In this document: positions 1-64,000 of the stretch, one piece after another
How the letters are laid out: each line of letters opens with the position of its first letter
Numbering within the stretch: the first letter of the stretch is position 1
Source: Candidatus Zhuqueibacterota bacterium
GTDB lineage: Bacteria > Zhuqueibacterota > Zhuqueibacteria > Thermofontimicrobiales > Thermofontimicrobiaceae
Assembly: GCA_049322915.1 (NCBI GenBank)
Contig: JBMOPW010000007.1
Span: 372,246 to 436,245 of the forward strand
Direction of reading: 5' to 3'
DNA: 64,000 nucleotides
Translations under genes and position numbers: made by a program
Notes under the pieces: generated by a model
The model's input: only the letters and a program-made list of their open reading frames with translations
Databases searched by the model: none
What the model was told of the DNA's origin: nothing

Positions 1-145
1 GTTGGAAAGTCAGTTGCAGTTTGATGTGCTGCGTGTCGTAATTTCTTTCGAATGAAAAAACAGGATGGACATGGGACAGAACGAAAATGAGGAACAGCAA
101 AAATTGGAATTGTCGGTGAATTATAATTTTCATTCAAAACCTTAA

Positions 146-161
146 TGCAGATTAGCTGCCA
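146..161 (-). promoter_or_regulatory. Putative sigma54 (-24/-12) promoter pointing out of the window's left edge
   Basis: Minus strand TGGCAGCTAATCTGCA has exact GG-N10-GC spacing; intergenic. Confidence 0.45.
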
Positions 162-337
162 ATGCGCCCCCTGCGCCATGGTCGCCGGCAATTCGAGCCA
201 CAGCAGCGACAGATTAACTGATTGAGTGTGCAGCAAAAAGCGAGTCGCTCTTTGATTTAACTGGAATGGATGCTCACTTTAACGAGCTATGTATGTAATC
301 GGTTCCTCCTGTATGTGCCAAGAAGGAGAAGGGACAA

Positions 338-370
338 ATAAAAAACCAGCATCGCGGTCAGATGCTGGTT
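338..370 (-). terminator. Rho-independent terminator of the GGDEF gene
   Basis: Perfect 10-bp stem AACCAGCATC(344-353)/GATGCTGGTT(361-370), followed on the minus strand by a T-run; ~25 nt after the stop codon. Confidence 0.8.
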
Positions 371-394
371 CAGAGTTAAATATCGGTTGACGAA

Positions 395-1555
395 TTATTT
401 TCCGGCAGCCACGGTGCGGGATGTGAGTGGCAAGATGTTGTTGCCATTCAAATTGGGTGAATAGGTAGCGACGCAGTTTCGGCCGTTGGCTTTAGCGCGG
501 TAGAGCGCGCGGTCAGCGCATTCGAGCAATTCCTGGGAATTGGAAGAATCGTTCGGCAAGGTCGCCAGCCCCAACGAGATGGTCACCTTCCCTTTGGGCT
601 GATATTCTTCGCGGGGGAATTTGCCCTTTTCAATGGCCAGCCGCAGTTTTTCAGCCACCTGATCCGCCTGACTTTTATCGATTTCCGGGAGAAGAATGAC
701 AAACTCTTCTCCGCCATAGCGAGCGACGATATCCGCTTTGCGCAGATTGGATTCGAGGGAATTAGCCACTTTTTTCAGCACCTCATCGCCCAGGATGTGA
801 CCGTTAATGTCGTTATAATTTTTAAAATAATCAATATCGACCATGATGACCGAGAGCGGTCGTTTGTAACGCTTGGCGCGCAGCACTTCCCGTTCGTACC
901 GCTGATTGAAATACCGTCGGTTATAAAGCCCGGTCAATTCATCCGTGATGGATAATTCGCGCGTATGTCGAAACAAAAATGTCTTATCCAGCACTTTCGC
1001 GATTTCCTTGCTGACCTTCTTGAAGAGAGTGATCTCGTTCTTGGTGAAAGAATCGACGATGCGGCGATGAAGACTTAAAACACCCAGGGGATGTTTTTTC
1101 TTCAGCAGAATGGGTATCACCAGGAATGAACCGGTTTTGGGTTCTCCGTCGAAATAAAGATAATTGTTATCTCTGCTAATATCAGGAACAAGGATCACCT
1201 CCTCGCGCTCGGCGGACTGCCCAAAGATGTTTTCCCCCATTTTGAAAGTTGAATTTTCTTCAAATCCTTCCGGCAGACCAAACGCATGGCGCAAGCTCAT
1301 GGAGCAGAGGCAATCGTCCAGCAGGAAAATACCAAAGTGATCTACATTGAATGTCTTTTGAAATAGCTTTCGAAACGATTTCAGTATTTCATCCAGATCC
1401 ACACTGTTGGCCAGCGTTAAGCTAATCTGGTACAGAGAGTAGAGTTCCAGCAAGCGATCATTCAGACTGTGATTGAGTGCTTCAATTTCAGCGTACTTTT
1501 TTTGTAACCCGGCAAGCTGACTTTTTAAAGCATCATAATTTTCTGCCATGACCAA
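395..1555 (-). CDS. GAF-domain diguanylate cyclase
   Basis: N-terminal coiled coil, GAF region, TDELTGLYNRR, DIDYFK, RYGGEEF active site with RKAD I-site; probable start ATG ~1549. Confidence 0.93.
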   Translation of the reverse strand: MVMAENYDALKSQLAGLQKKYAEIEALNHSLNDRLLELYSLYQISLTLANSVDLDEILKSFRKLFQKTFNVDHFGIFLLDDCLCSMSLRHAFGLPEGFEENSTFKMGENIFGQSAEREEVILVPDISRDNNYLYFDGEPKTGSFLVIPILLKKKHPLGVLSLHRRIVDSFTKNEITLFKKVSKEIAKVLDKTFLFRHTRELSITDELTGLYNRRYFNQRYEREVLRAKRYKRPLSVIMVDIDYFKNYNDINGHILGDEVLKKVANSLESNLRKADIVARYGGEEFVILLPEIDKSQADQVAEKLRLAIEKGKFPREEYQPKGKVTISLGLATLPNDSSNSQELLECADRALYRAKANGRNCVATYSPNLNGNNILPLTSRTVAAGK

Positions 1556-1662
1556 ACCTTCTTCATGTTGTTATAATGGCAAATTACGATTGCAATTTCG
1601 CTTGAATTAAAATTGTACAATAGGATTGGCTGAAAAGATATTTTCGAAAGCGTCCCAGATCT

Positions 1663-2226
1663 TCACTGGAGAACTGAAACGGGAGCTGAGCAGACATTTA
1701 AGTAATGCGCTAATTTTCGATACTTGTTCTCTAAATTTTCATGTTGCTGAGCTCTGAAGTAGAAATTATAGAACAGCTCTCGATCCTGATTGTCTAAACA
1801 GATTTTGAGCGAAGCGCTACTTTTTTGACAAAGAAAGGTACTAAGAAGATGAAACTCTTCATTCAGGTCAATGGCGATGTCGTAGCTCATCGAAAATACT
1901 TTTTGCACCAATTCATTTTTCGGAAGCCCGAACATGTTTACATCTTTCTCCGCAACAATTATTGTGCCATATTTCTTCAGGCCGTCGAGTTGTTCAAGAT
2001 AACTATCTCGGACAACAAACTGAAACGAGGCATTGGGAAAATCGGAGGTCAGGTTGACAATGAAATTCCTGGCAATCCGAAACGCTTCTGTATTGTATGG
2101 CATGCAGACTAATATCGTTCGAGCTTCAGCCAGTGTACCAAATATATCGACGACATCGGCATCTTTCCTGAGTCTCTTAGCAAATTTAAGAAAGGGAATA
2201 GCGATTTTTTCCATAAATTTTGACAT
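1663..2226 (-). CDS. Conserved hypothetical protein (DUF6913-like / GT9 N-terminal-like)
   Basis: 187-aa ORF; 'DVNMFGLPK...YDIAIDL...SSASLKI' resembles the FCB-group DUF6913 family. Confidence 0.6.
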   Translation of the reverse strand: MSKFMEKIAIPFLKFAKRLRKDADVVDIFGTLAEARTILVCMPYNTEAFRIARNFIVNLTSDFPNASFQFVVRDSYLEQLDGLKKYGTIIVAEKDVNMFGLPKNELVQKVFSMSYDIAIDLNEEFHLLSTFLCQKSSASLKICLDNQDRELFYNFYFRAQQHENLENKYRKLAHYLNVCSAPVSVLQ

Positions 2227-2266
2227 AACGCCTTAACTTTATTATAGAAGGTACGTTGAAGGCTAC

Positions 2267-2295
2267 AATATAACATAATTCCATAAATAAGTCAA
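2267..2295 (-). promoter_or_regulatory. sigma70-type promoter
   Basis: TTGACT-N17-TATATT with TG extended -10, ~40 nt upstream of the 2226 start. Confidence 0.7.
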
Positions 2296-2331
2296 TAGGA
2301 AAATTCATATTAAAAAATGTTTATTATCAAC

Positions 2332-4326
2332 TCACCAGTTCGATTCCAATTGAAAAGTCAAAGTATTTACTGTGTTTGCCATAATTTCATCCAGGCCGGT
2401 GCCGACAGATTCAGTATGCAGATAGTCGGTTGAACTATATTTAAAGCCGAGTTTCAGGTGCGAACCGACCTGGTACTGCACAATTCCATACCAGCGACTG
2501 CCTCGTCCATACAGCATGAAATTCGTCAACATGCCTGGAACATCGCGCTCAAACTGGTACAGCCGACTATCGTAATTATCAGTGTCAAAATAGGTGAGTC
2601 GCATGGATGCGGTCAGGCGCTGCTTGTGGGTGTATGAAAATTCCTGATACAGCAACAGGCCTTCGCTGTCCGGACGTATCGTCAGCACGGTGCGGTTGTA
2701 ACTGCGGTAATTGACTCGGACATGTTCGATCCTGTGGCGCAGCTTCAGGGACGACCAGGGGCTGTAATCTATCTGAAAGCGCAGGTTGAGCTGATTGCGT
2801 GGAAGCACCACCTCACTTTTTGGGCCCGACGAACCGAAGGAGTCCACGACCTCTGCCCCTTGTTTCGCACGTGTTTGAAAAAATAACCAAAGGCCTTTCA
2901 ATGGCTTATAGCCAATGTTCAGGAATAGTCCATTGCCACTTGCCGGCATAGGCGTGTAATAAGTTCGCCAGGGCATTTTGTACTGATCGTATGAGAAGGA
3001 AAATTTGAATAATGATGACGCGTCGTTTGAGACGCCAAAGAATACGCCGCACTCATTTTGAGGATGGTCGCTCTGAACACTGAAACTGTGGCCATGCAGG
3101 CTGTTGAAATCTCGGGAGTAATGTCTGACAACAGTGACAAAATTCATTGCGCTTGTGTGAAGGACCATCCCGGCAAGGGCGCCGTAGCCACGATTCCGGG
3201 AGAAACCGCTTTCGCCGAACAGGTTCATGGAGCCAAACGTCAGATTGAAATCGCTGCCGGCAACGAAATTTTCCTGGCCGGAGAATGCAAAGCGCGACCG
3301 GTACACATCTCCGGAAGCGATTGCCCGATCGAAGCGAGAAATATAACCTGTGAGTCCGAGGTTAAAAGTCGGTGAGGGTGAAATCTTTATCCGTCCGCCG
3401 GCCAGCCGTTCACTCACTTTATCTTGCCTGGCGACCTCTGTGTCAGTGCGGTGATAGCCTGATTCGTAAAAATTTTTTACGGTTCCACCCGGATTGAGCG
3501 TGGCATCTAATTGTTGATCTGAATAAAATATGAAGAACTGGTAAATTTCAAAACATTTTTTCCCGGCGATCCCGCGAAGTGATGCATTTTCGTCCACCAG
3601 CGTGTACTCCTTCAACTCTTGTCCTTTCTTTTTCGTTGAAAAATACGGGGAGTTGGTTTGCCGCTGACCATAGGGATTCCAGAACAGGAGACCATTTGCA
3701 AATTCAAGGCGAAAATTGCCGAGGATGAACATATCCCCGGAATTGCGCGGTTGGTACTTCAGAAAAAACGATGTGAAATCGTCGAAATGCTTTTCTCCCA
3801 CGTCCCGTTCCAGTAGGCCTCCGGCAATGATTTCGCTGCGAAAATCAACGATCAGGCGATTGTAATATTTGAAGGGAGAAGGATAATAGCGACCATCTTC
3901 CAGTCCAACGCTTTCCTGTAATTTGCGATAGGTTCTAGATTTCATCGAGATGCCAAAATCAGTGACAGACAATCTCTCTTTGAACATAACATACCGTTGA
4001 ATCGCCTTGACAGTGGCAGGCGAAATCGTCTTCACGCGAGTCAATTCGTCGATGGAATTGAATTTTCCGTTTTTTTGCCGGAAGCGAATGATCGCTGCGG
4101 CCTGAACCTCGGATATCCACGGAAGAATGGCAATTTGATCGAGCGTTGCGGAGTTAATGTCGATGGGCTTTTGCTCAAGCTCGGAGAGGATTTCCATCAG
4201 TTCGGAATTGTCCGAATAATCTTCCTGGCTCTCGAGTAGTTCCTCGACTTCAGCTTCCTGGGCTATGACAAAGCCGAAAGGGATCATCAGCATCAATATT
4301 ATTTTTAACAGTCGGTCAGTCTTCAT
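2332..4326 (-). CDS. ComEA-like helix-hairpin-helix protein with C-terminal outer-membrane beta-barrel
   Basis: Signal peptide; 'PIDINSATLDQIAILPWI..AAAIIRFRQKNGKFNSIDEL' HhH_3 motif; 'SGYHRT' and 'RLYQFERDV' motifs of the FCB family; terminal W. Confidence 0.8.
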   Translation of the reverse strand: MKTDRLLKIILMLMIPFGFVIAQEAEVEELLESQEDYSDNSELMEILSELEQKPIDINSATLDQIAILPWISEVQAAAIIRFRQKNGKFNSIDELTRVKTISPATVKAIQRYVMFKERLSVTDFGISMKSRTYRKLQESVGLEDGRYYPSPFKYYNRLIVDFRSEIIAGGLLERDVGEKHFDDFTSFFLKYQPRNSGDMFILGNFRLEFANGLLFWNPYGQRQTNSPYFSTKKKGQELKEYTLVDENASLRGIAGKKCFEIYQFFIFYSDQQLDATLNPGGTVKNFYESGYHRTDTEVARQDKVSERLAGGRIKISPSPTFNLGLTGYISRFDRAIASGDVYRSRFAFSGQENFVAGSDFNLTFGSMNLFGESGFSRNRGYGALAGMVLHTSAMNFVTVVRHYSRDFNSLHGHSFSVQSDHPQNECGVFFGVSNDASSLFKFSFSYDQYKMPWRTYYTPMPASGNGLFLNIGYKPLKGLWLFFQTRAKQGAEVVDSFGSSGPKSEVVLPRNQLNLRFQIDYSPWSSLKLRHRIEHVRVNYRSYNRTVLTIRPDSEGLLLYQEFSYTHKQRLTASMRLTYFDTDNYDSRLYQFERDVPGMLTNFMLYGRGSRWYGIVQYQVGSHLKLGFKYSSTDYLHTESVGTGLDEIMANTVNTLTFQLESNW

Positions 4327-4472
4327 TCCGTGCGCCGAGTGGATTGAATTGAAGCATCATTCGTCTCCGGGTAACAGCGATGAGTAGTTGCAAGAAAAGC
4401 TTTGGTGGACATTGTTCAGAAATTGGTCTGATATTTTTACAATGGCCAGTTGCTCTGAAACGATAGCACGAG

Positions 4473-5303
4473 CTATGGCCTCAGTTGAAATTGAATTCCG
4501 AACTGGTGAGTGATCCCCAGATCAGGATGGCTTGTCATGGCATAATCGACCGCGAAATAGGAAAACAACAATCCCAGACCGGCGCTGAAATTATCCGGCT
4601 GTGTGGTCATGCCGGTTCGTAAGGCGAGACGATTGAGAATGCGGTATTCGATGCCAACTCGGAGTTCAGCCGGGAAATCGATGTCCTTGAAAATATCCAT
4701 ATTCAGGATCAGGCCGGTCGCCGGCGAAAGGCTCATCCCTGAGGAGAACGTCTGTGGCAGTTGTTCGTGCGCGGCTCCAATTTGCGCCCGATTCAGATTT
4801 GTGGCAGCGAATCCCCAACGGATGCGTTCGGTGATTTTCGCCAACACGCCCACGTCGAATGCGCAGGAAAAATTTGAACCATAGCCATTTATCTGTAGTT
4901 TCATATACTGAAAATTAATTCCCAGATACAGCTTCTGCCGAAAAGAACGCGACAACGCGATGACGGCTATTTGTTCCTGATACAGTTCATTGCCGAAGCT
5001 GATGAAGCCAATGCCGACCTGAGCGAATTTGGCCGGCACAACCGCGGCCAGGGAGCCAAAGGCAAGTTCCTTCATCCCGAATGGTCGGGAATATAACAGG
5101 TTCAGCGCGGGCTGATTTATTTGCGCCAGTCCGCTGCAATTGATGAAAACTGCGTCCGGAGAGTCAGCGCGCCCTACATAGGCTAATCCCATTCCTCGGG
5201 CGCGCGTACCGTAGCCGTTGATTTCAAAGCTTGCGAAGGAAATTTCGAAGCAGCAAAAGATCAGAATGCCGATGAGGAGCGAATTTGATTTTAGCATAAT
5301 CAA
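4473..5303 (-). CDS. PorV/PorQ-like (FadL-like) outer-membrane beta-barrel protein
   Basis: Signal peptide; 'GTRARGMGLAYVG..D..AVFIN..GLA' N-terminal motif; amphipathic strands; C-terminal 'LGITHQFGIQF'. Confidence 0.65.
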   Translation of the reverse strand: MIMLKSNSLLIGILIFCCFEISFASFEINGYGTRARGMGLAYVGRADSPDAVFINCSGLAQINQPALNLLYSRPFGMKELAFGSLAAVVPAKFAQVGIGFISFGNELYQEQIAVIALSRSFRQKLYLGINFQYMKLQINGYGSNFSCAFDVGVLAKITERIRWGFAATNLNRAQIGAAHEQLPQTFSSGMSLSPATGLILNMDIFKDIDFPAELRVGIEYRILNRLALRTGMTTQPDNFSAGLGLLFSYFAVDYAMTSHPDLGITHQFGIQFQLRP

Positions 5304-5316
5304 TTCAATAAATTGC

Positions 5317-5345
5317 TTGACTCTAATTGTCTATTTCGTTACTTT
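5317..5345 (+). promoter_or_regulatory. sigma70-type promoter
   Basis: TTGACT-N17-TACTTT; the -10 region also reads TACTTTTG (TAnnTTTG). Confidence 0.6.
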
Positions 5346-5385
5346 TGAAAAAACAGGAGCCGAATCCGTGCTGAGGAGAAGGATC

Positions 5386-6252
5386 ATGAAACTATTGAAA
5401 AAGATAATACCTATTATTACACTCTACTTCTTCCTGTCGTTGACCATGTGGGCATTCGAAGGAAACGCGCAGGATGTTAAGGTCAGTTTGGAGCTGGAAC
5501 TGAATGCGCTTCCCGAGGAGAAACGCGAGAAGCTGGTCGACTTCAAACAGGTTCTGGAAGAGTATTGCAACAATTTTACCTGGACCAAAGGCGAATTCAT
5601 CGGTGAAATACCGATCAATTTGAATATTTTGATGCAGGATATCAGTGCCAGCTACGAAGACCGCTACAAATTACAGATCATTATTTCCAATAACAGCGAT
5701 GTTCAATATACCGATAAACGCTGCCGGATGGAGTATCAAAAGGGTGAGGTTCCCGTACACAGCGAGAACAATTGGGATTCGCTCACAAGCTTGATGGATT
5801 TTTTCATCAATATTGTCATTGGCGAAGAGATGGATAAGTTCGATCAATATCTCGGTACGTCCTATTTTGAAAGAGCGAAATTGATTGCAGAACAGGCCCG
5901 TTTTGGAATGGCGCAGTTCAACGAAGGCTGGGACCTGCGCGTTGAAATGATCAGCGATATTCTCAGCGATAATACTTTGAAATATCGTGAGATGAAAAAT
6001 TTCTACTTTTATGGACTCTATTTTTCTCATGAAGATCCAGTCAAAGCACGGACATATTGTAAAGAAGCGATTGATATGATTGAAGAAATTATGCCGACCG
6101 ACAATCCCAAATACAATCGCTGTAAAAACTTTCTCAAAGCCCATCACATCGAAATTGTTGAGTTGTTTAAAGATTCGGGTGATTCGACAATTTTTGAAAA
6201 GATGATACGTTTAGATCCTGAGCACGAACAGATTTACAGACAATTTTTATGA
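5386..6252 (+). CDS. DUF4835 family protein (T9SS PorD-like)
   Basis: GAGGAG RBS before ATG 5386; signal peptide; 'NNFTWT', 'DSLTSLMDFF..IVIG..MDKF..YLGT.YF..A..I' and 'GW..R' motifs. Confidence 0.65.
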   Translation: MKLLKKIIPIITLYFFLSLTMWAFEGNAQDVKVSLELELNALPEEKREKLVDFKQVLEEYCNNFTWTKGEFIGEIPINLNILMQDISASYEDRYKLQIIISNNSDVQYTDKRCRMEYQKGEVPVHSENNWDSLTSLMDFFINIVIGEEMDKFDQYLGTSYFERAKLIAEQARFGMAQFNEGWDLRVEMISDILSDNTLKYREMKNFYFYGLYFSHEDPVKARTYCKEAIDMIEEIMPTDNPKYNRCKNFLKAHHIEIVELFKDSGDSTIFEKMIRLDPEHEQIYRQFL

Positions 6253-6255
6253 TCG

Positions 6256-7533
6256 TCAGTTGCCTGTGGTGAATGTCAAACTGAAATTCTTATCCAGTGA
6301 ATTGCCCCAGGCATCGGTGCAGGTGGTGTCGATAGTGACGGTATATGTCGTGAGCGCCGCCATTTTTGCTGTGCCCGTGTATTGAAATCGGCTCAAATCG
6401 TACCATTGAAAATTTCCTCCTTCCACTGCTGGTGTCAGCCGAAACGCGCGTTCTGTTTTTTCCTGGTTCACAAACGTGTTGAACGAGATTGAGATTGAAG
6501 CGGATCTGTTGACATAGGTTGCGCCATTTTCCGGGTAATTTGTTGAAACTGTCAGAGGTTCAGTTCTGAAAGCAAATGTCTTGACTTCGGTGAGCTGAGA
6601 GCCGAAAACATCGTTCGCCTTGCCATCAATCCTGACGGCGTAGAGCGTATTACTCGCCAGCGGAATATAGGGATAAAAGCTGACCTGTTTCAAGTTGTGC
6701 CAGTGCAGGACGCCATCCACCGCCGGGACGATGGAAAAGTTTTCATCGAATGTCGCACGATCCATATTTGAATTAAAAAAGATATATACGTATGTTGCCG
6801 GAGAAATGAAAGTCGCCTGGTCGGTCGGGCTTGTATTGGTTATTTTTATTCCCTCACTCTTGAAAGAAGCGGATAACTCGAAGGACAGGGTGTCCCCGTA
6901 AATAGTGTTGGCGTCCGTAGTCAATGTTATCTGATAGGTTGTATTGGTGGCGAACTGCTCGTCCGGGTAAAAATAGACTTTGCTTTTTTCGGCGCTATCC
7001 TCCCATCTGAAATATCCTGATACTTCAGGATCGAGGATGAAATTGGCTTCGACTGAAGAGTGCATCATGGGAGTGTTGAATTCGATGGAAATGGGGTAGG
7101 AGACAGGGTGAGACGTGGTTCCGTCTGCTGGATTCAGACCGGCGACCTGTTCGGGAAAGGGTTTTAAATAGACATCCTTAATCGCAGTCGTCCGTTGTGA
7201 ATACACAGAGATTTCATTGATGAACTGGCGGCCAAATCCCTCGGCTGAGAATTCCAGATTGTACACGCCGACCGCGACATTGGTCAGAATGAAATAGCCG
7301 GATGAATCAGTTTGAGTTGTTTGAATCAGCTTCCCCTGAAGCAGATTGACCTGGGCGATAATGCCAGACGGCTTTATCAACCCGGCAATTTTCCCAAAAC
7401 TCTCTTCAATCGAGTAAGGCTGTTCTTCTGTGCACGTGAGTGTGAACAGAAGTAACATAGCCAGGCTAAAGTGCCAGCAATTACGACGCAAGCTGCCCTC
7501 CCAGTACCTTTTAGTTCTCAATAGAATTAACAT
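6256..7533 (-). CDS. Lipoprotein with carboxypeptidase-regulatory-like domain and three Big_5 Ig-like domains
   Basis: Lipobox-like 'LTC'; 'TQTDSSGYFILTNVAVGVYNL'; three repeats 'P.DG.T......I.I.FN..M' ; true start is probably downstream of 7533. Confidence 0.75.
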   Translation of the reverse strand: MLILLRTKRYWEGSLRRNCWHFSLAMLLLFTLTCTEEQPYSIEESFGKIAGLIKPSGIIAQVNLLQGKLIQTTQTDSSGYFILTNVAVGVYNLEFSAEGFGRQFINEISVYSQRTTAIKDVYLKPFPEQVAGLNPADGTTSHPVSYPISIEFNTPMMHSSVEANFILDPEVSGYFRWEDSAEKSKVYFYPDEQFATNTTYQITLTTDANTIYGDTLSFELSASFKSEGIKITNTSPTDQATFISPATYVYIFFNSNMDRATFDENFSIVPAVDGVLHWHNLKQVSFYPYIPLASNTLYAVRIDGKANDVFGSQLTEVKTFAFRTEPLTVSTNYPENGATYVNRSASISISFNTFVNQEKTERAFRLTPAVEGGNFQWYDLSRFQYTGTAKMAALTTYTVTIDTTCTDAWGNSLDKNFSLTFTTGN

Positions 7534-7651
7534 GTTAACAATTAAATAAGATTTTTTATCAATGTCAAGCTATTTTTCGTATGTCCGCATCTGGTGGCCA
7601 GTGAAAGGATTCAAATTCACGGGCCGGCGATTAAGGAATTGTAAATTTTGC

Positions 7652-7680
7652 TTGCAATTTTTCTTTAAATATGTTAAACT
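7652..7680 (+). promoter_or_regulatory. sigma70-type promoter for the SBP-kinase operon
   Basis: TTGCAA-N17-TAAACT with TG extended -10. Confidence 0.55.
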
Positions 7681-8084
7681 AAAGACTCAATGTTACGAGT
7701 GCAAGAATACCATCAGACGGAAGGAATCGCTATTTCTTTTTGTTGAAAATTGAGCGCACTTTTCCAATTCGATGAGAGATGGAAAGCGGTGGTGCTGAGT
7801 TTAACCGCATCGGATGAACGGGATGAAGGCATAGAGCCAACTCAAAGCGGAGTTGCTCTATAATGTGAGGACGGCTGTCGCGTGGAGTCATTATAGAATA
7901 TCAAAGCATTCTGGCGATCTGCCGTCGAAACAGTACCAATCGCTGATGTCGGTTTTAAGAGCGTTTCTCATCAAGGAATGACTGACTGGATTTTCGATGT
8001 AAAAAGACAAGGTCGGGTGTTGCATTTTCGGGCGCCTGGAATTTGGAAAATTAGAAAATTTATTCAAATGGAGATTTAGAAATT

Positions 8085-9314
8085 TTGGGTAAACAATTCT
8101 TCATAATTTTCGCTCCTCTGTGCAGAAAATCCATGTGGATGCTGATGTTCGTGCTGGTTCATTCCCCTCACCTTGCTTCCCAATCTTTTTCACCAGAAAA
8201 CATATCGAATGTAATTGTCGGTGAAGTCATCGGTAAAGTTGACCCGGTGGACATTGATTCTTTAATTCGAACCGGCTACTATCCATTAATTTCTTCGGAA
8301 TGGCCAATTCCCTACAGGCGTGTGCCCGAGAAATCGAGCATGACGCGCATAGCTTATCAGTTTGAGTATCCCGGCACAAATTTTCAGAATCATCCCAAAG
8401 AAGTAGTGTTCCGTTTTTTTGATTCGGAGCAAAGCCTAATCGCTGCCATCATTACCGACCAGGTTGATTTTGCCTTGACGGAAAGTCGCTTCGCTGCCAT
8501 GGAAGTCGAAAAATCGACCCTCGCCTATCGGATCCATTTTCGTTACAAGCTTCCCAATTACGTGAAGCTGTTGGCCTACAACAATGAGAATCCATTATTA
8601 AAGGATTCAGTTATCCGCAAGGCATTGACGTATGCGATTGATCGAAATTACATTATTGAGCGATTGCTCAATCAAAGCGCCTACAGCGCCGATGGACCAT
8701 TGTCCAAGGAAGCGCAGCTCCATTCGACAAATCTGGATGAGTATGATTATAATCCGCGCAAGGCGCAACAATTGCTGGCCGCTGAGAATTGGGAAGATGT
8801 CAACAACGATGGCATTCTCGAGAAAAATGGGAAGCCGTTCCGGCTTGTGCTCACCTACGAAAAAGGCGCATTGCTGGATGAACAGATCGTTCGGTTGATT
8901 AAAATTGAATGGAGCAAGTTGGGCATCGATGTGACGAGAAATCCGTTGATCAAATCGGAAATAAAACAGGTGATGAAACAGCGCGATTATGATGTCCTGC
9001 TCATGAACTATCAGTTCCATGAAACAATCGAGAGTTTTGAAGATTTTTTTCAAAGCAGCGGACCGAACAATATTTTGAATTATGCGAGCGATCGGGTAGA
9101 CCGCTATTTTCAACGGTATCGGCTTGTTCCGAAGCAATCCCAAAAAGAGATATTTAAAGAAGGCATTCAAATAGAAATTAATAAAGATCACCCGGCCGCG
9201 TTTTTATTCTTTCTATGGCTGGACCATTATTTTGTAAATCGCTCCAAGTTCAGGAATTTCCAGGATTCAAAGGGCAAGTTGCTGCCGTTCACCGATTGGA
9301 TTCTCATAAAGTAA
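8085..9314 (+). CDS. ABC-type substrate-binding protein, family 5 (peptide/nickel-like), shortened
   Basis: 'NPLLKDSVIRKALTYAIDR', 'YDYNPRKAQQLLAAENWEDVNNDGILEKNGKPF', 'WSKLGIDV'; start codon uncertain. Confidence 0.8.
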   Translation: MGKQFFIIFAPLCRKSMWMLMFVLVHSPHLASQSFSPENISNVIVGEVIGKVDPVDIDSLIRTGYYPLISSEWPIPYRRVPEKSSMTRIAYQFEYPGTNFQNHPKEVVFRFFDSEQSLIAAIITDQVDFALTESRFAAMEVEKSTLAYRIHFRYKLPNYVKLLAYNNENPLLKDSVIRKALTYAIDRNYIIERLLNQSAYSADGPLSKEAQLHSTNLDEYDYNPRKAQQLLAAENWEDVNNDGILEKNGKPFRLVLTYEKGALLDEQIVRLIKIEWSKLGIDVTRNPLIKSEIKQVMKQRDYDVLLMNYQFHETIESFEDFFQSSGPNNILNYASDRVDRYFQRYRLVPKQSQKEIFKEGIQIEINKDHPAAFLFFLWLDHYFVNRSKFRNFQDSKGKLLPFTDWILIK

Positions 9315-9323
9315 ACATGCTGA

Positions 9324-11099
9324 ATGAAGACTCAACAGCGCATAAAATTAAAACATCGGTTTATTACCAAACTGCTGATATCGCACATTCTGCTCGCATC
9401 CATCCCGATTATCCTCACGGGCATTGTTTTAATTCATACCGCGCAAAACGCTGTTGAAGTGACGGTCAAAGATCAGAACATGAAGCTGGCCCGGCACATT
9501 GCTAAAAACATAACGCTCACCATTGAGAACGCCGAAAACATCTTGAAATACAATGCCGAAAATGTGCTCAGCACGCGGCAGAATAGCCTGGCTCAGGAAA
9601 TTGACATCAATACCATGGTCCATCAATTCCCCATTTTTCGCGCCATCAAATTGTTGAATGATTCGGCCCGTGTCATTATTTCGACGATCATTGCCGACAG
9701 GAATACAGATTATCGCCACGAAGATTTTGTACCACAGGTGCTCGACGATATCGGCTTTAAATCTGAAGTTTACCTCTCAGACGAAATGCTCCCGGTCATG
9801 CAAATTGCTGAACCCACGCGACTATTCAACGGAAAGGATGGCGTACTCCTGGCTGAGGTAAATTTGAAAGACCTGCTTGAACTGGTGGAATACAGCATCA
9901 TCGGCTCGGAGGGCGAGGCATTTGTATTTGGAAAAAGTGGCCAGTACGTGGCTCACTCTGAGCGGAAGAAGGTCTATCTCAAAGAGCGATTCACCGAGGA
10001 GGCGATTCTCCGGGACTTCTTCAATAATTTTAATAATCAGCGCGTGTACAAAAATTCGACCGGTGTGGAAATGGTGGCTGCTTATGTCATCCTTTCCGAA
10101 TTGAGTTGGGGAGTGGTGGTTCAGCAACCCACAAAGGAAGCGTTTGCCGTGGCGCGGAAGATGAGCGGCCAGATTCTTTTGTTTGTGGGCTTCAGCATCC
10201 TGCTGTCATCGCTGATCGCGTTTGTGTATACACGCTGGATTGTCACCCCGGTGAATCAACTGGTTTCAGGCATCGATAAATTTGCAACCGGAGATTTGAA
10301 ATACCGCATCCCCATGCTGGGGACGGATGAGGTGTCCATGCTGGCTGGCCGATTCAATGAAATGGCCGAGAAACTGACTCAATTTCAGGAGAAATTGAAA
10401 CGGACAGAACGTTTGGAAACGCTCAGCAAAATGGCTTCTGTCCTTTCCCATGAAATTAAAAATCCGCTAAATGCTATGGTTGTCAATATGCAGGTGATGG
10501 AACGCGAGTTCAACCGGAGTGAACCGAAAATTTCAAAACTCAGACATTATCTGGGCGTCGTGGCCGGAGAAATTCAGCGCGTTGATGATCTTGTCAATAA
10601 TTTTTTAATGGTCGCGCGTCCCCCTAAATTAGATCGCAAACCGGAAAATATGGATAAAGTGCTCGATGAGATCATCATTTCTCAACAGGCAGAGGCCTTG
10701 CAATCCGGCGTGAGAATCAAACGGCGTTACCAGGGAGCCGATGTGAGCTTGCTCATCGATGTCACGAAAATCAAACAGGTGTTTCTGAATATTCTCTTGA
10801 ACGCGATTCAAGCCATGCCGGGCGGCGGCAATTTGACAATTGAACTTGAAGTCGTTCGTTCCGAGATAAAGGGGATTTACAAAACGTGGATCGTCACCCG
10901 TTTCAAAGATGATGGCAAAGGCATGAAAAAAGAGCACATCGCAAACATTTTTGACTTCTATTACTCGACGAAGCCGGGTGGCTCCGGACTGGGGCTTTCT
11001 ATTGCCCAGCAAATCGTTGAAGAGCATGGGGGACGCATTGAAGTGGAGAGCGAAGAGGGAAAAGGCAGCGTGTTCTCAGTCTTTTTGCCCAAAAGTTAA
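9324..11099 (+). CDS. Sensor histidine kinase (dCache-HAMP-HisKA-HATPase)
   Basis: Two TM helices; HAMP 'DEVSMLAGRFNEM'; H-box SHEIKNPL; N-box; DDGKG; GSGLGL. Confidence 0.92.
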   Translation: MKTQQRIKLKHRFITKLLISHILLASIPIILTGIVLIHTAQNAVEVTVKDQNMKLARHIAKNITLTIENAENILKYNAENVLSTRQNSLAQEIDINTMVHQFPIFRAIKLLNDSARVIISTIIADRNTDYRHEDFVPQVLDDIGFKSEVYLSDEMLPVMQIAEPTRLFNGKDGVLLAEVNLKDLLELVEYSIIGSEGEAFVFGKSGQYVAHSERKKVYLKERFTEEAILRDFFNNFNNQRVYKNSTGVEMVAAYVILSELSWGVVVQQPTKEAFAVARKMSGQILLFVGFSILLSSLIAFVYTRWIVTPVNQLVSGIDKFATGDLKYRIPMLGTDEVSMLAGRFNEMAEKLTQFQEKLKRTERLETLSKMASVLSHEIKNPLNAMVVNMQVMEREFNRSEPKISKLRHYLGVVAGEIQRVDDLVNNFLMVARPPKLDRKPENMDKVLDEIIISQQAEALQSGVRIKRRYQGADVSLLIDVTKIKQVFLNILLNAIQAMPGGGNLTIELEVVRSEIKGIYKTWIVTRFKDDGKGMKKEHIANIFDFYYSTKPGGSGLGLSIAQQIVEEHGGRIEVESEEGKGSVFSVFLPKS

Positions 11100-11150
11100 A
11101 AAAATTTCATGTGAAAAATTAGAAAAAAAACACTTTTTTAAATCAAGTGC

Positions 11151-11179
11151 TTGACTTCTGGGGATTTATTTGTTATATT
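11151..11179 (+). promoter_or_regulatory. Strong sigma70-type promoter
   Basis: TTGACT-N17-TATATT, TG extended -10, A/T-rich UP-like region upstream. Confidence 0.75.
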
Positions 11180-11995
11180 AAAATTCGGATTTAAGAAATG
11201 AGAGGTGGATGTAGCGATTGTATCTGCCTGAAGCTATGGGGTCTGAACCGCTGTTAAAAAGAGATAATTGAAAAAGGCGTCAGGCCAATCCAGGCATAGC
11301 TCGATCAGTGCAAGGTGAATGATTGATAGCATGAGTTCGGTGTAAACCTGTGTATCCAAATGCTTCGGAGACAGAGGCGGTATGCACAGGTTTATTTGTA
11401 GCTTTCCGGTTTTTTGATCGGGACGCCGAGCGGTACGGAGGTGCGGTTGTTGTTTGAAGCTACGCCACGGATCATTTGATTCAATAATCGATTTCGAAGT
11501 CATAACATTGAGGGCGCCCTGCCGACCAGATTTGATATTGCGAAGATTCTATCGGCCTGATACCGTGACCGATTCATTCAATCCCACCTTTATTGGAATT
11601 TCGCGAATATCATTCATCTCCTGGTAAAGTGGAAAATGTCTCGGCCAAAAGTCAGATTTCGAATGAACGTACCGTGTTAAGAAAAGGAGTGTGGCATCCG
11701 AGATTTGAAAGGCGGCGACAACCAACCAAAATTTCGAGCGTGAGTTCTATCAAAGAAGTTGATACAATTACAGCGGATAGCATAAAATAAATCGATTATA
11801 GTCACGACGGGGATCCCGATGAAGGTTATGCATCCGGGTTCCGAAATACCAGCCTGAAAAAGTTAGATTTTTTTCCAAAATATTTTAAATAATTATTTTA
11901 GTTTAGGAACTTTAGCTGAACGCGTGAGTATATAAACAGTCTATTCCAAATTAAAATTTCATAACAATTCACCACGAGAGAAAGGGTATGATTGA

Positions 11996-12184
11996 ATGAT
12001 AAAAGTAGTAATCGGGAGCCATGAGTCTATTGATCGAGCGATAATCCGTTTTAAAAAAAAATGCCAACAAGCGGGTATTCTGCGGGACGTCAAGAAAAAC
12101 AGTTTTTTTCTCAAGCCAAGTGAAAGAAAAAGAATGAAGCACGACAAAGCTGTGCGACGACAGTTGAGATTTCCAGATAGATAA
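11996..12184 (+). CDS. rpsU: 30S ribosomal protein S21
   Basis: 'ESIDRAIIRFKKKCQQAGILRDVKKNSFFLKPSERKR' matches the bS21 pattern. Confidence 0.92.
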   Translation: MIKVVIGSHESIDRAIIRFKKKCQQAGILRDVKKNSFFLKPSERKRMKHDKAVRRQLRFPDR

Positions 12185-12397
12185 GCTGCATCTGTTGAGA
12201 AAAAAAGGGATGATTGAGCAAATTGGGACCTTCTTTGATAGAGGAAAAATATATTCACTACTTCAGCAACCACACATTCCATCCTATCTTATTCCTGTTA
12301 ATAATTAAGCTCAAATATTTATGTTAACAAAAAATAATTTTCTGTAAGATTTTTGAATAGTGTGTATTAAATAAAGAATGAATTTGTTGGATATGGT

Positions 12398-13255
12398 ATG
12401 GCAAAGAAGAAAAAAGTAGTAGGACCACGAACGAAACAATCTATCGAAAAGTACTTGGAAGAAATTGGAGGTTTCTCTCCATTACGACCTGAAGAAGAAA
12501 TCGATCTCGCACGTAGCATTCGTAAGGGAAATGAAGAAGCTTTGGACAAATTGGTCAAAGCGAATTTGCGGTTTGTCATTAGTGTTGCCAAAGAGTATCA
12601 GGGCCAGGGATTACCTTTGCAGGATCTCATCAGTGAAGGGAATTTGGGCCTGATCAAAGCAGCGCAACGGTTTGATGAAACGCGAGGATTCAAATTTATT
12701 TCATACGCGGTCTGGTGGATTCGGCAGTCCATTTTACAGGCATTGGCTGAACAATCGCGCGTCGTCCGTCTGCCATTGAATCGAGTGGGTGCAATCAACA
12801 AAATCGGACGGGCGCTGGAATCCCTTGAAAAGACATTTGGCCGCGAGCCAAGCATGGATGAAGTGGCTACAAAGATGGAAATGAGTGTGTACGAAGTCGC
12901 TGATGTCGTTAAAACCTCGGCGCGCCATCTCTCACTGGATGAACCATTCAAAGAAGAGGATGGCAATAGCCTTCTGGACGTCATTGAGAGCGATCGCTAT
13001 GCACCGCCCGATAATACATTAATGAGAGAATCTCTTCAGGTAGAAATTGATAAAGTACTTTCGACGCTCAAGCCGAGAGAAGCTGAAATCATCAAACTTT
13101 ACTTTGGGCTGGAGGGGGATAGGCCGTTGACGCTTGAAGAAATTGGTGAACATTTTAAATTAACCCGCGAAAGGGTTCGACAGATCAAAGAAAAAGCGTT
13201 GCGCAGACTCCGACATAGATCCCGATTAGAGCCACTCAGAAAATATCTTGGCTGA
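12398..13255 (+). CDS. rpoD: RNA polymerase sigma factor, RpoD/SigA family (short FCB type, no region 1.1); likely primary sigma
   Basis: Regions 1.2-4: 'ANLRFVISVAK', 'FKFISYAVWWIRQ', 'TLEEIGEHFKLTRERVRQI'. Confidence 0.9.
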   Translation: MAKKKKVVGPRTKQSIEKYLEEIGGFSPLRPEEEIDLARSIRKGNEEALDKLVKANLRFVISVAKEYQGQGLPLQDLISEGNLGLIKAAQRFDETRGFKFISYAVWWIRQSILQALAEQSRVVRLPLNRVGAINKIGRALESLEKTFGREPSMDEVATKMEMSVYEVADVVKTSARHLSLDEPFKEEDGNSLLDVIESDRYAPPDNTLMRESLQVEIDKVLSTLKPREAEIIKLYFGLEGDRPLTLEEIGEHFKLTRERVRQIKEKALRRLRHRSRLEPLRKYLG

Positions 13256-13278
13256 CAAAAATTTCATTGTACAAATTT

Positions 13279-13316
13279 AACAGCCCTCCCTGGTTATCCG
13301 GTGAGGGCTGTTTTAA
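13279..13316 (+). terminator. Rho-independent terminator after rpoD
   Basis: AACAGCCCTC...GAGGGCTGTT stem followed by T-rich tail. Confidence 0.75.
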
Positions 13317-13522
13317 TTTAGTCGGCTAATATAAATTTTACAGAACTCATTCTCGATTTTCAAGTTTAAAATAGTGCATGAGACAGGTTCGGCAGGTGCA
13401 TTTGCCGACTGAAACTCGATCAGTCTGCATGCGATTACTCCCTGGATGATGCATCATTTGGTGACCACGTTGCGGATTGGGGAGAAGTACTTCGTCTTGT
13501 TCACAAAACCTGGAGCCACATA

Positions 13523-16500
13523 TTGTATCGATTCTTTAACATGAGCCATGTGCCTGCTCTGTGTTTCCTGATCGTTGGAGTCTTTGCACTACCTGTTTCC
13601 GCCAGTGATGTCCAGACGCTCTCATCGTCTCATGAAGAAATCATATTTGAATTCCGGCCGCAAGGGTGGAGCACTGATCAGAAAATCGTGAACGGATCAG
13701 CGTATTTTCATCTCCGGTTTGATAATAGCTCTTGTGATACAAAACCGGGCGAACCACTTCTGCCCGAACGCGTCCTGCTATTTGCCGTACCACCCAATGC
13801 CTCGGTAACCATGGACGTGGTGGCAGCCGAATCCGGCGAGCAACTCAGGGGCAAACCATTGCCAACGCCAGCCTATCCCCGTGACGGTCTGGGAAAATTG
13901 GTCTATTCAGAAAATGAAGAGTTCTATCGCAAAGCAGCCGCGTTTCCCGAAGAACTGGTGAGTGTGTCCCCGGTTGCGTCGCTTCGGTACCAGCACGTTG
14001 TCATCGTTCGAATCTCTCCGGTTCAGTTCTTTCCTGACAAAGGATATATTCAGTTGTACCAGCGCATCGTTGTTCGGCTGCGATTTAATGGCGGGGAGAA
14101 TGTCACAAACTCCTCCCATTCAATCGGGACTGATGCTTTTTATTCCAACCTATTCGTCAATCCCGAACAGGCCCACGCCTGGCGGCTATTGAAACGACCA
14201 GTCCATTCGGTGAAAAAATCAAGTCGTCCCGGAGACTGTTCCCGGTGGATCAAAATTTTTATTCGGGATGAAGGCATGTACAAACTCACCGGCGCGGATC
14301 TGGAGAATGCCGGCATTGTGCTCAGTCAAATTCAACCGGGCGATCTGCAGCTATTCAACAACGGCGGAGTTCAAACGCCTGTCTCGTTGAGGGATGCGCG
14401 CCCTGACAGCTTAATGGAGAATGCAATCTTTGTTTCTGATGGGAATGACGGGCGATTCGACGATAATGATTACGTGTACTTCTATGGCAAATCGGTCAAT
14501 AACTGGAAATGGGACGCATCCCGAAAAAAGTATGTTCACTATCTGCATCGGCATACGAATGAAAATGTGTACTGGCTGACCTGGCAGGGTTCGCAGGCTG
14601 GCAAGAGAATGGTGCAGTTGGATCAGGGGCAATCTCCGGATGCGATCCCTGTGACTGGATTTCTCGATTACATCTATGTCGAACATGAATATAAAAATTT
14701 ATTGAATTCCGGAGTGCATTGGCTGGGCAATTATTTCAGCAATTCCATGCTGCAACGTAACTACCAGTTAAATCTGGAGGGAGCGATTCCTTCTCAGAAG
14801 GCATGGCTGCGCGTCCAGCTTGTGGGGGTTTCCCAGGGGAAGCAATCATTTCAGCTCTACATGAATGAAAATTTTATCGGCAAAGTGCCTGAGTTTTATG
14901 CCAGCAGCGGACAGACCATCAGCATGCGTGCCAAAGAATATAGCGCCGCAGTGAATGCCGGCGTGCTGGACGGATATAACACCCTGACTGTGGAATATAC
15001 TCCTTACACGGAAACCGCCCTGGCCTACATGGACTGGATCGAGCTTTCTTTCTCCCGCAGATTGAAGGCTCAAAATGATGAACTTTATTTTTATAGTCCG
15101 GATTCAATCGGGACCTTTTCATATCACATGGCTGGATTCTCAACGGATGAGGTGGAAGTCTTCGACGTCACCCGATTCAACGACGTTGCGAGAATAACAG
15201 GATTGGCCAGGCAGGATGACCAATTGGCATTTGTCGACACAACGCTCTCGGCAGTACCAAAGCGGTTCATTGCCCTCAGCCGTGAGAAATTCAAATCGCC
15301 GGAAAAAATCGAGCGCGAGATGGGCTCATGGCTGAGGAATCCGGCGAATGGCGCTGATTTCATCATCATCGCCCATGATGATTTTTTTGACGCTGCGTTA
15401 GGGTTGAAGAGCCTGAGGGAGAATTGCGACACTCTGAATACAGAAGTCGTTAAGATTTCGGACATCTATGACGAATTTTCCTGGGGGCTGCCGGATGCAG
15501 TGGCCATTCGGGATTTCATTCACTACGCCTATTTCAATTGGGCCATTCGCCCGGACTATATCCTCCTGTTCGGCGATGGCGATTACGACTATAAAAATAT
15601 CATTTCACCGAACGATCCCAACCGGATTCCGCCTTTTGAGACGGATGACTGGAATGAGGGATCCAGTCGGCCGCGAGACGATTGGTTTGTCTGCGTGGAT
15701 GGCAATGATAATCTGTTGGATTTAGCCATCGGCAGAATTCCGGTACAGAATCCGGATGAAGCGTACAAAGTTGTTGAGAAGATCGTCAACTATGAAACAC
15801 ATCCGGCAGTGGGGGATTGGTGCAACTCGATCACCATGGTCGCTGACGATGAATTCGAAAGCGCCGGCGATTACGACAGCATTGACCATATCCCTGACGC
15901 AGAAGCCATTGCGGAGCACTATATCCCTGAGTCGTATCAGGTGTCGAAAATTTATCTGACTGAGTATCCTGCAGTTCGCGATGCAGCGACATCCGGCATT
16001 CGTAAACCGGCTGCACAACAGGCGCTCATCGAGCAGGTGAATCGGGGAAATTTGATTGTGAATTTTATCGGTCATGGCAATGAACGCGTCTGGGCGCACG
16101 AGAACGTGCTCAATATTTCCGATGACCTTCCCCGCATAGCCAATGGACAGAAGCAGGCTTTTTGGATCGCTGCCACCTGTGATTTCGGGCGTTTCGACAA
16201 CCCGGCGCTGCAATGCTTTGCCGAGCAATTGGTGACCCTCAGCGGTCGCGGAGCCATCGCGGTGTTCAGCGCCAGCCGGCTGGCAAATCCGGACGCCAAT
16301 GTCAATTTGAACAAGTTAGTCTACAACCACCTTTTCAAAGCGCCCTATTCGAGCGTCCGTCTCGGCGATGTCGTGGCTGCGGCGAAAAACGCGAGCGGGA
16401 ATAATGAGAACGACCAATTTTACCACCTGTTGGGCGATCCGACACTTCGGTTGATGAGACCATCGTGCCTGGCTCATCTCACAGAGATTGCACCGGATTC

Positions 16501-17506
16501 GATCAAAGCGCTCTGCACCATGAAAATTTCCGGTGATGTTGCGTTGCTGAATCAGCCTGCCGATGAACTGAATGGCACTATTTTGCTGAAAGCCTTTGAT
16601 TCGGAAAAAGACCGCGTGTATACCATTCAGGGCTCACGGCAATATCATTATAAATTGCCTGGCAGCACTATCTTCAGGGGAGAGGTGTCCGTTGCGCGCA
16701 ACCAGTATAGCTCGCAGTTCATCATTCCCAAGGATATCACCTACGGTGGAACAGAAGGCCGGGTGAGTGTGTTTTATTATGACGAGGCCAGATTCGGCGC
16801 CGGGTATCGCGATGGACTCCCGGTCGGCGGTACGGAAATGAATTTCACCGATACCGAGGGGCCGCACATTCAGATTCAGGTCGAAGGCCAAAATTTCATG
16901 GACGGCGGATTCATGGAGCCGAATGCCATGCTGAAAATTATTGTGGCCGATGAAAAAAGCGGCGTGAACATCGTCGGCGATATCGGCCACAAAATCACCC
17001 TTACTTTCGACAATGATGAGCATACCAGGATTGATGTGACCGAATATTTTCAGTACGATGTGAATAGCTATCTTTCGGGAACCATCCGCTATTCCCTGGT
17101 AAGTATGGACCAGGGTAAGCATCTCATGTGCATTAAGGCATGGGACAATTTCAATAACTCCGCCACCTGCGAGGCTGAGTTCACTGTCGTGGCTACGGAT
17201 GAACTGGTGCTGCGCGATGTATTGAATTATCCCAATCCATTTTCGACGCACACTGTATTTACGTTCTGGGTCAATCAGCCGTGCCAAGCGCAGATAAAAA
17301 TTTTCACCATCGCCGGTCGTCTGGTGCGGGCGCTGGAAAATGTATTTGCCGAAACCGGTTTCAATCAAATTAGCTGGGATGGCCGCGACGCGGATGGCGA
17401 TTTATTGGCCAATGGCATTTATCTTTATAAATTAGAAACAACGCATCAGCAGGGAAGCCAGTCCCTTTCAGCGACGAAAATTGATCGGTGCGTGGTTCTG
17501 CGCTGA
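13523..17506 (+). CDS. porU: T9SS sortase PorU (peptidase C25), copy 1
   Basis: Signal peptide; C25 propeptide-like N-terminus; 'IYDEFSWG', 'LLFGDGDYD', 'AIGRIP', GHG (His), ATCDFGRFD (Cys), 'KAWDNFNNS'; FlgD-type CTD 'NYPNPF...WDGRD..G..LANGIY'. Confidence 0.9.
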   Translation: MYRFFNMSHVPALCFLIVGVFALPVSASDVQTLSSSHEEIIFEFRPQGWSTDQKIVNGSAYFHLRFDNSSCDTKPGEPLLPERVLLFAVPPNASVTMDVVAAESGEQLRGKPLPTPAYPRDGLGKLVYSENEEFYRKAAAFPEELVSVSPVASLRYQHVVIVRISPVQFFPDKGYIQLYQRIVVRLRFNGGENVTNSSHSIGTDAFYSNLFVNPEQAHAWRLLKRPVHSVKKSSRPGDCSRWIKIFIRDEGMYKLTGADLENAGIVLSQIQPGDLQLFNNGGVQTPVSLRDARPDSLMENAIFVSDGNDGRFDDNDYVYFYGKSVNNWKWDASRKKYVHYLHRHTNENVYWLTWQGSQAGKRMVQLDQGQSPDAIPVTGFLDYIYVEHEYKNLLNSGVHWLGNYFSNSMLQRNYQLNLEGAIPSQKAWLRVQLVGVSQGKQSFQLYMNENFIGKVPEFYASSGQTISMRAKEYSAAVNAGVLDGYNTLTVEYTPYTETALAYMDWIELSFSRRLKAQNDELYFYSPDSIGTFSYHMAGFSTDEVEVFDVTRFNDVARITGLARQDDQLAFVDTTLSAVPKRFIALSREKFKSPEKIEREMGSWLRNPANGADFIIIAHDDFFDAALGLKSLRENCDTLNTEVVKISDIYDEFSWGLPDAVAIRDFIHYAYFNWAIRPDYILLFGDGDYDYKNIISPNDPNRIPPFETDDWNEGSSRPRDDWFVCVDGNDNLLDLAIGRIPVQNPDEAYKVVEKIVNYETHPAVGDWCNSITMVADDEFESAGDYDSIDHIPDAEAIAEHYIPESYQVSKIYLTEYPAVRDAATSGIRKPAAQQALIEQVNRGNLIVNFIGHGNERVWAHENVLNISDDLPRIANGQKQAFWIAATCDFGRFDNPALQCFAEQLVTLSGRGAIAVFSASRLANPDANVNLNKLVYNHLFKAPYSSVRLGDVVAAAKNASGNNENDQFYHLLGDPTLRLMRPSCLAHLTEIAPDSIKALCTMKISGDVALLNQPADELNGTILLKAFDSEKDRVYTIQGSRQYHYKLPGSTIFRGEVSVARNQYSSQFIIPKDITYGGTEGRVSVFYYDEARFGAGYRDGLPVGGTEMNFTDTEGPHIQIQVEGQNFMDGGFMEPNAMLKIIVADEKSGVNIVGDIGHKITLTFDNDEHTRIDVTEYFQYDVNSYLSGTIRYSLVSMDQGKHLMCIKAWDNFNNSATCEAEFTVVATDELVLRDVLNYPNPFSTHTVFTFWVNQPCQAQIKIFTIAGRLVRALENVFAETGFNQISWDGRDADGDLLANGIYLYKLETTHQQGSQSLSATKIDRCVVLR

Positions 17507-17761
17507 AGCGGAATTGATTTCGTTCCATAAAAATTAATTCATCTTACGAATCATAAGACTCGGAAACGAATACTCGAAGCATGTTTGGGTTTAAGCTTTT
17601 CGCCGCAGGAAGCAGTCGAGAAATTTGAAGAGATAAAGGAATTCGTGCGTTGCGATGCGTGGAGGCCGCTGCCCCGGACTGAAAGACATCGCTCACGAAA
17701 GTCTGGCTACAAGCCCCGGTATTTTCTGAGTATACCATACAGTTATTATGGAGTTGAATGA

Positions 17762-20700
17762 ATGAAAATTAACTCGTCAATCAGGTGGTTTTTCATTGTC
17801 AGCCTTCTGGTATCATTGCAGGTAGGAAACCTTGCGGCAGCGCTGGCGCACGATGGATTGGAAGTCATTTCTTCGGATGACCAGGGAGTAACGCTGCGAT
17901 ACACCCCGCGCGTGGAGCGGATTGATACCGTTCGTGTGAACAATGAAACCTATTTAAAAATATATGTCGCTCAGGCGTCGCTGTTCGGCGATGCCGGTCA
18001 ACCCATGGTCTCCAAACGGCTGATCAAAGTCGGCGTGCCGTTGCAATCGGAACCCACGGCGCAGACGCTGCAAGCGGAATTTGAGACGATTTCGGGCCGG
18101 TTGCTGCCCGCGCCAACGATTGAAAAAAATGGTGTTTTTCTACATGAGCCGGATCGCGATGCCTATAGCGCAGCGACCGATTTTCCCCTGGATGTTATCG
18201 AATTGATGCCGCCCGGATTCATTCGGGACCAGCGCGTGGCGGAGATTCAGGTTCACCCCATTCAGGCGGTGGGCGCGAAGAACCAGATTAAAATTTATAA
18301 AAGCATCGTTATCCGTATGGATTTCAATGGCAGCGGGGGACAGTCTGGCGTCTCGAAGCAGTCATTGCCGGACGAAGAATTCTTTCGCGGGGTGGTTGTC
18401 AATTTCGACCAATCGGAAAAATGGCAGAAGCCGCGCCCCCAAAAATCAGTGCGGAAGGCGTCAGGGTTACAGATGGGCGAAGCGTTGAAAATTACCATCC
18501 GTGAAGAAGGCCTGTACAAGATAACCGGCAAAGACCTGCAATCGGCTGGCGTGGATATCAGCGCGATCAACTCCGGCTCGTTGCGCCTTTTCAATAACGG
18601 CGGTAGGGAACTCTCCCAAAGCATTACCGCGCAGCGCCCCGATTCGCTCACGGAGATGGCTATCCGCGTATTCGACGGCGGCGATGGTGCATTCAATACA
18701 TCGGATTATCTCGTGTTTTACGGTCAATCCGTGAACGGCTGGGAGCCATTGAGCGAAACGAGTCCCTACTATAAGCATTACATTCATCATTACACTGAAG
18801 ACAATATCTATTTTTTAACCTGGGACGGAACACGTGCCGGCAGGCGAATGGCGAGCCGCATCTCGCAATCAGATCCGATGTTGACGCCAACGACGTATAC
18901 GTTGGGCATTTACTACAAAGAAGATGAAATCAACAATTATCTCGATTCCGGCACCTATTGGTTTGGCCGGCTGATGGCTGGCAACAGCGATGAGCAGGGT
19001 TACAGCGCCTACCTGCCCCATGCGCGAACCAGTCAGAATTCCATGTTTTTTCGATTTCAGTTTCACACCCTCACCTATAACATCCATCAATTCAATGTGC
19101 TGCTCAATGACCAACTGGTGGACATCATCACCGTCAACGGCACCAGGCTCTATACCGAAACGGTTTCTAAAATTCTGTCCCTTTCGGCGTCAGGCTACAA
19201 CAGTCTGAAAATTCAATATCACGGCGACACATCGGAAAGTCAGGCGTATATCGACTGGTTCGAAATTCAGTATCAGACCGGGTTCGTGGCCGAAGACAAT
19301 GCCCTGTTGTTTCATCAGGTCGATGATGGCGCATCAAAATACCGAATCACCAATTTCACCAGCAACCTGATTGAAGTGTACGACGTGACCGATGCCGGCG
19401 ATGTTCAGTACATTTCCAATCCCGAAATCGCTTCCGGGACAGTGACGTTTGTGGATGATGCCGTCGGATTCCCGCGACGCCGGTTTTGGGCGACAACGAC
19501 CAGCGCCTATGCCACTCCTGAAAGTTTTGAGCGCATTCAATTCGCCAATTTGCGGGCGCAACTGGCCGGCGCTGAATTCATCATCATCGCCCACGATGAT
19601 TTCTACGACGCAGCAATGATGCTGAAATCGCATCGGGAAAACACGGACAGCATTTCCACCTCGGTTGTCCGCATCGCCGATATTTATAATGAATTCTCCG
19701 GAGGGCTGCTGGACCCTGTAGCCATTCGGGATTTCATCAAATTTGCATTTGACAATTGGGTCATTGCACCGAAATATGTCTTGCTGTTTGGAGACGGCGA
19801 TTTTGATTATAAAAATATCAAAAGCGATCTCGATAAAAACTGGATCCCGCCGTTCGAGACATCGGAGTTGAACGAGAATTCCAGCCGAGCCATGGATGAA
19901 TGGTTCATTTTAGTGAGCGGCGATGATGCGGATGGCGATCTGGCCATTGGCCGATTCCCGGTGCAAACCGCTGATGAGGCGCGGTTCGTGGTGGAAAAAA
20001 TTATTCAGTATGAAACCGAATCTGTGCTGAAGACGGAAGGTGACGTGCTGCTCGAAGATTGGCGGAATGTCATCACAATGGTCGGGGACGACGAATACCA
20101 CGATCCCGGCAGCCAGAACGAGACCATGCATACTCGCGATGCTGAATACATCATGGAAAATGCCATTCCGAACTATTTTAATAAAGTAAAAATTTACCTG
20201 ATCGAATACCCCGCCATTCAGAATCCGGCTATTTCAGGCTACATGAAACCCGCAGCGACAGACGCGTTGCTGAAGCGGATCAATGATGGCACGCTCATTT
20301 TAAATTTTGTCGGCCACGGCGCGCCGTCGATTTGGGCGGATGAGCGCGTGCTGCTCGAGAGTCGCGATCTGGATAAAATTTTGAATTACGACAAAGCCCC
20401 GTTCTGGGTGGCTGCGACATGCGATTTTGGCCGGTTCGATGATCCCATGGAGCAGGGCATGGCTGAAAAACTCTTCGTCGCTCAGCGGCGTGGAGGAATT
20501 GCATTCCTGACTTCCTCGCGCCTGGCGTACGCTACAGATAACACGGCCTTGAATCGACAATTTTTCAATCAGCTTTTTAACGGTGAAACCCCCTCCGCGC
20601 GGCTGGGTGTTGCGCTGATACAGGCCAAGATAAATAACTACAGCACCACCAACGACCAGAAGTATAATCTCTATGGCGATCCCACCATGCGATTGAAAGG

Positions 20701-21796
20701 ACCAGCCAATCGGGCGCGAATTGCTACTGTTCGACCGGACTCGCTCAAGGCTCTGAGTGAAATTAATATTTCCGGGGAAGTGATTCAGAATTCAGGCCTC
20801 ACCAGTCCATTCAATGGCAAGGCCGTCCTGAAGGTTTTCGATTCAAAAAAGAATATGATCTACACAACAAAGTACGGCTCGCAGATTCGCTACGCGGCGC
20901 CGGGGCGAATTTTGTTCCGAGGATTGATTCCGATTCAACAGGGCGATTTTGATGCAACGTGCATCATTCCCAAAGATATTACCTACGGCGGAGAGATGGG
21001 CAGAATCAGCCTATATTTTGCCGATGAAAATAATGAAGGCGTCACATCGAAAGATTCGCTCTACGTGGGCGGAACGTCGATTCTGCAGGATGGGGAAGGG
21101 CCCATTATCAAGATTGGTTTTGTGGGACAGAATTTTGCAGATGGCAATTTGATTTCATCCGATGCGGTCTTGCAGGTGGACATTGCCGATAGCATCAGCG
21201 GGGTGAATATTGCCGGCGACATTGGACACGATATCACCCTGACAATCGATGACCAGGAAACCGATAAAATTGTTCTGACAGATTTATTCAATTATTACGA
21301 GGGAAATTTTAAGGCTGGGAAAATCCTGTACGATTTTTCCACGTATAATTCGACCGCGGCGGAAGGGACCAGTTCGGAAGAGTCAGCCAGCGGTTTAACG
21401 CCGGGGGATCATCGAATTACTATCAAGGCCTGGGATAATTTCAATAACTCCGCCATCGCCACGTGCTTTGTCTCGGTTGTCTTCAGCGACGAATTGAAGC
21501 TGAAAAATGTGCTCAACTTTCCCAATCCGTTTCGCTCTTCCACCACATTCACCTTCGTGGTGAATTTACCCTGCCGGGCGAAAATCAAGATTTTCACCAT
21601 TGACGGACAGCTGATCCAAACAGTGGAACATTTGACCGGCGCGGCTGGACTGAACCAGGTTTACTGGGATGGCAGAGATCGGGATAACGACGTGCTGGCC
21701 AATGGCGTTTATCTTTATCAGGTGACTGTTACAACGACCGAGGCTGGCAAATCGATGCAGGATGAATTCATCGGAAAGCTTGTCATCATGAGATAA
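17762..21796 (+). CDS. porU: T9SS sortase PorU (peptidase C25), copy 2
   Basis: Same architecture and motifs (GHG, ATCDFGRFD, KAWDNFNNS, NFPNPF); GGAG RBS. Confidence 0.9.
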   Translation: MKINSSIRWFFIVSLLVSLQVGNLAAALAHDGLEVISSDDQGVTLRYTPRVERIDTVRVNNETYLKIYVAQASLFGDAGQPMVSKRLIKVGVPLQSEPTAQTLQAEFETISGRLLPAPTIEKNGVFLHEPDRDAYSAATDFPLDVIELMPPGFIRDQRVAEIQVHPIQAVGAKNQIKIYKSIVIRMDFNGSGGQSGVSKQSLPDEEFFRGVVVNFDQSEKWQKPRPQKSVRKASGLQMGEALKITIREEGLYKITGKDLQSAGVDISAINSGSLRLFNNGGRELSQSITAQRPDSLTEMAIRVFDGGDGAFNTSDYLVFYGQSVNGWEPLSETSPYYKHYIHHYTEDNIYFLTWDGTRAGRRMASRISQSDPMLTPTTYTLGIYYKEDEINNYLDSGTYWFGRLMAGNSDEQGYSAYLPHARTSQNSMFFRFQFHTLTYNIHQFNVLLNDQLVDIITVNGTRLYTETVSKILSLSASGYNSLKIQYHGDTSESQAYIDWFEIQYQTGFVAEDNALLFHQVDDGASKYRITNFTSNLIEVYDVTDAGDVQYISNPEIASGTVTFVDDAVGFPRRRFWATTTSAYATPESFERIQFANLRAQLAGAEFIIIAHDDFYDAAMMLKSHRENTDSISTSVVRIADIYNEFSGGLLDPVAIRDFIKFAFDNWVIAPKYVLLFGDGDFDYKNIKSDLDKNWIPPFETSELNENSSRAMDEWFILVSGDDADGDLAIGRFPVQTADEARFVVEKIIQYETESVLKTEGDVLLEDWRNVITMVGDDEYHDPGSQNETMHTRDAEYIMENAIPNYFNKVKIYLIEYPAIQNPAISGYMKPAATDALLKRINDGTLILNFVGHGAPSIWADERVLLESRDLDKILNYDKAPFWVAATCDFGRFDDPMEQGMAEKLFVAQRRGGIAFLTSSRLAYATDNTALNRQFFNQLFNGETPSARLGVALIQAKINNYSTTNDQKYNLYGDPTMRLKGPANRARIATVRPDSLKALSEINISGEVIQNSGLTSPFNGKAVLKVFDSKKNMIYTTKYGSQIRYAAPGRILFRGLIPIQQGDFDATCIIPKDITYGGEMGRISLYFADENNEGVTSKDSLYVGGTSILQDGEGPIIKIGFVGQNFADGNLISSDAVLQVDIADSISGVNIAGDIGHDITLTIDDQETDKIVLTDLFNYYEGNFKAGKILYDFSTYNSTAAEGTSSEESASGLTPGDHRITIKAWDNFNNSAIATCFVSVVFSDELKLKNVLNFPNPFRSSTTFTFVVNLPCRAKIKIFTIDGQLIQTVEHLTGAAGLNQVYWDGRDRDNDVLANGVYLYQVTVTTTEAGKSMQDEFIGKLVIMR

Positions 21797-21797
21797 T

Positions 21798-21826
21798 AAA
21801 AAAGGGTTCTCCGGGCGGAGAACCCT
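21798..21826 (-). terminator. Rho-independent terminator with U-tract on the minus strand
   Basis: AGGGTTCTCC-gggc-GGAGAACCCT stem; A6 at 21798-21803. Confidence 0.8.
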
Positions 21827-21952
21827 AAATCATATTGCGGAACAGCTAATTCGGGTCAAATGCGCTGTTTAGGTTGGATTTTTTTAAGCTCGGCACCTCC
21901 TGTAATTAATGGTATTACATTTAAATGCCAAAGGATCCACAACGAGATGACA
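21798..21952 (-). ncRNA. Candidate sigma54-dependent small RNA (~155 nt)
   Basis: Bounded by a -24/-12 promoter and an intrinsic terminator; no credible ORF. Confidence 0.5.
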
Positions 21953-21963
21953 CAGAGGCAACC

Positions 21964-21978
21964 GCAAAATACATGCCA
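21964..21978 (-). promoter_or_regulatory. sigma54 promoter
   Basis: TGGCATGTATTTTGC matches TGGCAC-N5-TTGC with one mismatch. Confidence 0.7.
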
Positions 21979-22134
21979 GTGCCTGATAAAAAATGAGCGA
22001 GTGGTGACAAAGCCATAATCTTCAAGTTTTCAGAAACATGGGAATGATAATTCACCGGGAAAAATTGTCGCATCGTCAGAGAATTTTCCTTTAAATTGTT
22101 TCAACGCAGAACATTGTCTTATCGTGATACATCT

Positions 22135-23568
22135 ATGAACGATCAACCGAATCAAATCAGACGAAACGATATTATTGAATTGGACATCGAGTCCCTGGCA
22201 TTCAAGGGCAAAGGAGTAGCGCATCTGGATGGATTTACTATATTTGTTGAGAGAGGAATACCGCGCCAAAAAGTGAAAGCCCGGGTGGTCAAGAAAAAAT
22301 CCAATTATGCCGAGGCCTACGCTTTTGAGGTGGTCAATCATTCGCCGCTGGAAGTTGCACCGCGATGCCGTTATTTCGGGTCCTGCGGCGGCTGTCTGTT
22401 GCAGAATCTGAATTATGGCGAGCAATTGATTCAGAAGCGGCAGCAGGTGAAAGAACTGCTGGAGCACATCGGCGGATTCCAAAATGTGGAGATTCTGCCC
22501 ACGATGCCCTCGCCGGATACCTATTTCTACCGCAACAAAATGGAGTTTACCTTTTCCAATTTCCGCTGGCTGCTCCCGGATGAAATAGACGCAGGGCTGA
22601 TGGTTGACCGGGATTTTGCGCTTGGCTTGCACGTTCCAAACTCATTCACCAAAGTGATCGATATCAAAGAATGCTTTCTGCTTTCCGAAAGGAGCAATAT
22701 TGTTTTCGAGGCGATTCGGAAATTTGCTGCGGCGAGTTCTTTCGCGCCGTACACCACCAAAGACCATTCCGGTTTCTGGCGCTTTGTGGTGATCCGCGAA
22801 TCCAAAACGTTGGGACAGATGATGGTGAATCTTGTGACCGCGCAGGACGCCAAAGGTGAGGGAAAGGTGCAGGAACTGAGCCGCTTGCTGATCGAGCAGT
22901 TTCCTTTTATCACTACATGCGTTCATAATGTCAGCCGAAAGAAAGCCCAGATTGCGTTTGGCGACCATGAAAATACCCTCTTCGGTCCGGGCTACATCGA
23001 AGAAGTGTTAGCGCAGACGCGATATCGCATTTCAGCCAACTCGTTTTTTCAGACCAACACCTTGCAAGCGGAGGCCATGTACCGGCTCATTCGGGAGTGG
23101 GGCGCTTTCGAAAAAAATGATATTGTATACGATTTATATTCCGGCGCCGGGGGAATTGCCCTTTTCATTGCGCCGCTTGTCGGGCGTGTGGTCGGATTCG
23201 AACTGGTGCAGCAAGCCATCGCAGACGCCGAAGTCAATTGCCGGCTCAATGCTATAGACAACTGCAATTTTGTTGAAGGCGATCTCAAAGATCAAATCGC
23301 CAATCCGCCTGAAATCATAGAAAAATGTGGTCAGCCGTCGATTGTGATTATCGATCCGCCTCGATCCGGCTTGCATCCAAAACTGCCGGAGCGGATTCTT
23401 CAGCTTCGGCCGGAGCGCATTCTGTACGTCTCCTGCGACCCTTCCACACTGGCGCGGGATTTGAAACTGCTCTGCGCATCAGACTTCTCACCTGTGAAGG
23501 TGCAGCCAGTAGACATGTTCCCCAATACGGCTCACTGCGAGACTGTCGTACTGCTTGAAAAGAAGTGA
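22135..23568 (+). CDS. rlmD: 23S rRNA (uracil-1939-C5)-methyltransferase
   Basis: TRAM domain, CRYFGSCGGC Fe-S motif, SFFQTN, DLYSGAG, DPPRSG, YVSC, DMFP.T.HCE. Confidence 0.95.
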   Translation: MNDQPNQIRRNDIIELDIESLAFKGKGVAHLDGFTIFVERGIPRQKVKARVVKKKSNYAEAYAFEVVNHSPLEVAPRCRYFGSCGGCLLQNLNYGEQLIQKRQQVKELLEHIGGFQNVEILPTMPSPDTYFYRNKMEFTFSNFRWLLPDEIDAGLMVDRDFALGLHVPNSFTKVIDIKECFLLSERSNIVFEAIRKFAAASSFAPYTTKDHSGFWRFVVIRESKTLGQMMVNLVTAQDAKGEGKVQELSRLLIEQFPFITTCVHNVSRKKAQIAFGDHENTLFGPGYIEEVLAQTRYRISANSFFQTNTLQAEAMYRLIREWGAFEKNDIVYDLYSGAGGIALFIAPLVGRVVGFELVQQAIADAEVNCRLNAIDNCNFVEGDLKDQIANPPEIIEKCGQPSIVIIDPPRSGLHPKLPERILQLRPERILYVSCDPSTLARDLKLLCASDFSPVKVQPVDMFPNTAHCETVVLLEKK

Positions 23569-23669
23569 TCCGGGTACGACCCTGAATTTTCCGAAGCGCT
23601 CTATGAGGAGTTTGATTTTCGGACAGAAGCAGCGGCGGCGATTTCCCTTTTGCGATTTCAAACACGAAA

Positions 23670-23700
23670 AGAAAAACCCCGATCACTCGGGGTTTGGTTT
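23670..23700. terminator. Likely bidirectional terminator between convergent rlmD and lon
   Basis: AAACCCCGA-tcac-TCGGGGTTT flanked by A-rich and T-rich runs. Confidence 0.7.
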
Positions 23701-23782
23701 CCAACCGTTCAATATCTGGTCAGCATTCTTGCAGCATTGGTGCGTAAAATCAATCCGTTCAGTGCTGCGCACAATCTCTGAT

Positions 23783-26170
23783 TTAGGGCGCCACGTTCAA
23801 TTTCTGCTGTTGAGTTCGTTTCTCAAATGCCAAATCCAGCACATCGCTCATCTTTTCTAAAAAATGAAATTTCATTTCTCGACGAATTTGTTCGGGTATT
23901 TCAATCAAATCTTTCTCGTTTTGAGCGGGCAGAAACACGGTTCTGATCCCGGCCCGATGCGCTGCGAGCACCTTTTCTTTGATCCCGCCAACAGGCAGTA
24001 CCGAGCCTCTCAGGGTAATTTCGCCGGTCATCGCCACGTCGCTGCGGACGTATTGCCCGGTCAATAGTGAAAGCAACGATGAGAACAGCGTAATCCCCGC
24101 TGACGGCCCATCTTTGGGGATGGCGCCAGCCGGGATGTGAATGTGAATATCGTATTTTTCATGGAAATCCTTCTCGACATTCAGTTCATCCGCTTTGGAG
24201 CGAATGTACGACAAGGCCGCCTGAGCAGATTCCTTCATCACATCGCCCAATTGACCGGTCAGACTGAGTTGTCCTTTGCCGCGCATTTTTGTGGATTCGA
24301 AGAACAGAATATCACCGCCAACCGGCGTCCACGCCAGGCCGATGGCAATGCCGGTTTCATTGATCCGCTCAGCCGATTCCTGGAAGAATTTTTTCGGTCC
24401 CAGATATTCGGTCAGTTTTTTCTCGGTGATGCGAGTCTTCTTTGCATGACTTATGTTCTTTGACATCGCCACATCCTTGGCAACACCGCGGCAGACTCCG
24501 GCAATTTGCCGCTCCAGATTTCGCACCCCGGCTTCCCGTGTGTACGAGTTGATCATCAGTTTGATAGACGACTCCGGGATAGTAATCAGTTTATTAGTCA
24601 ATCCGTGTTCGGTAATTTGCTTGGGAACCAGAAAATTCCGCGCAATTTGAACTTTATCCTCTTCCACGTAGCTGGGAATTTCGATGATTTCCATGCGATC
24701 TTTGAGCGCCGGCGGAATCGGCTCTGACATGTTGGCAGTGGCGATGAACAGCACTTTGGACAGGTCAAACGCTACTTCCAGATAATGATCGCTGAATGAG
24801 AAATTCTGCTCCGGGTCCAGTACCTCCAGCAGCGCGGATGATGGATCCCCGCGGAAGTCGTGTCCCAATTTATCGATTTCATCCAGCATGAAGACCGGAT
24901 TGTTAGATCCCGCCTTTTTGATACCCTGAATGATACGGCCGGGAAGCGCTCCGATATACGTCCGACGATGGCCGCGCATTTCTGCCTCGTCATGAATCCC
25001 GCCCAGCGACATGCGAACGAAATTTCGCCCCATGGCTTCGGCGATGGAGCGGCCCAGCGAGGTTTTGCCGACGCCAGGAGGGCCGACGAAACAGAGGATC
25101 GGCCCTTTCATATCCGGCTTCAATTTGCGTACAGCCAGATATTCCAGAATTCGCTTTTTGACCTTCTCCAGATTATAATGGTCGGCGTCCAATTTCTTCT
25201 GAACACGTTTGATATCAAGGTTGTCTTTTGTCGAAATCGACCAGGGCAGTTCCATCAACCAGTCCAGGTACGTCCGGGATACAGTGTACTCGGCTGACGA
25301 AGGATGCATTTGCGCTAACCGATCCAGTTCCTTCTCCGCGACCTTTTGGGCCTCTTTCGGCATTTTGGCCTTCTTGATTTTCTGTTTCAGTTCATGTATT
25401 TCTGATGTGTCAGAATCATCGCCCAGTTCCTTTTGAATCGTCTTCAACTGCTCGCGCAGATACAATTCCCGTTGCGTCTTCCCAATTTTTGTCTGAATAT
25501 CGGACTGAATTTTCTCGCCCAGTTCCAGCGTTTGCAGCTTCTTATTAATGAGCAGATTGGCCTTATTCAATCGCTCCATAACGTTAAGCGTGCTGAGAAC
25601 ATCCTGCTTGTCCTTGATGGCGACACTGGAAAATGCAATGATCATATCCGCCAACATCCCGGGTTCCTTGATATTGGAAACCATGACCAGTTGTTCATAC
25701 GTAATCTCAGTCGATAATTCGACCATGCGTTTGAAAATTTTTCGCAGGTTGGTTGTCAGCGCCTCAACCTGAGCCGTGTCTTCAATGACCTGTTCATTGA
25801 TTGGCTCGAAAATAGCTTTGAAGAAGGGAGCTTCCTGGGTGAACGTGATCAGTTTGATGCGATACAATCCCTGAATCAAAATGGTTTTGCTCCCGTCCGG
25901 CATATCGATGGTGCGGTGAATTTTGGCGGCAGTGCCGATGAAATAGAGATCTTCAGTGGTTGGATTTTCAATGGTTGATTTTTTCTGGGCCAGAATTGCA
26001 ATGATGTCATCATCCTTGCCTGTTTCTCCGACCAGCTTGAGCGATTTTTCACGGGCTACTGTAATCGGTAAAAGCTGTTGAGGAAAAAGGACTTCATTTC
26101 GAAGCGGTATCACCGGCAGCACCGTGGGTATTCTTGAAAAGAATTCTCGTTTAAATTCACTCATTGTCAT
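23783..26170 (-). CDS. lon: ATP-dependent protease La
   Basis: LON N-domain, [33 protein letters not shown]. Confidence 0.97.
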
Positions 26171-26369
26171 TTTCCTGTATTTATGGTGAAAGAATCCCGC
26201 AGCATGAATCGCGTGAGACTCCGATAATCGTGATTTAAAAGTCGATCATTAAACAGTGTCGATTCAGTCAATTGCTTTTAGCACATCCCGACATCAGTCC
26301 AGTGAGTTGTTAATCTCCAATTCCACCTTCCAGGGTCGGGTTCATCTGATTTTACAAAAGTGTCTGTAC

Positions 26370-26384
26370 GCAAAATATATGCCA
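26370..26384 (-). promoter_or_regulatory. sigma54 promoter upstream of lon
   Basis: TGGCATATATTTTGC, exact -24/-12 spacing, ~200 nt upstream of lon. Confidence 0.7.
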
Positions 26385-26732
26385 CATTAATTTCTATCGG
26401 CATAACTGATTAAAAACAAAAACAATAAGCCTGTCACGATGGTTCGGTCAGCGATTTTTTTTTGCATGATTGTCCTATGAACAAGTAATCGTTGCGTCAG
26501 AATGGCATGATTTTCCTGTCATCATAGCCCTGCCGTCTCCGAAGGTGTGCGACTAAAATTCCGTGTCATGCTGAACGTAATCCTGTTAATCGCCCTGACT
26601 GGAGAGTTACATCTGTCTGAGGCGGGATATTCTCGAAATCGTGATTGGGGCGAATTCGAAAATTAATGAGAAATATCTTGTATTTTAGTTTTAACTGCTA
26701 TATATTTTATGTTCAAAAGAGGGCTATGAAAA

Positions 26733-27194
26733 ATGAGGCGTTTCCACATTTTTATCTTGCTTGTTGTTTCACTGGCAGGGATGACCTGTCAGGCAAACAT
26801 TTCTACAGATTCAGAGAAGCGCGCTGTCGCCGCTTTGGTTGATGCGTATACAGCCGCCTTTGATGCGAAGGACTTTCAAAAATTTTCCGGATATTGTTCG
26901 GATGAAATGAAATTTTTCACACTCGATGGTCAGATTTTCGACCGCGAAACCATGGTTCCATTTTTAGATCGAATGATGTCCCGCTGGCAGCATTTAAAGA
27001 CGTCGATTGATGGTCTTGAAATCAATGCCAGTTCGAGGTATGGTTGGGCGCGATACCAACAAATCATTCGCTTCTCCATAGCCGGGCAGGAAGGCGCAAT
27101 GCATAATTTGATCTCCGTGGGCCTTGTTAAAGAAAATGACTCCTGGAGGATCAGCCATTTTCACATGTCGACAAGCTACATCAAAAATCAATGA
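26733..27194 (+). CDS. NTF2/SnoaL-like (DUF4440-type) exported protein, probable lipoprotein
   Basis: Signal with 'GMTC'; 'AVAALVDAYTAAFDAKD' and C-terminal 'KENDSWRISHFHMS'. Confidence 0.75.
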   Translation: MRRFHIFILLVVSLAGMTCQANISTDSEKRAVAALVDAYTAAFDAKDFQKFSGYCSDEMKFFTLDGQIFDRETMVPFLDRMMSRWQHLKTSIDGLEINASSRYGWARYQQIIRFSIAGQEGAMHNLISVGLVKENDSWRISHFHMSTSYIKNQ

Positions 27195-27300
27195 GTCGAG
27201 CCTCCGATGCGATGCGTTGTAAGCCGCAAGCTCAGCAGCGTTCGCAGAAAGCGAGCCTGGCTATTCGCTGGAATTCATGGCGCGCGAACTTTTTTTTATC

Positions 27301-27329
27301 TTGACCAAAGATATTTTTTTTTGTACATT
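27301..27329 (+). promoter_or_regulatory. sigma70-type promoter of the fumarase gene
   Basis: TTGACC-N17-TACATT; AGGAGG RBS at ~27393. Confidence 0.7.
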
Positions 27330-27402
27330 GCAACGCAGCACTAACCCACCCATGTTATCCTTTCGGTATATACCTTTTTTCCAACAACCAACAGGAGGTT
27401 AA

Positions 27403-28917
27403 ATGAATAAAGAAAAATTTACTGAAAGTATCCTTGAATTAATCCGACGAACTTCGGCGTATCTTCCTCCCGATGTCGAACAGGTCATTGCGTTGAGCCG
27501 AAAATTGGAGAAGCCCGGTTCCAAGGCGGATTTTGCGCTGGACCTGGTGATGCAGAATATTGGATTGGCCAAGCGACGTTCGTTGCCCATCTGTCAGGAT
27601 ACTGGCTTACTGACTTTCTATGTAAAATGCCCGTTGGGATTCAATCAGATAAAATTGCATGAAGCAATTGAAGAAGCCGTGTTGGTGGCGACGAAAAAAG
27701 GTTATCTCCGGCAAAACTCAGTCGATAGTTTGACCGGGAAAAATTCCGGAACGAATCTGGGACCGGGCAGCCCGGTCATCAAATTTACGCAGAGCGAAGA
27801 CGATGATCTGGATATTCGCCTGATTCAAAAGGGTGGCGGCTGCGAAAATATGTCGACGCAGTATAAATTGCCGGCTGAATTTCAGGGGAAAAAATTTGGA
27901 CGCGACCTGGAGGGGGTGAGAGCGTGCATTCTGGACGCTGTGTACCAGGCCCAGGGCAAGGGCTGCAGCCCGGGATTTTTGGGCGTGTGCATTGGCGGCG
28001 ATCGGGCGAGTGGCTACGACTGGGCGAAACATCAACTGCTGCGAACCATCGACGACGTCAATCCCATGCCGGAGCTGGCTGAGCTGGAAAGTCGCATCAT
28101 GAAAGAAGCCAATGATCTGCAAGTGGGCCCCATGGGATTTGGCGGAAAACTAACCATTGGCTGCTGCAAAATCGGGCTGCGGAATCGCCTCCCGGCATCG
28201 TTTTTTGTCTCCATTGCCTACATGTGCTGGGCCTATCGCCGGCGCGGATTTATTCTGGATCAGAACGGTGATGTCAGGGAATGGCTCTACCAGACCGAAG
28301 GCGAATTTGACAAACCAGTCGACTTCCCTGAGACATTCGAGATTCCCAAAGCGACCGTGAAAGTCCTGAACACGCCGGCCAGTGAAGCGGATATCCGCGC
28401 GCTGAAGGTTGGGGATATTGTGATTATCAACGGTACGATGTTCACCGGGCGGGATGCGGTTCATAAATATCTGCACGAAGGCGGTGAACTGGATGTCATT
28501 AAAAACGGGATTATCTATCACTGCGGGCCGGTCATTTTGAAGGAGCAGGGCGAATACAAGACTATGGCTGCTGGCCCGACGACCTCAATCCGGGAGGAGC
28601 CCTATCAGGGCGATATCATTCAAAAATTTGGCGTCAAAGCAGTCATCGGGAAAGGCGGCATGGGCGCGAAAACATTAGCTGCCTGCGAGAAGCATGGCGC
28701 AGTGTATTTACATGCCATCGGCGGAGCGGCCCAGATCTATGCCCAGTGCGTCAAGAAAATTCCCCATGTGTATCTGGAACAATTTGGCAGTCCCGAAGCG
28801 GTGTGGGAATTCCAGGTGGAAGGCTTTCCGGCTGTCGTCACAATGGATTCGCACGGAAATTCGTTGCACAAAGACATCGACCAGGTATCCCTCGCCAGGT
28901 TGAAAGAAAAACTGTAA
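27403..28917 (+). CDS. Class I Fe-S fumarate hydratase (fused alpha/beta domains)
   Basis: PICQDTG, KGGGCEN, GPMGFGG, GRDAVH, AGPTTS.R, IGKGG, MDSHGNSLH. Confidence 0.92.
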   Translation: MNKEKFTESILELIRRTSAYLPPDVEQVIALSRKLEKPGSKADFALDLVMQNIGLAKRRSLPICQDTGLLTFYVKCPLGFNQIKLHEAIEEAVLVATKKGYLRQNSVDSLTGKNSGTNLGPGSPVIKFTQSEDDDLDIRLIQKGGGCENMSTQYKLPAEFQGKKFGRDLEGVRACILDAVYQAQGKGCSPGFLGVCIGGDRASGYDWAKHQLLRTIDDVNPMPELAELESRIMKEANDLQVGPMGFGGKLTIGCCKIGLRNRLPASFFVSIAYMCWAYRRRGFILDQNGDVREWLYQTEGEFDKPVDFPETFEIPKATVKVLNTPASEADIRALKVGDIVIINGTMFTGRDAVHKYLHEGGELDVIKNGIIYHCGPVILKEQGEYKTMAAGPTTSIREEPYQGDIIQKFGVKAVIGKGGMGAKTLAACEKHGAVYLHAIGGAAQIYAQCVKKIPHVYLEQFGSPEAVWEFQVEGFPAVVTMDSHGNSLHKDIDQVSLARLKEKL

Positions 28918-29736
28918 TTATTCAGGTGACCATGCTGACGCATGGCGCTGGTTTAAAATTGTACCAACTCCACGATTTACCGTGGTGTTCAAAAATCAAC
29001 CGGCCAGCTAACCAGCTGCTTCAGCGGCTTGTGGAATACGTGTGCTGGGAAGTTATAAAAAATCTATATCACATTTTAATACACCTGTCGCGCCGGATAT
29101 GTATCCAGCGCAGGCAACGGCCGGGACGTTCGGGATGAATATCCCAAACGATCAGTTGGCATCTTCGTGACATGGCGGTTTTGTAGCAAGAACACATGCC
29201 TGAATAGTAACGAAAAATTATAACACCCGGACTGACGGAGTGAGCGGTGCAATTCAGGCGCAGCTCACCGTCGGGACGATGGATGCCGATTCAATTCACG
29301 CTGTCCGCACGATCTTTCGACGAGGATTGCCGAAGGAGGAGTCAGTCCCTCTTTGCGGCTGTCCCTGGAAAGTAGCAGAATAGTCGTGGGCAGATGTTCA
29401 TTGCAAGAACTGACCAGGTTGGATGACGCAATACATCCAACCTGTAAATTATCTCAAGAACGACACCTGGAAATAAGAGGAGGAGAGCCTAAGCCACGTC
29501 ATTTGATTGATACCTGAAATTGAAAATTGGGTTCAGCGACACATTGCTCCGGATAGATTTTGTCGATTGATGGCGTCAATGTGTTCCGGGCGTGTGAGTG
29601 ACTTGCATCAGTTCGGTTCGCTCCAAAGAAAGGGTCAGTTGGAGTGGAACGCAGCGAGTCGATTTACCCGCTCTGGTGAATTGAGCCCAGATTTCAGAAA
29701 TTCAGGTAAAAGGAAATATCCATTCGGAGGGAAAGT

Positions 29737-30201
29737 ATGGTACAGATTGGGGATATCGCGCCTGATTTTTCATTGCCCAATCAGAACAACGCGATCATCC
29801 GTTTGTCTGACTTCTCAGGAAAAAAGGTTGTTATCTATTTCTATCTCAATGATGATACTCCAGGATGCACTAAAGAAGCTTGTTCGTTCCGAGATCGATA
29901 TCATGACTTTCAAAAAAAGGAGACTGAGATTCTTGGCATCAGTTGCGATTTGCCGAATTCTCACAGATCGTTCATTGAAAAATACAATCTGCCATTTCAA
30001 CTTTTAAGCGACAGCGATACGCGGATTGCCACCCGTTGGGGGGTATATGGTGAAAAGAACGTTTACGGCCGCAAATTTATGGGCATTCACCGAACGACAT
30101 TTATCCTCGACAGGCAGGGCAGGGTGGCTCACATCTTCACCAAGGTCTCGCCGTCCACCCATGCGCGCGAAGTTTTAGAGAAACTGGATTCGATTCAATA
30201 G
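29737..30201 (+). CDS. bcp: Thioredoxin-dependent thiol peroxidase (BCP/PrxQ)
   Basis: 'DDTPGCTKEACSFRD', 'LPFQLLSD', 'RTTFILD'; GGAGG RBS. Confidence 0.92.
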   Translation: MVQIGDIAPDFSLPNQNNAIIRLSDFSGKKVVIYFYLNDDTPGCTKEACSFRDRYHDFQKKETEILGISCDLPNSHRSFIEKYNLPFQLLSDSDTRIATRWGVYGEKNVYGRKFMGIHRTTFILDRQGRVAHIFTKVSPSTHAREVLEKLDSIQ

Positions 30202-30320
30202 AGAAAACGATCCGGGTTCTTTTGCGGAGTGACGGGCCGGTAGTATTCTGGTTCCGATTCATGGGCCATTGCATTGCGTAAATTTTCTCATTAGAAAACA
30301 CGAGTGGAGGTTTTTTCACC

Positions 30321-30998
30321 ATGGATATTAAAATTATGGTCATTGAAGACGATCCCGATATTAGTGAAATTCTGGAATACAATCTCCAGCAGGAGGGCTA
30401 TGATGTAATTGTCTGCAATGACGGCGAAAAGGCGCTCGAACAGATTCAGAAAAATCCGCCGACAATGATTCTGCTGGATTTGATGCTCCCCGGCAAAAAC
30501 GGTCTGGAGATTGCCCGCGCAGTGCGCAAGGACGATCGAACGACCAATCTGCCGATCATCATGATTACAGCCCGCTCCGAAGAGATGGACGTGTTGCAGG
30601 GTTTGGAACTGGGCGCCGACGATTATATCACCAAGCCATTCCGTCCCAAAGAAGTCATTGCGCGCGTGAAAGCGCTACTGCGACGCCATCATCGCGATGA
30701 AGATAAAATCTACCAGTTGGGCAAGCTGACCGTCAATTTTTCCAAACACCAGGTGTCGGCTGGCGACAAAGTGCTGGACTTAACGCCCAAGGAATTCCTG
30801 CTGTTGAAAGCGTTGATCCAGGCCAATGGCCGCGTCCTTTCGAGGGACCAGTTGCTGGATCAGGTGTGGGGATATGATTATTACGGGGACCCGCGCACCG
30901 TGGATGTGCATATTCGCCGGCTGCGGAAGAAGCTGGATTTTTGGGCCAATGTGGTCGAGACGGTGAAGGGATTCGGCTATCGCATCAAACTGGCATGA
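30321..30998 (+). CDS. phoB: OmpR-family response regulator, PhoB/PhoP-like
   Basis: REC domain (EDD, LLDLMLP, KPF) plus winged helix '[14 protein letters not shown]'; adjacent to phoR and pst genes. Confidence 0.85.
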
Positions 30999-31293
30999 CC
31001 CGGTTTCATCGAAACAATGGGGATGCGTCTGCCTCTGGCGGTCAGTTGGGGCGCTTCCTTCGGCATGTGCGAACCTGCTTTAAAAGCAGTCGTCTGATAA
31101 ACCTGGTCATTGCGACTCCCAAAACCGATTAGATCCGCGAAGTAACCACCGCTGCGACTTTTCCTGTCAATTAAATGCAATGTAGCTGAGCCGACCACTG
31201 TCCTGAGGCATGCTGAAAATGCCACCTGACAAACTCTCACTTCAGAATTGATTCGTGAAATACCGTTCATTACGCTCTGGAAAAAACAAAGCT

Positions 31294-33081
31294 ATGTTCA
31301 AAAAGTATCGATTGAATTTCGTCTACGTTGTGCTCATTGTCTCGACAATCGCCTTTGTCATTTTTGATATTACGCTGTACGTGAGCCTGAAGGAATATCT
31401 GTACCTGCAGACGTTCAATGAAATGCGGATGAAAACCAGCCTGGCAGTTAAATTGCTGGAACAGAAACGGATCAATCTGCAACCATCCAATATTCATGAA
31501 TTGAAGGATTTAGCCTCACAGTTAGAACATATCGCCAATTCCAGAGTGACCATTATCGATTCCACCGGTCGCGTGCTCATTGATTCCGACGTTCCTGATG
31601 AACACGTGCCGCTCATGGACAATCATATCAAGCGTCCGGAAGTGCAGGACGCCATTAATTCCGGCTGGGGCCAGAGTTACCGGGACAGCGACACCATCCG
31701 GCGCAAATTATTTTACACCGCATTCACCATTCGTAATGAAGGCCGAATCATCGGATTTCTTCGGTTGGCTTACTATGCCCAGAAATTCGAAGAGTCGCTC
31801 AATAAAATCATCGTCCTGATGATCGCGGCAAACGTTTTTGGATTGGTCACGCTGTTTGTGGGAGCATTCTATCTGGGCACGCTGGTGACATTGCCCATTC
31901 TGAAAATTGTTCGGACTGCAAAAACCATTGCGGCAGGGGATTTGAATCGGTCATTTCCCACCCATCGAAAGGACGAGATCGGCACGCTGGCCGAGATTTT
32001 GAATGAACTCACCGAGCGGTTGAAAAGCCAGATCATTCAGGTTTCCAATGAGCGCTCCAAATTGCAGGACATTTTGATCAACCTGGATATTGGCATCATT
32101 GTCATCGATCTGGACAAAAACATCCTCAATGTGAACTCCGAAGTCTATCGGATATTGGGAATGAATAGCTATGAAATTGAACATCGAAATCTGATTGAAA
32201 TACTCCAGGCAGAACCGTTATTGACCGCCATCGAAAAATCCCTGGACGAAGGGAGCAAAGAGAGCGGCGAGTTCACCTGTTCCAGGCAGGAGCGGAAGAT
32301 ATTCATCAGTTATGTCATCACACCGTTTTTCATTTCTGAAGAGAAAATGAACGGCGCATTGATTCAGTTGCAGGACATCACTGAACTGAAAACGCTGGAG
32401 GCCATTCGCCGGGATTTCGTTGCCAATGCGTCTCATGAGCTGAAAACGCCGCTGACAGCGATCATTGGCTATGCCGAAACATTGCATGGCGGGGCCGGAG
32501 AAGACCATGTCGCCCGTACAAAATTCATCTGGAAAATTCTGGAGCAATCCCAGCGGCTGGAGTTCCTCGTCCAGGACCTGCTCCTGCTTTCGAAAATGGA
32601 ACGCGAAGAACCGTTGCAACTGATGCCCTGTCCGCTTCAGCCCATGATTCGCGAAATCGTCGATGAGTTCAGAGAGAAATCCAGCCTGAAGAATATCAAC
32701 ATCTCGGTGGTCGGCCGGCAGAAGGTGATTCTCCAGGTTAATGAAGAGAGCATCCGCGTCGTGTTCAACAATCTGCTGGATAATGCGATCAAATACACGC
32801 CGGAAAATGGCTCCATCACGGTGCGGATTTCGGAATTGGAGAACAGCAAAGTGAGGATCGAATTCATCGATACCGGAATCGGGATTGAGCCCAAGTATCA
32901 CGACCGCATTTTCCAGCGATTCTACCGTGTGGATAAAGCGCGGTCGCGCGCCATCGGAGGCACCGGTCTGGGCCTGGCGATTGTGAAACACATCATCGAA
33001 CGCCACGGCAGCAAAATTCACATTCAGAGCCAGGAAGGCAAGGGCAGTAATTTTTGGTTCGAATTGAATAAAGCGGAATGA
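31294..33081 (+). CDS. phoR: PhoR-like sensor kinase (sCache-HAMP-PAS-HisKA-HATPase)
   Basis: 'MDNHIKRPEV', 'RRDFVANASHELKTPLT', 'RFYRVDKARSR..GGTGLGLAIVKH'. Confidence 0.88.
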   Translation: MFKKYRLNFVYVVLIVSTIAFVIFDITLYVSLKEYLYLQTFNEMRMKTSLAVKLLEQKRINLQPSNIHELKDLASQLEHIANSRVTIIDSTGRVLIDSDVPDEHVPLMDNHIKRPEVQDAINSGWGQSYRDSDTIRRKLFYTAFTIRNEGRIIGFLRLAYYAQKFEESLNKIIVLMIAANVFGLVTLFVGAFYLGTLVTLPILKIVRTAKTIAAGDLNRSFPTHRKDEIGTLAEILNELTERLKSQIIQVSNERSKLQDILINLDIGIIVIDLDKNILNVNSEVYRILGMNSYEIEHRNLIEILQAEPLLTAIEKSLDEGSKESGEFTCSRQERKIFISYVITPFFISEEKMNGALIQLQDITELKTLEAIRRDFVANASHELKTPLTAIIGYAETLHGGAGEDHVARTKFIWKILEQSQRLEFLVQDLLLLSKMEREEPLQLMPCPLQPMIREIVDEFREKSSLKNINISVVGRQKVILQVNEESIRVVFNNLLDNAIKYTPENGSITVRISELENSKVRIEFIDTGIGIEPKYHDRIFQRFYRVDKARSRAIGGTGLGLAIVKHIIERHGSKIHIQSQEGKGSNFWFELNKAE

Positions 33082-33156
33082 GGGAATATCGCCGCCCGGA
33101 TTGACACGATCGTCCCTCTGATTTTCTGACTTCACACGGTCCTGTTGCGGTAAGCC

Positions 33157-33813
33157 TCACGTCCTCAGAAGCCGTTTCACGGATCGCAGCAAAATAGTAA
33201 CGCCGATCAATAGCCCGATGATGAGCATCTCCCAGCGGTAGCTGATGGGCACTCCGGCGGAGACGATTGTGGAGTAGTCCAGAATGAACGAAATAAAGAT
33301 GATGATCGGCGCGAGAATGAGGCCAATCATTTCCCACCGGGTCAAGCTGAATCGCCGGCCGTTTTTTTCAACATAAAGAACGAGCATCGCGCCGGTTATC
33401 AATGCAATCGACACGAGAACGGGCGCGAGCACCGGACTTGCCCACGGTACCGGGATGAGAAACAGCAAATCCCACGTGAACAACGATTCCGGCCAATTCA
33501 GGAAAATTTTCAACCAGATATAATACCAGATATCCCAGACGCCAAAGCCGAACATGAAATACGCCATCCGAATCCAGCGGCCGGTCCCGGCCAGAAAGGC
33601 GATGGCCAGAAGCATGAATAGTGTTGCCGCTTCCCGACCCACTTCAACCAGAGCGATTTGCTTCGGAATGAGGATGATGGGGAATCGGAATCCCTCCGGA
33701 TAATAAAGCTCCCTCAGATAAACCACGACCGCAGATTCCAGATACGCCATCCAGATGCAAAAGAAGAAGACAAGTGAAAGTCGCATGAGTTCGATTTTGA
33801 ATTCTTTTTTCAT
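33157..33813 (-). CDS. Conserved integral membrane protein of unknown function
   Basis: ~6 TM helices; 'AYLESAVVVYLR', 'E..REAAT', 'WD..YY', 'WDLLFLIPVPW..PVLAP'. Confidence 0.75.
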   Translation of the reverse strand: MKKEFKIELMRLSLVFFFCIWMAYLESAVVVYLRELYYPEGFRFPIILIPKQIALVEVGREAATLFMLLAIAFLAGTGRWIRMAYFMFGFGVWDIWYYIWLKIFLNWPESLFTWDLLFLIPVPWASPVLAPVLVSIALITGAMLVLYVEKNGRRFSLTRWEMIGLILAPIIIFISFILDYSTIVSAGVPISYRWEMLIIGLLIGVTILLRSVKRLLRT

Positions 33814-33893
33814 ACTCGTTCATTGGATTGTTCGGATGATATTGAGATTGGAATGATGCTCCTTTAGCCCTGTTTTCGTGGAGACTGTTTCAG

Positions 33894-34718
33894 TCACCAC
33901 AGCGGAATATATCCCACGTCCCGGATAGCTGCCTGTCCCTCTTTCAGCGTGTAATTGATGAACTGTTTTACAATGCCGCGCGGCGAATCAATGGTATAAA
34001 GGTACAGATAGCGCGTGATGGGGTAGGTATCATTTCTCACATTTTCCTCAGTGGGTTCCACGTTGTTTATCCTGCAGTGGACGACCTCTTTGCCGTAGGC
34101 GAGACCGCCATATCCGATTGCTTCTTCATTTTCCTGCACAGCTTTGACAATGGCCGAAGTGGATGTGAGGATCTGAGCGAATTGGCTGTAGGGTTCGCCT
34201 TCGAGAATATGCTCGCGAAAATAGATGTAAGTGCCGGAATTCGGCGATCGTATGAGCACCAGAATTGGACTCATTTTCCCGCCGATCTGACTCCAGTTGG
34301 TTATCTCGCCCCTGTAAATTTTCGCCAATTGCTCGATGGTCAAATTTTTGACCGGATTCTCCGGGTGAACATAGATGCTCAGCGCGTCTTTGGCGACGAG
34401 AAAATTCATCCCGATTTTATTGTATCGCTCAGCCAGCAGCCGCGCTTCATCGGCCAGCACCGGCCGGGAAGCGGTGCAGATATCGGTCTTGCCCTGAATG
34501 AGCGCTTCAAATCCTTTGTGCGAACCACCGCCTTCCACATAGACCGATGTGTTGGGGGAAATTTTCATGTATTCTTCAGCCCATCGCGAGGCCAATATGA
34601 GCATGGTATCCGAGCCCATGATGTGAATGGTGTCGTGTCGCGCGCGAATGATATGACTGCAATCCGAAACGATGATCAATAGCAAAATCAGAATTAGTAT
34701 TTTTCTCATGACAACCAT
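33894..34718 (-). CDS. pstS: PstS-family phosphate-binding lipoprotein (second copy)
   Basis: GSDTM, GGGS..G, ASR, 'RSPNSGTY.YF', 'AIGYGG', 'YPITRYLY'. Confidence 0.88.
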   Translation of the reverse strand: MVVMRKILILILLLIIVSDCSHIIRARHDTIHIMGSDTMLILASRWAEEYMKISPNTSVYVEGGGSHKGFEALIQGKTDICTASRPVLADEARLLAERYNKIGMNFLVAKDALSIYVHPENPVKNLTIEQLAKIYRGEITNWSQIGGKMSPILVLIRSPNSGTYIYFREHILEGEPYSQFAQILTSTSAIVKAVQENEEAIGYGGLAYGKEVVHCRINNVEPTEENVRNDTYPITRYLYLYTIDSPRGIVKQFINYTLKEGQAAIRDVGYIPLW

Positions 34719-34741
34719 CCGAGCAATGTTCCTGTACAGAG

Positions 34742-36436
34742 CTACCGTTTTTCAGCAATGGAACGAAGCCTGGCCATGATGTAGGGCGTGCCGCTGTTCC
34801 ATTGCGGCGGCAGCGTCTCACTGGCAAGGGCGTGGCAAAATGAATAAAGAAAACGACAATGGTGCTGGGCCGCTTCGAAATTGATGTATTGATCCAGATC
34901 GTCACCGGGGGTGTGGTAATATGTCTCAGACCAGTGCATGATGCGCTCCAGCGCCTGCTGCGGCGTTGAATTTTCGAAATGCAATCCTTCGGCGATCAGA
35001 ATGGATGGAATTCCGGCCTTAGCAAATGCGATCTGGTCGGAACGGGCGAACGATTCCATGGCTAAAAATTGAGAGGGCAGCGGCGAAACCTTCAGTCCCC
35101 GGGACGCAGCCACGCGGTTCAGCATGTCGCCCAGCGTCGAGAACTCCTGTCCGACGCCCACCACGTCCTCGAATTTCTCGAACATGGACAATCCGTCGAT
35201 ATTCACGTTGGCGATGGTCTTGTACAGCGGCGCAATGGGATGATCGATGTAATAATTCGATCCGAGCAGGCCTTTCTCTTCGCCGGTCGTGAACAGGAAA
35301 ATGATGTTGTGCAATGGCTTTTCCGGCAGCAGCGAAAAGACCCGCGCAAGTTCCAGCAACGCGCTCACGCCAATGGCATTGTCGCCAACGCCGTTATAAA
35401 TGGAGTCGCCCTTCACCGGCTCGCCAATTCCCAGGTGATCATAATGGGCCGAAAGGATCAGGTACGAATCGTTCGGCCGTTTCATGCGGCCTTCCAGAAA
35501 TCCGACGACATTCCTGTCGAAAAACTCCCGCTCGGTGAATTCCCCTTTGAATGACAGGCTCACCTCCAATGGAAAACTGAGCATGGAATTGTTCTTCTCC
35601 AATTCGCATACCTGTCGCAATGTGAACGGCGCGTTTTGAAAGAGAATCTCGCCGGCGCCTGGATTCAGGGCAATGCTCAGATTGGCGGTCACGGAATAGG
35701 CCAGCGTCACATCCTCGAACGAAAACGCCTGTATCCACTCGCGCCAGGGTTCGTGAACCAATTCCACCGGTCGGGGAATGAGAATGCTGCCGCTGGCGCC
35801 GCGGGAAATGGCAATGCGCTGTTTCGATTCCGGATAGGAATAGATCGTGGGATACGGGCCATCGAAATAAGTGGAATCCTCCGAAGGCGGCTCGCCGGAT
35901 AAAAAGACAACAATTTTGCCATCCACGTCCAGCGACTGGTAATCGTTGTAATCGAATTCAGGAGCGATGATGCCGTAGCCAACAAAGACGAGCTGCTGCG
36001 GCCGGGGGATGTAGGTCTGAGCGCCGGATTTATAGAGCAGGTAGTCGTCTTTCAGCCGGAGATCCACTTCGCCGGTGTTCGAATGGATTTTCATCTGCGA
36101 GGATGGCAGCGGAAAACTGCCATGCATGGGTATCGATTGAAAATAGCTGCGGTTGTCACCCATGGGGATGAACTGCCAGTGAGCCAATTGTCGGGCGATA
36201 TATTCGGCAGCCAATCTGCCGCCAGGCGTGCCTGTTCCGCGTCCCTGCAGCGAATCGTTACCCAAAAAAGCGACATGTTTTTTCAGGCTATCTGCCGATA
36301 TAGAATTGAGAGCTTGATTCAAGTCAGCAGCTCTGGCGTCCATTCCCTGAACCGTGGGAAGGAGTGTCCATAAAACGGCTATCATTCGAAAAACATTCAG
36401 CACGTCCGGCTCCGCGTTTTGGATTCTGAGTGACAA
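34742..36436 (-). CDS. M28 family metallopeptidase with PA domain
   Basis: 'LQGRGTGT', PA insert, SAHYDHLG, NGVGDNA, TGEEKGLLGS, RSDQ, YHTPGD. Confidence 0.9.
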   Translation of the reverse strand: MSLRIQNAEPDVLNVFRMIAVLWTLLPTVQGMDARAADLNQALNSISADSLKKHVAFLGNDSLQGRGTGTPGGRLAAEYIARQLAHWQFIPMGDNRSYFQSIPMHGSFPLPSSQMKIHSNTGEVDLRLKDDYLLYKSGAQTYIPRPQQLVFVGYGIIAPEFDYNDYQSLDVDGKIVVFLSGEPPSEDSTYFDGPYPTIYSYPESKQRIAISRGASGSILIPRPVELVHEPWREWIQAFSFEDVTLAYSVTANLSIALNPGAGEILFQNAPFTLRQVCELEKNNSMLSFPLEVSLSFKGEFTEREFFDRNVVGFLEGRMKRPNDSYLILSAHYDHLGIGEPVKGDSIYNGVGDNAIGVSALLELARVFSLLPEKPLHNIIFLFTTGEEKGLLGSNYYIDHPIAPLYKTIANVNIDGLSMFEKFEDVVGVGQEFSTLGDMLNRVAASRGLKVSPLPSQFLAMESFARSDQIAFAKAGIPSILIAEGLHFENSTPQQALERIMHWSETYYHTPGDDLDQYINFEAAQHHCRFLYSFCHALASETLPPQWNSGTPYIMARLRSIAEKR

Positions 36437-36560
36437 TTACATGATACTTGATTCTCCTGATAAAATCAAGTAATTTTTATAGCATAGCGAATTTTGAATC
36501 GGTGCTGCTATGTAGCCGGATCTCGCGCCAGACGTCGAATCGTTGGCCAGAACGGATTCT

Positions 36561-36626
36561 GTTAACATGGATTTAACATAGATGTCATCTAATTTCTATA
36601 TGACGTTCATTTTTCCGTAATATAAT
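36561..36626 (+). promoter_or_regulatory. Pho-box-like array (up to six 11-bp units) upstream of PAP2
   Basis: GTTAACATGGA/TTTAACATAGA/TGTCATCTAAT/TTCTATATGAC/GTTCATTTTTC/CGTAATATAAT. Confidence 0.7.
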
Positions 36627-36659
36627 CATGCTATCTTTACACAAAAATGAGGAGCAAAC

Positions 36660-37187
36660 ATGTTACGAGCACTATCATTGAACTTTTATCAGTTAGACGT
36701 TCTGCTGTTCAAACAAATCTATCGTTTACATGGTAAAAGTCTTGTCGATGGAATCTTCTATTACCTCACCCGGTCCGGTGATGGGTATTATTACGGACTG
36801 GTAGCAGTGCTTTTGTTGCTCTATGATTTGAATATTGGGAAGCTGGCCGTGATGATGATGGCAGCGTCTTTTGCGATGGAAGTTCCGTTGCATGCCATCG
36901 CCAAGAAGGCGGTGAAACGCACGCGGCCATTCGAAAAGCTGGGCATTATCAGTCTCATCGCTCCCCCGGATAAATACAGTTTCCCGTCCGGCCATACGGC
37001 TGCAGCCATTTTGATGGCCAATATTTTAAGCCTCATTTTCCCGGCATCATCGTATTTATTCTTCGGCTGGGCCATGTCGGTGGGAGTGTCGCGGATTTAC
37101 CTGGGCGTTCATTATCCCTCGGATATCGCCGCCGGGGCCATGTTGGGTTATGTGACATCTGAGATAGGCATTGCTCTGATTATCTGA
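36660..37187 (+). CDS. PAP2 family phosphatase
   Basis: K..VKRTRP, SFPSGH, SRIYLGVHYPSD motifs; GAGGAG RBS. Confidence 0.93.
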   Translation: MLRALSLNFYQLDVLLFKQIYRLHGKSLVDGIFYYLTRSGDGYYYGLVAVLLLLYDLNIGKLAVMMMAASFAMEVPLHAIAKKAVKRTRPFEKLGIISLIAPPDKYSFPSGHTAAAILMANILSLIFPASSYLFFGWAMSVGVSRIYLGVHYPSDIAAGAMLGYVTSEIGIALII

Positions 37188-37329
37188 TAGAAAAAATTAC
37201 AAATTGACATATGGTTGTGCTCCTTATGTGGTGAGTCGTGGAAGCATCCCAAATATAAATTTTGGGATGCTTTTTTTTAACCGGAAGCGGTTGATTCTAT
37301 GCAAGGCCCGATTTACCGGCCTTGGTATT

Positions 37330-37373
37330 ATTCATTTCCTCTTAACACGCGCGTCATACGGCTGTAATTTCCT
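37330..37373 (+). promoter_or_regulatory. Pho-box-like array (four 11-bp units)
   Basis: ATTCATTTCCT/CTTAACACGCG/CGTCATACGGC/TGTAATTTCCT. Confidence 0.55.
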
Positions 37374-37575
37374 TTCGCTATTTTATCGGGTGAAAATTCA
37401 GAACGGCATTCCGGCTGCGACCTGCCGGAGTGCTGATTTCTGCGTGGCGGCATTGGCAAAAGCGCCGGTCATGTGAACGCTGCACAGGCAGACAACTCGG
37501 CTGAAGACGCGGCGCGCGTGGGCTTTGGCAGGCAGGCATATTCGCAGCATCGTGAGGGGGGAGTTTTCATTCAAA

Positions 37576-37608
37576 GATAATATACCCGTAACATTACTGT
37601 AACATGCC
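37576..37608 (+). promoter_or_regulatory. Pho-box-like array upstream of the TonB-dependent receptor
   Basis: GATAATATACC/CGTAACATTAC/TGTAACATGCC. Confidence 0.7.
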
Positions 37609-37697
37609 AATCCGATATTTAGCTGTCAAAATTGCATCCGAGCAAGCTTGATCATAGAATAAGAGGGCAACACAAAAACAAAAAGAGGTAAAGAGCA

Positions 37698-40613
37698 ATG
37701 AAACAAACTAACAGTCGAATCCGCAGCAGGGGCGCTGCGAAATTCAAGCATGTTTTCTTTTCTGCACTACTATTTTCTGCAATCCTGTTGTGCACAGGTC
37801 TCACGTCTTCAGTTTTTGCACAAGAATTAAAAGGTAAAATTGCTGGTAAATTGGTCGACGCCGATACCGGCGATCCGCTGATCGGAGCGAATGTCATGTT
37901 GGAAGGAACGACGATTGGCATCTCCGCTGACCTGGATGGTTACTATCGGTTGCTCAATGTGGCGCCGGGTTCTTACACACTGGTCGTTCGCATGATGGGG
38001 TATACCGAGACAAAAATTACGGATGTAGTGGTTCAGGCGGATCAGACGACGATCATCAATGCGTCGTTGCAAACCGAAGTATTGAAGACCGAAGGCGTCA
38101 CCGTCACAGCCAAAGCTGTCCGTAATACTGAAAGCCTGCTGCTGAAAGATCGGCAGAAGGCCGTTGCTCTGAGCGATGCAGTGAGCGCAGAAGCCATTTC
38201 CCAGGCTGGCGCCGGCGACGCTGCCGAAGCGGTGAAACAAATTACAGGCGCCTCAGTGGTTGGCGGTAAATATGTCTACGTCCGCGGGCTTGGCGACCGA
38301 TACACATCCACGCAACTGAATGGCGCGTCTATTCCGAGCACGGATCCGTACAAACGATCCGGCTCCATCGACCTGGTTCCCACGAACCTCATCGACAATA
38401 TCGTCACCGTGAAAAGCTTCACCCCAGACAAGCCCGGCGATTTCTCCGGCGGCACGGTGGATATTAAAACAAAAGATTTTCCTGAAGAATTGAAAATCGA
38501 GTTTGCGTCGTCAGCGGCGTACAACACGGTCACCACGTTCAAAGATGGGAAAAACACCATCGGCTATAAAGGCGGAGATATGGACTGGCTCGGAATAGAC
38601 GATGGTTCCCGATCAGTGCCGGACTATGTCAAATCGAACGGTGTGCCTTATTACGATAATTCTTCTTCCAACAGCCTGAATCAACTGTCGTTGGCCACTA
38701 AATCATTCAGCAAGCAGATGTGGACAGAGCAGATCACTCCTTCTCTCAATCAAAGTTACTCTCTTTCCATCGGCAATCAGATTGAGTTATTCGGGCGACC
38801 GTTCGGATTCATCGGCAGTGTGTCTTACAGCAATGCCTACTCCGCTTACAACAATGGACAGTACAATGCCTGGAACCTGTTGGAAGACTCATCCAAAGTG
38901 CTCAATCAGCTTTATACATACAACCATTTCAAGACAAGTCAGGAAGTGCTGTTAGGAACATTATTCAAAGGCTCCTACAAACTGACCAACACAGATATTG
39001 TGAGTTTGAATTTTATTTATAATATCAACGGCACCAGCAGTGCGGATTATTACGAAGGCCATTATGAATACGACAAATTGGATGGCGACGATCTGCACCA
39101 AAATCATGTGCTGGGCTACAGCGAACGAAAGTTGACCTCGTTACTACTGAACGGCGACCATCAATTCGATAAGCTGCTGGGACTCCGATTTGATTGGAAA
39201 GCATCCTACGCTGAGACAAAACAGGATGAACCGGATTTGCGCTACTTCACCACCTATACCATGATCGAAGACGGCGAAACAATACCGGGCGTGTTTGCCA
39301 ATCTCGTACCGCAACGTTTCTACCGCTATCTGAATGAAGATAACACGGAGTTTTCTGCCAACTTCCTGCTGCCGTTCAACCAGTGGTCTGGCAAGAAATC
39401 AACCCTGAAATTCGGCGGTTTATATTCGAATAAGAATCGGGCGTTCAGCGAATTGAACTACAGCTACAGCTTCTACAAGGGATATAATGGCGATCCTGAA
39501 GCCTATTTTTCCGATGACAATATGGAGCCGGATTCATCCGTGGTGGTCATCAATGGGACACCCTGGGTGACGCGGGACATGGACCTCTACATCGAAGAAG
39601 GCAACATGGGGACCAATGATTATACCGGCGAGCAGATCGTAAACGCACAATACGCCATGGTCGAACTGCCGATCTCCTCGAAGTTGCGATTCATCGGTGG
39701 CGCGCGCTATGAAAACACGGACATGGAGTTGATCAGCACAGACGATCGAAAAGCCGATGGTAAAATTTCCACGCAGGATGTGCTGCCGTCCGTCAATTTC
39801 ATCTACAGCGTGAACGACAACATGAACCTGCGGATGAGCGCCACGCGGTCGCTGGCTCGTCCCACGCTCCGCGAATTGGCGCCGTATGCTTCCTATGACT
39901 TTGTGGTAGGTTTCACAGCCATCGGAAATCCCGAATTGAAACGAACGCTGATTGATAATTATGATATTCGCTGGGAATGGTTTTCCCGTCCGGGCGAAAT
40001 TTATGCAGTGAGCGCATTCTTCAAAGATTTCGAAGACCCAATCGAAAAAGCGTTCATCGTCTCCGCTTCGAACCGGGAGATTACCTGGAAGAATGTGGAT
40101 CATGCCAGAACCATGGGTATCGAATTTGAGGTTCGGAAAAAGCTGGACATTCTGACTTCGAAATTGAGCAACTACACAATCGGATCGAATCTCTCGCTGG
40201 TGCAGTCTGAGGTGCAGATTCCGGCCGATGAATTGGCGCACATTCGGATCAAACGACCTGATTTCTCCGGCACCCGTGAACTGGAAGGCCAATCACCATT
40301 CCTGTTGAACTTGAATCTCAGTTACGATAATTTTGACAATGGCCTGTTCTGGAATGTGTATTACAATGTTTTTGGAAAACGACTTTCGGAAGTTAGCAAA
40401 GACGGGACGCCGTTTGTGTATGAACAACCAGTCCATACGTTAAATGCAAACCTCAGTGTAAAAATTGCCAAGCATCTTAAACTCAAAGTTTCAGGTAAGA
40501 ACCTGTTGGATTCTGAATTTAAGAAGACTCACGAGTATGAAGGCGCTGAATATATCTTCAGATCGTATACCATTGGCCGAACATTTTCAATGGGATTTTC
40601 ATACAGCTTATAA
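37698..40613 (+). CDS. TonB-dependent receptor with carboxypeptidase-like N-terminal extension
   Basis: 'GKLVDADTGDPLIGANV'; plug 'YVYVRGLGDRY', 'KSFTPDKPGDFSGG'; 'GNPELK', 'KNLLD'; C-terminal 'FSMGFSYSL'. Confidence 0.93.
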   Translation: MKQTNSRIRSRGAAKFKHVFFSALLFSAILLCTGLTSSVFAQELKGKIAGKLVDADTGDPLIGANVMLEGTTIGISADLDGYYRLLNVAPGSYTLVVRMMGYTETKITDVVVQADQTTIINASLQTEVLKTEGVTVTAKAVRNTESLLLKDRQKAVALSDAVSAEAISQAGAGDAAEAVKQITGASVVGGKYVYVRGLGDRYTSTQLNGASIPSTDPYKRSGSIDLVPTNLIDNIVTVKSFTPDKPGDFSGGTVDIKTKDFPEELKIEFASSAAYNTVTTFKDGKNTIGYKGGDMDWLGIDDGSRSVPDYVKSNGVPYYDNSSSNSLNQLSLATKSFSKQMWTEQITPSLNQSYSLSIGNQIELFGRPFGFIGSVSYSNAYSAYNNGQYNAWNLLEDSSKVLNQLYTYNHFKTSQEVLLGTLFKGSYKLTNTDIVSLNFIYNINGTSSADYYEGHYEYDKLDGDDLHQNHVLGYSERKLTSLLLNGDHQFDKLLGLRFDWKASYAETKQDEPDLRYFTTYTMIEDGETIPGVFANLVPQRFYRYLNEDNTEFSANFLLPFNQWSGKKSTLKFGGLYSNKNRAFSELNYSYSFYKGYNGDPEAYFSDDNMEPDSSVVVINGTPWVTRDMDLYIEEGNMGTNDYTGEQIVNAQYAMVELPISSKLRFIGGARYENTDMELISTDDRKADGKISTQDVLPSVNFIYSVNDNMNLRMSATRSLARPTLRELAPYASYDFVVGFTAIGNPELKRTLIDNYDIRWEWFSRPGEIYAVSAFFKDFEDPIEKAFIVSASNREITWKNVDHARTMGIEFEVRKKLDILTSKLSNYTIGSNLSLVQSEVQIPADELAHIRIKRPDFSGTRELEGQSPFLLNLNLSYDNFDNGLFWNVYYNVFGKRLSEVSKDGTPFVYEQPVHTLNANLSVKIAKHLKLKVSGKNLLDSEFKKTHEYEGAEYIFRSYTIGRTFSMGFSYSL

Positions 40614-40772
40614 ATCCGTTTAAATAAGAAATACGCCCTGGTTAAAAAGTACTTCATTCGTGAGTGATTCTTAATATGGTGAATGGCTTTATTTAGACTG
40701 AGAAAAATGATGATAAATCAATCAATTCAATTTATTAAATGTTTAACTGTTAATTTATTCAGGAGGAAACGA

Positions 40773-43760
40773 ATGAAGTACTTGAAACCACTTATGATTC
40801 TCGCGTTGTCAGTATTGGTGACGTCGCTGGCATTTGCAGGATCAGATGAGTATCTGGAAAAAGTGAACTATCGGGGAGCATTTGGCGCTTCGAACTGGGC
40901 GGCCGGCTGGACAGGCATGTCCGAATATGGCTTCTTTGCATTATCAGTTGCGACGCCTGGTGACGTTGTGACCGTCACCGACGCGGATATCGCCCCGGGC
41001 GAAACCGTTGTCTGGACAGCTGATAAAGTATGGTTGCTGGATGGTCGCGTGTTCGTCGATGACGGCGCCACATTGATCATCGAAGCCGGCACGGTCATCA
41101 AAGCCAAACCAGGACAGCAGGAAAGCTCCAGCGTGTTGATCGTTGCCCGCGGCGGCAAGATTTACGCCGAAGGTACCCCTGAAAAACCTATTATTTTCAC
41201 CTCTGAGAATGATGATTTATCCAATCCGACCGTACCTCCAGCCACAGCCAAAGGGTTGTGGGGCGGACTGATCGTTCTTGGAAAAGCGCGAATCAATCAT
41301 CCCAATGGCGAGACCAATATTGAAGGCATCCCGACCACCGATTCTCGAGGCTTATACGGCGGCGCCGATGATGAAGATTGCTCAGGCGTTCTGCGATACG
41401 TATCGATTCGACACGGCGGTACGGAGATTGGCGAAGGCAATGAGATCAATGGTTTGACCATGGGCGCAGTTGGCCGCGGCACGACGATCAGCCACGTGGA
41501 AGTATTCTCCAATAAAGATGATGGATTTGAATGGTTTGGCGGCACAGTGAACTGCGATCACCTGGTGTCAGCGTTCTGCGGAGACGATGCATTTGATATC
41601 GACGAAGGCTTGCGGAATAAGATGCAGTTTCTGTTTGCGATCCAATCGGACAGCACTGGCGATTTGTGCGCGGAACATGATGGCGCGCCCGAGTCCAGCG
41701 TGGCGACAGCTGATCCGTTGTCATACACAGTGGTTTACAATGCGACCTATCTTGGCGGCGGCATGAGCGGCGCCAATGGAGCGAGTGTGATGCGACTCCG
41801 CGAGAAGTTTGGGGGCGCTTACATGAATTCGATATTCGGCGACTACAATGGTTACGGTGTTCGCGTGGATGACGATCAGACGCCGCACGATGCATCGGAT
41901 CGAATGGCTGCCGGCGAGTTGACGGTTGGCAACAATATCTGGTTCAATTTTTCCAAAGGCAATACGGTAGAAGCGGTTGCCAATAACAAGGCGTTTTTGG
42001 TGAATCATCTGGCTGCCAATCACAATGATCTGGCTGACCCGATGTTGAACAGCATCAGCCGCGCTCAGGACAATGGCCTGGATCCCCGTCCGGCTGTCGA
42101 TGGCCCGGCATTCAATAACCTGGCTTCGCTGCCCGCTGATGAAGATTTCTTCGAACATGTCCCGTATCGCGGCGCGTTTGGCGCAACGAACTGGGCTGCC
42201 GGCTGGTCAGCTCTTGCTCATTACGGATTTTTCTCTCAGCCCACTCCTCGTGGGACCGAGATTGTGACCGTCACCGACGCGGATATCGCCCCGGGCGAAA
42301 CCGTTGTCTGGACGGCTGATAAAGTATGGTTGCTGGATGGTCGCGTGTTCGTCGATGACGGCGCCACATTGATCATCGAAGCCGGCACGGTCGTCAAAGC
42401 CAAACCGGGACAGCAGGAAAGCTCCAGCGTGTTGATCGTTGCCCGCGGCGGCAAAATCTACGCCGAAGGAAACGTAACGCTTGACGCTGGTATCATCAAA
42501 TCCAATCCCATTATTTTCACCTCTGAGAATGATGATTTATCCAATCCGACCGTACCTCCAGCCACAGCCAAAGGGTTGTGGGGCGGACTGATCGTTCTTG
42601 GAAAAGCGCGAATCAATCATCCCAATGGCGAGACCAATATTGAAGGCATCCCGACCACCGATTCTCGAGGCTTATACGGCGGCGCCGATGATGAAGATTG
42701 CTCAGGCGTTCTGCGATACGTATCGATTCGACACGGCGGTACGGAGATTGGCGAAGGCAATGAGATCAATGGTTTGACCATGGGCGCAGTTGGCCGCGGC
42801 ACGACGATCAGCCACGTGGAAGTATTCTCCAATAAAGATGATGGATTTGAATGGTTTGGCGGCACAGTGAACTGCGATCACCTGGTGTCAGCGTTCTGCG
42901 GAGACGATGCATTTGATATCGACGAAGGCTTGCGGAATAAGATGCAGTTTCTGTTTGCGATCCAATCGGACAGCACTGGCGATTTGTGCGCGGAACATGA
43001 TGGCGCGCCCGAGTCCAGCGTGGCGACAGCTGATCCGTTGTCATACACAGTGGTTTACAATGCGACCTATCTTGGCGGCGGCATGAGCGGCGCCAATGGA
43101 GCGAGTGTGATGCGACTCCGCGAGAAGTTTGGGGGCGCTTACATGAATTCGATATTCGGCGACTACAATGGTTACGGTGTTCGCGTGGATGACGATCAGA
43201 CGCCGCACGATGCATCGGATCGAATGGCTGCCGGCGAGTTGACGGTTGGCAACAATATCTGGTTCAATTTTTCCAAAGGCAATACGGTAGAAGCGGTTGC
43301 CAATAACAAGGCGTTTTTGGTGAATCATCTGGCTGCCAATCACAATGATCTGGCTGACCCGATGTTGAACAGCATCAGCCGCGCTCAGGACAATGGCCTG
43401 GATCCCCGTCCGGCTGTCGATGGCCCGGCATTCAATAACCTGGCTGAAATCATGACTCGCGTCCGGTACATCTCCTACGACTCGAATGTGATTCCTGAAA
43501 ATTTCAACCTGTCTCAGAATTACCCGAATCCATTCAACCCGACAACCACGATTGAATTCACCCTTCCGATGACTTCGAACGTAAAATTGAGCGTCTACAA
43601 TCTGCTTGGCCAGAATGTGGGCACATTGCTCTCGGGCGATCTGAACGCGGGTGTGCATAGAATTCAGTGGGACGCTTCCAGTTTACCGAGCGGTATGTAC
43701 ATCTACCGCCTCGAAGCGGGCTCCACGGTTTTGAATAAAAAACTGACATTGTTGAAGTAA
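40773..43760 (+). CDS. T9SS cargo protein with two tandem beta-helix-like domains and a type-A CTD
   Basis: AGGAGG RBS before ATG 40773; signal peptide; duplicated ~440-aa unit; CTD 'LSQNYPNPFNPTTTIEF...SGMYIYRL...KKLTLLK'. Confidence 0.85.
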   Translation: MKYLKPLMILALSVLVTSLAFAGSDEYLEKVNYRGAFGASNWAAGWTGMSEYGFFALSVATPGDVVTVTDADIAPGETVVWTADKVWLLDGRVFVDDGATLIIEAGTVIKAKPGQQESSSVLIVARGGKIYAEGTPEKPIIFTSENDDLSNPTVPPATAKGLWGGLIVLGKARINHPNGETNIEGIPTTDSRGLYGGADDEDCSGVLRYVSIRHGGTEIGEGNEINGLTMGAVGRGTTISHVEVFSNKDDGFEWFGGTVNCDHLVSAFCGDDAFDIDEGLRNKMQFLFAIQSDSTGDLCAEHDGAPESSVATADPLSYTVVYNATYLGGGMSGANGASVMRLREKFGGAYMNSIFGDYNGYGVRVDDDQTPHDASDRMAAGELTVGNNIWFNFSKGNTVEAVANNKAFLVNHLAANHNDLADPMLNSISRAQDNGLDPRPAVDGPAFNNLASLPADEDFFEHVPYRGAFGATNWAAGWSALAHYGFFSQPTPRGTEIVTVTDADIAPGETVVWTADKVWLLDGRVFVDDGATLIIEAGTVVKAKPGQQESSSVLIVARGGKIYAEGNVTLDAGIIKSNPIIFTSENDDLSNPTVPPATAKGLWGGLIVLGKARINHPNGETNIEGIPTTDSRGLYGGADDEDCSGVLRYVSIRHGGTEIGEGNEINGLTMGAVGRGTTISHVEVFSNKDDGFEWFGGTVNCDHLVSAFCGDDAFDIDEGLRNKMQFLFAIQSDSTGDLCAEHDGAPESSVATADPLSYTVVYNATYLGGGMSGANGASVMRLREKFGGAYMNSIFGDYNGYGVRVDDDQTPHDASDRMAAGELTVGNNIWFNFSKGNTVEAVANNKAFLVNHLAANHNDLADPMLNSISRAQDNGLDPRPAVDGPAFNNLAEIMTRVRYISYDSNVIPENFNLSQNYPNPFNPTTTIEFTLPMTSNVKLSVYNLLGQNVGTLLSGDLNAGVHRIQWDASSLPSGMYIYRLEAGSTVLNKKLTLLK
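41190..43445 (+). repeat. Intragenic direct repeat: 41190-42125 = 42510-43445 (936 bp), plus near-identical 40966-41172 / 42262-42468
   Basis: Line-by-line identity at offset 1320; identical antisense ORFs in the ORF track. Confidence 0.95.
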
Positions 43761-43805
43761 GAGTAGCCCCTCTTATAGTTTTACCTCTTAATACTCTTAT
43801 TCTAG

Positions 43806-43841
43806 AAAGCCAGTGGGTATTCTTTCCCGCTGGCTTTTTTT
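43806..43841 (+). terminator. Rho-independent terminator
   Basis: AAAGCCAGTGGG...CCCGCTGGCTTT followed by a T-run. Confidence 0.85.
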
Positions 43842-44117
43842 ATTCTCGACCTATCTCAGCAGAGGACGGATAGCTCGCTTCAGCGAACATGCCGGTCAAT
43901 CGGCGAGACATTGTCTTCCGCTCACGTCCTATTTGTTTTATCGCCACGAAAACTCGAATTCACGAAGTTGCACAACGAAACACACTTATTTTTATTGAAT
44001 AAAATTTAATTGTTCGATCTGGAATGGATTTGATTAAGTCAAATAGTCTCCTTCGAGTTATAGCGGCAGTTCCTGGTGATGTGACAAAGTCGAATTAACA
44101 TGTTGCAAAATTTCCTG

Positions 44118-44146
44118 TTGACTATTCCCGTATTTTTTTGTATTAT
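44118..44146 (+). promoter_or_regulatory. sigma70-type promoter upstream of phoU-pst
   Basis: TTGACT-N17-TATTAT. Confidence 0.6.
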
Positions 44147-44335
44147 TGAGAAATCATTTTCCCAATCGCATAGACTGGGTAAACGCCAGGCAATGGAAAG
44201 GACGAATGTCGCTATGCAGTCAGAACATGGCAGCGCAGGCGTTCGAATCGCTGGCGGCCTCTATCGTGAGTTATCTGGAAGTAAATATTCAACGAAACAC
44301 ATTGAACATCGGAAACGGGAAATTTCCAATCCTCT

Positions 44336-44368
44336 GTTAACATGGTTGTAACTTTAGTTTAGTAAACT
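44336..44368 (+). promoter_or_regulatory. Pho-box-like array upstream of phoU-pstSCAB
   Basis: GTTAACATGGT/TGTAACTTTAG/TTTAGTAAACT; shares TCTGTTAACATGG (13 bp) with the 36558 site. Confidence 0.7.
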
Positions 44369-44562
44369 TCCCGGCACCTTCATCTCAAAGTTTGCTGAAA
44401 AAGCGTTCAGCGCCAGGCAAATCAGAAACTTGGAAACCAAGACCCAATTCAGAAAACAAAACGTAACAGAAATTGGCGCAACAAAGTTAGCGCCCATTTT
44501 GAGGGACAGTCATTATGCGAGAAGACAAGACTCAATTATTGGATGATACGAGGAGTTTTGAC

Positions 44563-45666
44563 ATGTCGTCAATTTTGGAAGAGCGATTGAGGCGCGGCAT
44601 TGATCTCATTCGCAACAAGGTTTCCGAGATGGCAATTCAAGCGGAGCGGGCCACCGAAGCCAGCCTGAAATCGTTGACAGAGAACAATCGCAAACTCGCC
44701 TATGCGGTCATTTTGCGCGACCAGCGAATTGATCAACTGGAAAAGGAACTTGACCGTTTGTGCCTGGAGTTTCTCGTTCGGCAACAGCCCGTTGCCGGGC
44801 ATCTGCGTTTTGTGTATGCGACAATAAAAATCAATACAGACCTGGAACGCATCGGCGACTATGCCGAGAGCATTGCCCGACAGGTGCTGTTCATCAGTTC
44901 CATTGATCGAAAAATTTCAATGAATCGATTCATCGAGATCGGGGAATTAGCTATTAAAATGCTGCACGACGCGACTCGGTCGTTCATCGATCAGAATGCG
45001 GACCTGGCGCGAAAAACCATCGAATTGGAGAGACAGGTGGATTGGCTGCGCACGCAAATTCGCGTCGAATTGTTGCAGCTACACCGCGATGGGAAAATAA
45101 CGCTGGAAGAGATCATCCCCATGCTGGTGATTGCCGCCCGGTTCGAGCGCGTGGCTGACCAATCGGTGAATATTTGTGAAGAAGTGCTGTACATTTGTAC
45201 CGGCGAAGTGCTGAAGCACTCCGGGCTGGAGACCTTCCGCGTGCTTTTCCTTTCCAAAGGAAATTCAATGCGGAGCCAGATGGCAGAGGGAATTGCCAAT
45301 TCACTGGGCATGGAACAGTTCGTTTTCACCAGCGCTGGACTGACCCCACGTCTGGTCGATCCCCGGGTTGTCAGTTACATGAAGAAAAAGGGCATCGATA
45401 TTTCCATGCAAAATTCCAAATCGATTCAACAAGTCCCCAATCTCGAACATTATCAGGTCATTATCCTGCTCAGTAAAGAAGTGGAAGAGTCGGCTCCGAT
45501 TTTGCCGGCCAAGTCCATTATGCTGCAATGGCTCACGCCGGATCCTTCCTACGCGGAGGGTTCCGTTGACGAGATTGATAAAACATTCGACAAAACATTT
45601 GAATATCTGAACACTCATATCCGTGATTTTGTGCAGGCTGTACTGAGTGATGAAATGTATCCCTAA
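44563..45666 (+). CDS. phoU: PhoU fused to an ArsC/LMW-PTP-like domain lacking the catalytic Cys
   Basis: Two PhoU repeats ('QPVAGHLR', 'DLERIGDYA', 'ERVADQSVNICE'), then 'VLFLSKGNSMRSQMAE', 'SAG', 'QNSKSI', 'W..PDP'; AGGAG RBS before ATG 44563. Confidence 0.9.
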   Translation: MSSILEERLRRGIDLIRNKVSEMAIQAERATEASLKSLTENNRKLAYAVILRDQRIDQLEKELDRLCLEFLVRQQPVAGHLRFVYATIKINTDLERIGDYAESIARQVLFISSIDRKISMNRFIEIGELAIKMLHDATRSFIDQNADLARKTIELERQVDWLRTQIRVELLQLHRDGKITLEEIIPMLVIAARFERVADQSVNICEEVLYICTGEVLKHSGLETFRVLFLSKGNSMRSQMAEGIANSLGMEQFVFTSAGLTPRLVDPRVVSYMKKKGIDISMQNSKSIQQVPNLEHYQVIILLSKEVEESAPILPAKSIMLQWLTPDPSYAEGSVDEIDKTFDKTFEYLNTHIRDFVQAVLSDEMYP

Positions 45667-45685
45667 TTGAAATGGAGGAAGTACA

Positions 45686-46624
45686 ATGAATACACGCTAT
45701 TTAAAATTGTTGGCAATCGGAAGCATGATTCTGCTTTCTGCCGGCTGCTCCAAAAAGACTGAAGAGAGCGGCAATGTTGCGACCGGCGACAAAGTGACTA
45801 TCCAGAACATCGGCTCTGATACCATGGTGAATCTGGCGCAGGCCTGGTCCGAAGAGTATGCCAAAATTGAACCCAATGTTTCGGTGGAAGTTTCCGGCGG
45901 CGGCTCCGGCACCGGGTTCGCAGCTCTTGTGAATGGCACCGTGGATATTGTGAACGCCAGTCGCGAAATTACCACGGAAGAAAAAGAGAAGGCAACCGCC
46001 AATGCACAGGGCCAGACACCACAGGAATATATCGTCGGCTACGACGCGCTGGCAGTGTATGTGCACAAAGAAAATCCGCTGAATGAAATCAGCATCGAAC
46101 AGCTTGCTGAAATTTACGGCGAAGGTGGCGCCATTGAAAAATGGTCGCAGTTGGGAATCACCAACACGGAATGCCCCAATGACGAGATCATCAGGATCAG
46201 TCGTCAATCCAATTCCGGCACCTACATTTATTTCCGGGAACATGTCGTCGGCCAAACGCGCGATTTCAAACTGGGCTCCACGGACCTGCACGGTTCCAAA
46301 GACGTGGTCGAACTCATTGGCAAAACACCCTGCGCAATCGGCTACAGCGGTATGGGCTACACCACGCCCGATGTGAAAATGCTTAAAATATCTGCGAAGA
46401 CCGGCGGAGTGGCAATTCCCGCTGAAGTTGAGACGACATTGAATAAGACTTATCCCATCGCTCGCCCGTTGTACCTGTACACGCACGGTGTTCCCAACGA
46501 TGCCACTCAAAAATATATCAATTGGATCCTTTCAGATGCCGGGCAGTTGGTGATTGAACAAATCGGATATGTCCCATTGCCAAAGACCCCTATTGAAACC
46601 CCGACGGCGCAGGAAGGGAAATAA
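45686..46624 (+). CDS. pstS: Phosphate ABC transporter substrate-binding lipoprotein
   Basis: Lipobox SAGC; GSDTM, GGGSGTG, SRQSNSGT, YPIARPL. Confidence 0.93.
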   Translation: MNTRYLKLLAIGSMILLSAGCSKKTEESGNVATGDKVTIQNIGSDTMVNLAQAWSEEYAKIEPNVSVEVSGGGSGTGFAALVNGTVDIVNASREITTEEKEKATANAQGQTPQEYIVGYDALAVYVHKENPLNEISIEQLAEIYGEGGAIEKWSQLGITNTECPNDEIIRISRQSNSGTYIYFREHVVGQTRDFKLGSTDLHGSKDVVELIGKTPCAIGYSGMGYTTPDVKMLKISAKTGGVAIPAEVETTLNKTYPIARPLYLYTHGVPNDATQKYINWILSDAGQLVIEQIGYVPLPKTPIETPTAQEGK

Positions 46625-46630
46625 GCAAGC

Positions 46631-47521
46631 ATGAACTGGAGTCGTATCGAGGCTAAAACCGAACCGATCATTGAACTCATCATTCGGCTATGCGGAATTA
46701 GTGCGATCATTTTTGTGTTCGGTATATTTTTCTTCGTATTCCGGGAAGGCGCAGATTTCCTGTTCAGCGGATTGGACATCAAAGAATTCTTCACAAGCGT
46801 CGAATGGTATCCGAATTCATTCAGCAACAAGCGCTATGGCGTGCTGGCGTTGATCACTGGCACGGCCAGTGTCACGCTTCTGGCGATGGCCATCGCCGTG
46901 CCGTTTGGACTGGGATCCGCGATTTTCATCTCCGAATTTTGCAATCCCCGGATGAAAGAGATGCTGAAGATTGTCATTGAACTTTTAGCGGCGATTCCAT
47001 CCGTGGTCTGGGGATTCATTGGTTTGACCGTGATGAACCCGATCATCATCAACGTGTTTCACTCTTCCATCGGCCTGAACATGCTCAACGGGGGCATTAT
47101 CCTCGCGTTGATGAGCGTGCCCATCATTGTGTCCATTGGTGAAGATGCATTGAAGGCGGTGCCTGACTCGTTCCGCGAGGCGGCCATCGCCCTCGGCGCC
47201 ACCCGCTGGCAGGTTGTGTACCGCGTGCTGCTCCCTGCCGCGCGAAATGGTCTGCTGGCGGCCGTGCTGCTTGGCATCGGACGCGCCGTGGGAGAGACAA
47301 TGGCGGTGCTGATGGCGACTGGCCATGCCATCAAAATTCCTACCAGTGTCCTTGATTCAGTGCGTACATTAACGGCGACCATCGCCGCAGAATTGGGAGA
47401 AGCCGCAGAGCACTCGGAGCATTATCAGGTGCTGTTCATCATCGGTATCCTGCTTTTTATGATCACCTTCGCAGTGAATCTCATCGCGGATCTGGTAGTG
47501 AAAGGAGTGCGGGAGAAATAG
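46631..47521 (+). CDS. pstC: Phosphate ABC transporter permease
   Basis: 'ELLAAIPSVVWG', EAA motif 'EAAIALGATRWQ', 'RAVGETMAV'. Confidence 0.95.
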   Translation: MNWSRIEAKTEPIIELIIRLCGISAIIFVFGIFFFVFREGADFLFSGLDIKEFFTSVEWYPNSFSNKRYGVLALITGTASVTLLAMAIAVPFGLGSAIFISEFCNPRMKEMLKIVIELLAAIPSVVWGFIGLTVMNPIIINVFHSSIGLNMLNGGIILALMSVPIIVSIGEDALKAVPDSFREAAIALGATRWQVVYRVLLPAARNGLLAAVLLGIGRAVGETMAVLMATGHAIKIPTSVLDSVRTLTATIAAELGEAAEHSEHYQVLFIIGILLFMITFAVNLIADLVVKGVREK

Positions 47522-47624
47522 CGCTGCGCAGAGAATATTTCGAACGTGCGCCAATCGGTTCAATCAAAATTACCAACAGGGAGGTTTTCCAGGGCATGAA
47601 ATCATCGAATAATTGCATCACGTT

Positions 47625-48521
47625 ATGAACGAAATTACCTTCACAGAAACGCCGTTTGTGCGGCGGAAGAAATACACTGAGAAGCTGGCGCGCACGATTT
47701 TCCTGCTGATGGCGCTGGCGATGATCATCCCGTTGATCGCGATCGTCGGCTACCTTGTCATCAAGGCAATGCCGGTCCTTTCGCTCGATTTTATACTGGA
47801 GAATCCCACCAATCGCATGCGCTCCGGCGGACTCTGGGCGCCGCTGGTGGGGACAATCTATCTCGTGGTCATTTCGCTGGTGATTGCCACGCCCACCGGT
47901 GTGCTGGCCGCAGTTTACCTGAATGAATACGCGCGCGAAAGCTGGTTCACTCGCGTCATCAATCTGGCGGTGGTGAATCTTGCCGGCGTTCCCAGCATCG
48001 TCCACGCGCTGTTCGGACTGGGCGCGTTCGTGCTGTTCGCCGGTCTGGGACGCTCCATTCTGGCGGCGTCGCTGACGCTGGCGATCATGACGCTGCCCGT
48101 CATCATTGCCAGCACCAAAGAGTCGCTGTCATCGGTGCCCATGGCGTTTCGCGTCGCTTGCTGGAATGTCGGCGCAACGCGCTGGCAGACCATCCGCTCC
48201 ATCGTGCTGCCCAATTCCATCAGCGGGATTCTCACTGGCGTGATTTTGCAGGTGTCCCGCGCTGCCGGAGAAACAGCGCCGATCATGTTCACCGGCGTCG
48301 TGTTTTTCAAAGCGTTGGGCGACCACAGCTTTTTCGCCTACGGCTTGTTCGATCAGTGCATGGCTCTGTCCATGCACCTGTTCACCATTTCCACCCAGGT
48401 GACCGGCGTTCCCGAAGCGCTGCCTTACGGCACGGCCGTCGTGCTGATGGCCATTGTGCTGCTGACCAACGGGCTGTCGATCATCTTTCGGGTGTACTTG
48501 CGGTCGCGGAAGAAGTGGTAA
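47625..48521 (+). CDS. pstA: Phosphate ABC transporter permease
   Basis: 'AVYLNEYA', 'LAGVPSIV', 'RAAGETAP'. Confidence 0.95.
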   Translation: MNEITFTETPFVRRKKYTEKLARTIFLLMALAMIIPLIAIVGYLVIKAMPVLSLDFILENPTNRMRSGGLWAPLVGTIYLVVISLVIATPTGVLAAVYLNEYARESWFTRVINLAVVNLAGVPSIVHALFGLGAFVLFAGLGRSILAASLTLAIMTLPVIIASTKESLSSVPMAFRVACWNVGATRWQTIRSIVLPNSISGILTGVILQVSRAAGETAPIMFTGVVFFKALGDHSFFAYGLFDQCMALSMHLFTISTQVTGVPEALPYGTAVVLMAIVLLTNGLSIIFRVYLRSRKKW

Positions 48522-48646
48522 GAATATGCACGACTGCTTTGTCTGGAAAACATCAGGCGAGACATGAAGCAGATACTTCTATTGCTATTTTGGTTCAATA
48601 AATTTCATGAAGAGCAATTGAAGATTTTAAGTGAAAGGCTAATTGA

Positions 48647-48815
48647 ATGAGCCTTGTGCGGGAGGGGGCTAAGAAACTAATTGAAAATCTCACGGATCAG
48701 GCGCCTGGGACGATTTGATGTATGAAATGTTTGTCGGGAAAAAATTGGTGAAGGCTTAAAAGCCGCTGATGAAGGAAAGCCAATCTCCCACGTGGATGTC
48801 AAAACGAAATGGCTG
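48647..48815 (+). pseudogene. Frameshifted type II antitoxin remnant (RelE/ParE-partner type)
   Basis: With two 1-nt deletions restored it reads MSLVREGAKKLIENLTDQA-WDDLMYEMFV-EKIGEGLKAADEGKPISHVDVKTKWL. Confidence 0.65.
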
Positions 48816-48893
48816 ATTATGCCCTGGGAAAAAATATAAAAATGATTGTACAAAAGAATTGGCTAAAATAAACACGACTGTCGTTCTCGGTTT

Positions 48894-48946
48894 CTTTTTA
48901 CCTTCGGCCTGTTAGATCAGTGCATGGCGTTGTCCATGCACCTGTT
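48894..48946 (+). repeat. Diverged partial copy of pstA segment 48330-48382
   Basis: Encodes FTFGLLDQCMALSMHL versus FAYGLFDQCMALSMHL in pstA. Confidence 0.85.
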
Positions 48947-49107
48947 ATACCAATGGTGTGAATGAAAAATTCATATATAATGAGTTAAGAGAATTTGGAT
49001 GATTTTGTATTCTGAGAAAATTAGCTATTTGTTGTGTGCATGAAGATGACTTCTTTAGTTTTTAAATAACTCCAAATTAAGAGATTACAATCGTAATCAT
49101 TTAATGA

Positions 49108-49410
49108 ATGGAATATTGTATGGATCGAGAGAAAATTATTCAAACATTAAAGAAATTCAAAGAAGAGAATAAAGATAAATATCATATAAAGAGTCTTGGA
49201 CTATTTGGCTCTGTTGCAAAAAATTGCATGAGAGATAATAGCGATATTGATGTGGTAGTAAAATTAACGAAGCAAGACTTATTTGATTTGATTGGTATTA
49301 AGCAAGATTTAGAAGCGCTACTGAAATATCCAATTGATGTGGTTAGTTACAGAGAAAAAATGAATGCCTTTCTTAAAAAACGGATTGATGAGGAGGCTGT
49401 GTATGTATGA
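49108..49410 (+). CDS. mntA: MNT minimal nucleotidyltransferase antitoxin (MntA)
   Basis: 'LFGSVAKNCMRDNSDIDV' GSX10DXD motif; stop overlaps the hepT start; AT-rich. Confidence 0.88.
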   Translation: MEYCMDREKIIQTLKKFKEENKDKYHIKSLGLFGSVAKNCMRDNSDIDVVVKLTKQDLFDLIGIKQDLEALLKYPIDVVSYREKMNAFLKKRIDEEAVYV

Positions 49411-49774
49411 TAAAGAGCTTGCCAGAGAAATACTGCAACAAATTTATCATGCCATAGAAATTGTTTTGCAGAGATTTGAACCGATAAAAAAGGTAAGTGA
49501 TTTTACGGATAGTCCTTCAGGGATGGAAAAATTGGATTCGATTTGTATGCAATTAATCGTAATTGGGGAAGGATAAAAAAATATTGATAAGGTGACAGAG
49601 AATTCCATATTGCAGAAATATCCTCAAGTAGAATGGAAAAAAGTGAAAGGACTAAGGGATATAATTACACATCATTATGTTGATATAAATGCAGAAGCTA
49701 TCTACGATATATGTGAGAATAAAATTACACTTTTGGCTCAAACTATAAAAAAGATATTAAATGATTTTGAGTAA
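49403..49774 (+). pseudogene. hepT: HEPN/DUF86 toxin (HepT) with an in-frame nonsense codon
   Basis: MYDKEL...IGEG*KNIDKV...WKKVKGLRDIITHHY; TAA at 49574-49576; both halves are in the same frame. Confidence 0.85.
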
Positions 49775-49791
49775 TTATTTTATGAAAACTG

Positions 49792-49924
49792 GTTCAACAT
49801 CTGGCTTAAGTTGACCCGAAGTGCTCCTTTTGAAATCGAAGTTTCAGAGCGCCGCATTCGTTATTTTCTAGTGCGAAAGTTCTGTGCGCCGCAACCGTCG
49901 GGCAACTTAGCTTCGTTGTTGAAT
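49792..49924 (+). mobile_element. Integron attC-like recombination site (133 bp), no integrase in window
   Basis: R'' GTTCAAC, 5-nt spacer, GCTTAAGTTGACCCGA ... TCGGGCAACTTAGC, 6-nt spacer, R' GTTGAAT; two extrahelical bases. Confidence 0.75.
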
Positions 49925-49977
49925 ATTTCCCTTTTGTTGATAACCCTGATGCTTATGGAATTAATTTATAAAAAAGA

Positions 49978-50757
49978 ATGAATTTGTTCATGTCAGACAA
50001 TACCCAGAAAAAAATTGAAATTTCCAATCTCTCAGTCAGTTACGGTAAGGTATCGGCCCTGCGCAATATCTCATTCGATGTGCATCGCAACGAAATTCTG
50101 GGCATCATTGGGCCGGCAAAATCAGGGAAATCCACCCTGCTGCAAGCCATTAACCGAACCATCGACCTCATCCCTAATGCGAAGGTCGAAGGGACCATTC
50201 GCATCGACGGCGAGGACATTTCCAAAATAAAAAATGTTAATGCCCTGCGCCGGAAAATCGGCATGGTTTTTCCGCTGCCAGTGGGGCTACCGCTATCGAT
50301 TTACGACAACGTCGCGTTCGCCCCGAGGATGGCCGGCGTGCATCAGCGCGCGGCGCTGGATGAAATTGTCGAGCGCTGCCTGAAGCAAGCAGCCCTGTGG
50401 GATGAAGTGAAAGACCGATTGAAGAGCCTCGGCACCAAGCTCTCCGGCGGACAGCAGCAACGACTGACCATTGCGCGGGCATTGTCGCACAATCCGGAAA
50501 TTCTTTGCCTTGACGAATTCTCCATTGCGGTGGATCCGGTGACCACCATGCGCATCGAGGAGGTACTGAAGGATTTCAAATCGAAAATAACTATCATTCT
50601 GGTCACCAATCTGGTGCAGCAGGCGCGGCGCATCGCCGACCGCACCGCGTTTTTCCTGAACGGCGATCTGCTGGAAATCGACCGCACCGATGTGATTTTC
50701 TCCGATAATCCGGCGCACCGTCAGACGTACGAGTACGTCACCGGCATTTTTGGATAG
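49978..50757 (+). CDS. pstB: Phosphate ABC ATPase PstB1 (intact signature; degenerate Q-, D- and H-loops)
   Basis: GPAKSGKST, LSGGQQQRL, LCLDEFSIAVD, VTNL, terminal 'YVTGIFG'. Confidence 0.9.
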   Translation: MNLFMSDNTQKKIEISNLSVSYGKVSALRNISFDVHRNEILGIIGPAKSGKSTLLQAINRTIDLIPNAKVEGTIRIDGEDISKIKNVNALRRKIGMVFPLPVGLPLSIYDNVAFAPRMAGVHQRAALDEIVERCLKQAALWDEVKDRLKSLGTKLSGGQQQRLTIARALSHNPEILCLDEFSIAVDPVTTMRIEEVLKDFKSKITIILVTNLVQQARRIADRTAFFLNGDLLEIDRTDVIFSDNPAHRQTYEYVTGIFG

Positions 50758-50843
50758 GCCGAACCGACCTGATCCGGCGAAACGCAAATCCGTTGTGGAT
50801 TGACAAATCAATCAGTTATATCTCACAAAATCGAATTGACAAA

Positions 50844-51620
50844 ATGAACGAAGCACCCACATACAGCGTTGAAACGCACAATCTCAATCTCTGGTATGGG
50901 TCATTTCAGGCGCTGAATAACATCAACGTCAAAATCAAAGACCGACTCATCACCGGGCTCATCGGTCCCTCCGGCTGCGGCAAGACCACCCTGCTCCGCA
51001 CGTTCAACCGCATCAACGAACGCTATGGAAACGTCACCACAGTCGGCGAGATAAAAATTTTCAACAAGAATATTTATGACGAAGACGTTTCGCTGATCGA
51101 ACTGCGCAAAAGCGTGGGCATGGTCTTTCAGCGGCCAAATCCGCTGCCGATATCCATCTATGAAAATATCGTCTTTGGCATGCGCCTGCATTTCGGCGCC
51201 ACGACGCTGAAAAAATCCGAGTTGGACGCGTCCGTCGAACAGTCGCTGAAGGACGTTTTTCTCTGGGATGATTTGAAGGACAAGCTCAAAAAGCAGGCCA
51301 CCAGCCTGCAACTGGAGCAGCAGCAGAAATTGTGCATCGCTCGGTTGTTGCCTTTGAAACCGCGCGTCATTCTGATGGACGAACCCTGCTCCGCGCTTGA
51401 TGTGGAAGGCACCCGCGCCGTGGAAGACTTGATGCTCAGCCTGCAGGAAAAATTCACTATTATCATTGTCACGCACAACATGGCCCAGGCGCGCCGAGTG
51501 AGCGATGAATGTATTTTTATGCTCCTCGGCGAATTGATCGAACACAGCGATACCGACGATCTCTTCCTCAATCCCCGCAATCCCAAAACTGCCGATTACA
51601 TCGAGGGCCGCTACGGATGA
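50844..51620 (+). CDS. pstB: Phosphate ABC ATPase PstB2 (degenerate signature motif)
   Basis: GPSGCGKT, VFQRPNP, LQLEQQQK, LMDEPCSALD, VTHNM, 'YIEGRYG'. Confidence 0.92.
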   Translation: MNEAPTYSVETHNLNLWYGSFQALNNINVKIKDRLITGLIGPSGCGKTTLLRTFNRINERYGNVTTVGEIKIFNKNIYDEDVSLIELRKSVGMVFQRPNPLPISIYENIVFGMRLHFGATTLKKSELDASVEQSLKDVFLWDDLKDKLKKQATSLQLEQQQKLCIARLLPLKPRVILMDEPCSALDVEGTRAVEDLMLSLQEKFTIIIVTHNMAQARRVSDECIFMLLGELIEHSDTDDLFLNPRNPKTADYIEGRYG

Positions 51621-51972
51621 TCCAGGCTGAATCCACTCAGCGTTTCTTCGCTGCTCTGCGACCTCCCGAAAAAGTCCGTCCTCGTTCCAGATAATCCGCA
51701 GTACATCCTCGAATCAAATGACCGTCCTGCCGATTCCCGGCATTCTGTCCACAATGCATTGAATTCTAAAAATTAACCGGCAGTTACCGTATTTGATGAG
51801 TCTTCGAATAGCGCAATGGATGATGCGGGTACGGGTATGAAAGGCGAGTTTCCAACGCGGAGCCAGGGCGGTAAGTGCGTCCCGTTTTGACTGTGGCAAA
51901 GATAAATCGGATCCCTTCAGCCAGAGGCAGTCCGCTCAGTCAGCGTCGAATGGCTGCATCACAGCGGCTGCG

Positions 51973-53463
51973 TCAGTTCTGCTCGTCCATTTGGTAGGCG
52001 ATGGATTTTCGATCCGGGCCGGTCGTTCGCCGGAAATAATTCCATTTGGGAAAATTGAAGTCCGAGGTGATGGATTTAGGCAGCAACAGCACCGCTTTTA
52101 AAAATGATTCCAGGTCAGGCACGTTGTAAATATTGACGCTGAAACCCCAAAAGTCCATCTGGTCGAGGATGTCCGGCAGATCCGGCGTATTCCAACTCAG
52201 GGAAAATCGGTTGACGCCCCGGGATTTTAAAAGCAGCAGATATTCGTGGGCTTCCTCCGGTGCCTGTCGCATCTGAAAAATCAAATTGTCAATAGGGCAT
52301 TGAATGATGGCCAGTGGATGGGTTTTCATCAACTTTTGGAAACCGGACTCAATGATGACATCGGTGCGGCCGTTGAACCACAGATAGTAATCATTAATCT
52401 TGTATTGCTCCACGAGCGCCAGCAGACGATCCAGCACGTCCCCGCCTTCCTTGATGTCCAGCTTGATGGATTTGTTGGCACTCAGTATCTGTTCGAACAT
52501 GTCGCTCAGAAGCAGGAGTTTCTCGTTCGGTTTTTGGGGCGAGGATTCGAACGATTCGCTGCGCAGAACAAGCGCACCCGTGGCCGGGTCGGTGCGGACA
52601 TCGACCTCAGCCCATTCCACATTGGAATCCAGAAAACTGCGCAGATTGGATTCATCGTTCACCCTGTGCCAGACAAACTGGACATTGCGGGGCAGGGAGC
52701 GCTCCCGAACCAGATCGACGATGTCGTATTGCTTGCCGCTCATCGAATTGGTGGGAAGGCTCTGTCGCTGCGACTCAAAGATCGTGTCCGCGTGGAGAAG
52801 CAGTATCTCTTTATTGGTTCTGTTTTGGGCAATGACCTCCAGATTCGACGGTTCATTATCGATGAACGCCACGATCCTGAAACCGATGCGCTGAAAGTGA
52901 AAAATGCCGGCGTCTTTGGATTCCGGGATGCCTTTTTCCGGGTCGGAATTCAGATAAATCAATTCATCTCTGAACGATACCTTGTATTGCCGGCCAAGTT
53001 TGTTCAATGAAAGCAGCGTATCCTCCCGCAGCGTTTCCGGGCGGCCGCTGTTCAATCCGACGTAGGTATTGGGCTGCATCTGAAACCAGCGGATCACTTC
53101 CATGACGCCGGAAAATGGCCGATGCGATTCATAAATGGCCAGTGACGACCAGCGCTGTTTTATGTACCAGCTCAGAATTTTCTTCTCTTCCGCTTCGGGA
53201 AGGGATAGCCTTGCCAGAAAGCTGTCCAATTGATTTTCATGAAACGTAATATGAGCTATTTTCAATTGACTGAAATATTTGGTGTTGTGAACCTGATCGT
53301 ATAGCTGAAGCACGTAATGAATCATGTAGCGCATGTCAATGATGGTGCCGTCAATATCAAAAAGGAGCAGGAGCCGGTCATTCGGATAGCGGTTCCGCAT
53401 CTTCTCGTAGTGGCAGGCTAATTGTTTCATCCAATTCTTCATTGTAATTTCCTGAGATGTCAT
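51973..53463 (-). CDS. HAD-family hydrolase fused to a FAM151/DUF2181 (GDPD-like TIM barrel) domain
   Basis: 'LLLFDIDGT', 'NSGR', 'FIDNE'; C-terminal 'VWHRVN...NVEWAEVDVR', 'IKLDIK', 'LWFNG'; start 53442 or 53463. Confidence 0.7.
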   Translation of the reverse strand: MTSQEITMKNWMKQLACHYEKMRNRYPNDRLLLLFDIDGTIIDMRYMIHYVLQLYDQVHNTKYFSQLKIAHITFHENQLDSFLARLSLPEAEEKKILSWYIKQRWSSLAIYESHRPFSGVMEVIRWFQMQPNTYVGLNSGRPETLREDTLLSLNKLGRQYKVSFRDELIYLNSDPEKGIPESKDAGIFHFQRIGFRIVAFIDNEPSNLEVIAQNRTNKEILLLHADTIFESQRQSLPTNSMSGKQYDIVDLVRERSLPRNVQFVWHRVNDESNLRSFLDSNVEWAEVDVRTDPATGALVLRSESFESSPQKPNEKLLLLSDMFEQILSANKSIKLDIKEGGDVLDRLLALVEQYKINDYYLWFNGRTDVIIESGFQKLMKTHPLAIIQCPIDNLIFQMRQAPEEAHEYLLLLKSRGVNRFSLSWNTPDLPDILDQMDFWGFSVNIYNVPDLESFLKAVLLLPKSITSDFNFPKWNYFRRTTGPDRKSIAYQMDEQN

Positions 53464-53698
53464 GTTTTTAAGGGGCGTTTCGCTCGCCCGAAATTTCAAC
53501 CGGGCGAGCTAATTTTAAACTATTCTGGTTTGTATTCTTGCCTCAACGTCCTCAAGTCACGAAGTAACATGAAGATGTCAATTTCATTTTTAAAACCAAA
53601 TTCAGCTTTTCAGAATCGATCATTTTGGCAATTTCTTTTTCTTCGCGCCGTTGAGACGGAATAGTGACGCCACTTTTTCCCTTCATAATTGTAAATAT

Positions 53699-53720
53699 TG
53701 AATGTTAACGATATGTTAAT
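53699..53720 (-). promoter_or_regulatory. Pho-box-like repeat upstream of the HAD-FAM151 gene
   Basis: Minus strand ATTAACATATC/GTTAACATTCA. Confidence 0.6.
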
Positions 53721-53951
53721 GTCAGTTGAAATTTTGATTACGAATTCATCTGGTATTTTACACCGGGAACTTTTACTGAGGCAATTCATAAAATTGTCAT
53801 TTCGATGGGCACTCAACATCGTTGAATGGGATGCTGGCTGTCGGCTGAGACGCATTCTCGCCTGTGTCGCAAGAGCGTCATGGCCTGTGGCAGGCAGAGT
53901 GAGGTTGGAACTCAATTTTCAGTAATAATGAAATGGCACAAAGGAGATGTC

Positions 53952-54365
53952 TTGAAAAATAATGAATTATTCCACGGATTCTGGATGAAAAAAAATCTGG
54001 CATTGTTTGGATTGTCGAGGGATGAAAATTCCGTCAGCCGGCAGATTCATCGCTTGCTGGTCAATCATCACTATGCGGTCTACCCGATCAATCCCAATGC
54101 CGATACCATCGATTCCATCCGCTGCTATCCTCATGTGGATGCGATCCCGGTTGCGCTGGATGGGGCGATTGTCATCACCAATCCCAAAATCTCCCTGCGC
54201 GTGGTGGATGACCTTTTCCGCAAGGGGATAAAGGACGTTTGGTTTCAACCGGACACGATGGATGACGCGGTGCGGGAATTGCTGGAAACCAATGAAATGA
54301 ACTACGTGTATCACTGCGCCCTGGTGTATCACCGGGAGGTCGGCTTCCCACAGCACTCAGACTGA
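53952..54365 (+). CDS. CoA-binding domain protein (CoA_binding_2)
   Basis: AAGGAG RBS before TTG 53952; 'ALFGLSRD', 'VYPINP', 'VWFQP', 'HCAL'. Confidence 0.8.
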   Translation: MKNNELFHGFWMKKNLALFGLSRDENSVSRQIHRLLVNHHYAVYPINPNADTIDSIRCYPHVDAIPVALDGAIVITNPKISLRVVDDLFRKGIKDVWFQPDTMDDAVRELLETNEMNYVYHCALVYHREVGFPQHSD

Positions 54366-54407
54366 AGTTGCGCCGGACTTTGTCCGTCACCTGGGTGAAT
54401 CGCATGC

Positions 54408-56618
54408 TCAAAATTTATAGCCAATATTGAAATAGGTCATGAAGTTGTAATCTTCGCTGCCCATCACCGTGAATTCCAGAGGCCCGATGGGCGTGGCCAC
54501 TCCGAACGATGCGCCTATTCCGGAGATGAACCGATTTCTATCGAACAGGTCGCTTCGGATATTGGTGCTGTTACCGATATTGGCGTGTAACTGGAGAAAT
54601 CGCCGCGGCTGCATTTCGTACTGCAAGCCGAGGTAGAGCGCCTGCATGTGCTTTGCCAGGCGTTCCCGATATTTGTACCCCACAAAGGAATCCGCGCCGC
54701 CGATGAAAAACGTGTAGGAAATCGGCAGGTCGCTGGCGATGGTCGTTCCCAATTGGATGCGCGTCATCACCGCCCACCGGGAATCGAGCGGGTATCGGCC
54801 CTGCCAGTCAAACAGGTAATGGGTGAAATTGAGATCGCTGCCGATTCGTTTGCTGGCAAACGTGGCGGACATTTTCAACGAATGGCCTTTGTCCGGAAAG
54901 ACGGCGCGATTGAAAGTATCCAGCCACATGCGGCCGAACACCGACATGTATTTTTCATCCCGCACCTGATAATATTCCGGCCCGATGCGCGGTCGTATCC
55001 GGGCAAATTCCGCGCGAACCCCCATTCCGCTCATGACCGTCGTTGAGAAAATAGAACCCAGAAACAATTCCCCGGTAGTCTGCTTGACGCTCAATCGGGC
55101 AATGCGCTGTTTTTGCTGGAAAATATCAATGGATTCATCGAGATAATTGACATTGGCCTGAAAGCCGGATGTGCGCAGCAACCCGGTGTGCAGGAAATAG
55201 AAAACATCGATCTGGGACCGCTGTCCCAGCGTCAAATCCAGAGCCAGCAATGAACCATGTTCCGCCAGATTCCTGAAAGTGGTGTTCATGGTCAGCGATG
55301 ATTTGGTGGTGCTTTCGTATCTCAATCCGAAGCGGAACACGTCGGCTGTTTTTTCAAAGACGCGGATGATCAAATCGATCCCATTCTGAAGGGGGATCAA
55401 TTTGTACGTGACGCGCTCGAAGAATTGCGTGCTGTACAGTCGGGAGATGGCCTCGTCCAATTCGGCAGATGAAATCCACGAGTTCTTTTTGAAATTCAAT
55501 TCCGCCAGAACCAACCGTTGCGACACGTCGTGCAAGCCTTCAATGGTAAAATCGTGAATATAGAACGAATCAATTTTCGCCGGAATGAATCCGGGTTCGT
55601 ACTTGGCAATCTGAAATGAATCGACCAGCGCGTAGATCTGCGGCAGAACATCCAACGCGGCTTCTTCGCCCCGTTGAATAATCTTTTGGACCTGAGTGAA
55701 ACTGAACATATCGAGCCCTTCCATATTGGGCTCGATCAAATAATTGCAGATCTCGCGCTGCTTCAGCCTGGATTTTGCTTCGACAAAACTCAATGATTGC
55801 GTGATGATATCGAGAAACGAATTCAGCTTATCCAGCGGGAGAAGTGTATAGCTGACATCCACGCCGATGACAATGTCGGCGCCCATATTTTTGACGTCCT
55901 CGGCCGGCAGGTTTCGAACCAGACCGCCGTCCACCAGTAGACGCTTGTCGATGAGGATGGGCGTGAACACTGTGGGAATGGCCATGCTGGCGCGAATGGC
56001 GTCGGGCAGGAACCCCTCATCCAGCACCACTGCCTCGCCTGTGCCAATGTCCGTTGCCACACAGGCGAAGGGAATTGGCAATTGGGAGAAGTCATTGATA
56101 TGATGCGCCGGCCACGCTAATTTGGATAGCATGTCGGTGATTTTCTGGCCGGCAATCAGGCCGGCCGGCAGCATCACCTTTTTTTCCCGAATGGACAGAA
56201 CGCCCAGATATTTGCCATCCCACAATTTTTCTTCCATGGAGAGAAAGCGCCGCGAGTGCTCATCCGTCAGCAGGTCGGGCCAGTAGGTGCTCAGCGCAAT
56301 CTTTTCAATTTCCCTGGCCTTGTAGCCCATGGCGTACAGCGCGCCGACAACGCTTCCCATGCTGGTGCCGGCGATGTAGTCGATGGGCATGTCGATTTCC
56401 TCCAGCACTTTGAGCACGCCAATGTGAGCGAATCCTTTGGCGCCGCCGCCGCTCAGCGCAAGACCGACTTTCGGGCGGTACGGCGTTTCCTGGCCGGATA
56501 CCGGTTTTGTGGAGAGTGCGAGCGCTATCAGGAGGAAAATCAATCCGCTGCGCAGGGATAGCCCCGGCCAATTATGGATGGTCGTCTCTCTAAAGATAAG
56601 TTTTATTGTGTGTTTCAT
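54408..56618 (-). CDS. Patatin-like phospholipase with POTRA and Omp85 barrel (PlpD/type Vd-like)
   Basis: LSGGGAKG, GTSMG, LVDGG; POTRA; terminal 'YFNIGYKF'; start uncertain. Confidence 0.9.
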   Translation of the reverse strand: MKHTIKLIFRETTIHNWPGLSLRSGLIFLLIALALSTKPVSGQETPYRPKVGLALSGGGAKGFAHIGVLKVLEEIDMPIDYIAGTSMGSVVGALYAMGYKAREIEKIALSTYWPDLLTDEHSRRFLSMEEKLWDGKYLGVLSIREKKVMLPAGLIAGQKITDMLSKLAWPAHHINDFSQLPIPFACVATDIGTGEAVVLDEGFLPDAIRASMAIPTVFTPILIDKRLLVDGGLVRNLPAEDVKNMGADIVIGVDVSYTLLPLDKLNSFLDIITQSLSFVEAKSRLKQREICNYLIEPNMEGLDMFSFTQVQKIIQRGEEAALDVLPQIYALVDSFQIAKYEPGFIPAKIDSFYIHDFTIEGLHDVSQRLVLAELNFKKNSWISSAELDEAISRLYSTQFFERVTYKLIPLQNGIDLIIRVFEKTADVFRFGLRYESTTKSSLTMNTTFRNLAEHGSLLALDLTLGQRSQIDVFYFLHTGLLRTSGFQANVNYLDESIDIFQQKQRIARLSVKQTTGELFLGSIFSTTVMSGMGVRAEFARIRPRIGPEYYQVRDEKYMSVFGRMWLDTFNRAVFPDKGHSLKMSATFASKRIGSDLNFTHYLFDWQGRYPLDSRWAVMTRIQLGTTIASDLPISYTFFIGGADSFVGYKYRERLAKHMQALYLGLQYEMQPRRFLQLHANIGNSTNIRSDLFDRNRFISGIGASFGVATPIGPLEFTVMGSEDYNFMTYFNIGYKF

Positions 56619-56725
56619 TTCCAAGCCGTTCTGTCGAGTTATACAAAGCAGTTCAGTGTCAATGCGCTCCTCTGTGTTGTTCTGAAAATCCGAAGCGCAG
56701 GGATGGCAGATCGCAGCCGGGAGTT

Positions 56726-58297
56726 TCACTCCACTTCAAAGATATGGGCGGCCTGATGCGTGACGCCGTATTGATCAACTGTCCGAACCACAATGTGATG
56801 AGGCCCCGGCGCCAGGTCGGTCGGCAGAGCGACGCTCCAGATATGGGTGGAGTAGCCGGCGTCCAGCCAGTAAGGCATAGATGCCTTTTGCTGCTGATAA
56901 CTTTGGTGTATGAATGGATCGATCCGAATGACCCGCTGCATCGGCTGCGCTGGCTGGTCGTCAATTGAACATGTGGCAGTTGATTTTTCGCTGCCGTCAA
57001 ATATATTGACGATGATCTGAGTGGTATCCAGCGCGCTTTTCGCTATAATTCCAAGTGGCGAGGCAAAGCGCATTTGATAATCTGCGCCGCGCGACGCCGC
57101 CTTGAAATACTGCGTGTATTGATTCGCGGCAAATCGAATCACGTGGTAGCCGTTGGGCGTGCCATCGCTCTGATCGGTGACCGGAATGCCGCGCTCGTCT
57201 TTCTGTCCGCTCCACCACGCGCCGGCAGCCGCAGAACAGATGATTTCGTGGATGGGTTTTTCCCCATGCCAGCCCAGCGTTTCGCCCAGAAAGTGATGTT
57301 CCAGCGTGTGCATGTGACCGGCCAGGGCCAGGATATTTTTCCGGCCGGCCAGAATGTCGAACAGCGCCTCGCGGTTGGTGACATTGATGCCCGGCTCTGT
57401 GCCCTGTCCGCTAAAAATTGGTATGTGCTTGGTGAGCACAATGAGCTTGTCAGACGGAACGAATCGCAGGTCGTTTTCAAGCCAGGTCAATTGCTTTTCC
57501 ACAATGCGCCCCTGATAACGCGGTTGGCCGCTTTCATTCTTGCCGAGATATTCCACGTCATCCAGGACGATGAAATGCACCTGACCGTAATCGAACGAAT
57601 AGTAGTTAGGCCCGAAGTGGCGCTTGAATGTCTCCATCGAATACTCGTCCGATGCGGCGTCGTAATTTTCATCGTGATTGCCGGGAACGTTGTAGAGCGG
57701 AATGCCGAGTTGGGCCATCACGCGGTTGTAGCGCGGGTAATGAGAAAGATCGTCGTACATGATATCGCCCAGCGTGATGCCGCACAGGGCGTCGCTGCGG
57801 ATGAGTTCAGCGACCACATCGTCGCGGAGGTAACTGATTTCGTCATTGTCCCGCGTCTGCGGATCGGCGAAGGCCAATACGCTGAACGTATCCGGTTCCT
57901 GACTTTTGAACAATGGGAAGTTCACCTGTTTGGGCAGATTGCCGGTGGGCTGCACCCCGCCGAATTCCAGTTTCGGCGAGCCCTTTGGCTGGTGGATGTA
58001 ATAGAACTGCGGCAGATTCACCTCGTTCATCGGCGTCTGATAGCCTGCCGGCTTGGTGATAAAAATAACAGCGTCGCCGTCGAGCCGAATGGTGTACCGG
58101 CCATTCCCGTCGGTTTGCACCACATCGCGCTGATTGGAAACCAGCACCCCGGGAATGCCAATTTCGCCTTTGTCCAGCATGAGATTTTTATTGGCGTCCT
58201 CGAACACCGTGCCTTTTGCTGTTTGGGAGAAAGCATTGGGATTGAAAAAGAGTACCGCAGCCCCAAGTATTACGAGTACCGTCATTAGCTTCTTCAT
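56726..58297 (-). CDS. Exported calcineurin-like metallophosphoesterase (MetallophosN/C type)
   Basis: AGGAG RBS; signal peptide; ADPQ, LGDI, PGNHD, H, GHMH; 'DGTPNGY'. Confidence 0.9.
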   Translation of the reverse strand: MKKLMTVLVILGAAVLFFNPNAFSQTAKGTVFEDANKNLMLDKGEIGIPGVLVSNQRDVVQTDGNGRYTIRLDGDAVIFITKPAGYQTPMNEVNLPQFYYIHQPKGSPKLEFGGVQPTGNLPKQVNFPLFKSQEPDTFSVLAFADPQTRDNDEISYLRDDVVAELIRSDALCGITLGDIMYDDLSHYPRYNRVMAQLGIPLYNVPGNHDENYDAASDEYSMETFKRHFGPNYYSFDYGQVHFIVLDDVEYLGKNESGQPRYQGRIVEKQLTWLENDLRFVPSDKLIVLTKHIPIFSGQGTEPGINVTNREALFDILAGRKNILALAGHMHTLEHHFLGETLGWHGEKPIHEIICSAAAGAWWSGQKDERGIPVTDQSDGTPNGYHVIRFAANQYTQYFKAASRGADYQMRFASPLGIIAKSALDTTQIIVNIFDGSEKSTATCSIDDQPAQPMQRVIRIDPFIHQSYQQQKASMPYWLDAGYSTHIWSVALPTDLAPGPHHIVVRTVDQYGVTHQAAHIFEVE

Positions 58298-58556
58298 GGT
58301 ATATCTCCTGGTTATAAAATTAGAATTAATTTCGTTCATCAAAAACTTTTGAATTTAAGAATTATTGAATTGCATTGCAAGCGAATATTTGAATAATTTT
58401 TAAGGCGTAGATACCGGACAAGTAATTCCGATGCGCCTCAAATCCTTTGGGATTGCAGGATCAATCTTTCTTCGGCATGGGGAAAATCCGATCGATGGGA
58501 GTGGGTATTCGGCGGAATGGCGGATTCGATGGTCGTATCGCCGGCCAGGGCTGGCT

Positions 58557-59903
58557 CTAAACGCCCAGTTTTTTCATTCTGTAAATCAGCACGTGCCGGG
58601 GAATATCCAGCAGTCTGGCGGCTTTCGTCTGATTGCCGCCGGTCTTTTCAAGCGCGTTGCGAATGGCCTTGCGCTCGATTTCTTTCATGGTGACGCCTTC
58701 CTCTGCCATGTTCTTCGGAGCGCTCGGCGCATTGGATTTCCAGACCGGCTGTAGCAAATCCGGCGTGATGACCGGGTCTTTGGAAATGACAATGGCCCGC
58801 TCAATGACATTCTCCAACTCGCGCACATTGCCGGGCCAATGATGGTCGAGCAGAAGCGCCAGCGCCTCCGGGGTGATGGTGAACGATTGATTGCGCTCGT
58901 GTTTCTGGATGAAGTGGTCGACCAGAAACGGGATGTCCTCTTTTCTCTCCCGCAGCGGGGGAATGACAATGGTGACTACGTTGAGGCGATAGTATAAATC
59001 CTCCCGGAATTTGCCGGCAGCCACCTGCTCCTGTATGTTTTTGTTTGTCGCTGCCACAACGCGGACATCCACCTTAACAGGTATCGAGTCCCCGACGCGT
59101 TCGAATTCCTTCTCCTGCAACACGCGCAGCAGTCGCGCCTGCAGGTCTTCCTTCAAATCGCCAATCTCGTCCAGGAAAATGGTGCTGCCATCCGCCAATT
59201 GAAATTTGCCCTTTCGATCTTTGAGCGCACCGGTGAAGGCGCCTCTGACATGCCCGAATAATTCGCTCTCCATCAGATTCTCCGGGATCGAGGGACAATT
59301 GACCGTGATCATCGGTCGGTTTTTTCGGGAACTGTTGTAATGAATGGCCCGGGCAATCAGTTCCTTGCCGGTGCCGCTTTCGCCCTGGACAAGCACGGTG
59401 GCTTCGCTCTCCGCGACGCGGCCGGTAAGCTTCAGCACATCCTCCATCGCTGAGCTTTTGCCGATAAGATTGCCGAAGTTGTATTTCTGCAGGAGCTCGC
59501 TCCTCAATTGCACATTTTCATTCTGCAGCTTCCGCAGCCGAATGGCTTTTTCGATGACAAACCGCAGCGACTCTTTGCCGAACGGTTTAGTGAGGTAATC
59601 ATCCGCGCCAATCTGACTGGCTTCAATGGCATTTTCAACGGTGCCGTAGGCGGTGATGACGATCAGAATGACGTTTTTATCGAAACGCCGAATCGTGGTC
59701 AAAACGTCCATGCCCGAAATATCCGGCAACTGCAAATCAGTGATGACGATATCGAAAGCAGCCTGATTGAACGTGGCGAGGCCGGATCCGCCATTCAGCG
59801 CCGTGGTCACTTTGAAACCCATCTGCTGCAATTGATAGGCAACGACCTTGTTCAGATTGGCGTCGTCGTCGATCAATAATATTTTATTGAAATTATCAGG
59901 CAT
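58557..59903 (-). CDS. sigma54-dependent response regulator (NtrC family)
   Basis: REC; GESGTGKE, GAFTGA, FREDLYYRL, WPGNVREL; Fis HTH. Confidence 0.95.
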   Translation of the reverse strand: MPDNFNKILLIDDDANLNKVVAYQLQQMGFKVTTALNGGSGLATFNQAAFDIVITDLQLPDISGMDVLTTIRRFDKNVILIVITAYGTVENAIEASQIGADDYLTKPFGKESLRFVIEKAIRLRKLQNENVQLRSELLQKYNFGNLIGKSSAMEDVLKLTGRVAESEATVLVQGESGTGKELIARAIHYNSSRKNRPMITVNCPSIPENLMESELFGHVRGAFTGALKDRKGKFQLADGSTIFLDEIGDLKEDLQARLLRVLQEKEFERVGDSIPVKVDVRVVAATNKNIQEQVAAGKFREDLYYRLNVVTIVIPPLRERKEDIPFLVDHFIQKHERNQSFTITPEALALLLDHHWPGNVRELENVIERAIVISKDPVITPDLLQPVWKSNAPSAPKNMAEEGVTMKEIERKAIRNALEKTGGNQTKAARLLDIPRHVLIYRMKKLGV

Positions 59904-61050
59904 CTTTTTTCTCCGGCGGAATAGTGATGGTGAAATCCGTCCCCTGCGATGGCGAACTTTTCACGTCCATCTTCCATTTGTTCTGATCGATAATTCGTTT
60001 CACAATTTTCAATCCCAGCCCGGTGCCGGTCGGCTTTGTGGTGAAGAACGGCTTGAAAATGTCGGACAGCGTCTCCTGGGTCATGCCCTGGCCCGTATCG
60101 CGGATGGTCAGGCGAATCCAGTGAAATTCCTCGGCCTGATTCGATGGGAGATATTCTCCGCGAATGGTGATTTCGCCGCCGTCCGGCATGGCATAGATTG
60201 AATTCAACAGGAGATTGATCAAAATCTGGCGAAGCTGATTCTCATCGGTGACCAGTTCCATGGGCGAAGCCGGAAAATCCAGCGCGAACGAGATCCCCTG
60301 TCTTTGCGCTTTGTAATTGAGCAGGTAAACGACCGAGCGGGAAACAAAGGCGAGATTGCAGGACTGCTTTGTCACCTGCGGCTTGCGGGCGAAATTTAAA
60401 TAATTCTCAACGACCTGATTGAGCCGCTTCACCTCGTTGATTAAAATGTCCATGAACTCCGAGCTTTTCCCTTCTTTGAAACAATCGCTCTTGAGGATTT
60501 CCACGACGCCCCAAATGGAGCCGAGGGGATTGCGCACTTCATGGGCGAGACTGGCGGTGAGTTCGCCCAGAACTGAAAGTCGTTCCGCGGTTCGTAGCTG
60601 ATCCTCAATCTCGGTCAATTTTTCGGATTGAGACTTGAGCTGCCGGTAAGAATGTTCCAATTCGCGCACAGTTTCCCGGTACTTCCTGCGTTCCTCCCAC
60701 TCGCGCCGGGAAAGCGTTCCGGCCACAGAGCCGACGACAAGAAACATGACCATCGCTAAAAAGCGGCTGAAATTGGAGAGGAAATCACCGCCCCATTGAA
60801 AAACCACATGTGGGAAATAGAGGGCGATGACGACTGCCGCAGCCGAAAGTCCGCCTTTCAATCTGAAGCGGTACGCTGCCAGGATAATGGGCAGATAGAA
60901 GAACGCGCGCAGCAATTCATGGAGATGAGGCATGCGGGTCGGAATGGCGTAATGCAACGTGGCAATGGCGATGATCAATGCCCCGATGAACAGAATCCAT
61001 GTCGTATTTCGCGAGGATTCCTGCGTGTGAATTTTACCTGTGTTCTTCAT
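59896..61050 (-). CDS. Membrane sensor histidine kinase, cognate to the NtrC-family regulator
   Basis: ~4 TM helices; AHEVRNPL; DTGQG; FFTTK..GTGLGL; stop overlaps the regulator start. Confidence 0.9.
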   Translation of the reverse strand: MKNTGKIHTQESSRNTTWILFIGALIIAIATLHYAIPTRMPHLHELLRAFFYLPIILAAYRFRLKGGLSAAAVVIALYFPHVVFQWGGDFLSNFSRFLAMVMFLVVGSVAGTLSRREWEERRKYRETVRELEHSYRQLKSQSEKLTEIEDQLRTAERLSVLGELTASLAHEVRNPLGSIWGVVEILKSDCFKEGKSSEFMDILINEVKRLNQVVENYLNFARKPQVTKQSCNLAFVSRSVVYLLNYKAQRQGISFALDFPASPMELVTDENQLRQILINLLLNSIYAMPDGGEITIRGEYLPSNQAEEFHWIRLTIRDTGQGMTQETLSDIFKPFFTTKPTGTGLGLKIVKRIIDQNKWKMDVKSSPSQGTDFTITIPPEKKDA

Positions 61051-61275
61051 CCTGATTTTCCCTGAACAGCGGCGGCGATGAACCGGCGACCTGTTGTTAC
61101 GTTCGCGAGTTCCGCCCGTTGCTCGGTTCAAAATGCCAGCAGGTCATAACTCCAATTCAGTCACTGGCCAACTGCGATAAATGGCTCAGTTTAAACTGAC
61201 CTGAAATAATTTCAGTTCCGCACGGTCGCTCGCAGACATTCGGCGGACGCGGGTTTAGCAGGAGGATTGAGCGGG

Positions 61276-62178
61276 TTACGGGACCAAAAAGATGATGGCC
61301 ACGCCAACGATGGCCAGTGTGGTTCCAAAGATGGCGCGCCAGGAAATTTCCTCTTTGAAAATCCAGCGTGACAGTGGCAGCAGAAAGATGGGGGGAAGCG
61401 CCATCAGCGTCGAGGCAATACCGATATCCGCGTGCTTAATCGCGATAAGGGAGAGCCATATCCCTAAAAAGGGACCGAACACGGACCCGGCGATTAGGGC
61501 ACTGCGCGCCGGTGGATTTTTCATGAATTTGAAATTCGAGGAAATTTGCCCTTTGAACAACGCCGCCACCCAGAGAATGGACGCGGCGGTGAAAACGCGG
61601 ATCAGATTCGCGGACAGCGCCGGAAAGTCACCGCTCAACCCTTTCTTGGCAGTAATCAGCGCGATGGCCTGACCGACCGCACCGCCAATACCGCATAAAA
61701 TGCCCAGCACGTATTTTCGGGACTGAGTCGGTTGCGTATTGTTGTTCCGTTCCAAAATGACCCAGACAATGCCGCCGAGGGTGAGCAGAATGGCAACGAT
61801 TTCGGAAAGGCTCAGGACTTCGTTGAAGAACTCCCAGGCTAACAGGGTGGAGATGATGGGAACAATCGCCATGATGAGCATGGAGAGTCGCGCGCCGATT
61901 AAGATGAAAGCCTGAAAAAGCAGTCCGTCTCCCAGCACAAGCCCGATGATACCTGAAAGTCCCAGCCATACCCAACGATAGGGTTCAGCAGCGACTGGCA
62001 GCAATGCGCCGTACAGAAAAAAATGGAGGATAATTAAATAGCTTGTAGCAAAGAGAAGGCGGGTCCGATTGACAATGAGTGAGCCAACATGTTGCCCCGC
62101 AATGGTGAATAATATTGACGTGAATGTCCACAGAAAAGCAGTGAATAAAGCGGCAGTCTCACCAATGTATGTATTCAA
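61276..62178 (-). CDS. DMT/EamA family transporter
   Basis: ~10 TM helices in two EamA repeats. Confidence 0.88.
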   Translation of the reverse strand: MNTYIGETAALFTAFLWTFTSILFTIAGQHVGSLIVNRTRLLFATSYLIILHFFLYGALLPVAAEPYRWVWLGLSGIIGLVLGDGLLFQAFILIGARLSMLIMAIVPIISTLLAWEFFNEVLSLSEIVAILLTLGGIVWVILERNNNTQPTQSRKYVLGILCGIGGAVGQAIALITAKKGLSGDFPALSANLIRVFTAASILWVAALFKGQISSNFKFMKNPPARSALIAGSVFGPFLGIWLSLIAIKHADIGIASTLMALPPIFLLPLSRWIFKEEISWRAIFGTTLAIVGVAIIFLVP

Positions 62179-62453
62179 TATTTTTTCTGTTTTTTAAGTG
62201 AAGGTAGTGAATGTGGTTATGGTTGGTGAATATACGGATTAAAAGAGAAAAAATCAACAGTTTACTTTTTGGGGATGAACCAAATAAAAAGCGTTGCCTT
62301 GCCAGTCGCGCGGCAAATGTAACTGAGTCTCCCGGTTGATTTAAAGCACCTGAATTCCGGGCAACAGATTTTTTTTTATGCAAGATTAGGACAGGCATTC
62401 CTGGTCGTGCCTGATTCGCTATCCTGAATCATGACTGCCCGATTGTATAATAG

Positions 62454-62483
62454 TTGACAACATCGTGTAGAATATTCTACAAT
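62454..62483 (+). promoter_or_regulatory. sigma70-type promoter overlapped by a perfect 16-bp palindrome
   Basis: TTGACA-N18-TACAAT; TGTAGAATATTCTACA at 62466-62481. Confidence 0.55.
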
Positions 62484-62822
62484 GGATAATAACCAAGGCA
62501 AGATTGCGCCGCCTCTTCGCACTACTGCCTCCGGCGAGGAGAAATTAAAAGATGAGTGAACTTGTTCCGTCGAGAGCAGTTTAATAATGAGACATGTCGC
62601 AACTGGCAACGCACGGAGGTGCGCAAATAGCCCTTTTCATTCGTTGATTCGTTGTGGGTGTTTGCTTCGCGAGAGAGCCGACAGCGTTGAAACCGGCAAT
62701 GTCATTGGGAAGTTCAATAAAAGTTTCAATTTGCTGAATGCAGTCAAGTTAAGCTGGATGCAGTGAAATGAACGACCGGTTGAGAAAGTCGAATGCCGCG
62801 CCACTTATATTTATGAAAAAAG

Positions 62823-62838
62823 TGGTATGTTGTTTGCA
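62823..62838 (+). promoter_or_regulatory. sigma54 promoter upstream of the second sigma70 gene
   Basis: TGGTATGTTGTTTGCA, exact -24/-12 spacing, ~67 nt before ATG 62905. Confidence 0.7.
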
Positions 62839-62904
62839 GTGTGAAGTCAAAATTACAATTCCAAAAAAATAAATTACATTCAGATACAAGTGTTGGGTAG
62901 GATA

Positions 62905-63753
62905 ATGCATAACTTAAAGAATGGGTCCAATAGGCGGGTACTGGAAAAATACCTGGCTGAGATTGATAAAATACCGCGATTGACGCATGAACAGGAATTG
63001 GCTCTGGCCAGACGAATCCAGACTGGCGACAAGCAGGCGATGGATGAACTGGTGCGGGGAAATTTGAAATTCGTGGTGTTCATTGCGCGCGAGTACGAGG
63101 AGCGCGGGCTTCCATTTGATGAGATCGTCAGTGAAGGCAATATAGGATTAATGGAAGCGGCCCGACGTTTCGATGCCGATCGCGGTTATAAATTTATTTC
63201 GTACGCCGTATGGTGGATTCGACAGGCCATTATGCGCGCAGTGGCCAAGCACTCGCGGTTGGTGCGGCTTCCCATCAACAGGATTGGCATTCTGGGAAAA
63301 TTCAGTTCGACGGTGAAAAACCTTGAACAGGATCTGGGACGCGCGCCGGCGCTGGAAGAGGTGGCCGACATGCTGGAAATTTCCCCCAATGAATTGTCGA
63401 GAAATTTAACCCACTGGACGAACGAATTGTCGCTCGATGACTCGACCCTGCCTTACGACGGCAGTCTTTCGCTGATCGACCGGCTCGAAAGCAATGAATT
63501 CGCAGAGCCATCAAGCAAGCTGCTGGAAGAGTCGTTGAAGATCGACATTCGATGCGCGCTGGATTCGCTGTCCTCGGCTGAAGCGACGGTGCTGCGGCTC
63601 TATTTCGGTCTTGATTGTGAACGGCCATTGACTCTCCTGGAAATAGGGAATCAAATGAATTTGAGTCGCGAACGCATCCGGCAGATAAAACAGAAAGCCG
63701 TTCGGAAATTGCAGTATGTCCATCGCCGGGAAAAATTAAGAAATTATCTGTAA
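62905..63753 (+). CDS. Alternative RpoD/SigA-family sigma factor (paralogue of 12398-13255)
   Basis: 'GNLKFVVFIAREY', 'YKFISYAVWWIRQ', 'LSRERIRQIK'. Confidence 0.9.
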   Translation: MHNLKNGSNRRVLEKYLAEIDKIPRLTHEQELALARRIQTGDKQAMDELVRGNLKFVVFIAREYEERGLPFDEIVSEGNIGLMEAARRFDADRGYKFISYAVWWIRQAIMRAVAKHSRLVRLPINRIGILGKFSSTVKNLEQDLGRAPALEEVADMLEISPNELSRNLTHWTNELSLDDSTLPYDGSLSLIDRLESNEFAEPSSKLLEESLKIDIRCALDSLSSAEATVLRLYFGLDCERPLTLLEIGNQMNLSRERIRQIKQKAVRKLQYVHRREKLRNYL

Positions 63754-63805
63754 TATTCATGCGCGGAGACAGACACTCATTTTGAGGAGGGAACATAATT
63801 TTTAC

Positions 63806-64000
63806 ATGCAAGATATTGATGTGATAATCAATGAAAATGGATTGCTGAAAACTCTGTTTCATTCAATTCCCAGTTCGGTAATGATCATCGATAAAAATCA
63901 CCGCGTGCAGTCGGTCAGTGATTTTTTAGAGAGATCATTGAACGTGAGCCGCGGCGAAATTTTCAATAAAAGCATTGGTGAAGTGATACGCTGTGTGAGC
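63806..64000 (+). CDS. PAS-domain protein, truncated by the window end
   Basis: Open frame MQDIDVIINENGLLKTLFHSIPSSVMIIDKNHRVQSVS...IGEVIRCVS; GAGGAGG upstream. Confidence 0.7.
   Translation, partial: MQDIDVIINENGLLKTLFHSIPSSVMIIDKNHRVQSVSDFLERSLNVSRGEIFNKSIGEVIRCVS

Follow-up and report, generated by a model that had tools for sequence, protein, structure and literature searches.

The sole PhoU of this genome (96% complete) is fused to a C-terminal domain of the ArsC/LMW-PTP fold that has lost all its catalytic cysteines, and the fusion gene opens a Pst operon with two unequal PstB ATPases. In the 64,000-nucleotide stretch of DNA analysed here (the window), the fusion gene and its neighbours lie as listed in Table 1. 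The pattern of conserved residues and the co-occurrence of the fusion with the unequal ATPases are consistent with a non-catalytic module for regulation or docking, by which PhoU would engage the PstB1/PstB2 pair, PhoR, or both. This is our leading interpretation, and we hold it with middling confidence.

Table 1. Features of the fusion gene, its operon and the associated regulatory genes (positions in the window)
Feature	Position	Strand	Remarks
PhoB-like response regulator	30321..30998	+	264 bits, cut-off 296
PhoR/PnpS-like histidine kinase	31255..33081	+	PnpS 380, phoR_proteo 298 bits
Terminator-like hairpin closing the upstream gene	43804..43839	+	
phoU fused to ArsC-like domain (predicted dead)	44563..45666	+	367 aa
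PhoU part, six-helix bundle, two PhoU repeats	44563..45204	+	~residues 1-214
ArsC/LMW-PTP-fold pseudoenzyme domain (predicted)	45235..45648	+	~residues 225-362
Former P-loop S-K-G-N-S-M-R-S, Ser at the Cys10 position	45253..45276	+	sequence, alignment
pstS, phosphate-binding protein	45686..46624	+	
pstC permease	46631..47521	+	
pstA permease	47613..48521	+	start codon provisional
pstB1, LSGGQ signature canonical, H-loop His replaced by Asn (VTN)	49978..50757	+	
pstB2, H-loop His canonical (VTH), signature degenerate (LQLEQ)	50793..51620	+	

The open reading frame of the fusion can be read from 44515 or from 44563, and translation from 44515 gives 383 aa. We placed the start at 44563 because an AGGAG lies at a fitting distance, ~8 nt 5' of that ATG, and because lengths of 366-367 aa are found for the database copy of the protein and for its homologues. 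The N-terminal part was recognised as PhoU by Pfam (PF01895, 129 bits in 2 stretches) and reached the equivalog level of the NCBIfam model phoU_full (TIGR02135; 173.5 bits, cut-off 130.25). Each repeat carries one of the acidic motifs of PhoU, ELERIGD and FERVAD, which have a role in metal binding, and residues E95, R96, G98, E195, R196, V197 and D199 are invariant across 120 aligned homologues. The repeats and their score, the six-helix-bundle fold, the acidic motifs and the pstSCAB genes encoded alongside all identify this part as a PhoU. Databases name such fusion proteins simply PhoU or ArsC.

The C-terminal part scored 47.7 bits with the Pfam family LMWPc (PF01451; cut-off 23.2) over residues 243-372 in the 383-aa numbering. 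Its best NCBIfam model was arsC_pI258_fam (TIGR02691), at 77.1 bits, far under the cut-off of 174.3. We mapped the catalytic positions by alignment to the solved ArsC chains of B. subtilis and S. aureus pI258 (E 2.9e-15). In ArsC numbering, the domain shows C10S, C15M, C82S and C89A and retains Asn13, Arg16, Ser17 and Asp105-Pro; the serine codon at the nucleophile position is TCC (45253-45255). There is no cysteine anywhere in the domain, and by sequence its best PDB match is an ArsC with engineered Cys-to-Ser/Ala replacements. The first-pass annotation had described a PhoU joined to a Cys-less ArsC/LMW-PTP fold whose P-loop keeps Asn, Arg, Ser and the downstream DP, and the profile searches, the fold match and the alignment all bear this description out. 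A sequencing error (TCC for TGC) was considered and rejected, as 17 homologues at 60-81% identity carry the same serine.

An AlphaFold2 model of the fusion, built on the 120 homologues, reached a pLDDT of 90.1 and a pTM of 0.62; linker residues 219-221 fall below pLDDT 50, and the mutual placement of the two domains in the model is uncertain. Compared by Foldseek, the model matched the PhoU structures 2i0m, 1t72 and 4q25 with TM-scores on the target of 0.93-0.95, and B. subtilis ArsC (1jl3) with a TM-score on the target of 0.90 and an rmsd of 1.6 A. As a thioredoxin-type ArsC the domain thus has the fold with Asn13, Arg16, Ser17 and Asp105, and lacks the equivalog score, the Cys10 nucleophile and the Cys82/Cys89 pair. 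As an LMW-PTP it reaches the Pfam gathering score and lacks the catalytic Cys of C-X5-R-S/T. The combination of a kept fold, a missing catalytic residue and purifying selection is that of a pseudoenzyme. Because the Cys10 nucleophile and the Cys82/Cys89 redox pair are both lost, the domain is predicted to be unable to reduce arsenate or to dephosphorylate by the known ArsC/LMW-PTP chemistry.

The loss of the cysteine is shared by the 120 nearest homologues. We searched 5.8-billion proteins and aligned the 120 best matches, all of which have the PhoU plus LMWPc architecture (120/120). The nucleophile position holds Asp in 91, Ser in 17 and Gly in 12 of these homologues, and Cys in none; near homologues with the cysteine, which the first-pass annotation had named as evidence against its own reading, are thus not seen among these 120. 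At the Arg16 position 89 keep Arg and 31 have Ala, Val, Leu, Thr or Gln; Asn13 is kept in 115, Ser17 in 117 and Asp105 in 114 of the 120. On a tree of these homologues the Arg16 state changed at least 7 times and the nucleophile residue at least 8 times. Mean pairwise identity among the 120 is 0.595 for the ArsC-like part and 0.658 for the PhoU part; since it is nearly as conserved as its partner, the domain is evidently under selection and not decaying junk. A second search, with the domain only, was made against a library of 1.84-billion representatives, and the best 150 matches were used. A long N-terminal extension is present in 28 of these, and Pfam recognises it as PhoU in 26 of the 28. 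Among the 26 diverse fused representatives, one (P0182) has Cys at the nucleophile and 25 do not; the 25 have Asp (17), Ser (5), Gly (2) or Tyr (1) in its place, and Arg16 is retained in 5 and replaced in 20 of them.

We further set 39 diverse sequences from the Cys-less clade against 91 relatives that have the cysteine. Ser14, Arg16, Gln18, Thr80, Cys82, Cys89 and the His preceding the conserved Trp are lost in the Cys-less clade. Residues L228, F229, A241, E242, F253, F255, S257-A-G, G277, P312, W323, P328, L349 and A359 are kept. The residues conserved over the Cys-less clade are hydrophobic or of fold type and look structural, and no polar clade-specific site stands out in this comparison of 39 with 91 sequences. 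Among the 120 closest homologues, the polar residues K286, Q290, N293, H296, Y297, Q298 and K317 form a well-kept stretch. Together with the retention of Asn13, Ser17 and Asp105 in the same 120, this stretch fits a ligand pocket that may still be used in the sub-clade, and a ligand or partner site specific to these closer relatives is possible.

The history of the fusion was examined with a FastTree phylogeny of the domain (148 columns, 156 rows). Candidate rows were the 120 near homologues sampled at every sixth sequence, the full set of 150 representatives and 49 further top matches, each admitted only with a full-length domain match. The Cys-less fused domains form one clade of 59 rows with a support of 99. 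P0182 and P0281/283/284, which are Cys-bearing fusions with C10, C82 and C89 all present, are placed among ordinary ArsC sequences outside this clade; L128, a fusion from a metagenome contig, is likewise placed apart. We rejected a single ancestral active fusion, as P0182 and P0281-284 fall outside the Cys-less clade; their separate placement makes independent PhoU-ArsC fusions more likely. At the base of the Cys-less clade lies P0125, a truncated protein that reads C-D-T-N-G-C-R-S and has Cys10 without Cys82/Cys89.

Arsenate is taken up into cells through phosphate transporters, and an ArsC located at Pst and PhoU makes sense because arsenate enters by this route. With P0281, a Cys-bearing fusion, as the query, we searched metagenome contigs; the best 80 loci were analysed. 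In 37 of these best 80 pst loci, 39 ArsC-type ORFs adjoin phoU, a count that demonstrates recurrence and not frequency, as the ranking favours loci matching both halves of the query. The ArsC-type ORF follows phoU or lies between pstB and phoU in a canonical pstSCAB-phoU operon, and in one locus (L128) it is fused. The complete C10/R16/C82/C89/D105 set is present in 36 of the 39 ORFs, and the remaining 3 are cut by a contig end or have a single substitution. We take the link between PhoU and ArsC to be old, because intact ArsC is found beside, or independently fused to, phoU in other pst operons, and the domain in the window looks like the fossil of an ArsC partner of PhoU. Arsenic islands in which pst and ars genes are syntenic have been described (PMC3834237).

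The fusion gene is preceded by ~720 bp of non-coding DNA, which lies downstream of the terminator-like hairpin. Rfam found no riboswitch or leader in this 720-bp spacer, only sub-threshold matches on the hairpin itself. Downstream, the two PstB genes that the first-pass annotation had placed with the fusion are indeed present, and between pstA and pstB1 there is a 1.45-kb insert with an MNT/HepT cassette. The PhoB-like and PhoR/PnpS-like genes lie 12-14 kb upstream of the fusion; the former is the best PhoB match of the genome and is under the cut-off, and the kinase scored just under the cut-offs of both PnpS and phoR_proteo. Elsewhere the genome encodes an LMW-PTP and also a true ArsC, which reads CTGNSCRS and has both C82 and C89.

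The same arrangement recurs in other genomes. In a scan limited to one genome per species, 525 loci were confirmed, of which the best 80 were analysed. The fusion is full length in these best 80, bar one that the end of its contig truncates. By record title they belong to Verrucomicrobiota (41), Myxococcota (15), Calditrichota (2), Acidobacteriota and others, with relatives of Pedosphaera, Chthoniobacter and Sorangium among those named, these taxon names being those of MAG records and as reliable as their depositors made them; the closest of the best 80 are the Calditrichota, at 70-71% identity. In 78 of the 80, pstS follows the fusion, and in the other two the contig ends there; the exact order fusion-pstS-pstC-pstA-pstB1-pstB2 occurs in 46. 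Within the phylum of the window the distribution is patchy, 10 of 61 sampled genomes carrying the fused open frame.

The two ATPases encoded with the fusion differ from each other in a reproducible way. In loci with the fusion, VTN is found in 63 of 66 PstB1 ORFs and LQLEQ in 53 of 60 PstB2 ORFs, to which 4 close variants can be added (57/60). Both positions are invariant in 57-sequence alignments of PstB1 and PstB2. Each ATP site of an ABC dimer combines the Walker motifs and H-loop of one subunit with the signature of its partner. By this geometry the loss of the His in PstB1 and the loss of the signature in PstB2 hit one composite ATP site, so PstB1/PstB2 is predicted to have one consensus and one degenerate site; an H-loop defect in one subunit and a signature defect in the other is what marks an ABC heterodimer with one degenerate site. 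VTN or LQLEQ was found in none of 71 PstB ORFs from pst operons with an unfused PhoU.

The coding pattern LQLEQQQKL provided a further view of this association within the phylum. It occurs in 8 of the 61 genomes, all within the 10 fusion carriers, and in each of the 8 it lies 4-6 kb downstream of the fusion on the same contig and strand; it is found in none of the 51 genomes without the fusion. The other 2 carriers have LLLEQ and LSLDQ, each with VTN, and their fusion P-loops are fully eroded (DDDNAIIS and DEENDTLS) in an unchanged operon type. Taken from these counts, the association of the fusion with the asymmetric PstB pair appears strong and falls short of statistical proof, because the genomes are related and are not independent samples.

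We propose that the domain descends from a thioredoxin-type ArsC of the LMW-PTP fold that became joined to the sole PhoU, its ancestor probably having worked beside PhoU on arsenate slipping in via Pst. The fusion opens a distinct Pst operon type, phoU~arsC*-pstS-pstC-pstA-pstB1-pstB2, in which the dead domain may help PhoU to engage the asymmetric ATPase pair, PhoR, or both. The first-pass annotation had proposed a built-in sensor, in which the domain binds cytoplasmic Pi, arsenate or a phosphoprotein and tunes PhoU. Spelled out, the Cys-less P-loop would still hold cytoplasmic Pi, arsenate or a phospho-group, and this would alter the restraint that PhoU exerts on PstB1/PstB2 or PhoR. Ligand-binding regulatory domains of other ABC importers offer an analogy for such a sensor, the ancestral enzyme of the domain bound oxyanions, and intact ArsC is recurrent beside phoU. 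The part of the proposal that may hold concerns the branch of this gene itself, where the anion loop is intact: weak binding of Pi or arsenate as a modulating input is possible there because Asn, Arg, Ser and Asp-Pro survive, and most of the 120 nearest homologues keep the same residues (Arg 89, Asn 115, Ser17 117, Asp105 114). One report (PMC11389368) also describes the Pho signal as intracellular and unidentified. However, the proposal finds no support as a function conserved in the family. Arg16 is replaced in 31 of the 120 near and 20 of the 25 diverse relatives, through at least 7 independent changes; an acidic Asp occupies the nucleophile position in 91 of the 120; only hydrophobic or fold-type residues, and no polar ones, are conserved clade-wide; and the relatives with fully eroded loops (DDDNAIIS, DEENDTLS) retain the same operon type and the PstB asymmetry. 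Judged from these residues, oxyanion binding is not a property conserved across the family, and we consider the sensor somewhat unlikely as the main role of the domain.

We also weighed whether the domain could be an evolutionary relic, a decayed enzyme welded to PhoU with no role beyond folding or stability. All catalytic residues are lost or drifting and a working ArsC is encoded elsewhere in the genome, as would be expected of a relic; on the other hand, the domain is nearly as conserved as the PhoU part (0.595 vs 0.658), is retained over the best 80 of 525 loci in MAGs labelled as several phyla, and co-varies with a specific PstB1/PstB2 type, which makes this explanation improbable. To our knowledge, enzymes of the CX5R type do not use Asp or Ser as the nucleophile. 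Residual chemistry, in which the Ser here or the Asp of most relatives takes up a phosphoryl group and the domain thereby dephosphorylates slowly or works as a phospho-acceptor switch, could draw on the Arg and Asp-Pro present in the domain and on PDB entry 4kk4, whose title gives a Cys-to-Ser mutant of the LMW-PTP family with a phosphorylated active-site serine. It cannot hold for the 12 of 120 homologues that bear Gly at the nucleophile position, and the Arg is often lost among the 120, so that we regard this explanation as very improbable indeed. The preferred reading, a docking or regulatory module, can be extended to a more ambitious one: a new Pst importer subtype in which the fossil ArsC on PhoU acts as a Pi/arsenate gauge that docks on the asymmetric PstB1/PstB2, throttles uptake and sets PhoR. 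This extension seems to us decidedly unlikely; if true, the gauge would give the Pho signal a cytoplasmic sensor built into the system, of a kind absent from the standard model.

How phosphate status is read through Pst, PhoU and PhoR is unsettled, and the fusion provides a natural variant in which to study it. The variant is widespread, occurring by MAG record titles in Verrucomicrobiota, Myxococcota, Calditrichota/KSB1 and other groups. It offers handles on the communication between PhoU and PstB and on arsenate/phosphate discrimination, namely the domain itself, S231, R237, N211 of PstB1 and LQLEQ of PstB2. It also represents a clear bacterial case of an enzyme turned into a pseudoenzyme module, with the intact enzyme still beside phoU in other lineages. 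A full-text literature search, from which subscription journals are largely absent, returned no paper on a PhoU-ArsC/LMWPc fusion. New here are the mapping of both predicted PstB defects to one ATP site, the co-occurrence of the fusion with the PstB2 pattern (8/10 vs 0/51), the recurrence of intact ArsC beside phoU and the apparently independent Cys-bearing fusions.

Like canonical PhoU proteins (E. coli / P. aeruginosa 4Q25, A. aeolicus 1T72, S. pneumoniae 2I0M), the fusion has a two-repeat six-helix bundle and is encoded with pstSCAB and with PhoB- and PhoR-like genes nearby. Unlike them, it is longer by ~150 residues, which form a C-terminal ArsC fold, its gene is first and not last in the operon, and its partners are two unequal PstB proteins. 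With the thioredoxin-coupled ArsC enzymes (S. aureus pI258, B. subtilis 1JL3) the domain shares the fold, Asn13, Arg16, Ser17, SAG and Asp105-Pro, but it is without Cys10, Cys15, Cys82 and Cys89 and is not a free enzyme. STYX is a eukaryotic pseudophosphatase that has lost its catalytic Cys and whose fold is selected in a signalling protein. The fusion domain resembles it as a phosphatase fold without the catalytic Cys that is evidently under selection, and differs in being bacterial, in belonging to the LMW-PTP/ArsC branch and in being joined to a transport regulator. Trapping of a phospho-ligand is doubtful here, as the anion-binding Arg is also lost in most relatives.

The tandem pstB1-pstB2 genes of Firmicutes, as in Enterococcus faecalis, are likewise a neighbouring pair within a single pst locus. 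According to the E. faecalis report (PMC12096839), PstB1 and PstB2 both have canonical motifs there, whereas in the window the His is missing from PstB1 and LSGGQ from PstB2. The closest counterparts of the pairing itself are the pst-phoU operons with an intact ArsC, separate or fused (metagenome loci L094-L173; P0182, P0281), which show the same association of PhoU with ArsC. Unlike the window, these loci keep C10/R16/C82/C89/D105 and have phoU after a single canonical pstB, and their ArsC domains branch apart from the Cys-less clade to which the domain in the window belongs.

We analyzed the two ATPase genes of the operon headed by the PhoU fusion. In PstB1 the His of the H-loop has given way to Asn, and the LSGGQ signature of PstB2 reads LQLEQ, so that a single composite ATP site takes both defects. 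The defective pair is kept together with the PhoU fusion across the fusion loci, and defects of this type were found in none of the 71 PstB ORFs from operons with an unfused PhoU.

In the window, pstA and pstB1 are separated by an inserted MNT/HepT (nucleotidyltransferase/HEPN) toxin-antitoxin cassette; the gap is just ~70 bp in L006 and L007, two loci encoding fusion relatives. The HepT frame is interrupted by an in-frame stop after codon 70, and its R-x4-H-x-Y motif is located past this stop. A second, unfused PhoU-like ORF adjoins the fusion operon in some genomes (L020, L022, L041, L061, L068 and L076); the window's genome has none besides the fusion.

Upstream of the fusion lies a phosphate island that encodes a PhoB-like regulator and a PhoR/PnpS-like kinase, together with a second member of the pstS family and a gene resembling PAP2-type phosphatases. 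The two halves of a T9SS-tailed protein in the window are near-identical. Two antisense ORFs across its gene have identical translations, which indicates a recent internal duplication of ~1.3 kb.

Coordinates of features in the window and of example metagenome loci
Feature	Position	Strand
Phosphate island	window 30321-37187	
Second pstS-family gene	window 33894-34718	minus
PAP2-type phosphatase-like gene	window 36660-37187	
1025-aa protein, T9SS sorting tail	window 40683-43760	
Antisense ORFs	window 41297-41545; 42617-42865	
MNT/HepT cassette	window 49108-49774	
PstB1 and PstB2 genes	window 49978-51620	
Intact ArsC beside or fused to phoU	L098:3488-3931	
Same	L104:5791-7405	
Same	L128:2613-3755	

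Among the matches to the LMWPc domain alone, P0138, P0171, P0192 and P0228 are stand-alone ArsC-like proteins (about 150-160 aa) that group together in a small clade. Their nucleophile position is likewise occupied by Ser (e.g. STGNSTRS), so Cys-less ArsC-like forms are not confined to PhoU fusions. P0240 (740 aa), a Cache-HAMP-PAS-HisKA-HATPase sensor histidine kinase with a C-terminal Cys-bearing LMWPc domain, is a further signalling-protein fusion to this fold. On many metagenome contigs recovered with a Cys-bearing PhoU-ArsC fusion (L094-L173), an intact thioredoxin-type ArsC gene directly adjoins phoU or is fused with it, and in L104 and L109 phoU is flanked by ArsC genes on both sides. 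The operons at these ArsC-adjoining loci are of the canonical pstSCAB-phoU type.

Follow-up and report, generated by a model that had tools for sequence, protein, structure and literature searches.

We analysed a window of 64,000 nucleotides from a Candidatus Zhuqueibacterota bacterium. It carries a phosphate transport (pst) operon that ends with two adjacent pstB genes. The features of the operon are the following.

44515..45666, + strand: PhoU-LMWPc fusion, first gene of the operon, 383 amino acids (aa), with profile matches to TIGR02135 and PF01451
45686..46624, + strand: phosphate-binding protein PstS (TIGR02136, 235.4 bits, cut-off 206.6)
46631..47521, + strand: permease PstC (TIGR02138, 289.6 bits, cut-off 196.45)
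47613..48521, + strand: permease PstA (TIGR00974, 251 bits, cut-off 193.45)
48522..49977, no strand assigned: low-GC spacer of 1.46 kb between pstA and pstB1 (GC 0.411 over 48001-50000)
49978..50757, + strand: PstB1, 259 aa, the proposed non-catalytic partner (open reading frame, motifs, TIGR00972 as best family)
50793..51620, + strand: PstB2, 275 aa from a TTG, the proposed catalytic partner (open reading frame, motifs, TIGR00972 as best family)

The window shares the gene order pstS-pstC-pstA-pstB1-pstB2 with the related loci. The true start of PstB2 is probably the ATG at 50844 (258 aa) and not the TTG at 50793, because the orthologues are about 258 aa long and the alignment begins there. 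Within the spacer lie a relic of pstA of 52 nt (48895-48946) and two genes identified by profile matches, one for an MntA-like nucleotidyltransferase (49108-49410) and a HepT-like one (49403-49774) whose translation is broken by an in-frame TAA at 49574-49576. The spacer is an insertion that most relatives lack; the gap between pstA and pstB1 was measurable in 78 loci and was below 30 nt in 42 of them. In a scan for promoters and terminators between 44000 and 52200, no signal relevant to pstB1 and pstB2 exceeded the level expected from shuffled sequence.

The two PstB proteins deviate from the consensus in different motifs. As read from the DNA, PstB1 has the Walker A GPAKSGKST (50110-50136), the Q-loop MVFPLP (50263-50280), a consensus LSGGQ signature (50440-50454), the Walker B and D-loop LCLDEFSIAVD (50503-50535), in which the D-loop is altered (DEFSIAVD), and the switch LVTNLV (50599-50616). 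Alignment with PstB of Escherichia coli K-12 placed Pro99 at the position of the Q-loop glutamine and Asn211 at that of the switch histidine. PstB2 carries a consensus Walker A (GPSGCGKTT, 50964-50990), the Q-loop MVFQRP with Gln113 (51120-51137), a consensus Walker B and D-loop (ILMDEPCSALD, 51369-51401) and the switch IVTHNM with His228 (51465-51482). Its signature, LQLEQ (51306-51320), is non-consensus, and Q173-L174-E175 fall at the S-G-G of LSGGQ in the same alignment. These are the motif states that a sequence-only reading of this DNA had claimed, and they all held when reread and aligned. Two observations can be added to that reading: the Walker A of PstB1 is also non-consensus, A-K/Q-S replacing S-G-C, and the protein retains the Walker A lysine and the Walker B Asp-Glu. 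Lys51, Asp179 and Glu180, together with Tyr22, were invariant in 38/38 PstB1 sequences.

Both proteins scored as ABC nucleotide-binding domains (NBDs) with PF00005 (ABC_tran; 98.3 bits for PstB1 and 87.0 bits for PstB2, cut-off 25). Their best full-length family was the PstB equivalog TIGR00972, with scores below its cut-off of 343.2 (297.3 and 327.3 bits, respectively). The AlphaFold2 model of PstB1 (pLDDT 87.3) had E. coli PstB from cryo-EM entries of PstSCAB as its best PDB matches (9k3s_C and 9k3x_C, TM 0.88-0.94), and PstB2 matched E. coli PstB (9k3x_C) with E = 8e-77. Identity to E. coli PstB was 46% for PstB1 and 50% for PstB2, and only 38% between the two. Both thus count as PstB by structure match and pst gene context, despite the scores below the TIGR00972 cut-off, and their sequences identify them as diverged PstB paralogues, not equivalogs.

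A search of genome contigs with PstB1 gave a sample of 80 related loci, which by their record titles represent about six phyla (Poribacteria, KSB1, Verrucomicrobiota, Acidobacteriota, Myxococcota, and Fibrobacterota). The same four changes, in Walker A, Q-loop, D-loop and switch, were present in all 80 PstB1 orthologues. LSGGQ, proline at the glutamine position, asparagine at the histidine position and DEFSIA[IV]D were each found in 80/80. Among the 120 best relatives of PstB1 in the protein database, 119 carried VTN and 114 carried GMVFPLP. The PstB2 orthologues kept the Q-loop glutamine (78/78), the switch histidine (78/78) and a canonical Walker A (77/78); their signature was LQLEQ in 74 of the 78, LLLEQ in 3 and LSLDQ in 1, and never LSGGQ (0/78). 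Since they are fixed in 80/80 PstB1 and in 77 to 78 of 78 PstB2, the motif substitutions are far beyond chance. Lack of conservation in homologous pairs had been named beforehand as a result that would refute the complementary pair, and this objection fails, the substitutions being invariant or nearly so.

The two genes are tightly linked. pstB2 directly followed pstB1 in 79 of the 80 loci, and in the only exception (L073) the contig stops 503 nt past pstB1. In 36 of the 78 intact pairs, a count that excludes L057, a locus where the contig stops within pstB2, the genes abut or overlap (gap of -24 to +4 nt), which is consistent with stoichiometric co-production. The dN/dS ratios (NG86), computable in 6 of 8 orthologue pairs since dS was saturated in the other 2, ranged from 0.05 to 0.16 for PstB1 and from 0.02 to 0.18 for PstB2. 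Both proteins are under strong purifying selection.

In a tree of 81 rows, which contained no Firmicutes sequences, PstB1 and PstB2 each formed a clade with SH-aLRT of 100; the stems of the two clades were long (0.79 and 1.13), and their inner branches were short. Two sister pairs recurred in both clades, namely the window with locus L001, and L011 with L027. We then compared the 92 alignment columns with a conservation of 85% or more in a set of 34 canonical PstBs. PstB1 showed 19 fixed differences in these columns, none of them in the signature. In E. coli numbering, they comprise among others positions 45-47 and 50 of Walker A, 98, 102 and 103 of the Q-loop, 176, 180 and 182 of the Walker B/D-loop, and 210-211 of the switch. 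PstB2 showed 11, which spare Walker A, Walker B and the switch; among them are positions 155-157 and 161 of the signature and, shortly ahead of it, positions 137, 142 and 143. Only 2 fixed-difference columns were common to both proteins, and both lie outside the motifs. Fixed substitutions, adjacency, selection and the column comparison all bear out the claim of complementary degeneracy, that is, of a linked pair with one consensus and one degenerate site.

The first gene of the operon had been brought into the same picture. The PhoU part of the fusion (residues 27-231) scored 173.5 bits with TIGR02135 (cut-off 130.25), and its C-terminal part (residues 243-372) scored 47.7 bits with the ArsC-like LMWPc family PF01451 (cut-off 23.2). 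The P-loop region reads FRVLFLSKGNSMRSQ (45235-45294), and we take the start of the P-loop to be the position aligned with the nucleophile cysteine of CX5R. This position is a serine in the window and mostly an aspartate elsewhere; a cysteine was found in 0 of 41 fusions. The nucleophile that marks an active LMW phosphatase or ArsC is thus missing in 41/41. The sequence-only reading had tied the pstB pair to this fusion, and the tie proved partial: the fusion lies upstream of the pair in 39 of the 66 loci with enough upstream DNA, and is absent in the other 27, mainly from records titled Poribacteria. A strict association of pair and fusion was rejected on these counts.

ABC dimers are assembled head to tail, so that at either ATP site the signature of one NBD meets the Walker A/B, Q-loop and switch histidine of the other. 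Because of this pairing, the site made of the PstB2 catalytic motifs and the PstB1 LSGGQ (site 1) would be a full consensus site, and its hydrolysis would drive transport. The reciprocal site (site 2), formed by the P-loop face of PstB1 and the LQLEQ of PstB2, would be degenerate: it would be without the Q-loop glutamine, the switch histidine and the Ser-Gly-Gly of the signature, and would retain the residues that hold the nucleotide (Walker A lysine, Walker B Asp-Glu and the conserved tyrosine before Walker A). Site 2 is most likely ATP-bound, with very slow or no hydrolysis, and could serve as a standing clamp or regulatory site. Some residual hydrolysis may occur there, because PstB1 keeps the catalytic glutamate of Walker B, unlike many degenerate sites of exporters. 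Neither homodimer would contain a consensus site, and general knowledge of ABC proteins suggests that homodimers would be impaired. From the motifs we infer the formation of the heterodimer, the occupancy of site 2 by ATP and its catalytic silence. A PstB1-PstB2 heterodimer seated on PstCA would then power phosphate import; in passages of PMC12976172 on the PstSCAB complex, one PstB sits on PstA and the other on PstC. We consider it likely that this PstSCA importer is driven by an obligate PstB1-PstB2 heterodimer with one catalytic and one non-hydrolytic site. The pair also shows the features by which ABC dimers with one degenerate site are recognized: different NBD genes always occur together (79/80, the exception lying at a contig end), catalytic loss falls on one Walker face, that of PstB1, if only partially since the Walker B glutamate is kept, and a non-consensus signature accompanies an intact Walker face in PstB2.

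The disabled site might do more than hold the dimer closed. Because Pro99, Asn211, the A-Q/K-S of the PstB1 Walker A and the Q-L-E of PstB2 are as invariant as the catalytic residues, it could be a purpose-built sensing site of a widespread, hitherto undescribed class of Pst transporters, and no passive clamp. In that case ATP or another phosphorylated ligand would occupy site 2, which would report the energy or phosphate status, or the conformation of the transporter, to PhoU, and the catalytically dead phosphatase domain fused to PhoU in many lineages could bind phosphate itself. We regard this extended proposal, signalling to PhoU included, as unlikely.

It is quite unlikely that there is no fixed heterodimer at all and that PstB2 is the motor of transport, whether as a homodimer or with either partner, while PstB1 binds ATP in an accessory or regulatory role and competes for the docking place on PstCA or talks to PhoU or PhoR. 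Such unequal roles have a precedent in Enterococcus faecalis, in which, according to passages of PMC12096839, pstB2 is indispensable, whereas pstB1 has an accessory part and an excess of PstB2 replaces PstB1; tandem PstBs are thus not necessarily obligate partners. Here, however, a PstB2 homodimer would carry LQLEQ at both sites and thus have zero consensus sites. The sole LSGGQ of the operon sits on PstB1, where it is invariant (80/80), and the two genes are kept adjacent in 79/80 loci and abutting or overlapping in 36/78 intact pairs.

We give still less weight, as very unlikely, to the idea that both ATP sites are catalytic, the substitutions having retuned site 2 so that other residues take over and two ATP are used per cycle. 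The Walker A lysine and the Walker B Asp-Glu of PstB1 are indeed invariant (38/38), as are P99, N211 and the Q, L and E of the PstB2 signature, suggesting selection for a specific chemistry and not mere loss. Yet the loss of the switch histidine, or of the serine or glycine of the signature, is by itself enough to reduce ATPase activity by orders of magnitude, and four elements of one site are altered together while the other site is intact. This is the pattern of the known degenerate sites described in passages of PMC3971661 and PMC7756269. Finally, decaying duplicates, in which the odd motifs of one or both genes reflect early pseudogenisation, can be practically dismissed: both proteins score below the TIGR00972 cut-off (297.3 and 327.3 against 343.2), but the frames in the window are intact, homologues are found at 65-89% identity across phyla, and the dN/dS of 0.02-0.18 with invariant deviant residues led us to reject pseudogenisation or relaxed selection for both pstB1 and pstB2.

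Two sister families put the pair in a wider frame. The wider PstB-like family carries LSPEQ, LSAEQ and similar signatures in 110 of 120 sequences, with intact catalytic motifs; if these LSxEQ proteins work as homodimers, a glutamate-bearing signature would not be disabling on its own. A second sister family (alt-B1) has an alanine in the Q-loop and an asparagine at the switch, together with LSGGQ. In a tblastn search of plasmids with the alt-PstB1 representative P0140, identity was at most 55.8% among the matches listed, and the annotated ones were mostly pstB. The combinations of Ala/Asn with LSGGQ, and of LSxEQ with intact catalytic motifs, suggest that the asymmetric design may be older and broader than this clade.

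A parallel to a heterodimer with one disabled site lies in exporters, among which degenerate ATP sites are frequent according to passages of PMC3971661 and PMC7756269. In heterodimeric exporters (TM287/288, BmrCD, PatAB, TAP1/2 and CFTR), as here, two non-identical NBDs, one deprived of catalytic residues on its Walker face and the other carrying a non-consensus signature, bring their defects together in one composite site and leave the other intact (passages of PMC3971661 and PMC7756269). Their NBDs are fused to membrane domains, whereas here they are free subunits of a binding-protein-dependent type I importer. In the degenerate site of TM287/288, the Walker B glutamate is replaced by aspartate (a passage of PMC3971661); in the pair described here it is kept, and the changes concern the Q-loop glutamine, the switch histidine, positions 3-5 of Walker A and Q-L-E for S-G-G. 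Importers with one site judged degenerate by sequence are RbsA and NupO, but in passages of PMC11466899 these are type II importers with fused NBDs that have lost a Walker A lysine, in contrast to the separate subunits, type I architecture and retained Walker A lysine of the pair. These passages of PMC3971661, PMC7756269 and PMC11466899, which place degenerate sites in exporters and in the importers RbsA and NupO, agree with the earlier statement that such asymmetry is unusual for type I importers.

Within the Pst family, E. coli PstSCAB (PDB 9k3x, 9k3y and 9k3s) has the family, fold and operon partners in common with the pair, but its ATPase is a homodimer in which both sites are consensus, where the window encodes two paralogues with one consensus site. 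Adjacent pstB genes are also found as the tandem pstB1/pstB2 (pstBA/pstBB) of Firmicutes such as E. faecalis and Bacillus subtilis, and the transporter of the latter is modelled as PstBA-PstBB-PstC-PstA-PstS in a passage of PMC11466899. The E. faecalis proteins both have consensus motifs and unequal roles (passages of PMC12096839), whereas those described here are complementarily defective. The pair thus falls outside the Firmicutes-type tandem as defined in passages of PMC12096839, PstB1 deviating in Walker A, Q-loop and H-loop and PstB2 in LSGGQ. In the literature searched, which covered main texts and few papers from subscription journals, no PstB pair with complementary degeneracy was described.

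Since both proteins score below the NCBIfam cut-off for PstB, automated annotation does not distinguish their two roles. Arguments on whether binding-protein-dependent importers must hydrolyse two ATP per cycle have drawn mainly on homodimers with engineered single-site mutations. Engineered single-site work on HisP is among the studies cited in passages of PMC3971661. Here, a type I importer with one active site appears to have been fixed by nature and kept under strong purifying selection, and it may offer a natural system for measuring the stoichiometry and the role of a degenerate site in an importer. Moreover, Pst is the sensor arm of the Pho regulon, and PMC12976172, with reference to earlier studies, presents its conformations as the proposed signal, probably via PhoU. 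An asymmetric site within the transporter would thus be a plausible handle on the signalling of phosphate status.

The phosphate-transport operon spans 44.5 to 51.6 kb of the window on the + strand. Its members and the features around them are the following:

33900-34631, - strand: second PstS-like coding region, about 10 kb upstream of the operon, 41% identical to the operon PstS over 261 residues
44515-45666, + strand: PhoU joined to a low-molecular-weight phosphatase/ArsC-like domain (the PhoU fusion)
45686-46624, + strand: PstS
46631-47521, + strand: PstC
47613-48521, + strand: PstA
48522-49977: low-GC spacer of 1.46 kb between pstA and pstB1
49108-49410: MntA-like antitoxin gene, in this spacer
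49403-49774: HepT-like toxin gene, in this spacer, disrupted by an in-frame stop codon (TAA, 49574-49576)
49978-50757, + strand: PstB1, a PstB-like ATPase
50793-51620, + strand: PstB2, a PstB-like ATPase (longest frame, from TTG)
51973-53499, - strand: 508-aa ORF converging on pstB2, with no NCBIfam match and, at its N-terminus, HAD-hydrolase matches that stay under the cut-offs (22.5 and 20.5 bits)

The true start of PstB2 is probably the ATG at 50844, since its orthologues measure about 258 aa and their alignment begins there. No further PstB-like gene was found in the 64-kb window. The best full-length match of both proteins is the NCBIfam PstB model, at 297.3 (PstB1) and 327.3 bits (PstB2), below the curated cut-off of 343.2 bits. 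They are 46% and 50% identical to Escherichia coli PstB, respectively, and only 38% identical to each other.

Motifs were read back from the DNA, and both proteins were aligned with E. coli K-12 PstB. The motif states proposed for the two ATPases in the sequence-only reading were borne out in every element. PstB1 keeps the LSGGQ signature; in its Q-loop (MVFPLP) Pro99 replaces the glutamine, and in its switch (LVTNLV) Asn211 replaces the histidine. In the segment LCLDEFSIAVD, the D-loop SALD has become IAVD and the proline following the Asp-Glu pair has become phenylalanine. Beyond what that reading described, its Walker A is off-consensus as well (GPAKSGKST versus GPSGCGKST), with the Walker A lysine and the Walker B Asp-Glu retained. 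PstB2 has consensus-type Walker A (GPSGCGKTT), Q-loop (MVFQRP), Walker B and D-loop (ILMDEPCSALD), and switch (IVTHNM) motifs, and LQLEQ occupies the position of LSGGQ.

These substitutions are conserved in homologous pairs. Among the best 120 database relatives of PstB1 (72 to 100% identity), crude pattern matching recovered the VTN switch in 119 and GMVFPLP in 114. A genome scan with PstB1, keeping one genome per species, gave 80 loci titled Poribacteria, KSB1, Verrucomicrobiota, Acidobacteriota, Myxococcota, Fibrobacterota, and others, names that in most cases were given to metagenome bins by their depositors. All through these loci the genes follow the order (PhoU fusion)-pstS-pstC-pstA-pstB1-pstB2, and pstB1 is followed by pstB2 in 79 of the 80 loci, the record of the exception stopping 503 nt past pstB1. 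In the alignment, all 80 PstB1 copies carry LSGGQ, proline at the glutamine position, asparagine at the histidine position, and DEFSIA[IV]D. The 78 PstB2 copies with more than 200 aligned residues all retain the Q-loop glutamine and the switch histidine, and 77 have a canonical Walker A; their signature is LQLEQ (74), LLLEQ (3), or LSLDQ (1), and never LSGGQ.

Of eight pairs of close orthologues, two had saturated dS; in the remaining six, dN/dS (NG86) was 0.05 to 0.16 for PstB1 and 0.02 to 0.18 for PstB2, so that both genes are under strong purifying selection. A maximum-likelihood tree of 81 PstB-like proteins, built by a quick method, placed the orthologues of PstB1 in one clade and those of PstB2 in another (SH-aLRT of 100 each), with long stems (0.79 and 1.13 changes per column, respectively) and short internal branches. 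The sister pairs formed by the window with L001 and by L011 with L027, three of the related loci, were repeated in both clades, as expected if the pstB1-pstB2 pair was inherited as a unit. Support was below 80 on 38 of the 78 inner branches, and the tree does not settle the deeper order of PstB lineages.

The fixed changes were mapped on 92 columns conserved at 85% or more in 34 canonical PstBs (that of E. coli and 33 library representatives in which every motif is consensus), a change being counted when at least 85% of the PstB1 or PstB2 orthologues shared a different residue. PstB1 has 19 changed columns, including some in Walker A (E. coli positions 45, 46, 47, and 50), the Q-loop (98, 102, and 103), the Walker B/D-loop (176, 180, and 182), and the switch (210-211), with none in the signature. 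PstB2 has 11, including some in the signature (155, 156, 157, and 161) and in the helical subdomain ahead of it (137, 142, and 143), whereas its Walker A, Walker B, and switch have none. The two proteins share just two altered columns, 103 and 169. This pattern is expected if one composite site was remodelled from both sides and the other left untouched.

The AlphaFold2 model of PstB1, built from 38 sequences (mean pLDDT of 87.3, pTM of 0.84), best matched, among solved structures, the PstB chains in two cryo-EM entries of E. coli PstSCAB, 9k3s and 9k3x (TM of 0.88 to 0.94, 45 to 46% identity); PstB2 also matches these chains in sequence (E = 8e-77). In E. coli PstSCAB, one PstB sits on PstA and one on PstC via coupling helices (PMC12976172). 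In an ABC dimer, one subunit contributes its Walker A/B, Q-loop, and switch to each ATP site and its partner the signature, with the ATP sandwiched in between (PMC3971661, PMC7756269). The catalytic face of PstB2 and the LSGGQ of PstB1 would thus form one consensus ATP site, and the face of PstB1 with the LQLEQ of PstB2 a second one missing elements for hydrolysis. Each of the three missing elements is near-essential for hydrolysis. This second site could probably still bind nucleotide, since Lys51, Asp179, Glu180, and Tyr22 of PstB1 are invariant in the 38 sequences. Homodimers of either protein would have no consensus site. Because only the mixed dimer would yield one, we consider it likely that PstB1 and PstB2 form an obligate heterodimer with a single catalytic site. 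From the sequences we infer the formation of the heterodimer, as well as the ATP occupancy and catalytic silence of its second site.

The arrangement of one consensus and one degenerate site is shared with heterodimeric exporters, among which it is frequent (PMC3971661, PMC7756269). Unlike in those exporters, PstB1 and PstB2 are free nucleotide-binding subunits of a type I, binding-protein-dependent importer, and their set of substitutions differs, with the catalytic glutamate kept in PstB1. Among importers, degenerate sites are described in RbsA and NupO, whose nucleotide-binding domains are fused (PMC11466899). Firmicutes are known to have pstB genes in tandem, and the authors of a study on such genes state that these paralogues had not been compared before (PMC12096839). 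The literature that we searched, which took in few subscription journals and no supplements, contained no account of a PstB pair with complementary degeneracy.

The sequence-only reading also proposed that the degenerate site may signal together with the PhoU fusion, and this association stood in part. In 66 loci the record reaches 1.2 kb or more upstream of pstS; the fusion precedes pstS in 39 of these and is absent in 27, the majority of the latter Poribacteria-titled and with a short PhoU farther downstream instead. A further fusion, outside this count, is present in L064. Since the pair occurs without the fusion, any tie between them is facultative; the asymmetric-pair interpretation keeps its core, complementary degeneracy, which the comparative evidence supports well, but not a fixed link to PhoU. 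The aligned P-loop position in the phosphatase-like domain (region 45235-45294), which we take to be that of the CX5R nucleophile cysteine, held no cysteine in any of 41 fusions, with serine in the window and mostly aspartate elsewhere. Judging from this absence, the domain cannot be an ordinary phosphatase or arsenate reductase and would be a dead-enzyme domain, which might bind a ligand (phosphate or arsenate).

The surroundings of the pair vary. In most related loci pstA and pstB1 almost abut. In the window, GC is 0.411 over 48001-50000, which covers the spacer, and 48895-48946 is a 52-nt copy, 87% identical, of pstA-internal 48331-48382, which resembles a remnant of the rearrangement by which the insert arrived. 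The gap is about 0.8 to 1.2 kb in most Poribacteria-titled loci; its content was read in L011 alone, where a voltage-gated-type ion-channel gene lies at 7295-8023 (PF00520, 123 bits; PF07885, 65 bits; TVGYGD). An extra module follows pstB2 in the Poribacteria-titled loci L008, L010-L013, L015-L021, L023-L025, L027-L035, L038, L042, and L048, mostly comprising a PstA-like permease (26 to 38% identity, with no match in a few of these loci), a third PstB-like protein (36 to 45% identity), and a short PhoU. The group of third PstBs counts 32 proteins, three of them canonical ones from other loci, and its usual forms are LSIGQ or LSTGQ, arginine at the Q-loop glutamine position, an F[AV]TNKR switch, and a GELD D-loop; six sampled from Poribacteria-titled loci formed one clade (support of 100). 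A full pst operon (pstS, pstC, pstA, consensus-motif pstB, and short phoU) lies directly upstream of the asymmetric set in L061 (32-4113) and L063 (368-4104), and a pstB-phoU pair lies downstream of it in L036 (9603-11072, - strand). Hence the asymmetric system can occur as an extra Pst.

An all-against-all library search and two follow-up searches identified two sister families. In the tree, the family of the database proteins P0140 and P0271-P0389 branches as the sister of PstB1 (support of 86); proteins from Sorangium sp. So ce260, Polyangiaceae, and Gemmatimonadaceae are among its named members. All its 120 proteins have alanine for the Q-loop glutamine and asparagine for the switch histidine, 119 have LSGGQ, and the D-loop is normal. 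The family of P0179 and P0390-P0508 adjoins PstB2 (support of 84), and its named members come from Planctomycetes, Phycisphaerae, Brocadiia, Elusimicrobia, Acidobacteriota, and Bacillota bins. Its catalytic motifs are all present, and 110 of 120 proteins have LSPEQ, LSAEQ, or a similar signature, the glutamate at the fourth position being a mark common to PstB2 and this LSxEQ family. Should an LSxEQ protein prove to be the only PstB of its system, the premise that this kind of signature disables a site would have to be revised.
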